A stretch of 64,000 bases of DNA, taken from the NCBI RefSeq assembly GCF_902713615.1, contig NW_024056011.1:186001-250000 (forward strand), in the 5' to 3' direction. The notes beneath the pieces are model-generated. The model did not search any database, was not told where the DNA came from, and saw only the letters and a list, made by a program, of their open reading frames with translations. This DNA comes from Scyliorhinus canicula (lineage: Eukaryota). This document shows positions 1 through 64,000 of this stretch, piece after piece. The position numbers and the translations under genes are program-made. Each line of letters starts with the position of its first letter. The first letter of the stretch is position 1.

Positions 1-242
1 GGAAACCGGAGCACCCGGATGAAACTCACGGGGCGAAAGTGAAAACTCCACACAGCTAGTCACCCTAGTCTGGAATCGAACGCGGGTCCCTGGCGCTGTG
101 AGGCAGCAGTGCTAACCACTGTGCCACACTGTGTTATCGTAGTAACTTATTAGTTATCCAACTAAATCACATTCTTCTATTGAAAATTGAAGTACTTAAA
201 ACTTTGAGTAAATTTACCTGTCAATTCTCCTTCAACACCTTG

Positions 243-530
243 TTACGATCCTGCGATCTCTCCGATCGAGAAGGTTAAGTACAGTAGATACATGGGAACA
301 CCAGAATCTGCAAGTTTCACTTCGTCACGCACCATTCTGACTTTGAAATATATCACAGTTTCTTTACATCTAAATTCAGGAATCCAGTTTACCAATTTTT
401 TCTTTACGACATCGTGCAGAGGACAGAAAATTGCAATTGTAAATGAAAGAACGTGAAACATCACAAAAGCGAAATACACATGCCCGAGAATGACATAAAG
501 AAAGAGGTTCTGAAATAACCCAGAATGCAT
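243..530 (-). pseudogene. Possible collapsed TCR V pseudogene (leader + retained intron + internally deleted V)
   Basis: Starts with a 15-codon hydrophobic leader-like stretch MHSGLFQNLFLYVIL, then a pyrimidine-rich intron-like stretch. PEFRCKETV resembles PELIIKEVQTV of the V at 25883, and LADSGV resembles LSDSAV. A CRE TGACGTCA at 786-793 lies upstream. No conserved W/C pair or RSS. Confidence 0.25.
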
Positions 531-1194
531 TTTCCTTTCGTCTCACTGATATTTGATCCTATTTATGTAATTGAATTGTTTGAAACAGAGCTCTCAATAA
601 AATGCCGCTGGAAACTGCGCATTACCGAACTTACAATTTGTCGATGATGCAGACATTATACAATTCACTGGATCACCGTTAGAGGGCGCAGTTGTCACAT
701 GTTTCTCGCTGTTCCAATTGGAAATGATTGAGACAATCATTATCGGACCATTGCTCTTAGCAGTGACGGGGGTGGGGGTCGGCACTGACGTCATTGTATA
801 TTTTTCACATTGGTATCAGACTGAATGTCAATCAGTAGATATCCTTTCCGTTTATGTCTCACAATGAAACCAGAGTGACCAGAGATCCATTTGGACGGCG
901 CAGTAAATACAAAATGGATGAGAGAGGAAATAAAATGGAAAAAAATGTACAAAAATATTCAGTGATTCTTGTGACAATATATATATTGTAAAGTAGATGA
1001 AGGGCTAACAATTTAATGTGAATGCATCCAACCACCAGATGGTGATCAAGAGCATCCACGTGAATCACGTGATACAATTGGTTCTGCAAGTAGGTGATTA
1101 GGCGGGACAGAGCGTAGTCTTGTTTTCAGAAGCTCTGTAGGTGGAATCGTAGTTTTAGTTTATCTGTAGTATTTATATCTTAGTAATCAATTCG

Positions 1195-1535
1195 AATCTA
1201 TTTCGTTAATAAATCGGGCAGCACGGTAGCACAAGTGGATAGTACTGTGGCGTCACAGTGCCAGGGTCCCAGGTTCGGTTCCCCGCTGGGTCACTGCCTG
1301 TGCGGAGTCTGCACGTTCTCCCCGTGTCTGCGTGGGTTTCCTCCGGGTGCTCCGGTTTCCTCCCAAAGACATGCACGTTAGGTGGATTGGCCGCGCTAAA
1401 TTGCCCTTAGTGTCCAAAAAGGTTAGGAGGGGTTATTGGGTTAGGGGGATAGGGTGGAAATGAGAGCTTAAGTGGGTCGGTGCAGACTCGATGAGCCAAA
1501 CGGTCTCCTTCTGCACTGTATGTTCTATGGTCTAA
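1195..1535 (+). mobile_element. tRNA-derived SINE (shark HE1-like family)
   Basis: GGGCAGCACGGTAGCAC head, GGTTCGGTTCCC B-box-like motif, conserved core GTCTGCACGTTCTCCCCGTGTCTGCGTGGGTTTCCTCCGG, TATGTTC-type tail. Related copies or fragments at ~1-128, 3680-4030, 13420-13505, 16255-16445, 27500-27601, 32550-32745, 40105-40410, 44900-45195, 53185-53760, 61130-61430. Confidence 0.85.
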
Positions 1536-1749
1536 ATTAGCTTTGTTCAAAACATAACTTGATGCTCTTTGCGAGGCACTACACTTCGAAACCATCCTTC
1601 GAAGCCACAAAGCAAAGAACATCATAATTATGAGACACTGAATGAAGGACAAACAATTACATTTTATGATCTTGGCCGTCGATGATCATTGGAGTCTGAA
1701 TTACGACATAGATAAACCTTTCTGACCATTCACTCAGAGTAATTGAAAA

Positions 1750-1926
1750 TGAAAAATGAAAATGAAAATCGCTTATTGTCACGAGTGGGCTTCAATGAAG
1801 TTACTGTGAAAAGCCCCTAGTCGCCACATTCCGGCGCCTGTCCGGGGAGGCTAGTACGGGAATCGAACCGTGCTGCTGGCCTGCTTGATAAGCCAGCAAT
1901 TTAGCTTAGAGAGCTAAACCAGCCCC
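1750..1926 (-). mobile_element. Short SINE subfamily with (TTTTCA)n tail
   Basis: Reverse complement of the copies at 25125-25297 and 18340-18518; (GAAAAT)n tail at 1745-1768. Confidence 0.8.
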
Positions 1927-4069
1927 TTAATTATTTAAGACGTCATTTTTTTAAAACATACAGTCCCTGAATGGGACTTTGAATGATGTCTGGTGGCAAC
2001 ATCCAATGAGGCAAAAGGAAATTGGTGAGAATGTCAGCCATCAGTCTTTCACTTCCGAACAGAAAGTAAAACTCACCTCTCTCCATCTCTTCCCACTATT
2101 AAGAGTCCTGGACTCGGCAGCAATTCCTGGCCCGGAAATCAGACTCTGATTGATCTGCCCTTTGCCGACCTTCTTCATCATGAGCGGAAACCCCACAAAG
2201 AACTGTTTCCTGTTGGAGCCCTGAAGCTGTTAACATAGTGTCAGTTCATTTATATAAAAAGACACTTCGTTTTAAAAAGAGTTAAACAATACCGTGTGGT
2301 GGTTGAGTGATGTTATTTTGTTTACAGCTGTTTAGTGTGAGGTTCAGTACTCTCAATCTGGGAAGGGGGGCATGTTGAACCGACTGTTGTTTCTCCAATG
2401 TTACTTGGATAGCGTAATGTATGGTAAAGGTGTAAAAGACAGAGTCGTACACTGGCTGAACCTACCGGCTAAAAGAGCTGCCGATGTGAGGAGTAATACA
2501 AAGTAGCTGGTGACATATTTGCAGAGAGTTCCTGGCACATTTCACCTGAAGGGTTGAAGCGGAAACTGTTTCAGTCAAGAGTTGAGGAGAGGGTGAGTAA
2601 CACCCGGACCCTATTGATTGTTTCATTGTCGACGGTGTCATCAATTGGCATTCAATCATCTTCCTCTATCCAATTGTATTCTCTTCAACCAATGATCGCA
2701 ACCTCCTTGGATGCTAAATTCCTACCATCAGAGCCCTGTGAAAGGAACAAAGTGATTTAATTAATCTTTGAAATGAGTAAGGTCACGCGGAATTAAACCC
2801 AAAGTTGACCCATTAAATGTTTCACCATGTAAGTAGGAGACAAGGAAAAAAAACTGCAAATCGTTCGGTTAGGAAAGCCGGAGCCTCAATTAAAGAAGCT
2901 GCTCTCTGCCTATCGATGCATCCCCCAGCCGACACAGGAAGCAACTGGGTCCGAAGAAAACTGAATGCAGAAATACGGTAAATAGGCAAAGACGATATTT
3001 TAAATCAAATATACAGTGGTAGGGAAAAGGGGATTGACTGTGTAATACAGTTGAACAAGATGGGAGGGTGTGGGCAACGCATTGGCTCAGCGATCTTGGA
3101 TTAACTGATCATCAGAAATATTCACAGCACACTCATAATAAAAATAACTTTCACGTATATTTATTGGTTAAAAGTCAGAGCGCCAGACGTCCATTCAATA
3201 TTGATTCCTGAGTTCAAATTTAAGGGACTAAATAAACAGGTCATAGGTGAGACTGCACCTCACAATACCACAATCACTTCCACGAGATGGTGCATGGGAC
3301 AACCAGCACCTGACTGGTTCCTTCATACTTGCACCAACCTGACTTATATAGTCATCATTTCACTGTCATTCGAACAGAGGACTTAGGACATAGGAACACA
3401 GGAATTATCAGCAGACATAAGCAATTCAGCCCTTCGAGCCTGCTCTGCTATTCAATCAGATCATGGCTGATCTGTTCCTGGACTCAAATCCAACTCCCCA
3501 CCTGTTCCCATATCCCGGTAACCCGTTTTTTAAAATCAGAAATATATACACATCCTTCTTGAAAACATTTAATGACTCAGACTCCGCCGCACTGTTGGGC
3601 AGCGAGTTCCACAAATTCATCATACTCTGCGAGATGCAATTCCTCCTCATCTCAACTCCACATCTCAACCTATATAGAACATAGAACAGTACAGCACAGA
3701 ACAGGCCCTTCGCCCCTCAATGTTGTGCCGAGCCATGATCACCCTACTCAAACCCACGTATCCACCCTATACCCGTAACCCAATACCCCCCCCCCCCCCA
3801 CAGCCTTACTTTTATTAGAGCACTACGGGCAATTTAGCATGGCCAATCCAATCCACCTAACCCGCACATCTTTGGACTGTGGGAGGAAACCGGAGCACCC
3901 GGAGGAAACCCACGCACACAGGGGGAGGACGTGCAGACTCCACACAGACAGTGACCCAGCCGGGAATCGAACCTGGGACCCTGGAGCTGTGAAGCATTTA
4001 TGCTAACCACCATGCTACCCTGCTGCCCCCAATTTCGTTCTAAATTGTCCCACAAGGGGGGACATTTCG

Positions 4070-4500
4070 TCTAAGTTTAATTTATCAATCCCCTTTAGGA
4101 TTTTAAATACCTCGAAGAGATTCTGAACTCCAGTGAGTATAAGCCCAAACTGTTTGATCTCTCCTCATATGTCAACCCTTTCATCCCTGGAATCAATCTG
4201 GTGAACCTCCTGTGAACTGCCTCCAAGGACACCACATCCTTCCTGAAATAAGGAGACAAAACTGGACACAATACTCCAGCTGTGCTCTCTCCAACATCCT
4301 GTACAATTGCAACAACACTTCTGTACTTTTATACTCCAATCCTTTTACAATAAACACAAACATTCCATTTATCTTTTTAATTACATGCTGTACCTGCATA
4401 CTGACTTTGTACGATTCATGCACAAAGGCGCTCAGGTCCCGCTGCCCAGTCGCATATTGAATCTGCTTTCCTTTTAAATAATAATTTGCTTACCTATTTT
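4070..4500 (-). mobile_element. CR1-clade LINE ORF2 3' fragment
   Basis: ORF 4193-4423 (KKINGMFVFIVKGLEYKSTEVLLQLYRMLERAQLEYCVQF) matches the CR1 RT C-terminal motif also seen at 7826-8107 and 39415-39798. Confidence 0.8.
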
Positions 4501-4555
4501 GTCGGGCAAAATGGATATCCTCACATTTATCGCTGGATCAAATCCCGGGAACACG

Positions 4556-5505
4556 CTCACTTACAACAGTATGGGTGTACCTCACTTACAACAGTATGGG
4601 TGTACCTCACTTACAACTGTATGGGTGTACCTCACTTACAACAGTATGGGTGTACCTCACTTACAACTATATGGGTGTACCTCACTTACAACACTATGGG
4701 TGTACCTCACTTACAACAGTATGGGTATACCTCACTTACAACAGTATGGGTGTACCTCACTTACAATGGTATAGGTGTACCTCACTTACAACAGTATGGG
4801 TGTACCTCACTTACAACTATATGGGTGTACCTCACTTACAACACTACGGGTGTACCTCACTTACAACAGAATGGGTGTACCTCACTTACAACTGTATGGG
4901 TATACCTCACTTACAACACTATGGGTGTACCTCACTTACAACAGAATGGGTGTACCTCACTTACAACTGTATGGGTGTACCTCACTTACAACACTATGGG
5001 TGTACCTCGCATACAACAGTATGGGTGTACCTCACTTACAACAGTATGGGTGTACCTCACTTACAACACTATGGGTGTACCTCACTTACAACAGAATGGG
5101 TGTACCTCACTTACAACTGTATGGGTATACCTCACTTACAACACTATGGGTGTACCTCGCATACAACAGTATGGGTGTACCTCACTTACAACTGTATGGG
5201 TGTACCTCACTTACAACACTATGGGTGTACCTCACTTACAACAGAATGGGTGTACCTCACTTACAACTGTATGGGTGTACCTCACTTACAACACTATGGG
5301 TGTACCTCGCATACAATAGTATGGGTGTACCTCACTTACAACAGTATGGGTGTACCTCACTTACAACAGTATGGATGTACCTCACTTACAACAGTATGGG
5401 TGTACCTCACTTACAACAGTATGGTGTACCTCACTTACAACTGTATGGGTGTACCTCACTTACAACAGTATGGGTGTACCTCACTTACAACAGTATGGGT
5501 ATACC
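4556..5505. repeat. 25-bp minisatellite, ~38 copies (ATGGGTGTACCTCACTTACAACAGT)
   Basis: Direct head-to-tail repeats with variants CAGT/CTGT/CACT/CAGA and CGCATACAA; no spacers; explains the long repetitive ORFs 4486-5626. Confidence 0.97.
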
Positions 5506-5651
5506 TATACACATGGAATGCAGTGGTTCAAGGAGGAAGTTCACCACCACCTTCTCAAAGGCAGGTAGAAATGGGCAACGATGTTCATTGTCATTAACCA
5601 CTTTTTATAAAGCACACAATCTGTAACCATTCCGACCATGAAACCATGAAC

Positions 5652-5882
5652 TTTTTTTTTTTTTTTTTTAATTTAGATTAGCCAATTATTTTTTCCAATT
5701 AAGGGGCAATTTAGCGTGGCCAATCCACCTACCCTGCACATTTTTGGGTTGTGGGGGCGAAACCCACGCAGACACGGGGAGAATGTGCAAACTCCACACG
5801 GACAGTGACCCAGAGCCGGGATCGAACCTGGGACCTCAGCGCCGTGAGGCGGTTGTGCTAACCACTAGGCCACCGTGCTGCC
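5652..5882 (-). mobile_element. Young SINE with poly-A tail and 16-bp TSD
   Basis: Poly-T at 5652-5668; CCATGAAACCATGAAC duplicated at 5636-5651 and 5883-5898. Confidence 0.9.
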
Positions 5883-5929
5883 CCATGAAACCATGAACAG
5901 AAGTAACCTGCTCCTGCCTCCTGGTGGCG

Positions 5930-5968
5930 AGTGCTTGTAAACAGTATACAACTAATGCAGACAAAGTG
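5930..5968 (-). other. Degenerate 23-RSS of V pseudogene
   Basis: Minus strand CACTTTG + 23 nt + ACAAGCACT. Confidence 0.5.
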
Positions 5969-6009
5969 GGCGTTCGGAGTAATTCGTGACTACTAACTGC
6001 AGATACAGA

Positions 6010-6234
6010 GGGGGCAGCACGGTGGCACAGTGGTTAGCATTGCTGCTTACGGCGCTGAGGACCTGGGTTTGAATCCCGACCCTGGGTCACTATCCGTGTG
6101 GAGTTTGCACGTTCTTCCCGTGTCTGCGTGGGTTTCACCCCCACAACCCAAAGATGTGCAGGTTAGGTGGATTGACGACGCTAAATTGCCCCTTAATTGG
6201 AAAAAATAATTGGCTATTCTAAATTTTAAAAACA
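6010..6234 (+). mobile_element. SINE inserted in V pseudogene, 15-bp TSD
   Basis: AACTGCAGATACAGA at 5995-6009 and 6235-6249. Confidence 0.9.
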
Positions 6235-6559
6235 AACTGCAGATACAGATGAAATCGTAAATTGACACCTAAAAATGGCTGATTGTATGAATAATTGTTT
6301 CGTTTAGGTCTTCACAGTTGATAGCTTTTATAACAGACTTTGGCAGGAAGAGCTTCTGTCGTGTAAAGCAGCAAGAGTTTGTTTCCAAGGATTTAACTGT
6401 TTTTTTTATAACTGTAAGTCTTTACCAGCACCGCTTCTTCGTATATCACAATGCCTGAGAATGGCGGCTGAGTGATAGAATCTCCTTGCCTGATCTGAAA
6501 AAGATGTTCTACAGAGGAGTAGTTTCTAAATGGGAAACGGCTGAGGATGTCAGTAGCAC

Positions 6560-7230
6560 AAAGGGTCCGAATTCAATATTCTCTCAAGGTTAACGTGCAA
6601 ATTCAGTCGGCAGTTAAGAAGGCAAATGCAATGTTACCATTCATGTCGAGAGGGCTACAGTACAAGAGCAGGGATGTACTCTGGGACTGCATGAGACTCT
6701 AGTGAGACCCCATTTGGAGTACTGTGAGTAGTTTTGGGCCCCGTGGCTAAGGACAGATGTTCTGGCCTTGGAAAGAGTGCAGGGCAGGTTCATAAGAATG
6801 ATACCTGAAATGAAGAGCTTGTAATATGAAGAGCGGTTGATGACTTATTTAAACCTACAGGATACGGAGAGGCCTGGATAGAGTGGACGTGGAGAGGATG
6901 TTTCCAACAGTAGGAAAAACTAGTACCCGAGGGCACAGCCTAAGACTGAAGGGACGATCCTTTGAAACTGAGATGAGGAAATTATTTCAGCCAGAGGGTG
7001 GTGCATCTGTGGAACTCTTGGTCGCAGAAGGCTGTGGAGGCCAAATAGCTGAGTGTCTTTAAGACAGATGTAGATAGGTTCTTGATTAATAAGGGGATCA
7101 GAGCTTATGGGGAAAAGGCAGGAGAATGGGGGATGAGAAAGATATCAGCCATGATCGAATGGCGCGGCAGGCTGGATGGGCCGAATGGGCGAATTATGTT
7201 CCTATGTCTTATGGTCTTATGGAACGATCA
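6560..7230 (+). mobile_element. CR1-clade LINE 3' fragment
   Basis: AAGAAGGCAAATGCAATGTT...CCCCATTTGGAGTACTGTG..., ending in the ATGGTCTTATGG tail. Confidence 0.8.
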
Positions 7231-7379
7231 ACCAGTCGGGTGTTCAAAACTCAGATTCAAAACAGGTATGGAATAAGAGAAAAATTAAAATGCTTTTAAT
7301 CCACCATTACTGTCATCACTACCATTTTTCGAACATTAATAGATTGTTGAGAACGATCCAAAGGAAAGTGGACATTATA

Positions 7380-8145
7380 AGAACATAAGAACTAGGAGCA
7401 GGAGTAGGCCATCTGGCCCCTCGAGCCTGCTCCACCATTCAATGAGATCATGCCTGATCTTTTGTGGACTCAGCTCCACTTTCCGGCCCGAACACCATAA
7501 CCCTTAATCCCTTTATTCTTCAAAAAAACTATCTATCTTTATCTTAAAAACATTTAATGAAGGAGCCTCAGCTGCTTCACTGGGCAAGGAATTCCATAGA
7601 GTCACAACCCTTTGGGTGAAGACGTTCCACCTAAACTCAGTCCTAAATCTACTTCCCCTTATTTTGAGGCTATGTCCCCTCGTTCTGCTTTCACCCGACA
7701 GTGGAAACAACTTGCCCGCATCTATCCTATCCATTCCTTTCATAATTTTATATGTTTCTATAAGACACCCGCCCCATCCTTCAAAATTCCAACGAGTATA
7801 GTCCCAGTCTACTCAACCTCTCCTCCTAATCCAACCCCTTCAGCTCTGGGATTAACCTCCTGAATCTCCTCTGCACACCCTCCAGTGCCAGTACGTCCTT
7901 TCTCAAGTAAGGAGACCAAAACTGAACACAATACTCTAGGTGTGGTCTCACTAACACCTTATACAATTGCAGCATAGCCTCCCTAGTCTTAAACTCCATC
8001 CCTCTAGCAATGAAGGACAAAACTCCATTCGCCTTCTTAATCACCTTTTGCACCTGTAAACCAACTTCCTGTGACTCAAGCACTAGTACACCCAGGTCTC
8101 TCTGCACAGCAGCATGCTTTAATATTTTATAATTTAAATAATAAT
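7380..8145 (-). mobile_element. CR1-clade LINE 3' fragment
   Basis: ORFs 7826-8107 (QRDLGVLV...RPHLEYCVQFWSPYLRKD) and 7513-7743 (TRGHSLKI...FTQRVVTLWNSLP); (CATAAGAA) tail at 7375-7392. Confidence 0.9.
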
Positions 8146-8379
8146 CCCGTTATCTCGGAAGGACTTACTCACTGCGATGTCAGAGAGTCACCAGGAATAG
8201 TAAGAGGCGATTCCCCATATCGCGCCCATTGTCTGTTTGACAAGAACTCCTCTACAGCAAGTACAGACTCCACCAACAGTACTTGTGACCCAACAGCGAT
8301 GGCAATCAGGGAATAGGGATAGCGATATCTTCACTACCAGAGCTGAGGTCAGGCGAGTCAAAGGGGAAATGGTGGGACG

Positions 8380-8590
8380 TCCTATAACGGGCGCCGTTAT
8401 CTTATGCAGTGGTGATCGATAGTAATGATCGAGCTCATCCTCACTTTAGGTTCTCAATGACACCTTTCTTCTTTCTGTGCAATAATCATCCAAAGAGGCC
8501 AGTTTCCAGGCATTGTGACTCGCTGATTGTATATGTTTGTAGCAGCACCTACAGAATTGCCCCACTGAAACCTGCACCAACATCCACGTA
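8380..8590 (-). pseudogene. Highly degenerate V-like relic
   Basis: Acceptor-like TTGGTGCAG|GTTTCAGTGGG. MPGNWPLWMII resembles QKAAQPPIWII of the V at 22006, and the SITTA*DNGARY-like tail resembles ISALSVDDGAVY. Confidence 0.25.
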
Positions 8591-10516
8591 TTAAAAATAT
8601 ATCCCCCAATTTTACTCTAAATGTAATGGTTCCGAAATACACCTTGACACGGGTTAAAAAGCACACAATACAATTATAGGATAATAGGAAATACCTCTTA
8701 ATCACAGAGAGTGCTGAATGTGTGAAATTAATTTCAGGGTGAATTGAAGATGACTGGACCCTGGATGTTTAAGGAGATATTTGGAGGAACATTCGGTGAG
8801 GGAGTTGAAACCATCTCCAAATGATTGATACAAAATTGGCCGCATGGTCCTTCAGCTTCCTTATTCCAACAAAGTTCAGCTAATCAAATGAACTGGGACA
8901 CATAAGGAGTTGTAGAGTGTCTGAAATGTGAGCGGAAAGTCAAGCGATACTCAGCCGGAATGGCAACGGGTTTGAAGAGAGAAGTAATGTAAACACTTTA
9001 AAGGATCATCTTTATGAGAACAGAAGAAAAACTTTACAGCGGTGAGAGGTTTAAAGATGAATAGTGGCAGGTAAAGGGCAGAAAGAGTAAAACGGCAGGT
9101 CTGTAATTCAGTGGAAGGCGGGAAATGGTGGTCCAAGGAAAAGATGTGGTCATGTGACAAGTAAATTAGCAATTCTGGCGGAGATGTACTCATGACAAGT
9201 AGATTCATCACTGCCAGGTGTCACCCAGAAGGAAAAGAGAAAGCATAAACAAAACTGCTGGTGAATTTAGGATCGCAACATGTTCAAGGCAATCTTGACT
9301 CTCGATGGTTAAAATTATTGGAATCTGTATCTTGCAGTTCCTTGTCAGCACCACCAGAGAGCAGCATTGGATTAAGTGCAGGAACGATTTCCAGAAGCAA
9401 GCGATCAGTAACTTTCTTCAGAAAAAAGTAACTAGACGGGCAGTGCGGAAAAAGGATGTTATTTTAACATCAATAGGGTTTGTTATGAGATTCAACGTAA
9501 TGTATTCTTATGCAATGCCACTGTTGGTGGCTTATAAATATCACACAATACAGTTCGCACTGCACCCGTGTGGGAAAGCACACGGCTTCAAATCATAAAC
9601 TGAGACTTTGGAACTAATATCTGGGTTCTTGTCATGGTTCGAATGGTAAGTGTGGAATAAAACGTCTTCCAGAATGTGGGAGGGGCATCAAAAGAAATCG
9701 TTGCAGTTTCAGTTGAAATTCCGATGTCGAACCACCAAGAATAAGAGAGGTAGATCAGGGAGGCTGGAGGAGTGAGAGAGTTTTACAGAAAAGAAGCGGC
9801 CCTTCAGCCCATCGTGTTTGCGCCGGCCAACGAGCACTGTGTATTCTAACCCCATTTTAAAGCACTTGGTCCGCAGACTTGTATGTTCTGGTGTTTCAAG
9901 TTCTCATCGAACTGTTTTTTTTATGTAGCGAGAGTTCTGCCTCTCCCACCCTTGCAAGCAGCGAGTTCCAGATTCCAACAACCCTCTGAGTGAGAGTTTT
10001 TCCTCACGTCCGCCTTAACTTTCCTGCCACTTACCTTAGATCGATGGCACCTTGATTAATGCCCCGTTTCTACGTGGAAAACCTTCTTGCTATCCACCCG
10101 ATCTATGCCCTTCATAATATTGTGAACTTCGATCAGGATCAGGTTCCTACCCTACTCCCACATCCCCACCCTCCGGCGGGGTAGGAAGGCGGGAACGGTT
10201 ATTTTTGTGTTTGCAGCTATTATTTGGACACCTTGGGTGGAATTCGCCGTGTGTACTTGCAGCAATAGACACCACCAGAGGTCAGTGCGAAGCAGTGAGA
10301 AACATTGAATATGGGCGGCCCAATGTGAACTCAGAAGCACTGTGGGCAGCTGTTAGTTTAAAACCTCAAGCAGGAAGTGTTTTTCTCTTTTGTTCGACAA
10401 AACGACACCTCTGAAGCGGGCCTTTGGCTTCTTGTTAGTTCTTCTGAATCTAATATCTGGTTCTAACCTGAATAAACTTAACAATAGGTTCAGCCGACAT
10501 TTCAGGTGATTTAATA

Positions 10517-10849
10517 ATGGTCCGAGTTTACAGAGTCTCTTTGCTGTTTTTCACTCTGATCTGCACCATTGAGACTGGAGAAGATCCGCTGCTGCAGCTC
10601 CCTCGGCGGATGGGTGTTCATGAAGCGGGAATCGTGTCCATAAACTGCACCAGCACCACTTTGATGAACACCGTGCGTTGGTACAGGCAGCAGCCAAATC
10701 AGCCACCCCAGCATCTAGTGCTGGCCACAAGAGAAACCGATCAACACGGGAGGGTCACTGCCTCAATCGGGGGAGAAAGCAAACTCAGTGTCCTGACTGT
10801 GAGAGAAGCCCGAGTTACCGACACTGCCGCCTATCTCTGCGCCGTGAGG
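10517..10849 (+). CDS. TCR alpha/delta-type V segment, single exon (leader fused to V, no intron)
   Basis: MVRVYRVSLLFFTLICTIETG-EDPLLQ...SINC...WYRQQPNQPP...DTAAYLCAVR; continuous ORF with conserved C, W and YxC, followed directly by an RSS. Confidence 0.92.
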
Positions 10850-10888
10850 CACAGTATCACAAGTAGATGGAGAGCTCGTACAGAAACC
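10850..10888 (+). other. 23-RSS
   Basis: CACAGTA + 23 nt + ACAGAAACC. Confidence 0.92.
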
Positions 10889-11815
10889 TACACTGAGTGG
10901 GAGCACTGCTCTACTGAGCTCGGAGAATCGGCGGTGTGATTGGCGCAGTAATAATATTACAAGTACCGGGGAATGAGTGAAAAAGCTCGAAAAACAAGTG
11001 GGAAAGATTTAAATCGGATCAGAGTTGAAGAACGTTGGAAATAGACAGGGATAAATGAGGAACAAACAGGCGAACGAGATTACGTGCGTGATCAAGGGAA
11101 AACTAAAAATACAGGAATCGCACAGAACATATAACCAAAATACTGTGAAAAATAAATGAAATAATGTGAAAAACTAATGAACGTCAGTAACAGAGGTTAA
11201 AGATTATATCGTCATAACTGAAAATAAGGTTACATTTCCTCCTTTTCAACAAAATTCACATTCCCGTGATAGTTTGACAGTTTAATTCTCCGATAATGTT
11301 TCCTAATAATTGGTCCTTGGATATTGCAGCACGGGTAAATGAACAGTTTTCTCCTTGTTCTGCAACATTCTTTACCATCCTGCCCCAACTCCAATGGTCC
11401 CGTGTTCCTCCCTGTTACCTTGAGAAATGTGTTCATTTTCTGCGAACCGTGACTAAGCCAGCAACATACTGTGAGCAAAAGGACACGATGCACCGGTTGT
11501 GGTCAAACGGACCCAGAAACGGAATGTGAAAATGAAGAAAGGGCTGCACATTCATTCAAACAATTGGCAATGCATCCGGACAAGTTGGAACGCGAGTGAA
11601 CGCACCATGAATTAATTTATTCAATTAATTTCAGCATGGATGCTGGTTGGAAGTTATTAATATAAGACTTCAGTTCCTGCTCAATTGTTTTTGTTTAGTG
11701 TTGTGTTTTGTTGATTTATTAATTGCTCTCTGACTCCCCACAGGCTGTGGACTTGTTTCTGTCTATCAGTGCGAGGGCGCCCTCTGCTGAGCAATAACTG
11801 GAACTGTCAGTGTGG

Positions 11816-11853
11816 GGTTTTTGTACGGCACCCGCTATATCTGCAGCAGTGTG
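11816..11853 (-). other. RSS, 22-nt spacer
   Basis: Minus strand CACACTG + 22 nt + ACAAAAACC. Confidence 0.92.
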
Positions 11854-12274
11854 GGCTCCATGGCACAGAAATACACTGCGCTGTCGGAGGGAAGCGCCCT
11901 GGCGATATTTAAAGGGACTGTTTTGTTTCCTTTGTGTAAAACGGCAGAAAATCTTTCTGATAAACCTTGAGACGTACTTCCCGAGCTATATATCGTGAAT
12001 AAATATTTGGGAGCTTTCCCGGGAGACTGGATGTACCAGAACAGATTTCGATTACCAGCTGCCGAGTAACTGCAGTCCAATGTTACGGACTGTCCTTCCA
12101 GAACGGTTAATTCAGGTGGATTCTGCGACACTGCATCGTTGCCATTGGTTCCTGCAACAAATTACAGAATCTGTTAAATATCTGGTGGCGAATCTTGGCG
12201 ACAGACACTGACTATTTAAACAGAAACTCACCAGGTAGCAAGAACAGAATTAGTAAAGAACATTGGGAGAACAT
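11854..12274 (-). CDS. Intact TCR alpha/delta-type V gene (leader 12232-12274, V exon 11854-12151)
   Basis: Leader MFSQCSLLILFLLP + G|GTGAGT, 80-nt intron, TTGCAG| acceptor; GTNGNDAVSQNPPELTVLEGQSVTLDC...LFWYIQSPGKAPKY...DSAVYFCAME. Confidence 0.95.
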
Positions 12275-12380
12275 GCCAGCTGCTTCAAAAATATATCAAC
12301 ACATCCACTCCGACATGAAAAAGTAAACTCAGTTCATTGTCAGACTTTATTTATTGAGAAGCAAATGGGCGTTGTCCAAT

Positions 12381-12710
12381 GGCATGATTGGTTGGTCTCT
12401 CGGTGCTGTCGGCATGATTGGTTGGTCTCTCGGTGCTGTCGGCATGATTGGCTGGTCTCTCAGTGCTGTCGGTATGATTGGCTGGTCTCTCAGTGCTGTT
12501 GGTATGATTGGCTGGTCTCTCAGTGCTGTCGGCATGATTGGCTGGTCTCTCAGTGCTGTCGGTATGATTGGCTGGTCTCTCAGTGCTGTTGGTATGATTG
12601 GCTAGTCTCTCAGTGCTGTCGGCATGATTGGCTGGTCTCTCAGTGCTGTCGGCATGGTTGGCTGCTCTCTCAGTACTGTCGGTATGATTGGCTGGTCTCT
12701 CAGTGCTGTC
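12381..12710. repeat. 30-bp minisatellite, ~11 copies (GGCATGATTGGCTGGTCTCTCAGTGCTGTC)
   Basis: Direct repeats; most units carry RRCCAATCA on the minus strand; lies ~110-440 nt upstream of the V leader at 12274. Confidence 0.97.
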
Positions 12711-12879
12711 AGCAATTGGGCACCAATCAATGTTAGTTGTAGCCCAATGACATTTTCTCTCCCCCTCTGTCTGTCTTTTATTGTATCTCCGGCTCTCTGT
12801 TGGTCCCTCTGTCTGTTTGGCTCCTTTCAATCTTTAGGATTGTCTGTGAGCCAATCTCCGCTTTCCGCGTGTCGGAGCC

Positions 12880-13165
12880 GAGTTCTCCCTCCACACTGTT
12901 AGGACTGAGCTCAGGACGAACTTCTTCACCCAAAGGGTTGCGAATCTATGGAATTCCCTGTCCAGTGACGCAGTTGAGGTTCCTTCATTAAATGTTTTTA
13001 AGATAAAGATAGATAGTTTTTTGAAGAATAAAGGAATAAATGACAATGGTGTTCGGGCGGGAAAGTGGGGCTGAGTCCACAAAAGATCAGCCATGATCTC
13101 ATTGAATGGCGGAGCAGGCTCGAAGGGCCAGATGGCCTACTCCTGCTCCTAGTTCTTATGTTAAT
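12880..13165 (+). mobile_element. CR1-clade LINE 3' end fragment
   Basis: Near-identical to 39800-40060 (AACTTCTTCACCCAAAGGGTTG...CCTGCTCCTAGTTCTTATG). Confidence 0.85.
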
Positions 13166-13826
13166 ATTCCAGGAAAATGCAGAATGTAGATCACACAATT
13201 CCCCCCCAGTCTCCCATTTTAACAAGTTCCTTAAACAATGTGCTCCATTAGTGGGAGCAGGTATATCAGACAAAATGTACTAATCACAGCTGCGAGAAAA
13301 AAAATTAATTGTAGCAGTTAGATTGAAATCCCACAGCATGTCAGATAAGAATGATTTAGGAGCCATATTTATATCCTTCCTTTATGTGGACTTTTAAGAA
13401 TTCGAACCTTTGCAGTATTTTTTGTTTTAAGTTCGAGCCGGCATCGAACCTTGGACCTCAGCACCGCGAGGCAGCAGTCCTAACCATTAGGCCACCGTGC
13501 TGCCCTTGTTGAATATAGTTATGCAACACACGTCAAACCATTGAAGCCGCGAAATGAAAGACGAAACCGCCAGAGGACGCTGTGGTAATACATTTCGCAC
13601 AGTTGTAAACTGCAAATTGCAGATGAAACCAACCTCAGCCCCGCCCCAAACTCCCCTTGCTGTTCTTGTTATGATCCACATTGCCTGCCGTTTGTTATTA
13701 CCATCTTGTTGAAGTGGCTTCCTCTTCGACTTTGGTTTGGATTACCAGTGCAGTGGGGAAGCAATCTGTATATTTGCTCCGACGGGTAGGTTATTGGACT
13801 GGAGGGTCCCGGATTCAGGGAGCGTC

Positions 13827-14312
13827 ATGCAAAAACAGCTCACACTGATCCTCATCATTATATCATTTCTCAGTAAGTATTTATTTTCCTGCAAAAAATA
13901 TCCTCCCCAAGATCTCTAACCAAGTTACCGTTCTGATGAAATAATGATAGTCATGTTCATTGAGATGATGACACTGACCATGATGATAATAGTTATGGTT
14001 TTCTGTCATACTGGATCCACGAAGCAGCAGTGGAACAACCGATCCGTGAAATGGCGGTGAGAGAGGAAAGTAATGTCACACTAACCTGCACCATGAAAGG
14101 AAGTGATCGTCGAAGTTATATGTTCTGGTACCGTCAACACTTTGGACAAACCCCACAGTATGTCATTCGTATTATAGGAGAGAAAGTGAGAAGACAACCC
14201 GACATCAGTAATCGCTTCTCTTCGATGTTCGACATGAGTAGCAAGATTACAGAGCTAAGGGTCAGCAGTGCAATGATCTCTGACTCTGCGGTGTATCTCT
14301 GTGCACTGAACC
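13827..14312 (+). CDS. TCR V gene, family A (open V frame; canonical acceptor mutated, probable alternative acceptor)
   Basis: Leader 13827-13872 MQKQLTLILIIISFL + A|GTAAGT; V reads VEQPIREMAVREESNVTLTC...FWYRQ...DSAVYLCALN. The position homologous to the paralogs' acceptor reads GTCAT instead of GTCAG; in-frame AGs at 14023-24, 14026-27 and 14029-30. Confidence 0.8.
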
Positions 14313-14352
14313 CACAGTGGTTCAAAGATAGAGCAGGTCCTGTACAAAAACT
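14313..14352 (+). other. RSS, 24-nt spacer
   Basis: CACAGTG + 24 nt + ACAAAAACT. Confidence 0.85.
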
Positions 14353-15209
14353 CCCGCTGGCTTTTTCCAGTTGGTGCTCAGCAGAATGTTGTTTACCGAC
14401 GAGCAACAGAGTAAAAAGTCAAATCTCCACCGTGGTCATCTTGAAGTGTTTGAAAACAAACAATTTGCCGCCTTACCTTCACTCTTATGGACAGTGGTTG
14501 AATGTGAAAATCTCTATGACTATGTTGTGGCAATACCGGCAACAACACGACAACAATAATAATCATATGGGGTGTGAAGGTGGTGGGCCAGAAATCCAGA
14601 GGTTAGGTTGCCAATTCCACCACGGCAGATGGTGGGATTCCAATGTATAACAAACTGGAATTAAAAGGCCCATCATTGTGGTCAAAACACTTTCGATGCA
14701 ATAAAGTCCTGAACGGTCAGAAAATAACGAAACATGCCGTCCTTACCTCATGATCTACATGTGACTCCAAGCCCACAGCATTGAATGTCGTGAAATGAGC
14801 GAGCAACTCACTCCGCTGTGTAGAAATCACATTTAGGATTACAAACAGAAAATGACTCGATTACTCGGCATCCACCCAGGCAGCAGAAAGGACATTGGCA
14901 AACCTTACGCTGCCGGCACTTTCTAACAGCTGAGGCGTGCACAAAAATTGAGAAATCTCTCATAAAGGCCAATGAAGCCACAGGCTGACGCGGTCACTCT
15001 TGACCGATAATGTCTCGGATACAACAGCCGCCAATGCCTGGGAACCTCCGGTCTCATGGACAGAACAAACAGGCCAGAGGTGGTAGCGCAGCGGTCGATT
15101 GGCATGTGACTGCCCCTTGGGAATCAAAGTGTCTCGGGCAATATAGATCGTGTGGCCTCATCCCTGACTCGACGATTCTAGATTCTAGTCCGTCATGTCC
15201 TCCCGATAT

Positions 15210-15495
15210 ATTTCTTCTCAATGACTTGAGCAGTGAGCAGGTGCAGGGTGGTCACGGTGTAGGGAAGATTCAACTGTCGCTATTTCCGCTCCATCAGTTC
15301 CGAGTGCAGCTGAGAGTCACCGCACACGTCACTCAATATTCAGACTGCGGTATCCCCGCCCACAGCTTCCGGGTGCTGCACTCATTCTGACCCAATTATG
15401 TTACTGGAGAGATTGCTGCTGCTGGTCCATTCCTCTCATTGGTCGGATCAGCAGTGCAGTGTGACGGGGATCTGTATTTCTGTCTCTGACAGAGG
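15210..15495 (+). promoter_or_regulatory. Conserved upstream (promoter) block of family A V genes
   Basis: Homologous blocks (...TCGCTATTTCCGCTCC...CAGTGCAG...CTGTATTTC...) at 20380-20640 and 23450-23735, with partial similarity at 13740-13800; each precedes a leader or leader remnant. Confidence 0.7.
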
Positions 15496-15533
15496 ATTGA
15501 TCTCATTGTAGAGTTACAAACTCAAGGAGGATC

Positions 15534-16038
15534 ATGAGGAACCATCTCGCTTCGCTCATCATCGTTATCTCACTTCTAAGTAAGTATTTCCTTCCCAGCA
15601 ACACTCCATTGTCTTCCTGACGGCTGTAACCCAGATGTTATTGTTGGTAAAACGACAGAGATTATGTTGTTGATGATTTTATTGTTTAATATGAGGCTGA
15701 CTCTGATTGTCATTATCGCTGTAACTTCCGTTAGAATAGAGCCACCAAGACTCCGTGGAGCAAAAGGAATCTGAAATAACGGTTACAGAGGAAAGTGAAG
15801 TCACATTAACCTGCACCTTGAAAACAAGTTCTCCTAACCCTTTTGTGTACTGGTACAGTCAGCAGCCCGAGAAAGCTCCAAGCTACATGCTTCGAGTTAT
15901 TGGGCTGATTGTGGAAAGGAACACCGAACTCACCGATCGATTTTCTTCTACGTTTGATAAAAGGAACAAGACTACCGAGCTAAGGATGAGTAACACAATG
16001 ATCTCCGACAGCGCCGTGTATTTCTGTGCCGTGAAGCC
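15534..16038 (+). pseudogene. TCR V gene, family A, with TAG right after the first acceptor (probable pseudogene or alt-spliced)
   Basis: Leader 15534-15579 MRNHLASLIIVISLL + A|GTAAGT. CCGTTAG|AA TAG gives a stop at 15737-39 (paralogs have TGG/TGC). The rest of the V is open: DSVEQKESEITVTEESEVTLTC...YWYSQQPEKAP...DSAVYFCAVK. Confidence 0.8.
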
Positions 16039-16078
16039 CACACTGCTGCCGAGATATGTTGGAACCCGTACAAAAACC
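16039..16078 (+). other. RSS, 24-nt spacer
   Basis: CACACTG + 24 nt + ACAAAAACC. Confidence 0.88.
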
Positions 16079-17627
16079 CCACACTGGCAGTTCCACCCAC
16101 TGCTCAGCAGGGGGTGCGCCCTCATCGATAGTTCCGTTTCCATAGTGACAGTGACACAAATTGTAACAACACACAAAACTAAAAAGCATCAGTAGTGAGG
16201 CCCACCTGCACAGTTATACCAGTTTGCGATTGCAACTCGCATTCAGAACAGTAAAAAAAAACTTAAAGTACCCAATTATTTTTTTCCAATTAAGGGGCAA
16301 TTTAGCATGGTCAATCCACCTACCCTGTACATCTTTGGGTTGTGGAGGCGAAACCCACGCAAACATGGGGAGAATGTGCAAATTCCACACGGACAGTGAC
16401 CCAGAGCCGGGATCAAACCTGGGACCTCGGCGCCATGAGGCATAACATATGTAAGACTAATGAATGGATCTTCGATACCTTAACTCCTGCTTCTTGTTCT
16501 TATCTTGGAGTGCAAACTCACCCTCTCAGCAAACTATCAGGTGTCACTGAACTACAATAAATACAGCAACTTCGATTCATGTCGAGCTTTTCGCACAATA
16601 AACTGTCCCGAGGGGTTTTACAGGAACTATGGACATATTCAGTCATATGATCAAAAGCTTGGTCAACGAGATTGGTAAGAAGGAGAGTCTTAAAGGAACA
16701 CTGACTGCTCATCCAGAGTGTACAGAATTATGAGGGACATGGATAGAGTAGATAGGAAGAAACTTTCCCCGTAGTAATGGTGTCAATAACCAATTGGCAC
16801 AGATTAAAGGTAAGGAATTGGAGATTTCGAGGGGCTTTGTGGGAGAACGTTTTCACCCAGACGGTGGTGGGAACTCACAGCCTTCATCTCCGATTTCAAT
16901 CACTCCACCATCGCTGGCCGTGCCTTCACCTGCCTGGACACAACGCTCTGGAATTTCCTGCCTAGATCTTTCCACTCTTCCACTTAGAGTCAGAGCCAAA
17001 GAGCTTTACAGCGCAAAATGAGACCCTTTGCCCAGTGTGCATGCGCTGGCCATCGAACACCTTTCTATTCTCATTTAATATTCCAGCAGTTGGTCCGTAG
17101 GCTTTTATGCTATGGCATTCGAAGTGCTCATCTAAATGTTTCTTCAATGTTGTGAGGTTTTCTGCCTCTATGACCCTTTCACGCATTCAGCCCCAGATTC
17201 CCATCACCCTCTGGGTCAAAATGGTTTCCTCAAATATCCTCTAAATCCGCCCCTTAACGTAAATCTATTCCCCCTGGTTATTCACCCTTCTACTAAATGG
17301 AAAAGTTCCTTCCTATCGACCCAATCAACGCCACTCATCATTTTCTGACATAAAAATCAACAATAAGGAAGACAGAGTCTAAACAGCTGCAATGTAGATT
17401 TCTGGGACTCATTTGTGGCTTGGTCTGTATTTCGGTAAACCCACAATCAACTCAACATCCGTATTGACGAAGAGCCACCGATATTCCAAACGTTAGCTCC
17501 CTACTCTCTCCATAGGTGCTGTCAGAACTGTTGAGATTGTCCAGTTTTTCAGATTCTAGCAATAATTTGCTTTTATTTATATTATCGATTGACAAATCGA
17601 TTTTGATTCAAGCCTGAACCCGGCATC

Positions 17628-18010
17628 GTGTGCTCCCCATGTCACGGACTGATAATGCTGGCAGAGTTGTTAGGTGAGTCTCTGCTATTCTCCATTTCAC
17701 GTGTAAGTAGCGCAGGAATTGTTTGTTTTTTTTAGGTTCATCGCCAATCGCTCTTTAGGGGGCAGTTATGAGTCAACCCCAGAGAATTACTCTGAGTCTC
17801 TGGATTTCTAGTCCAGTGACAATACCACTTTGCCACCGCCTCCCCCTGGTCCATTCATTTCATTACTCACCGGGTGCCGAGGAGTCAGTGTCCCTGGGCT
17901 CAGCTGAGTTGCGGCTTCTGGCAGAACAGTCCGTACGTTTCGGCTATACTAACTCCACATCTCTCTGCTGCTTGGTGGATATTCCTGGGTTAAAGTTACT
18001 GTAAATATCT
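17628..18010 (+). pseudogene. TCR V pseudogene, family B
   Basis: 46-nt leader remnant 17628-17673 (GTG CSPCHGLIMLAELL + G|GTGAGT); V remnant EESVSLGSAELRLLAEQSVRFG...DIPG then a stop; repeat fragment in the intron. Confidence 0.55.
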
Positions 18011-18175
18011 CAGCATGATAGGCCTCAACATTCTCCAAACTACTCTATTGTTTATCGGCACAAGGATTGAAGCACCAAAAGAGCGGCCTGCTAAATACAC
18101 CTGACAACGTTTAAAAAGCGAGGATCAAATTCTTCGCGCAGAAAGAACCTTAGTGGAGCTGTAAATACTCGCTCC

Positions 18176-18214
18176 GGTTTTTGTACGGTGCTCTAGCTGC
18201 TATCTAACGGTATG
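18176..18214 (-). other. Inactivated 23-RSS
   Basis: Minus strand CATACCG (essential CAC lost) + 23 nt + ACAAAAACC. Confidence 0.8.
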
Positions 18215-18868
18215 CCTCACTGCACAGTAATAGACCGCCCCGTCCTCCACACTGAGGGAGCCTATATTGCGGTAACCGTTCTGTTCAGACTTGTCAGCAG
18301 CCGTCAGATATCGTCCTGAAACTGCACCGTTCTTCAACGCGTGCTGTTTAGCACAGGGCTAAATCGCTGGATTTGAAAGCAGACTAAGGCAGGCTAGCAG
18401 CACTGTTCGATTCCCGTAACAGTCTCCCCGAACAGGCGCCGGAATGTGACGATGAGGGGCTTGTCACAGTAACTTCATTTGAAGCCGACTCTTGACAATA
18501 AGCCATTACAATTTTCATAGTGATAATCCATCTCGGTGGTTGTGCCGGTTTCTGCTGATGCCACAGCATGCCGTACATACTCTTGTCTGTATGTTCACAA
18601 TTCAAACGCACCGAATCCCCTTCTGATGAGGTTATTGTTACCGGTAACTAAGTTACTGGATCTGCGCATAGCCCGCCTGTGAAGGTAGAGGATTAAATAT
18701 CAAGTGTTGATGTAAATTTGCCTGTATCTGAAAGAGTTTGTGAAACCTCCTAATTGCACTTCATATAGATGTTTTCGATCATAATTATATTGCCATCGAT
18801 GTGTAATAACATGTTAATTTGCCTCGATGTTTATTGTGCCACAGCGCCGCCATTATTATCAGATACTT
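18215..18868 (-). pseudogene. TCR V pseudogene, family C (paralog of 22006-22520)
   Basis: V exon from 18676: GLCADPVT*LP (TAG at 18648-50), SINE in CDR2, ends DGAVYYCAVR; leader ATG changed to AAG and donor lost. Confidence 0.9.
18340..18518 (+). mobile_element. Short SINE inserted antisense into a V CDR2
   Basis: Matches 25125-25297; interrupts the alignment with the V at 22006 between WII and GAVSGRY. Confidence 0.85.
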
Positions 18869-19284
18869 GTCAGACTGAATCTCTCTCAGAGATTGTGAGG
18901 AGAGAGGTGAACCCGGGCGGCTCTGTTACGCTCATTGCGAGGGCGGAGGGGTTGTGTAGGGGGATGGGGGGGGGGGGGGGGGGGGTTGGAGGGGTTATTG
19001 TGTCCTCACTTGCTCCCCATACATCAGGCTTCAGAGTAAACGTCACATGGGTTGTGACGCCTGTGCTTGAATTGGGCGCCCGCTGCTGATACATTTCTGT
19101 AAATCGAATTTTCTTGTTGGGTGGGTTCAGGCTTTGCTGCAAAACATACCGAGAATACCCAACACTCTCAATTGGAGCTGTTTAGATACTGTCTCTGTTA
19201 ATGTTGATGTTTATGACAGAAAATTATGCTGAATCTGGGGAAAACCATCGCTGGAATCTTTTGTCTAAATCCTGGGTATGTCAA

Positions 19285-19335
19285 ATATTAAAAGGACAAG
19301 ACTATCGAGCTGACGATCAGTAACAAAATGATTAA
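19285..19335 (+). pseudogene. Family A V FR3 fragment
   Basis: AAAAGGACAAGACTATCGAGCTGACGATCAGTAACAAAATGAT aligns to 15958-16004; abuts a repeat tail at ~19340-19590. Confidence 0.5.
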
Positions 19336-19619
19336 AATTAAACTGTTAACAGATACAGTCAGGGGAGGGGGGTTGGGGGAGATAGTTCAGTTTAGTTAAT
19401 TTTAGGCGAATCCAGCGAGTGGAGGAGTAGGGACTGGGGCACTGTGTGTGTAAGCCATGTTGGCTGGGAATGGGTTGTTGGTTGGGGGCGGGGCGGGGCG
19501 GGGGAGGGGTTATTACTGAGTTATGTTTACAGTTGTAATTGTCGTTCTAAAGTCATAAATGCCTTAATAAAATGTTTTTTTTAAAAGACGATAATTTCCG
19601 ACCGCGCCGTGTATTTATG

Positions 19620-20320
19620 TGGGCAGCACGGTAGCACAGTTGTTAGCACTGTTGCTCCACAGATCCAGTGTCCAGGTTAGAATCCCGGCTTGGGTTACTG
19701 TCTGTGCGGGTCTGCCCATTCTCCCCGTGTGTGCGTTGGTTTCCTCCCACAGTCCAAAGATGTGCGGGTTAGGTGGATTGGCCATGCTAAATTGCCCGTA
19801 GTGTACTAAAAAGTAGGGTTGGGGCAGCACGGTAGCATGGTGGTTAGCATAAATGCTTCACAGCTCCAGGGTCCCAGGTTCGGTTCCCCGCTGGGTCACT
19901 GTCTGTGCGGAGTCTGCACGTCATCCCCGTGTGTGCGTGGGTTTCATCCGGATGCTCCGGTTTCCTCCCACATTCCAAAGATGTGCGGGTTAGGTGGATT
20001 GGCCATGCTAAATTGCCCGTAGTGTCCTAAAAGGTAGGGTTGGGGGGGGGGGGAGTTGTTGGGTTACGGGTATAGGGTGGATACGTGGGTTTGAGTAGGG
20101 TGATCATTGCTCGGCACAACATCGAGGGCCGAAGGGCCTGTTCTGTGCTGTGCTGTACTGTTCTATGTTCTATGTTCTAAATGCCCACAAAGATTGTGTT
20201 AGTTTGCGGGCATGGGATGGGGGTGTGTGTTTGGGTAGAGTGCTCTTTCCGGGGACCGGTGCAAACTCGATGGGCCGGGTGGCCTGCTTCTACACTGTGG
20301 ATTCTATGAGTCTATGAAAT
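19620..20320 (+). mobile_element. Tandem SINE cluster (2-3 copies)
   Basis: Heads GGGCAGCACGGTAG at 19621 and 19822; TGTTC tail at 20140-20180; further SINE tail to ~20315. Confidence 0.85.
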
Positions 20321-20669
20321 AGGGGCAGGAAGGGTCAGTTGCATCAGATCCTTTCTCGCCGGAGCAAAGTGCCTTCCCTCTACATTGTTCTCAGTGACTC
20401 GACCAATGAGCAGGTTACCCCTCGCTATTTCCGCTCCCTCACTTGCGAATGCAGCTGACTACCGCCGCACATTTTTAATCAGCTTTGAGTCTGCGGTGTC
20501 CCCGGTCATAGTTTCCGTTTGTTGATCCCGCTTTGACAGAGTGGTGATATTCTAAACATTGTTGTCACTGGGCGATTCCTGTCATTGGTTTAATCAGCCG
20601 TGCAGTGGACCTGAATCGGCATTTCTGCTCTGACAGGTAATTGCCTGAGAGCAACTAATTCAGGAACTA

Positions 20670-21170
20670 TCACGGGAACCGCCATTCAGCTCTCCTCAAC
20701 ACCATCTCACGGAAAACCCCCCATTCTCCCCGCATTGTGGAACCTGATATTATTTTTAATTGAATAACAATGATAACGGTGGGTGTGGCCGTTATGCTGG
20801 GTAATGTGAGGCCGCTATTGAATTTTATTTGATTATTTCTGTTTGTTTCTGTCAGATTGCAGCCACCAGGACCCAGTGAAACAGCGGGGAGGCTGAAATA
20901 AGGGTTGTAGAGACAGTGACGTCACACCACAATTCAGTCAATACAATAGATCCTGACAGGTACAGTAAGCATCCGGGCAGCCTGCACGGTTCATATTCCG
21001 TCTGATTGGAGAGGATCTGCAGCAGAAACGTATAAATTATCTTAATGTGACTAACATACAGATAAATAACTGTACATAAGTATATTGTTACCGACCGAGG
21101 CACAGCACAGTTGAGCTGTCTGACCGCAGGAAGAGGAAGTATCTACAATGGTGTACACAGCTCAATGTAG
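20670..21170 (+). pseudogene. Degenerate family A V pseudogene
   Basis: TTTCTGTCAG|AT TGC AGC CAC CAG GAC CCA GTG is homologous to 15734 onward; AGGTACAGTAAGCATCCG resembles TGGTACAGTCAGCAGCCC; stops and frameshifts; preceded by the promoter block at 20380-20640. Confidence 0.65.
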
Positions 21171-21499
21171 CAGCAGGAGCGGGGTACTGACGATCAGAAC
21201 AGGCTCTGTTCATTTCAACAGAGACGGTCAATCCTCTGATTATCAGCGACACTCGGGTGAAAGGCATCGTCAGTAATATTGGCCCCCGTGACAGTGCAGC
21301 AAAAATCTAAGGACGATACAAGTACAAGGCTGTGGTGGTCCAGCGCCTTCATGACTTGTGGGTTAATTCGAGCTCCGGCAGTTTTATAGCACTCACCATA
21401 AGCCGCACCCCCCTGAAGCACGTCTCGTATTTGAGTGACTCCCTAGCAACAGGCAAGAGATGAGTTTTCGATCGAAAAATCAATTTTCTACTGAAGCCT

Positions 21500-21900
21500 A
21501 AATCAGACTCCATGGTCCCGCATGATAATAATAATCCTGTTGCTCAGTGAGTCTGCTGAAATTCTTATTACAGTATGAATTTCATGTGTGAAATACAACA
21601 GTAGAATTTGACACACTCTGTTTTTTACAGGATCGTACGGGGTAGGCTCAGCGACCTTGGGCTTATCCAAGTTAACGGTTCTGGAAGAGCAATCTATAAT
21701 TTCCGGCGACATTATCTCCAGATCTGAGAGCTGTTATTGCCCCCTTCTGGTACGCGGGCATTCCAAGTTTTAATTTACCATCTACATCGCGGCTGGAGAT
21801 CATTCTCATGATTTCGCAAATTGCCCCTCTGTTCACCCGCAGAAGAACAGAGACACCAATATAACTGTCTGATAAATAGACCTGACTGTTCGTGAATCCG
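21500..21900 (+). pseudogene. Family B V pseudogene
   Basis: Leader remnant ...MIIIILLL + A|GTGAGT (donor 21547); TTTTACAG| at 21630; GSYGVGSATLGLSKLTVLEEQS...FWY then stops; no YxC or RSS. Confidence 0.6.
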
Positions 21901-21966
21901 GGATTAAACAATTCCCGCAAACAGCGGCAGCAAAGCCCATTTAGTGGCGCTGTAAATACTCGCTGA

Positions 21967-22005
21967 GGTTTTTGTACGGTGCTCTAGCTGCTCTCTAACG
22001 CTGTG
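21967..22005 (-). other. 23-RSS
   Basis: Minus strand CACAGCG + 23 nt + ACAAAAACC. Confidence 0.93.
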
Positions 22006-22520
22006 CCTCATTGCACAGTAATAGACCGCCCCGTCATCCACACTGAGAGCGCTTATATTGAGGTAACCGTTCTGTTTAGACTTGTCAGCAGCCACCAGAT
22101 ATCGTCCTGACACTGCATCATCCTTCAGATCTACAAATTTGCTAATAATCCAGATTGGTGGCTGTGCCGCTTTCTGCTGATACCATTGCATGGACTGCAT
22201 AGCGGAGTCTGTATATTCACAATCCAGCCGCACCGAACCCCCTTCTGATTCGGTTTTTGTCACCGGTGATTGAGTTACTGGATCTGCGCTTAGTCCGCCT
22301 GCGAAGGGAGATAAATGAAATATCGATCAGTTAAACGTAATTCACCTACATTTTTTTGTATATCTGTGAGTTTCTGGAAACTCAACTCTACTCATCATGT
22401 GGATATTTCTGATCGTTAATTATATTCAATGTTATTGCAATCTATAACCCGCTAATATGGCTTGATGAACATCATCCATTACTTACCGTCCAACAATACC
22501 GCCAGTATTAACAGAAACAT
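22006..22520 (-). CDS. Intact TCR alpha/delta-type V gene, family C (leader 22487-22520, V exon 22006-22298)
   Basis: MFLLILAVLLD + G|GTAAGT; TTCGCAG|GC GGA; LSADPVTQSPVTKTESEGGSVRLDC...MQWYQQKAAQPP...DDGAVYYCAMR. Confidence 0.95.
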
Positions 22521-23449
22521 GTCTGACTGAATCTTTCTGAGTGAATGGGAATGGGATGAGGCAGAGATTGAGAGGAGGAGAGGGAACCCGGGCCCTGTTC
22601 AGCTCATTGTTCCACCCACACACTGCAGAGCCAGGCCCATTGTGACATCACTCTCGCCACGACGCCTATTGGTATTGACGATGCCCTCACGGAACTTCAT
22701 CATCCCCATTCTGAAGGTGGCGCCCTCTGGTGCCCGAGTCGTGACATTCCTGTTTGAATGCAGCCACTGAATGTATTGAGAGTGTATTGAAAAACACAAG
22801 AAAACACGAATGTTTCCCAGAAATCTAAAATGGATCTGCTAGGAAACAATTTTTACCATTATTGACGTTTGTGTAAGAAAGGGACACTAAATCGATGAAA
22901 TCTTTGCTGCTCGTTTCTTTCCAAATCCTGTCCATGACAAATCTGAAGTAGTGTTAGGATGTTGGAGAAATTGTGGATGTTATATATTTAAATATTACCA
23001 GGGGCGAGGGCCGTTTATGAAAAAAGACCAGAGAACTTTGGGTTCATTTGCTTGTAACAAAAGAAGTAGAAGGAAGGCTCAATCGTTTTGCTGAAAAATA
23101 TGCCTATTCGATAACGTAGATCGTCTGTAATTGTTCCCATTAGCAGCAGTTCCAATGACAAATCATCCCGACTTAATTGAAAAAATGATAGAGAATGATG
23201 TATTTATTGATATATTCCGATCTGTTAACATCTAGAACACGACGCGTAAAATTATGATAGAAAAAGAATCAATGGCAAATTTCAAAAGGGGATTTTCATG
23301 ATCTGAAACGGGATAGGAATATGAAAAATGTGGGGTGCGAAAGACGATTGGGATAGCATTTTCAAATAGGCACGTGTGCGGTAAGCCGAATGCTCATTCC
23401 GTTCCCTAATTTTCTATAATTCTGAGCGATTCATGCCCGTTCCCTATTA

Positions 23450-23815
23450 ATTGTTCTCACTCACTTGAGCAGTGAGCAGATGCAAGGTGGCTGCAGGCCT
23501 CCAGAGATTCAACCATCGCTATTTCCGCTCCGTCAATCGCGCCTGCACCTGTTTGCAGCCGCACAGTCTGACTGGTTTAAAGTCTGTGGTGTCCCGGGGA
23601 GCAGCTCCCGTTTGCTGCTCTCATTCTGAAACGATTGTGCTGATGGAAATATTGCTGCACATGACCCATTCGTGTCATCCGGATAGGTCATCAATGCAGC
23701 GGTCTGGGAATCTGTATTTCTTCTCCAGCTGATCACTTCCTCCACTGAAGAGGGACTAATTCGGGATCTTCCTGGTTCCGCTCCTCAACAAGATCTGGCT
23801 TCTCAGAAAATATTT
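23450..23815 (+). pseudogene. Orphan family A promoter block plus degenerate leader, no V exon found
   Basis: Aligns to 15210-15590; followed by unrelated sequence. Confidence 0.55.
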
Positions 23816-24689
23816 CCCTCACCTTAAAACTCCATTCTCCTATGACTGATCTTTTATTCCCAATATGACCCATTCTACTTGTTTGCCCAACAATCCCATT
23901 TTTCTCAAACCCGTGGGACTCTCTCTATTTCATTTCTACTTTTGTAATTTAGCACAATTTCCTGTTCAGTTACCTCACGGGGCCACTACCTGCCTATTAC
24001 CCCTCCTATTTAGGCTGTAGGCAGTTAGTTTGGCCAATGAGAAGCTCTTCTCCTCAGAAACTCCGGTATTACCACCACAACAACATAGGCGTTTTCTCAA
24101 CACTCCTTCCACTTGATAGACTGATCCCTAAAATAAAATTGTCTTTAAAAAAAATGAAGTCGATATTCCGCCTAAGAAACCTGGGACATTGACTTTTTTC
24201 CAAGGATCACTTGGTTCCCTTTGTATCATATGAAACTAACTATATAAGAAGTAGCATCGACCGTAGATCAGTTGACCCTTCGAACTTTCAGTAAGATCAC
24301 AGTTGATCAGATTGCGGCCGGAGGTCTAATTTCCTGCCTGCCCTTCAGAAATGGGAACTCGTTTGAAAATCAGAAGTTTTCTTGGAGATCGAAAACAACC
24401 TCGGCGTTTTCTTTCCAATGAAGGACAGTTGAAAATGTTCACCTTGAAAAAGTGTCCATGACGGGAAGTGAGAAAGGACAGTTCCTGAATTCAGTTTCTC
24501 GTATAATACCAGGAATTATCCGACTGGTTTGGAACCATTTGCCAATGTTTCTGACAAACTGCTGGATCGAATTAAATAATTATCTGCAATCAGTCATGCT
24601 TTATTAATAACTGTGTAATTTACAATGAAATGCATATCGAAAGCTATCACTCGATTACAATAATAGTCTGTCTACTAATGTTTGTTTTG

Positions 24690-24820
24690 TGAGTGGCTGT
24701 CTGTGTGTGTGACTGAGTGTGCATGTCTTTATGTTTGTGTGAGAGAGTGTATATGTCTGTTTGAGTATGTGTATGTATGTGTGCATGTGTGTGCTGTATG
24801 TGCGTGCGTGCATGTGTACT
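24690..24820. repeat. Degenerate (TG)n microsatellite
   Basis: TG/TGTA/TGCG-rich run. Confidence 0.85.
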
Positions 24821-25124
24821 TTATTGCCTTCCGTTAGGCGGATGATATAGCTTCAACATCTGCGTGGGCGTTTGGAAGCGTTTATATGAGTGTCTCTAAT
24901 TCTATTTCCCGGCGTCTGAAGTTACGTTTATTTTACCAAACCGTGACGCAAGAGGGCGCTACTAGATAATTTGTGAAATATTTTTTACCGCAAACAATTT
25001 TCAATGTGCGTAAATCACTTCCAATTTATCAAGGCGTTTTGTGTACTTTTGTTAATTCTGATCGTGTGCGTCATGGACACGTTATTAAGTTTGGAATTAT
25101 TAATGGGCAACATTAATGGGCTGG

Positions 25125-25297
25125 TTCAGCTCACTCGGCTAAATCGCTGGCTTTTAAATTAGACCAAGCAGGCCAGCAGCACGGTTCGATTCCCGTACCA
25201 GCCTCCCCGGACAGGTGCCGGAATGTGGCGACCAGGGGCTTTTCACAGTAACTTCATTTGAAGCCTACTCGTGACAATAAGCGATTTTCATTTTCAT
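25125..25297 (+). mobile_element. Short SINE with (TTTTCA)n tail
   Basis: GGGCTGGTTCAGCTCA head, GGTTCGATTCCCG B-box. Confidence 0.85.
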
Positions 25298-25735
25298 TTT
25301 TCAAAATCAGGAATTGCTTCAGTTTCACTTCGTCAAAGTTCGCATGAGAGAGAAGAAAAGTGAGCAAGATAGAAAGTGATAATGGCAAAAATGGATGGTG
25401 CAGGGAGAGAGAGACAAGCACATGGGAGGAGGGAAGAGGGAGAGAATGAGAGATTGATCGCAAAACTCTAAACAGACGGTCAAAAAGGAGAAAGATACCA
25501 CAACAAGTTTAGCCACACGAGGTAGTGCACACATATATTGAAATGTAATCCTGAGCCTCTGCTTGAGTGCCTGTATGAGTGTGAGTGAACAGCCAATCCT
25601 CTTCCTGAGCAGCAGGAGCTCAGATTCGTAATAAGCGAAGCTTTCCTCGTTTTCTGGTCACTGTTTAACATCAGTCTGTAACATTCGGAATGTTTAAAAC
25701 ATTCTGTTTGTCAGCTGAAATCTAAACCATCTACC

Positions 25736-26125
25736 AGGTTTCTCCTCTGTCCTTTCCCTATAATCATGGTCGTACTGCTCAGTGAGTGGATTGTCAAGTC
25801 GTTTCTATGTTCCATTGTTTTCAATTACTCAAACGTCTGACACATGCTGGTCTTTGTTTAAGCAATTACGGGAACGGATTCAATGTCCCAGGGTCTACCT
25901 GAATTAATTATTAAGGAAGTACAGACCGTAACACCGAACTGCAATTACTGTCCATTGGATAGCTATCCTTACGGTTCTGGTACATTCGCTTTCTGTGGAA
26001 ACTCCGAGATGCTTACTGATGATACTCCAGAATTCCAAGACCAGTTTTCTGCCGGTTTCGAACCGGACAAGAAAACAGTTCCTTTACATATCTGTGGGCT
26101 GAAGCGCAGTCAGTCCGTACCAAAA
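25736..26125 (+). pseudogene. Family B V pseudogene (related to the V at 11854)
   Basis: 46-nt leader with AGG in place of ATG, then A|GTGAGT; TTTAAG| at 25862; DSMSQGLPELIIKEVQTVTPNC, frameshifted FWYI, FSAGFEPDKKTVPLHI. The YxC and heptamer are deleted, leaving a nonamer-like ACCAAAACC. Confidence 0.8.
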
Positions 26126-26432
26126 CCGACAAGGCACTCTGTTTCCCTCTCATTGAATCGGATCACGAAGTGAAGCTCAGATTCATATCTCGGATCATAT
26201 CAACTTGTAAAGTAGCTGTCAGCAGAACCCAAACTGAGTGGCATTGCCAGACATGCAGCGCTGTTGAGAATCAAAATGAGCCCTACAACAATTACACTGT
26301 AGAAGCCAGAAAGGTGTATTTGGGAATGTTGATAACAAAGTGAAGCTGTGAGGGAGTTTCAGCATTGCTGTTCCGCCCAAATCAGGAGAGTGCGCATGCG
26401 TCAGAGCATCCGTCTCAGGAACGTAAGACTGC

Positions 26433-26470
26433 AGTCTCTGTGACGTCATTCTGAAGTCTCTGTGACGTCA
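26433..26470. promoter_or_regulatory. Tandem CRE (TGACGTCA x2) in a 16-bp direct repeat
   Basis: AGTCTCTGTGACGTCA at 26433-26448 and 26455-26470; CRE-like decamers are established TCR V promoter elements. Confidence 0.55.
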
Positions 26471-26719
26471 GTCTGTCGGTGTTTTGTAAAGTCAGAGCGT
26501 CAGTTTCCTGCTCCGCGAACCTGATCTGAACATCAAACCCAGTTTTTAGAAGAAATAAACAAATGATAAGGAGCAGGGAAGAATAATTAACCGGTAGATT
26601 AATTTTGTGCTGTAACTGCCTGTCATGTTGAAGTCTAGTTTTTTTTCAGCCGCTTCAGGAACCCGGATCTTGACGATTTATTCAAAATTAGGTTGAGACT
26701 GCTTTCCATCACATTTCCC

Positions 26720-26990
26720 TCAAGCAGAACGCAGTAATAGACGTGGGGCACGTCAATAAGCTGCCGCCCCTTGAAGCTCAAGTTGGTGAATTTAATCGGT
26801 CTCGAATTCTACCAAGAAATGTGGTTAGCCAAAACTTGGATTTACGCACCCAGACTTTCCGCAGTACGAACTTGCGCTGTGTATCTGGATGATATTGGTG
26901 CCAGAATAAATAATAAAGCAGATATTGCACATACATACTATAGTTTTCTCTTCTGCAAATGTCTTAAGATCTAAGGGCAGCGACAGGGAC
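26720..26990 (-). pseudogene. TCR V pseudogene
   Basis: Minus strand YLFWHQYHPDTQRKFVL, then after a frameshift FTNLSFKGRQLIDVPHVYYCVL; no intact RSS. Confidence 0.65.
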
Positions 26991-27601
26991 ACAGAACCTT
27001 TATAACTTGTATCTCAAAACCATTTTGGTTTTAACATTTTGCTCTCTATTCGCTCTTTAAAAAAGAAGGGTTGAATATTTGAACACTGGTTCTGATCCCA
27101 CCATCAATAATCTGCTGAAAAGTTTTAGGATTCTATCATCCGACTGCCATTTGCTCGCAGTGCGGTTGTGAAACGGATGAATAGTGAAGTGACTGCGAGT
27201 GAATAGAAACATACCGAGCTCGGGCCCGTGTATAGTGCCGTGTACATCTTGGGGGCTGGTTCTGTCGGAGGAGATGGGTGAGAAGAAAAGCTTTCTTTAG
27301 ACACCAGACAGAAACTCCGGGCTATGAAAGTTGGTGGAAAATATTATAGGTTTAAAAAGATACTCCTAAAGGCCACGAAAATGAGGGAAAGTGATGCATG
27401 TGGCGTGCTTTAACACTCGATGATCCTAACTTGTGAAATTCAATCTTTCCACGAAATAAAATCCAAAAAACTTTGGAGAATTATTTACATCCCCAGAGCT
27501 ATATAGAACATAGAACAGTACAGCACATAACAGGCCCTTCGACCCTCGATGTTGTGCCGAGCAATGATCGCCCTACTCAAACCCACGTATCCACCCTATA
27601 C

Positions 27602-28113
27602 NNNNNNNNNNNNNNNNNNNNNNNNNNNNNNNNNNNNNNNNNNNNNNNNNNNNNNNNNNNNNNNNNNNNNNNNNNNNNNNNNNNNNNNNNNNNNNNNNNN
27701 NNNNNNNNNNNNNNNNNNNNNNNNNNNNNNNNNNNNNNNNNNNNNNNNNNNNNNNNNNNNNNNNNNNNNNNNNNNNNNNNNNNNNNNNNNNNNNNNNNNN
27801 NNNNNNNNNNNNNNNNNNNNNNNNNNNNNNNNNNNNNNNNNNNNNNNNNNNNNNNNNNNNNNNNNNNNNNNNNNNNNNNNNNNNNNNNNNNNNNNNNNNN
27901 NNNNNNNNNNNNNNNNNNNNNNNNNNNNNNNNNNNNNNNNNNNNNNNNNNNNNNNNNNNNNNNNNCCACTCCCCNNNNNNNNNNNNNNNNNNNNNNNNNN
28001 NNNNNNNNNNNNNNNNNNNNNNNNNNNNNNNNNNNNNNNNNNNNNNNNNNNNNNNNNNNNNNNNNNNNNNNNNNNNNNNNNNNNNNNNNNNNNNNNNNNN
28101 NNNNNNNNNNNNN
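27602..28113. other. Assembly gap or masked N run with a 9-nt island (27966-27974)
   Basis: N bases; the left edge is inside a SINE. Confidence 0.99.
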
Positions 28114-28453
28114 TCAGAGAGTCGAAAATAAAATTCCTCTCAAATTGCCGTTTCAACGAATTCACCAGCCAAGGTACAGTGAAGGGACCCGGTGGCGAGA
28201 TGTGGAGACAATAAGGTCGGAGACACGATGAGAGATAAACGAACAGATAACAACAGATAGAGAGAATCAAAGGATTATAGTGAGAAAAAAGCATAAAGTA
28301 GATGCAGTATTTGAAAATGGGAAGAAAAATAAGACATAAATAATAATATATTAATTCATTGAGAAAATTATATAATCAATTGACTATAACACAACACGTG
28401 TCAAAATAAGTTACTTCACTGCGTTTTAAACATATTTTAACATTAGTTCCTGG

Positions 28454-30208
28454 ACATGACTGGAAAGGGATCCACAAATGGAACCTCACCAGCCTGACGG
28501 AGGAAGTTAAAAAGGACCTGCAAAGATGGAACACACTCCCGCTCTCCCTCGCGGGGAGAGTTCAGACGATCAAAATGAACGTACTGCCCAGGTTCCTCTT
28601 CCTGTTTAGATCCATTCCGATCTACATCCCCAAGGCCTTTTTCAAAGCGCTGGACAAACTCATCATGGCGTTCGTATGGGGGGGTAAAAATGCTAGGATC
28701 CCAAAGAAGGTCTTACAAAAAACAAAAACCAGGGGAGGGTTAGCCCTCCCGAATCTACAATTCTACCACTGGGCAGCAACAGCCGAGCGAGTAAGGGGAT
28801 GGATCCAGGAGCCAGAAGCTGAGTGGGTGCGTGCGGAGGAGGCCTCCTGCATGGGAACCTCCCTCCGGGCCCTCGCCACGGCAGCACTCCCATCCCCACC
28901 CAAAAAACACTCCAGCAGCCCAGTGGTGACAGCCACCCTCCAATCCTGGAACCAACTGCGGCAGCAACTTGGCCTGACCAAAATGTCGAACAGGGCTCCC
29001 ATCTGCAACAACCATAGGTTCAAACCAGCACTGACCGACGCCACCTTCAAAAGGTGGAGGCAGGACGGGGGAACACTGACAGTCAGGGACCTATACACGG
29101 ACGACAGGATCGCAACACTGGACGAACTGACAGAGAAATTTCAGCTAGCTGGGGGGAACGAGCTACGGTACCTGCAGCTCAAAAACTTCCTACGAAAGGA
29201 GACAAGGACGTACCCACAACCGCCACGACAGACACTACTGGAAGACCTACTGGACGCAAGTATCCTAGAGAAAGGGAACTGTAGTGACATGTATGACCGA
29301 CTGGTAGATAGGGACGACACCGTACTGGACGCAACAAGGAGGAAGTGGGAGGACGACCTGGGGATGGAGATAGGGTGGGGACTCTGGAGCGAAGCACTGC
29401 ATAGGGTCAACTCCACCTCCACGTGCGCAAGGCTCAGCCTGACGCAACTAAAAGTGGTACATAGAGCCCACTTAACAAGAACCCGTATGAGTCGGTTCTT
29501 CCCGGAGGTGGAAGACAGATGTGAGCGGTGCCAAAGAGGCCCGGCCAACCACGCCCACATGTTCTGGTCTTGCCCCAGACTTGTGGAGTACTGGACAGCC
29601 TTCTTCGAGGCTATGTCCAAGTGGTGGGGGTGAGGGTGGAGCCATGCCCGATAGTGGCGGTCTTCGGGGTTTCAGACCAGCCAGATCTATTCCTGGGGAG
29701 GAGGGCGGACGCCCTTGCCTTTGCCTCCCTGATCGCCCGCCGTAGAATCCTGTTTGGCTGGCGGTCAGCAGCACCGCCCAGAGCTGCGGACTGGCTGTCC
29801 GACCTCTCGGAATCTCTCCAAATGGAGAAAATCAAATTTGCCATCCGAGGGTCGGACGACGGCTTCCACAGAACGTGGGAGCCATTCATGCAACTGTTCC
29901 GGGACCTATTTGTGGCCAATGTACAAGAGGAAGAATAGTCGGGGGAAGGTAGCGGGAGGGGGGGGGGGGGCTACAGGTTCGTTACGGGGGTTCGATGGCT
30001 AGCTAAGGCCCAAAACCAAGCTAAATAAACATGTTGAGGGGGGGGGGGGCGCAGTTACTACTACGAAGATGCTTACCTGTAAATATGTATGTTAATTTTT
30101 GCGTGTTTGGTTTTTTTTTTTTTTTTGTTTTGTCTCTCTCTCCTAACAATTTGTAATTTGTTCAATATAAAATATGAAAACTGAATAAAAACATTTATTA
30201 AAAAAAAA
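28454..30208 (+). mobile_element. 5'-truncated L1-clade LINE (ORF2 C-terminal part), poly-A, 15-bp TSD
   Basis: ORF 28575-29633 (NVLPRFLFLF...GGLALPNL...C-x2-C...HMFWSC), frameshifted into 29528-29938; AATAAA plus poly-A; AACATTAGTTCCTGG at 28439-28453 and 30209-30223. Confidence 0.95.
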
Positions 30209-31599
30209 AACATTAGTTCCTGGGTATATTCACCTGCATTAAATTCTAAGTTCTGCAGCTAAATTCAAATGTATGTTAATACATGTATGTTAAATTACAA
30301 GCTTTCAGATACTAAAATGCCAGCATAATCCCCGTCCGTGGCATATCCCACGAACAACACAGAGATCATTTCTCTGAGTGCCATAGTAGAATCTTAATCA
30401 AGCTCGACTCCATTCACCACCACCCTAGCCCACCACCTCCCCTACCCTTCCGGCAGCCCAGTTCAGTTTATTTTAGTGATCGAGGACTGAAATAAATAGA
30501 ACATCTCATCTGCATCCAACCTTGTTATTCTTCCAGAGAACAGCTTTCAGGACAATTACTGATTAAACAGTCGCTGAGGTCAATTAAAGATCAAATTTTG
30601 TTGATTTTTACCGTTCTGTTGGTGATCAGCGAAATGTACGGTTAGATTTTCAGCCTCTGCAATAAACACAGACTTGTGGTTACAGACATGATATCAGGCC
30701 AATCAGACGCAGCTCTCGAGGCGATGTTCCTGTCATATGTTCAGCAGGAAGTGGCTCCAGTCAAGCTTCTGCCAATGGACTCTGTTTTTGTTTAATTTTA
30801 CAGTTTTCTGAGATGAATAAAATATCTCTGAAAACAATGTCGCTCTCCGTTCTCAACATGGTCTGGGTTTATATCAGTTACGTAAAATTTTTCATCTTTT
30901 ACGAGTTTCTCTCTGTTGTAATAAATGTGACAAAATGGGAAACCTTGAGGAGTAAAAATCTATATCCACTCTGGGTTCTGATCGATTGCGAGCATTTCTG
31001 TCTTTCCTTACCAGTCGAACATGGGGACACAAACCACAATAGAAACAACACACCGCAATGGATAAATTCCAACCATTAAGGAATGTTGTACAGACTGGCG
31101 TCCCCTCCTTAAGTTGAGGGGAAAGACTCAGAAGTGACCTGATGACTGCTGTAAACTGAGTGAAGAATTTCGAATGAGAGCGACTTGACAAGTCGTTAAT
31201 ACTTATGGAAGATTCTAAAACTAACATGCATAAATATAGAGATCCAACATGATCCAATCTGGAATTCGAGAAAAATTCGAGAAAACTTTCATCACCGCTC
31301 TTTCTCCCTCGCCTGCTTACCTATTGCCCTATGGCGTCTTCACCAATCTCAACTGGCTCCTTGTGAGTTCTACTTTCTAAACCACTCTCCCGATAGTTAG
31401 GTAAGCAGGCGAGGGAGAAAAGAGCCGTAAAAACTTTCCTGATTCACCGAGATGAAGTGGAAGGAACATGGACCAGTTCAGCTGAAATAGGTTCTTTGCG
31501 CTGGAAACTCTTCTAATTTATATAACACTAACTGACTTTGTACCTTCAGTACAATTCAGTTGAAGTTTAATCGACGATTTCCGCTTTCATATGTGCTCA

Positions 31600-31758
31600 A
31601 GGTCTGGCGATGGAGATTCTGTGACTCAGCGGAATCCTCACTGACACAGACAGAAGGAGAGATGTCACTTCAATCAGTACCTATACCGACGATGCTTATT
31701 ATTTATTCTGGGACCGTCAATACCCAGACAGGACTGCCTGAGTTTGCGGTCCGGAAGG
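31600..31758 (+). pseudogene. TCR V pseudogene 5' half, truncated by a repeat insertion
   Basis: GDGDSVTQ / LTQTEGE / YTDDAYYLFWDRQYPDRT / PEFAVRK in shifting frames; typical TCR alpha/delta FR1-FR2. Confidence 0.75.
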
Positions 31759-32290
31759 CACACAGTAAGAAGTCTTACATCACCAGTTTAACGTCCAACA
31801 GGTTGTTTCGAATCACCAGCGTTCGGAGCACTGCTCCTTCCTCGGGTAAATGAAGAGGTGGGTCCCAGAAACATATATATTGACAAAGTCAATGAGGCTA
31901 GACGATGCTTTGAATGCGAGCATTTGCAGTAATTAAATCTTTACAGGTCCGGAGGGAGCAACTGGTGAGAGGGATAGTCACAGGGTGAAAGAGGTGTGAA
32001 TTGTCTCAGGTGAGGACAGTTGGGAGGATTTCGCAAACCCAGGCCAGATCGGGGGTGAGTGCAATGCGACATGAATCCAAGGCACAAGGGTGGCGGTGCT
32101 GAGTTGACGGCGGATTTCGCTCAGGGCCGATTTTCTGATGCAGCCCAGCAGTCAACAAGTTGTATCGATCGACCATCTCGGAGATGCGGCTGCCTGACAC
32201 CCCCCCCCCCCCTCACCACCCCTCCCCCCACCGTGGCTATTACCGGCTAGGAGAGCCGCAACTGAGAGGAATGAGTAAAAGTAACTCCCA
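31759..32290. mobile_element. Interspersed repeat relic (possibly Penelope-like)
   Basis: The CACAGTAAGAAG...GTCCAACAGG...TTCGGAGCACTGCT end recurs at 34400-34490; the class assignment is recall-based inference only. Confidence 0.45.
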
Positions 32291-34899
32291 ACATGTCCAC
32301 AGAACAGATGGTGGATTTGAACAGAGGGATTTTAAACTGACTTGTTTTAGTTCAGACTCTATGCCGATTGGCTCATTCCTGACAGTCAAAGGTGACACCC
32401 AATCAGCTCACAGTTCTTTTGTTCTGCAAGGAACAGAATCCCGACAGTACAGAAGGAAGCCATTCTGCACCCGTACAGTCTGCACCGTCCCTTCGAAAGA
32501 CCGTCCTATCTCGGGCGAATTTCCATACTCTTCCTGAAACTCCACCCTAAGGGGCATGGTCCCTTAGCATGGTTAATCCAGCTAACCTGCACATCTTTGC
32601 TCTGTGGGAGGGTAGCAGAGCGGGAAACCCACGCAAACACGAGGACATTGTACAAACTCCACACGGACAGATACCCGAGGTGTGAATCGAACCCGTGTAC
32701 CTGGCGATGAGAGGCAGCAGCGCTAACCTACTATTCACCTTGCCGCCCAATCGATTAACGTCCATTTGTTTCCCGCCAATCTACGACGTCAGGCAATGAA
32801 TATCGAACCACTGGAAATGTTCCCACAACAGCTAATTGCACAGAAGACAGAAGATGATAAGAAATATGATTTCGCGTGGGCCATTTGGTTTTTCTAACCT
32901 GCTCCGCCATTCAATAGATCCTGATTGGTTGACCTGACATTCAACTTCCTGAGCTATCCAAAAATTCCTTATTACCTTATAGTCAACAAACCCATCAACA
33001 TCTGTTTTTAAGGAACTCACCAACTGAACAACGACAAATGTCTCAAGGAATAAGAATAAGGCGGGCATTAAACGCAATGTTGTTTCATTATCAAGGTGGG
33101 GGTGATTCACCCAGACAGCGGTCAATGTTCAAGGCAACTCATCAAAAGCTCATTGTAGTTTTGGTGCTGAAAGTTACGGAGATTCCATGTTTGAAGGAAT
33201 TCCATCGAACTTTTCTCCCTCCATCAGAATGCTTCATTGGAGAGGAGGCACTGCAGAGCAATGTGGCCAATGCGTGTTTTTGCTTTTCGGAATCGTAATG
33301 GACATTGGCTGTTTTAGTCATCTCTATACCTTTGTCTGTTTTTCCTTCCACTGTCGATACATTTGATTTACACTTACCAATCTGCTGTTGTATTCGCTTG
33401 ATTGATTCTCTTCATCGATCCTAATCTATCTACATCTTCAGCTGTATTTATCCTCCTGTAAAACTTTCAAAAATAGCTCCGATTCTGTCAACTTGTGTCT
33501 ACTTTCAATGACTTGCCTATGAGCATTGGCGCTGTCTAGGTGAATCACCCCCTGCCTAATAATATTTATGAGAATGGATCCAGAGATAAGCAACTAGCAC
33601 TTTTATTCACGAAGATAGATTTGAGAAGTAGCGACTGCTGCCCTTGATGAGCAGGTTTAAAACGCGATCTGAGAGAGGTATTGCAAATCATGCGGCTTCT
33701 AGACAGAGTAGATATGGAGGAACAGTTCCCATGGGTGGGAGGATCGAGTACCAGAGAGCACAGATTGAAGGTAATTGGGAAAGGAATCATGGAGCCATGA
33801 GAGAAACATTTTCACCCAATCAGTGGTTAGGATGTGGACTGGACTGTTTGAATGCGTGTGCGTGTGTGTGTGTGTGTGTGGGGGGGGGGGTCAACGGATG
33901 CTTTCAAAGGGTAATTGGATTGTTATCTCAAATGGAAAAATCAATGGTAGTTTACAGAGAAATGAGTGGTATAGATAATCGCCCCTTTATTCGGCCAGCA
34001 CATGCATGCCTGGTGGAAGGCCTTCTCTGCATTGAAAACACCCTCTGACTATGTTTTAAAGGGGCGGCAGTGGGTTAGTTTGTAATGCCACTGGGCTAGT
34101 AATTGGATGTCCAGCCAATTCCTGACGCCATGTGTTCAAATCTTACAAAAGCTGAAAGTTGAATTTTAAAATATAAAATGGCACAGGAAGCTAATCAGTT
34201 CATGGGGAACCGATGGTGAATAAACGTTGGGTCTAGCCAGTGAGGCCCAAAGCCCATGAAATATTTGTTTTTTAATGAGAATTGTAATAATAACGTTTGG
34301 CCATTTGGTGGCAGTGACACCGTGATGTGCTGACATTACATGAAGCACAGATTGTCTCAATTATTGAGACAATGGCCCGGTCTGTGTTCAAATTAAACGA
34401 CACAGTAAGAAGTGTGACACCACGTTAAAGTCCAACAGGTTTGTTTCAAACACCAACCTTCGGAGCACTGCTGCCTTCCTCAGTGAATGAAATTAAATGA
34501 CATCAAATTAAACGAGACACCATATTAGCTAACTCAGTAGGTTAGACAGCTGGTTTGTGATGCAGAACCTGGCCAACAGCACGGGTGAATTCGTACTGGC
34601 TAACGTTATTCCTGAAGGACTTGCCTTCCCAACCTTGCCCCTTGCCTCAGGTTTAATCATCACCAGCTAGCTCTGTCCCCTCAAAAGAGGAAAGCATCTA
34701 TGGTCATCTGGGACGATGGCGGACTTTATCTATTAAGCTCGGCCACCTTTCTGATTTTATGATAAAGAGCCCAGTTATTACTGTACTCTGCTGAATCCCA
34801 GCTGTTAACAGTTGAACCAAGGCCCTCCTTATATTACACCCAGCATTCAGGAAGTTACAATAGCACTGAATCATACCTCGGCTAATATGAAAATGGTCC

Positions 34900-35560
34900 C
34901 TGGCCAATTGTTACTTCACGAGACCCCAGTCTCCACTAATACTAAACCTAAACATGTCCCTGTTTGTATTACATGAGGCTCTGTCTCAATTATACTTAAA
35001 AATAACCTGCCACATTCCTCAGCATAGTGGTCTGGGCCAAACCATCTTTAGCTGCTTTATCAATGATCTTCTTTTACTCATAAAGTCAGAAATGAGGGTG
35101 CCCTCTGTTGACTGCACAATATTAATCCACCATTTGCGACCCCTCGCATACTGAAGCAGCCTATGAAGAATGCAACAAGATCTGGACTATATTCAGGTTT
35201 GATTGACAAGTGACAAGTGCAGGCAATGACCAAGAGAGGATCAAACCATCGCCACTTGACATTGAATGGAATTACTATTGTGGAATCCCCCAACATCAAT
35301 ATCCTGGGAGTGACCATTGACCAGAAACTAAAATCGAATATCCCAATAAATACGGCGTCTACCAAAGCAAGTCAAGTCTAGGAACACAGGATAAAACAGC
35401 CTCTTTGATTGATATCACTTCCACAAACCTCCAATCCTTCAACCACCGACGAAGAGCGTCAGATTATGTAACATATACAAGATGTACTATAGAAACTCAC
35501 CACGGCTACTGAGGCAGCGTCTTCCAAACGTCCGGACACTTCCATCTTGTAGGACAACAC
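34900..35560 (+). mobile_element. Old CR1/L2-type LINE fragment
   Basis: GPTIFSCFINDL-like RT motif (ORF 34954); similar to 62170-63110 and, in reverse, to 41760-42060. Confidence 0.65.
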
Positions 35561-36165
35561 TAGAAATACGCATGTATTTGTGATCATAATCGTCGAAATA
35601 TTTTGAACATTAATAAGTGGAATAGGTCAAAGATAATGCAGGCATCAGGAGCAAATTCCGATGTGACAGGAATACAGATTCCATAAATAATAACAGAGAA
35701 TTAGAGCATTAAAACTTGAATGGCGGCGGACTATTTGTACATACATTACCGAAGCAGCGTTTTTTGCCCACTCTTATTTTAGGAGACGCAATTAAAATAC
35801 CTAAGACATTGCTGATATGAACGTGCACAATACAGGGCCTGATGCAATTTAATAGTTACAACCTGCAGTGCAGGACTGAACACATCTCTGGATCGAGTCT
35901 GATGCTGACACAAGAGTAGCTTGGTGCAGCGAATCAAGTTGGCATCTCAAATATCCGTTGTCTGTGTGAGAGACAGCGAACATTGACACAACAGCAAATG
36001 GGTTTCCCAATGTTGAATTAGAGTCAGGCACCATTGCAATGTGAACTGGATGAAGCTAGTGTTAGGCAGATAAAACTCGAATTTGCTGGAATTTCTCTGC
36101 ATGTCAGTCAGAATCTGAGGAGAGAAACAGAGTTCACGTTTCATGTCACTGACAGAACATCAGCA

Positions 36166-36514
36166 GGGGGCAGCAGGGTAGCATGGTGGTTAGCATAAAT
36201 GCTTCACAGCTCCAGGGTCCCAGGTTCGATTCCCGGCTGGGTCACTGTCTGTGCGGAGTCTGCACGTCCTCCCCCTGTGTGCGTGGGTTTCCTCCGGGTG
36301 CTCCGGTTTCCTCCCACAGTCCAAAGATGTGCGGGTTAGGTGGATTGGCCATGCTAAATTGCCGGTAGTGTCCTAATAAAAGTAAGGTTAAGGGGGGTTG
36401 TTGGTTACGGGTATAGGGTGGATACGTGGGTTTGAGTAGGGTGATCATGGCTCGGCACAACATTGAGGGCCGAAGGGCCTGTTCTGTGCTGTACTGTTCT
36501 ATGTTCTATGTTCT
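36166..36514 (+). mobile_element. Full-length young SINE nested in an older repeat, 7-bp TSD
   Basis: ATCAGCA at 36159-36165 and 36515-36521; near-identical copy at 42243-42590. Confidence 0.9.
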
Positions 36515-37252
36515 ATCAGCACCAGGTTCATCCACCTGAACGAACTATTTCTCTCTGAAAATGCGACCCGCCGAGTAACATATTGAGCAGCACTTCTGCT
36601 TCTGAGCTGTTTGACCTGGGTATAATTCTACTCCAGGATTTGTTGACCATGGGAGGACTGTTTGTGCAACTGAACCAGGTTTATTGATCAGCCTCCATAA
36701 AATCCTTCGACTTCCCCGCACCTTCCTCCGAGGTGGAAATAATTTGAATGTGCGAAAAACAAACGAATTTTCCATCCGATTTCTGATCTGTTGAGTCTTT
36801 CCAGCAGGCGTCTGTGTTTATTTTAGATTTCTAGTATATGTGGTCAGTTACCTTTGTTCTAATGTAATGGGAACTGCGGACAGATCTTGTCGGCATCAAG
36901 TCATGGTGGTACACTTAACCTCTGAGTCAGAAAATTGTGGGTGCAAGTCCAAGTCCGGAGCCTCGACCATATAATGCGGATCAATTCTCACCGTGATAGT
37001 TTAGATGAAACTCCTTGGTGCCCATTGTCCATTATTCCATAAACTTCAGATCCATAGGTGAAGGACAGACAAACACTGATCAGTATCTGCATTCACCGAA
37101 GTGCGGGTTACTGGCACAACAATGATGCTTGACGTCATTTCCCCCCTCCCCCACACCATTTGTAAATAACGAACAAATATTTCCATTAATGATGAAGTGA
37201 TTTACAACTGCCTGGCCCGGAGTCATGCAACGGCCCCAGTACAATTATCATC

Positions 37253-37825
37253 AGAGACTGGCTCCAGTGTATGAATAACAGAGACTGCCGGGCCCGGGGT
37301 CAGACTGGGGTCAGGTATAATAATAATCACAGAGACCGGCTCCAGTGTATCAATAACAGAGACTGCCGGGCCCGGGGTCAGGCTGGGGTCTGGTATAATA
37401 ATAATCACAGAGACCGGCTCCAGTGTATCAATAACAGAGACTGCAGGGCCCGGGGTCAGACTGGGGTCTGGTTTAATAATAATCACAGAGACCGGCTCCA
37501 GTGTATCAATAACAGAGCCTGCCGGGCCCGGGGTCAGACTGGGTTCTGGCATAATAATAATCAGAGACCGGCTCCAGTGTATCAGTAACAGAGACTGCCC
37601 GGCCCGGGGTCAGACTGGGGTCTGGTATATAAATAATCACAGAGACCGGCTCCAGTGTATCAATAATAGGCACCACAGGACCTGGGGTCAGACTGGGGGC
37701 TCGTATAATGATAATCAGAGACCGGCTCCAGTGTATCAATAATAGGCACCACAGGACCTGGGGTCAGACTGGGGGCTCGTATAATGATAATCAGAGACAG
37801 GCTCCAGTGTATCAATAACAGAGTC
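37253..37825. repeat. 76-78-bp minisatellite, ~7.5 copies
   Basis: AGAGACCGGCTCCAGTGTATCAATAA... unit starts at 37253, 37331, 37409, 37487, 37563, 37641, 37717 and 37793. Confidence 0.96.
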
Positions 37826-38444
37826 TGTTTCTAATCTGTTGCATTTTAACCTGGTGTTGCAGGACTTCTTACTGTGCCCACCCCGGTCGAAATCTGGCAC
37901 TTCCACATCAACCTGATGTGCAGGTAAGCAGGGTGCCGAATTTTATGAAGTGGAACTGTGAGAAAGCAATGACGCTCCGGGCCTTGACTCGATCTTCCGT
38001 GCATTAGAAAGGATTGGAAACATCAACGAGAGAGGCGCGTGGGACTGACTCCATCTGGGATCTTTAATACCCAAGGGGAGGACCATCATGGCGGACTCCA
38101 GAGGTTCCTGATATCTGTGGTGATAATGGTGCATCTGCCACGGGAATTCTTATCATTCTTCCCATCAGTTCTCCATCTACACAGTCACGCAAGACCCGGT
38201 TCCAGAATCTTCTGGAAACCAATGTTTCAAAATCAGATTGGGGTGCAAACTTTAAAAGTCACAACCACATCACAGGAAGAATTAGTGCCACAAATGTTCA
38301 AGATAATTTTGCTTTTTCAAAGCAAGTTCTATCCAGTGTTACTTTGTTCACAGAAGTGGATTGTAAACAGTGACGGACTTCTGAAAGAGTCCTGACAATT
38401 ATTGATATACACCATGGATATCAATAGATAGGATTAGCACACTA

Positions 38445-40060
38445 ATGAGGTAGTGATGGGCAAGCTAATGGGGCTAAAGGTATACAAGTCTCCTGGCCCT
38501 GATGGAATGTATCCCAGAGTGCTAAAAGAGATGGCTAGGGACATTGCAGATACACTAGTGATGATTTACCAAAATTCACTAGACTCTGGGGTGGTCCCGG
38601 TGGATTGGAAATTAGCAAACGTGACACCACTGTTTAAAAAAGGAGGTAGGCAGAGAGCAGGAAATTATAGGCCAGTGAGCTTAACTTCGGTAGTAGGGAA
38701 TATGCTGGAATCTATCATCAAGGAAGAAATGCGAGGCATCGGATATAAGTTGTCCCATTGGGCAGACGCAGCATGGGTTCATAAGGGCATGGTCGTGCCT
38801 AACTAATTTAGTGGAATTTTTTGAGGACATTACCAGTGCAGTGGATAACGGGGAGCCCATGGATGTGTATATCTGGATTCCCAGAAAGCTTTTGACAATG
38901 TGCCACACAAAAGGCTGCTGCATAAGTAAAGATGCATGGCATTAAGGGCAAAGTAGTAGCATGGATAGAGGATTGGTTAATTAATAGAAAGCAAAGAGTG
39001 GGGATTAATGGGTTGCTTCTCTGGTTTGGCGATCAGTAGATAGTGGTGTCCCTCAGAGATCCTGTTGGCCCACAATTGTTCACAATCTACATAGATGACT
39101 TGGAGCTGGGGACCAAGGGCAATGTGTCCAAGTTTGCAGATGACACTAAGATGAGTGGTAAAGCGAAAAGTGCAGAGGATACTGGAAGTCTGCAGAGGGA
39201 TTTGGATAGATTAAGTGAGTGGGCTAGGGTCTGGCAAATGGAATACAATGTTGAAAAATGTGAGGTTATCCATTTTGGTAGGAATAACAGCAAACGGATA
39301 TTATTTAAACAATAAAATATTAAAGCATGCTGCTGTGCAAGAGAGACCTGGGTGTGCTCGTGCATGAGTCACAGAAAGTTGGTTTACAGGTGCAACAGGT
39401 GATTAAGAAGGCAAATGGAATTTTGTCCTTCATTGCTAGAGGGATGGAGGTTTAAGACTAGCGAGGTTATGATGCAATTATATAAGATGTTAGTGAGGCC
39501 ACAGTTGGAGTGTTGTGTCAGTTTTTGGTCTCCTTACTTGAGAAAGGACCGTACTGGCGCTGGAGGGTGTGCAGAGGGATTCACTAGGTTAATCCTAGAG
39601 CTGAAGCGGTTGGATTATGAGGAGAGGTTGAGTAGACTGGGACTGTACTCATTGGAATTTAGAAGGATGATGGGGGATCTTATCGAAACCTTTAAAATTA
39701 TGAAGGGAATAGATAGGAGAGATACGGGCATGTTGTTTCCACTGGCGGGTGAAAGCAGAACTAGGGGACATAGCCTCAAAATAAGGGGAAGTAGATGAGG
39801 ACTTGAGTTTAGGAGGAACTTCTTCACCCAAAGGGTTGTGAATCTATGGAATTCCTTGCCCAGTGAAGCAGTTGAGGCTCCTTCATTAAATGTCTTTAAG
39901 GTAAAGATCGATAGTTTTTTGAAGAAAAAATGGGATTAAGGGTTGGTGTTCGGGCCGGAAAGTGGAGCTGAGTCCATAAAAGATCAGCCATGATCTCATT
40001 GAATGGCGGAGCAGGCTCGAGGGACCAGATGGCCTACTCCTGCTCCTAGTTCTTATGTTC
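38445..40060 (+). mobile_element. CR1-clade LINE, 5'-truncated, ORF2 RT disrupted
   Basis: KSPGPDGMYPRVLKE...GNYRPVSLTS, GPQLFTIYIDDL...SKFADDTK, RPQLECCVSFWSPYLRKD; (TTCTTATG) tail. Confidence 0.93.
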
Positions 40061-42242
40061 TTGTAATGATTATTTGATTCGCCTCAATGAAGGACAGAGG
40101 TAGGTACATTCGGCCAGCACGGTAGCACAATGGTAGCGCTATTGCTTCACAGCTTCAGAGTCCCAAGTTCGATTCCCAGTTTGGGTCACTGTCTGTGCGG
40201 AGTCTGCACGTTCTCCGCGTGTCTGCGTGGGTTTCCTCCGTGTGCTCCGGTTTCCTCCCACAAGTTCCGAAAGATGTGCTGTTAAGTGAACTGGACATTC
40301 TTAATTCTCCCTCTGTATACCCGAACAGGAGCGGGAATGTGGCGACGTGGGGCTTTTCACAGTAACTTCATTGCAGTGTTAATGTCAGCCTACTTTAGAT
40401 AATAAAGATTATTATTATCAAATGGTGCCGGAATGATGACATAGATGAACCATCCAAATGGACCCATTCTCCCTCATTCTTAAAACCTTCACTATTTATC
40501 CAAGTCATTTTACAAAGTTACCATTAAATCGGATTCAATCATTCTTTCCAGCTGTCTATTCCCGTTCATGAGAACTCGCTGTGTAAACCTAATCTTCCTG
40601 TTCAACACAGTAATTCTGTGTCCTCGGGTTACAGACCCGTTTGCCATTTGTAATAGTCTCTCTTTAATTACTCTGTTCAAACCGTCAAGGTTTTTTAAAG
40701 CAGGTTTATTAAATAGACACACAGAAAGTAGGAGAGCGATAAATGGAGAGATAGACAGTGTGAAACTGAGCGAAGATACTTCCTGAAGAGGAGAAAGAGA
40801 TACGCTGTGTTAACAGATAAAAGCTGAGAAACAGTAAAAACAAATTGCACAGAGAGAGGAAGAATGATAAAATAATAAAATGTAGGATGTTATTTCCTGG
40901 TTTCAGATAACCGTAGAAACTCAGTGACTGATCCACTGACCATCCAGTTATGTCCTCGAATGGAAGCTCTGAACAGATCACACGAGGCTCATTTTAAATG
41001 TCACCACAATGTGATCTGTGTGAGTCTGCGCGGACTCTATGGACAGATGCAGGCCGCACTGACAGATATTCTCACCAGATTGTGTCTCCTGGATTTATTT
41101 TTTGCTCAGAAGTGAGATGTGCGGTTTGGAACCGGCAGCAGAGAAACAGGAAGTTGTGTTACCTGAGAATGAAACAGGAGGCGTCAGTTTCATGTTATCA
41201 CCGTGATCAGCCTTCCTGCCTGTGAGGGTGAACTCACTCTGACAGCATCAAGAATGCTGCCGGTCTCTGCATTAAATTCACCTCCATTCCCATTCCCTTT
41301 AAAAAGTTAGGTTATTTCTACAAAAAACACATTAACTGAAGGGGAGATGGACAGAGGATTATCACTGGGAGAGAAGAAGGGGAATTAAAATATTTTCGCT
41401 AACAAGGTTATACCAAAGTAGAAAGTTTGAAATAAGTTGATATCTGAAAGAGAGAGAGAGAGAGAGAGAGAAGACAGTGAAGGGGTGGTGATGCGGCTAA
41501 GTGAATGAACTGGTGCCTTTCTGGCACTGACGTTTTCTTTGAAGACGTCTTGGCGTTTAGCCTTTTCAGACATAGAGAGTGTCTTAAAATATTTTAACAT
41601 TAGGTGCCAGATATGGCTGCTCTGTGCCTGTGGAAGTGACTCAAATCTGAGAGGGAGAAGAGGGATCAGCTGATGTGAATGAATGTTTGCGCAAGAGTTT
41701 ATAATCAAATGAGTTGCTTTGGCCTGGATGATGTCGAGTTTCTTCGATATTATTAGAGCTGCACCCAGCCGGGCAAGTAGAGAGTATTCCATTGAAGATG
41801 GAATTGTAGATAGTGAACAGGGTCAGTAGCTGAGTTACTCGCCACAGGTTTCCTAGCCTCTGACCGGATCTCGGTAGCCTCAGCCTTTAATGGCCACTCC
41901 AGTTCCGTTTCCGGTCAATGGTAGCCCCAAGATATTGATAGTGGGGGATTCAGTGATCACAATATCACTGAATATGAAGGGGCGATAGTTAGATTCCATT
42001 TTGCTGGAGATGGTCATTGTCTGGCATTTCTATGGCGTGAATATTACCAATTGTCACAATTCAGAGAGTTAAATAATTATATTCACCAATTATCATCAAT
42101 TCACATACATCAATAATAATCTTTATTAGTGTCACAATAGGCTTACATTAACACTATAATGAGGTGACTGAGAAAATCCCGCAGACACCACATTCCAACG
42201 CCTGTTCCTGTACACAGAGGGAGAATTCAGAATGTCTAATTC

Positions 42243-42590
42243 GGGGCAGCAGGGTAGCATGGTGGTTAGCATAAATGCTTCACAGCTCCAGGGTCCCAGG
42301 TTCGATTCCCGGCTGGGTCACTGTCTGTGTGGAGTCTGCACGTCCTCCCCCTGTGTGCGTGGGTTTCCTCCGGGTGCTCCGGTTTCCTCCCACAGTCCAA
42401 AGATGTGCGGGTTAGGTGGATTGGCCATGCTAAATTGCCCGTAGTGTCCTAATAAAAGTAAGGTTAAGGGGGGGTTGTTGAGTTACGGGTATTGGGTGGA
42501 AACGTGGGTTTGAGTAGGGTGATCATGGCTCGGCACAACATTGAGGGCCGAAGGGCCTGTTCTGTGCTGTACTGTTCTATGTTCTACCTA
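42243..42590 (+). mobile_element. Full-length young SINE
   Basis: Near-identical to 36166-36514. Confidence 0.9.
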
Positions 42591-45500
42591 ACAGCACGTC
42601 TTTGGGGAAATGTGGGAGGAAACCCATGAAAGTGAATTAAACGAGACCAAGGAGAATGAGCAGCTACTCAGCAGCCTCTGCATTATATTGGCAAATAATC
42701 AAAAAAACAGACATAAAACTGGAGAGTGTAATGATTCTTAAAGTGACGCTCGAAAATTCCTGCATATAATATGAAGTTAATGAATCTTTGAATCCCGATT
42801 TTTGTATTACACTATTTTGGAAAGCAATTCAAAATTTGCAGCTGTCCACTGAGTTTCGCAGTAGATCTGCCATCACATTAATATGCTTTAGCCTGTTACC
42901 TTCACTAATTTGGGTGAGGACATGTCGAGTGATTTGTTGCAAATGGAATGACCACATGTTCCAAATATTATAACCGTCCCTCCTCGACGTTAGCATGTTC
43001 CCGCTTTCTGCCTTTGATATGAAGATTCACCATCAGCAGAGAAAAATCATCAGGAATACCTCTAATCTGCTCTTGATGACCTCCAGCTCTTTAGTTCCCG
43101 ATAGTCTCTGGTTGGAATTCATCCAGAAAATCTCGAAGGACCGAATGTATCAGTCTGACACAAGTTATAAAGGACCTGCTTTAATTTATGACGTAGTCAA
43201 GCACAAAAATTTAAATGTGGAACAGGATCTTTTAGGTCCATCTCTGGAAACATTCATCAATCCATTCACTGATTCCTCAATCAAAACATTTCAGGCATCC
43301 AACTATCATTCATCTCTGCATCAACGCAGTAATCCCTTTATTTTTCGACAGATGGTAGCGTCGTATTAATGTCATTGGATAAGGAATCCAACGGCCCGAG
43401 CTTATTCTGTGGGACCTCGGGCACAAATCCCATCATGCTTGGTGGTGGAATTTGAATTCAGTTCATAAATCTGGAATGCACACTAACCGTGACCATGAAG
43501 TCCCCGCTGCTTTACTGGTGAAGGAAACATGATATCCCTCCCTTGTCTACACGGGACTCCAGTCAGCCAGCAACATGTCTGAGTTCTAGAGTAATTAGGA
43601 GTAGGGAAGACATGGTGGTCTTTCCAGTGAGAACCACATTCCACGGAAGAATAAATGGAAAACATATAATTAGACATGTTTATCTGTTCCAAAATGTACT
43701 CTGTCTGATAGTCTGTTTGTATTTCTACCCACATGAGATATTGGGAGATCCTTAAGCCTGCTATTGTTGATAAGAGGGGCATGAAAAGCTGGATAACTCT
43801 CCTTTCTTTAGAGATGGGAACAGTTCACATAGGTTCACAAATTAAAACATTAAATGATCTCCAGTACTGTTGCTGGGTAGATTTGTTTATAAATAGTCCT
43901 CATTGACAATGTTACGAGTTTGAAGTTGGCTTGCAGCCAAGCGGTCAGTACTGAGGAAACAGATCAATGAAAAAAATCCAGATGCTTCCTGTAAACAACA
44001 TTGAACATTCGAGCCTCCCTGACTGCAGGCGGCTGGATTGCTGCCAAATACTGTGTGGGGCAGATTAACCTGAATATGAATGGATTAAATGGGATTGATC
44101 CATTCAAACAATAAATGTTTCAGTCGCGCATGAAGTAAACGTTTTACATGGTGTTCCATCTAAGTAAATAATTTTCAGTGAATGTTTTGTTCACTCTCAG
44201 CTTAAACCCGATCGGAAAATAGGAAACTGACGCGATGTTATTTAATTTATATTAGTTCTGAGTAAAGGGCACTATAGTTATTAAAGTCCGTTTGTTAAGA
44301 AGCTAATAAAGTGAGAGTGAGTGGTGTTGATGGACACAATGCACAAGCCGTACAAGATGAATACAATTGCGAAAAAGGAAATTTAAAAAATAATAATGAA
44401 AATGCCTTGAAGCTGCCGGAATTCCTGGGACATTATCCGAGTTGTTCGCTTCGTTTAAACGGAGGAGCCTCTTATACCCGATTAGCACTGTGCAGTTTAA
44501 TTTTTGCTGATTGCCATGATTTAACAGTCCCTCTCATTGCTGCCAACGAGTGGAGAATTGACCAGTTCATAACCTGCTTCAGTGTAAGTTAAAATATTTA
44601 TTCTTGTGATATTGTGTAATATGCCGCAAAGTCCTGATATCCTGTGTTACCAACACGAGTGAATGTTAGACAACCGGTGGGCCAATAAAATTAGCGGCAA
44701 CGATTTGGATGCTGAAGGATAATTTTGCTGATCGCAGTGTCCGTTCCGATTCATTAACTTCTTTGTCAAATGTTAATGTCAATTTAATGTTTCTCTGTCA
44801 ACTCACTGTTGAATTATCAGGCAAGCGGCTTCTTTTACCGCTAATGTTTACAGGACTGTCTGAGGCTCAGCGGCAAAATGTGAGAAGAAACAAACATTGA
44901 ACATACAGTGGAGGAGGAGGCCATTCGGCCCATCGAGTCTGCACCGACCCATTTAAGCCCTAATTCCACCCTATCCGCTTAACCCTACGTAATGCGTAAT
45001 TTTGGTCACTAAGGGAAATTTATCATGGCCACTCACCAAATCTCCACGTCTTTGAACTGTGGGAGGAAACCGGAGCACCCTGAGGAAACCCGCGCAGACC
45101 CAGGGAGAACGTAAAGACTCCGTACAAACAGTGACCCAGCGAGGAATCGAACTTGGGACCCTGGTGCTGTGAAACCACAGTGCTATCCCCTTGTGTAATA
45201 AACTAAATTATGTAGTGCTTGTCATCCACATTGTAAATAGAAGCACTTTGTTCATCCTTGGCATTTAGTTACCTAAATCGATATCAAGTCCTCTGATAGA
45301 TAATACGTTATTGTTGTTTTGGGGTAAAGACGCTTGCAAATCAGACTGACAGGGTATTTTTCCCGTGTTCATGTATTGTTTAATCCTTTATGTTAATTCC
45401 CCTGAGAATAACAGAAATTAAGGGATTTGATTTAAAACATTTTTTTCTACAATTAACAGATTCTCAATTTCTTTTTGCCACAAGAATAAATGGAGACATC

Positions 45501-45639
45501 ACAATGAATACATTCAGACAACCAACTATCCGATACAGATAAATGTTAATTTTAATAATAACCTACAGTAAATCTCTGGGTCCATTCTGTTGGGGGTGTG
45601 GAAGGTGGGACGTGGATCCAGTCGCCGCCTCCAACAGGG

Positions 45640-45780
45640 AATCAACAGGCGGCGCCTGGAAAGCCGCCCCCTTCTGCCGGGTATTTAAATGCCGCTCACT
45701 GGGACCCGAATCCAACAGTCCGGGAGCTGGTTTGTTCACTGACTTCCTGACACAATAATTTCCCCCAAGTGACCAGAAGG
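45640..45780 (+). promoter_or_regulatory. VH promoter region (TATA-like TATTTAAAT at 45682-45690; CTCF-like motif at 45643-45656)
   Basis: TATA-like element ~90 nt upstream of the ATG. I saw no perfect ATGCAAAT octamer nearby, consistent with shark VH promoters. Confidence 0.55.
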
Positions 45781-46323
45781 ATGAGGTGGGCCATTTCTCT
45801 CAGTTCGTTGCTGACTTTCTTATCCCGTGAGTAGTTTTTATTGTCCAAGTCTCTCACTGTTACTGTCTCAGTGTTAGTCTCTCTCTGGAATGTCCCACAG
45901 TCACCAATCATTTCACCAGCATTAATCCTCGGGCTTTTTGATATATTTTTACAGGTGTCCAGTCGGATGTTGTGTTGACTCAGCCAGAGGCAGAGACCGG
46001 GCGTCCCGGAGGCTCCCTGAGACTGACCTGTAAAACCAGCGGCTTCAGTCTTGGCAGCTACTTCATGTACTGGGTCCGCCAGGCTCCCGGACAGGGGCTG
46101 GAGTGGCTGGTTTGGTACGGTAGTTCATCCAGCAACTATGCCCCAGCAATCAAGGATCGATTTACTGCGTCCAAAGACACGTCAAATAACATCTTCTCAT
46201 TGCTTATGACGAGCATGGAGACCGAAGACACCGCCATCTATTACTGTGCAGGGTACATGTATCAGGGGCTGGGCCACACCATCGGCTACTGGGGACAAGG
46301 CACCATGGTGACGGTGACTGCAG
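45781..46323 (+). CDS. IGHV: Germline-joined immunoglobulin heavy-chain VDJ, shark IgM-type (leader 45781-45826, VDJ exon 45955-46323)
   Basis: [15 protein letters not shown] + C|GTGAGT, 128-nt intron, TTTACAG|GT; [53 protein letters not shown]...[20 protein letters not shown]...[33 protein letters not shown] + G|GTAAAA; fully open, no RSS. Confidence 0.97.
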
Positions 46324-46591
46324 GTAAAACCATTCAATTATTTACTCACAGTTTTACTTCAGAATTTGTTCTTTTTTTTCTATTTTAACGATTAATCCGT
46401 TCACTGGTATGTCGGTTTGGTGGATTCTGTTTTGAAATTTTGTTCCAATTTTTATGTGATTCTGCTGAAAAAGGTTATCGAATTACTCTGTCTCATGACA
46501 ATAGGTTCTGCTGAGGGATTTAGTCCCTATTTGTTGTGATTGAATGAGTATTTTCTGAGGATACAATGTGGCTGGGTTACTTTAAATATCT

Positions 46592-49500
46592 TTTTTTTAA
46601 AATAATTTTTATTGAAAAATGTTGATTTTATACAACATTGACGCACCTCAGTAAAATACCGAAAATAACAATAATATTAACAATCATATACATTCGCCCC
46701 ACCTCCATGAACAACACAGCATTTTAACAACAACGCAAATTAACACACTATAAAGTTACAGAATAAACACTACAATAATGCACCCCCCCCCACCCCCCCC
46801 CCCCCCCCCCCCCACCCCCCCGGGTTGCTGCTGCTATTGACCAAGATACCTATCTCTGAGCCAGGAAGTCCAGAAAAGGCTGGCATCGTTTATAGAACCC
46901 TTGTATTGATCCTCTCAGGGAAAATTTGACCTTTTCCAATTTTATAAATCCCGCCATGTCACTGATCCAGGTCTCCACACTTGGGGGCCTCGCATCCTTC
47001 CATTGTAACAGAATCCTTCAACCGGCTACTAGGGACGCAAAGGCCAGGACACCGGCCTCTTTCGCCTCCTGCACTCCCGGCTCTACCGCAACTCCAAAAG
47101 TTGCGAGTCCACACCCTGGTTTGACCCTGGATCCAACCACCCTCGACACCGTCCCCGCCACCCCCTTCCAGAATTCTTCCAGTGCTGGGCATGCCCAGAA
47201 CATATGGGCGTGGTTCGCTGGACTCCCCGAACATCTGGTGCACCTGTCCTCACCCCCAAAGAACCTACTCATCCTAGTCCCGGACATGTGGGCCCGGTGC
47301 AGCACCTTAAATTGGATGAGGCTAAGCCTCGCACACGAGGAGGAAGAGTTGACTCTCTCCAAGGCATCCGCCCAAGTCCCGTCCTCTATCTGCTCCCCGA
47401 GTTCCTCCTCCCATTTAGCCTTCAGCTCCTCCACTGACGACTCCTCCACCTCCTGCATTACCTTATAGATGCCAGACTCCTTCCCCTCTCCTACCCACAC
47501 CCCCGAAAGCAATCTGTCCATCGTCCCCTGCGAGGGCAGCAAAGGGAATCCCTCTACCTGTCGCCTAGCAAACGCCTTTACCTGCAGGTATCTGAACATG
47601 TTCCCTTGGGGAAGGCCAAATTTATCTTCCAGTTCCCCAAGGCCCGCAAACCTCCCGCCAATAAACAGGTCCCTCAATTTGCTGATGCCCGCCCTTTGCC
47701 AGCCCCTGAATCCCCATCCGTGTTCCCCAGGATGAACCTATAGTTGCCACCCAGTGGAGCCTCCATCGAGCCCCCTGTTTCCCCCCCGATGCCGTCTCCA
47801 CTGTCCCCAGATTATTAGGGTCGCCACCACCACCAGTCTTGTGGTAAACCTCTTAGGGGAGAGCGGCAACGGTGCCATTACCATGGCACCCAGGCTCGCA
47901 CCTCTACATGACGCCATCTCCATTCTTTTCCACGCTGCCCCTCCCCCCTCCATCACCCATTTACGCACCATTGACACATTGGCTGCTCAATAGCACCCCA
48001 GAAGGTTGGGCAGCGCCAGCCCGCCTCTATCCCTCCCTCGCTCCAGGAACACCCTCTTCACTCTCGGAGTCCCATGTGCCCACACAAAGCTCAGAATACT
48101 GTTGGTCACTCTCCTAAAGAAGGCCCTGGGGATAAATATGGGAAGGCACTTAAGAAGGAACAAGAACCTCGGAAGCACCGTCATTTTGACGGACTGTACC
48201 CTCCCCGCCAACGACAATGGAAGCATGTCCCACCTCCTGAACTCCTCCTCCATCTGATCTACCAGTCTGGTGAAGTTATGCTTGTGAAGAGTCCCCCAGT
48301 CCCTGGCCACCTGCACCCCCAGGTACCTAAAGCTCTCCCCTGCCCGCCTAAGCGGGAGCCTACCAATTCCTTCCTCCTGGTCTCCAGGGTGCACCACAAA
48401 CACCTCGTTCTTGCCTAACTTTAATTTATAACCTGAAAAGGTCCCAAACTCGGCTAGCAACTCCATCACTCCTGGCATCCCTCCCACCGGGTCCGCCACA
48501 TACTGTAACAGGTCGTTGGCATACAACGACACCCTATGTTCCTCTCCACCTCGCACCAAGCCTCTCCACCTCTCTGAATCTCTCAACGCCATCGCCAGCG
48601 GCTCGACTACCAGTGAAAACAACAAGGGGGACAGAGAGCAACCCTGCCTGGTCCCTCGGTAAAGCCAGAAGTACTCCGACCTCCTCCTATTCGTGGCCAC
48701 GCACGCCATCGGGGCCTCATATAGCAGCCTTACCCATCTAATGAACCCTTCACCAAATCCAAACCTCCCCAACACCTCCCATAAGTACCCCCACTCCACT
48801 CTATCGAAGGCCTTCTCCGGATCCAGCGCCACCACTATCTCTGCCTCCCCCTCAATCGCCGGCATCATGATGACATTCAACAATCTCCGCACATTCGTGT
48901 TCAGCTGCCGTCACTTCACAAAACCTGTCTGGTCCTCGTGTACAACCCTTGGCACACAGTCCTCTATCCTGGTGGCCAGGATTTTTGCCAGCACCTTAGC
49001 GTCCACGTTGAGGAGAGATATGGGCCTGTATGAACCACACTGCTGGGGGTCCTTGTCGTTCTTTAAAATTAACGAGATCAGCGCCCGCGGCTTCGTCAGG
49101 GGCAAAGTCCCCCCTTCCCACGCTTCGTTGAGTGTCTGCACCAGCAAGGGGCCCACTAGGTCCACAAACTTTTTATAAAATTCCACCGGGAACCAATCCG
49201 GCCCCGGTGCCTTCCCTGACTGCATCTGCCCGATCCCGTTGACTAGCTCCTCCAGCTCAATCGGCGCACCCAGCCCCGCCACCTTCTCCTCCTGCACCTT
49301 CGGGAAAGAAAGCCTGTCAAGGAACCTCTCCATTCCCCTCCTCTCCCCCGTTGGCTCCGACCGGTACAGTTCCCCGTAAAAGCCCTTGAAGACCTCATTC
49401 ACCTCTACCCCCTTCCGTACCACATTCCCACTCTTGTCTCTCACTCCAGCAATCTCCTTAGCTGCATCCCGCTTACGGAGCTGATGTGCCAGCATCCTAC

Positions 49501-63688: not shown

Positions 63689-64000
63689 TGATCAATGTGG
63701 AGAATCAGGACAGGATGGATGGAGAGGAAGCGGAGGAGGTGGGCGTGGTGGAGCCGAATGGAGGAGCCCCCAGCTCGGCTGTGGACAACAGGCAACAGGA
63801 AGCTGAGGCTGAGCGGAAATTCATCCAGAGAAATAGCGTCCTGAAGGGCTGAGAGTACCTGGGAATGATCACACACCGACGGTTACTCGCCCTCGCTCAT
63901 TCACTCGGCCTGACGCACCTCACTTACCCATTCTTACTCACTCACACCAATTCACTCATCATCACTCTCCCACATTCAGTCACCCACCCCCAGTAACCTA

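What the first reader, a model, noticed from the sequence alone, without database searches (positions are those of the whole stretch)
45781..46323. Intact, pre-joined IgM-type VDJ sitting at the edge of a TCR alpha/delta V array
Seen: an open leader plus a complete VH-CDR3(14 aa)-WGQG J exon with a phase-1 donor and no RSS, 14 kb from a TCR V relic (31600) on the same side of the N gap. The leader intron is retained, so it is not a retrocopy. Established: sharks have germline-joined IgH clusters, and VH segments occur inside TCR delta loci of cartilaginous fish, Xenopus, birds and platypus; to my knowledge those are unrearranged segments with RSSs. Inference: a fixed-specificity antibody VDJ embedded in or beside a TCR V array may be undescribed. 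It would be either a germline-joined IgM cluster linked to TCR alpha/delta or an invariant Ig domain used in a T-cell receptor.
Basis: partly seen in the sequence, partly recalled or inferred. Interest (0 to 1): 0.92.

Follow-up and report, generated by a model that had tools for sequence, protein, structure and literature searches.

The report
Germline-joined shark IgM VDJ gene
This is a shark antibody heavy-chain variable gene whose V, D and J pieces are already fused in the inherited DNA; it lies next to T-cell-receptor V genes, and both the fused gene type and this neighbourhood are already described in sharks.

Summary
Window 45781-46323 (+) carries a split leader, a 128-nt GT..AG leader intron and one open 369-nt exon. 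That exon reads shark IgM VH, a 14-aa CDR3, then [11 protein letters not shown], and ends in a phase-1 donor. No RSS lies inside it.

It is in the germline. In a DNA run, the contig crossing the CDR3 has the same word depth as unique flanks. The exact CDR3 also occurs in RNA contigs from two other samples. RNA stops at the J donor, and the only reported continuation reads as a C-mu1 start.

No C exon lies in the 17.7 kb downstream, which holds minus-strand LINEs. Germline-joined VDJ-CH1 gene models in two related sharks span 12 and 24 kb, so C-mu most likely lies beyond the window.

Five intact 23-RSS TCR alpha/delta-type V segments lie at 10.5-22 kb, across an N run. A weak V relic lies at 31.6 kb.

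Germline-joined shark Ig genes have long been known. Close IgM/TCR-alpha/delta linkage, with TCR-type V exons between IgH clusters, was published in 2025 (PMC12227049). This scan also noted several IgM cassettes beside TCR V arrays on other pieces of this genome. Verdict: a new member of a known kind, of low to moderate interest.

The parts
45560..45780 (+). Promoter block with a TATA-like TATTTAAA at 45682. It is shared with many paralogous IgM clusters.
   Evidence: motif. In one search, DNA-contig word depth rises from about 9 (unique) to 340-840 from about 45580 onward, so this stretch is a multi-copy family.
45781..45826 (+). Leader exon (ATG, 46 nt, phase-1 donor C|GTGAGT)
   Evidence: The leader resembles Heterodontus HV01 MRSAISLSLLLVFLSRVQS.
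45827..45954 (+). Leader intron, 128 nt, GT..AG. Its retention rules out a retrocopy.
45955..46323 (+). Fused V-D-J exon (369 nt), shark IgM-type VH, open throughout
   Evidence: reading frame; 82% to an S. torazame VH, 79% to Heterodontus HV01; V-set E=3.8e-19
46248..46289 (+). CDR3, 14 codons ([14 protein letters not shown]). 46248 to about 46281 is the V end, D-derived sequence and junctional nucleotides.
   Evidence: DNA contig 46089-46311 (X1, 1 mismatch) and RNA contigs 46223-46313 (X16) and 46222-46315 (X25), both exact.
46282..46323 (+). J-derived part (..[14 protein letters not shown] + G), followed by the phase-1 donor G|GTAAAA. It is identical to the J of an unjoined paralog but lacks that paralog's first 6 nt.
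   Evidence: loose end in X3 before 46282...CACTGTG ACTACT, then identity. This is an RSS heptamer plus the 5' end of the J of a split cluster.
46324..64000 (+). Presumed start of the J-C-mu intron. It has no Ig C exon and is filled with minus-strand LINE fragments (about 46959-50681, 54457-57930 and 59023-59793).
   Evidence: no C domain, no C-mu1; RVT_1 E=7e-19. In one search, 46360-46570 has unique depth in DNA and zero depth in RNA.
10517..10888 (+). TCR-type V with a 23-RSS (CACAGTA, 23 nt, ACAGAAACC). Leader and V read as one open frame.
11800..12131 (-). TCR alpha-like V with a 23-RSS
   Evidence: In one search the best single-domain PDB matches are TCR alpha chains.
14030..14352 (+). 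TCR alpha/delta-type V with a 23-RSS
15755..16080 (+). TCR alpha/delta-type V with a 23-RSS
   Evidence: (TCR alpha and V-delta-1 chains among the best PDB matches)
21950..22263 (-). V with a 23-RSS whose closest solved structures are VH domains (a type intermediate between TCR and Ig, or TAILV-like)
   Evidence: best matches are VH domains and nanobodies; only an unnamed S. torazame homolog, 78%
18203..18665 (-). Frameshifted pseudo-V, a paralog of the V at 22.0 kb, that still keeps its RSS nonamer
31614..31727 (+). Degenerate 5' half of a V segment; the only V-like trace on the VDJ's side of the N run
   Evidence: nhmmer E=7.5e-6. Not significant at protein level (E=5.3).
27602..28113 (.). 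Two N runs (364 and 139 N) between the intact TCR V array and the VDJ

Best explanation
This is the variable-region gene of a shark IgM heavy-chain minicluster. Its V, D segments and J were recombined in the germ line by RAG-type joining, so every cell inherits one fixed VDJ.

Proposed mechanism:
- Transcription starts at the family-type promoter about 90 bp upstream of the ATG.
- The leader intron is removed.
- The phase-1 donor after the J (46323|46324) splices to a C-mu1 exon lying more than 17.7 kb downstream, beyond the window, across an intron swollen by LINE insertions.
- The product is an IgM heavy chain with a hard-wired 14-aa CDR3. It needs no somatic rearrangement. By analogy with other germline-joined shark Ig genes, it may contribute mainly early in life.

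Its place beside TCR alpha/delta-type V segments reflects the published close interleaving of IgH miniclusters with the TCR alpha/delta locus in elasmobranchs.

Shown here: the gene anatomy, IgM VH identity, absence of RSS, the trimmed J, single-copy depth in DNA, the CDR3 in RNA, and no read-through past the donor.

Inferred: that this particular VDJ, rather than its J-sharing paralogs, is what joins C-mu1; where C-mu lies; and the timing of expression.
For: Anatomy: split leader, GT..AG intron, open V-D-J exon, phase-1 donor. No heptamer or nonamer is present, whereas the neighbouring TCR Vs have textbook 23-RSS.

Identity: the best hits are shark IgM VH, with S. torazame at 82% and Heterodontus HV01 at 79%.

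Recombination scar: the J part is identical from 46282 to the J of a split paralog whose RSS heptamer is seen in a DNA contig, but 6 nt shorter (X3 loose end).

Germline status: the X1 contig 46089-46311 crossing the CDR3 has word depth 10.1, against 8.5-8.7 and 4.95 for unique flanks. The junction words are held by three DNA runs of sample S1, by RNA run X16 (S8, 2018) and by run X25 (S17, 2020; kind not on record).

Expression: exact CDR3 contigs occur in X16 (depth 39) and X25. Both have zero depth on the unique 5' flank and on the intron after 46360, so the signal is neither DNA carry-over nor read-through.

Splice partner: the loose ends after 46323 in X16 read CGACACCGACTCCGCCCACTCTCTACAG. 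With the J's last G this gives A-TPTPPTLYS. Mustelus P0014 reads TVTA-ATPSPPTLYSLVSSC, the start of C-mu1.

Long introns are normal: germline-joined VDJ+CH1 gene models span 24 kb in S. torazame (P0025) and 12.3 kb in Mustelus asterias (P0014).

Literature: PMC4279169, PMC5192425 and PMC2193156 on germline joining by RAG in germ cells and early-life expression; PMC12227049 on IgH/TCR-alpha/delta interleaving.
Against: No C-mu exon lies within 17.7 kb.

The sequence just 3' of the J is single-copy, while the promoter-to-J block is multi-copy. The unit could therefore have been copied or cut off without its C region.

The contigs that link J to C-mu1 share only the J with this gene, and that J is common to many clusters. 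No single record joins this CDR3 to C-mu1.

In the second DNA sample (S2), only 2 of 11 junction words were found, the same share as in other species. No CDR3-spanning piece from S2 was listed. Presence in a second genome is therefore unproven, and the gene may be polymorphic.

Sample codes hide whether S1, S8 and S17 are different animals.
Confidence: 0.8

Rival explanations
1. It is an orphan or decaying VDJ. On this reading the joined exon was duplicated, or severed by LINE insertions or rearrangement, without its C-mu exons. The RNA contigs carrying the CDR3 would then come from a near-identical copy elsewhere, or from a non-productive transcript.
For: No C exon lies in 17.7 kb, and LINEs fill the region. 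Multi-copy homology stops just after the J donor. The scan noted another germline-joined VDJ inside a TCR V array on a different piece of this genome.
Against: The reading frame, splice sites and promoter are all intact. RNA with the exact CDR3 stops at the donor, with no intronic signal. DNA depth of the CDR3 contig fits one locus. J-to-CH1 spans of 12-24 kb occur in relatives.
Confidence: 0.11
2. It is an invariant Ig VDJ domain that is spliced to a TCR constant region (delta or alpha), giving a hard-wired chimeric T-cell receptor chain.
For: It lies close to TCR alpha/delta-type V segments. Sharks are reported to make IgM/IgW-V to TCR-delta trans-rearrangements (cited in PMC12227049). No C-mu is visible in the window.
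Against: Those chimeras arise by RSS-mediated joining of unrearranged VH segments, and this gene has no RSS and already carries an IgH-type J. The window holds no TCR J or C. The only continuation reported after the donor is C-mu1-like.
Confidence: 0.03
3. It is an artefact: a somatic B-cell rearrangement or a chimeric join captured by the assembly.
For: The second DNA sample does not clearly hold the junction words. An N run separates the VDJ from the intact TCR Vs.
Against: The CDR3-spanning DNA contig has the same depth as unique flanks, which means essentially all cells rather than a clone. The identical 91-94-nt junction is assembled from two runs of other samples and studies that carry no intron or flank signal, one recorded as RNA. 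Joined VDJ gene models also occur in other shark assemblies.
Confidence: 0.04
4. It is a primordial V exon that was never split, a relic from before RAG invasion.
For: A single-exon VJ-like domain with a split leader also describes the non-rearranging UrIg genes (PMC12227049).
Against: It is 78-83% identical to rearranging shark IgM VH. Its promoter, leader and intron differ at only about 10 positions over roughly 265 nt from a large paralog family. Its J equals a split paralog's J minus 6 nt, which is a recombination scar.
Confidence: 0.01

Closest known systems
Germline-joined (VDJ) IgM heavy-chain miniclusters of cartilaginous fish (horn shark, skates and others; reviewed in PMC4279169 and PMC5192425; mechanism in PMC2193156)
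   Same: IgM-type VH, split leader, V-D-J fused in frame without RSS, IgH-type J with a phase-1 donor, signs of nucleotide trimming at the J, and transcription.
   Different: The C-mu exons are not within 17.7 kb, and the presumed intron is packed with LINEs. The specific CDR3 has not been described, to my knowledge. Developmental timing was not tested.
Nurse shark IgM1gj (germline-joined VDJ, three C domains, dominant in neonates; PMC4279169, PMC5192425)
   Same: A fully pre-joined heavy-chain V region that is expressed without somatic rearrangement.
   Different: The defining features of IgM1gj could not be examined: loss of C-mu2, neonatal and epigonal expression, and pairing with a germline-joined sigma-2 light chain. 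Orthology was not tested. The sister-species runs (organism B) were not among the holders of the junction words.
The IgH/TCR-alpha/delta antigen-receptor complex of elasmobranchs (Flajnik et al. 2025, PMC12227049)
   Same: An IgM minicluster element lying tens of kb from TCR alpha/delta-type V exons, plus a V that is intermediate between TCR and Ig types (22.0 kb).
   Different: The text of that paper as held here does not say whether any of the interleaved IgM clusters is germline-joined. Its coordinate table (S1) was not available.
VH-delta / TAILV segments in TCR delta loci (nurse shark, Xenopus, birds, platypus; cited in PMC12227049)
   Same: An Ig-like V sequence in a TCR V neighbourhood.
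   Different: Those are unrearranged V segments with RSS that join TCR-delta D/J. This is a finished VDJ with an IgH J and no RSS. The V at 22.0 kb fits that category better than the VDJ does.

Membership tests
Shark germline-joined IgM heavy-chain gene | Variable region of the cartilaginous-fish IgM VH type | tested here: met
   the top hits are shark VH (E=1e-49 to 1e-42, 78-83% identity). V-set E=3.8e-19.
Shark germline-joined IgM heavy-chain gene | V, D and J contiguous and in frame in genomic DNA, with no RSS and with the leader intron retained | tested here: met
Shark germline-joined IgM heavy-chain gene | Present in germline (all cells, heritable), not a lymphocyte clone | tested here: inconclusive
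   CDR3 contig depth is 10.1 against 5-9 for unique flanks; the exact junction occurs in runs from two other samples that show no intron or flank signal. However, the second DNA sample holds only 2 of 11 junction words, and whether the samples are different animals is hidden by the codes. The evidence strongly favours germline without giving formal proof.
Shark germline-joined IgM heavy-chain gene | C-mu exons downstream in the same cluster | tested here: not met
   None lies in the 17.7 kb available. This is not met within the window only. Sequence beyond 64000 could not be read, and relatives have VDJ-to-CH1 spans of 12-24 kb.
Shark germline-joined IgM heavy-chain gene | J donor spliced to C-mu1 in mRNA | tested here: inconclusive
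   RNA loose ends after 46323 read as a C-mu1 start. They are linked only to the J, which is shared by paralogs, and not to this CDR3.
IgM1gj-type neonatal antibody | C region lacking C-mu2; predominant expression in neonates | not testable with these tools
   The C exons lie outside the window, run tissues and stages are coded, and both read-laying runs were used.
VH-delta / TAILV (Ig-like V used by TCR delta) | An unrearranged V segment with an RSS that recombines to TCR-delta D/J | tested here: not met
   There is no RSS, and the V is already joined to an IgH-type J.
Processed retrocopy of an Ig mRNA | Loss of introns, C-region sequence fused after the J, a poly(A) tract | tested here: not met
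   The leader intron is present, and the J is followed by a GT donor and intron-like unique DNA.
TCR alpha/delta V array (for the neighbours at 10.5-22 kb) | V-set exons with a 23-RSS, closest to TCR alpha/delta V | tested here: met
   (heptamer, 23 nt, nonamer ACAAAAACC). (best single-domain PDB matches are TCR alpha and V-delta-1). The V at 22.0 kb is the exception, being closest to VH.

The most novel reading that the evidence does not exclude
The pre-joined VDJ has lost its own C-mu and is used as a hard-wired V domain of another receptor, for example spliced to a TCR delta or alpha constant region downstream in the same locus. That would give an invariant Ig-V/TCR-C chain made without any rearrangement.
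Probability: 0.03. Interest if true: 0.75.

Novelty: new member of a known kind. Interest (0 to 1): 0.22.

Why it matters
A germline-joined heavy chain is an innate-like antibody with a fixed binding site. An expressed example with a known address lets one ask when it is used (embryo or neonate versus adult), what it binds and which light chain it pairs with. Its position among TCR alpha/delta-type V segments adds one concrete, sequence-level example to the recently published picture of Ig and TCR loci interleaved in elasmobranchs. It does not change that picture.

Tried and rejected
No second look was possible with raw RNA reads, nor with more runs of the second DNA sample.
- The search for C-mu found nothing: a regex for Ig domains in six frames, the RNA-derived C-mu1 start as a DNA pattern with 3 mismatches, and tblastn with CH1 of Mustelus and S. 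torazame.
- A scan for any other J (F/WGxG with a donor) found only the VDJ's own.
- The look-up of encoding contigs for three related shark genes returned gene spans but no DNA. The D segments and a split cluster could therefore not be aligned to the CDR3.
- Deiss 2019 and Criscitiello 2010 are not held. They are cited only through PMC12227049. That paper's supplementary table is also not held.
- No canonical octamer was found upstream, only a TATA-like motif.
- The species was not established. Best hits and run years suggest a catshark relative of S. torazame, but this is a guess.

Full report
**What is there**

Reading 45500-46700 and translating it gives the following gene.
- An ATG at 45781 opens a 46-nt leader exon that ends in phase 1 (C|GTGAGT).
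- A 128-nt intron ends in TTTTACAG.
- A single 369-nt exon (45955-46323) is open from [35 protein letters not shown] through [34 protein letters not shown] and EDTAIYYC.
- A 14-codon CDR3 ([14 protein letters not shown], 46248-46289) follows, then [11 protein letters not shown].
- One extra G precedes GTAAAA, the phase-1 donor that Ig J segments use to reach C exon 1.

No heptamer or nonamer lies in or next to this exon. A TATA-like TATTTAAA sits about 100 bp upstream of the ATG, and no octamer was found.

**What kind of V it is**

The domain scores E=3.8e-19 against Pfam V-set. Its best relatives are shark IgM heavy-chain V regions:
- a Scyliorhinus torazame protein at 82% identity;
- Heterodontus HV01 at 79%, with a very similar leader;
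- Chiloscyllium proteins at 70-78%;
- a Mustelus asterias protein at 75%.

Several database proteins from other sharks are themselves VDJ-joined gene models. Rhincodon P0007 ends ...CARDWGGSLHYWGQETMVTVTA. S. torazame P0025 and Mustelus P0014 run from a joined VDJ straight into CH1.

**Evidence that V(D)J-type recombination produced it**

One DNA contig of a second sample aligns from 46282 onward. It is preceded by ...CACTGTG ACTACT, an RSS heptamer followed by the 5' end of an unjoined J from a paralogous cluster (X3 loose end). The J part of this gene is therefore identical to a split paralog's J but lacks its first 6 nt, which is the usual coding-end trimming.

The promoter, leader and leader intron differ at only about ten positions over roughly 265 nt from a sequence present at 40- to 100-fold higher word depth (tables 2 and 3). 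The gene is thus a member of a large and fairly young IgM family, not an ancient unsplit exon. The retained leader intron excludes a retrocopy. This matches the mechanism proposed for shark germline-joined genes, namely RAG activity in germ cells (PMC2193156).

**Germline or somatic?**

In DNA run X1, a 223-nt contig (46089-46311, one mismatch) crosses CDR2, FR3, the CDR3 and most of the J. Its word depth is 10.1. Unique flanking contigs of the same run have 8.7, 8.5 and 4.95. A lymphocyte clone could not reach single-copy depth.

Words sampled from the junction alone (46215-46350) are held by three DNA runs of sample S1. They are also held by RNA run X16 (sample S8, 2018) and by run X25 (S17, 2020), which come from different studies. 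X25's kind is not on record, but it shows no intron or flank signal. Both X16 and X25 yield exact contigs over the CDR3 (46223-46313 and 46222-46315, no mismatches).

The weak point is the second DNA sample, S2. It holds the locus well overall (0.35-0.41 of words over 801 bp) and gives exact contigs on both sides (45998-46113 and 46314-46569). It holds only 2 of 11 junction words, the same share as other species. Its depth is about half that of S1, so this may be dropout or a real polymorphism. Polymorphic presence of joined genes has been studied in sharks (PMC2193156 has a section on it). I rate germline origin at about 0.9.

**Expression and splice partner**

In X16 and X25 the unique 5' flank (45220-45759) and the intron after 46360 have zero depth, while the CDR3 contig has depth 39 in X16. 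The signal is therefore RNA that ends at the J donor, not DNA carry-over or read-through.

The loose ends reported after 46323 in X16 (three contigs, agreement 0.97) read CGACACCGACTCCGCCCACTCTCTACAG. With the J's last G this gives A-TPTPPTLYS. Mustelus P0014 reads TVTA-ATPSPPTLYSLVSSC at the same place, the start of C-mu1.

These contigs overlap this gene only in the J, which many clusters share. The assembler breaks the graph at 46313-46315 for that reason. The link between this CDR3 and C-mu1 is therefore inferred, not shown.

**The missing constant region**

Nothing Ig-C-like lies in 46324-64000:
- no C..W..C domain in any frame;
- no match to the RNA-derived C-mu1 start;
- no tblastn hit to shark CH1;
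- no second J anywhere.

The stretch holds minus-strand LINE fragments with reverse-transcriptase domains. These also explain the strong negative GC skew.

Joined VDJ-CH1 gene models in S. torazame and Mustelus span 24 kb and 12.3 kb. A C-mu1 just beyond the window is therefore the simplest reading.

One caution remains. The multi-copy homology block runs only from about 45560 to just past the donor, and the DNA after it is single-copy. This would also fit a VDJ unit copied without its C region.

**Neighbourhood**

Five intact V-set exons lie at 10.5 (+), 11.9 (-), 14.1 (+), 15.8 (+) and 22.0 (-) kb. Each has a heptamer, a 23-nt spacer and an ACAAAAACC-type nonamer. Pseudo-V segments lie at 18.2-18.7 and 25.9 kb.
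- The Vs at 11.9 and 15.8 kb are closest to TCR alpha and V-delta-1 chains among solved structures.
- The V at 22.0 kb is closest to VH domains.

All of these lie beyond the N run at 27602-28113. On the VDJ's side, only a degenerate half-V at 31614-31727 is detectable, and only with a DNA profile (E=7.5e-6; protein E=5.3).

**Comparison with what is known**

Partly or fully germline-joined IgH and IgL clusters are a long-known peculiarity of cartilaginous fish. [quoted passage not shown] IgM1gj of the nurse shark is the best-studied heavy chain of this kind (PMC4279169, PMC5192425, PMC2193156).

Flajnik et al. 2025 (PMC12227049) made three relevant points:
- Some TCR-alpha/delta-type V exons lie between the IgH clusters.
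- Some V domains are intermediate between TCR and Ig types.

The window shows all three of these features. This scan's own notes list many IgM cassettes next to TCR V arrays on other pieces of this genome, including another joined VDJ inside a TCR V array (unchecked leads).

The text I could read does not explicitly state that one of the TCR-adjacent IgM clusters is germline-joined and expressed, as this one is. That is a combination of two known facts, not a new kind of thing.

**Verdict**

This is a new member of a known kind. Confidence is 0.8 that it is a functional germline-joined IgM VDJ whose C-mu lies beyond the window. Interest is 0.22.

Noticed in passing
window 21950-22263 (-) and 18203-18665 (-): A V segment with a canonical 23-RSS whose closest solved structures are antibody VH domains rather than TCR V. 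A frameshifted paralog lies 3.5 kb away. It may be a TAILV/VH-delta-like or 'intermediate' V of the kind mentioned in PMC12227049. Only unnamed S. torazame homologs were found.
   Followed up: partly
window 10517-10888 (+): The leader and V of this TCR-type V read as one uninterrupted open frame, with no leader intron. It is followed by a 23-RSS with an imperfect heptamer (CACAGTA) and nonamer (ACAGAAACC).
   Followed up: no
window 10.5-22 kb: The TCR V segments alternate in orientation (+, -, +, +, -, -). Some would have to rearrange by inversion if they all use one D/J/C region.
   Followed up: no
window 45560-46340 versus its flanks: Word depth in two DNA samples is 40- to 200-fold higher over the stretch from promoter to J than over unique flanks. 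The drop to single copy comes right after the J donor. The duplication or homogenisation unit of this IgM family seems to be the V(D)J unit, not the whole cluster.
   Followed up: partly
window 46215-46350; runs of sample S2: The second DNA sample holds the locus but few junction words. The joined allele may be polymorphic in the population, or the contigs may simply drop out at low depth.
   Followed up: partly
window 4486-5626 (+), 12263-12830, 37243-37827, 63237-63687: Long tandem arrays lie here: units of about 75 bp that read as long open frames, about 30 bp, 78 bp (7.6 copies, 90% matches) and 65 bp (7 copies, 95% matches). They are probably satellites or TE-internal repeats.
   Followed up: no
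window 44860-45220: A short interspersed repeat present at extreme depth (word depth up to 1.3 million in DNA runs, and also high in RNA runs) lies 600-900 bp upstream of the VDJ.
   Followed up: no
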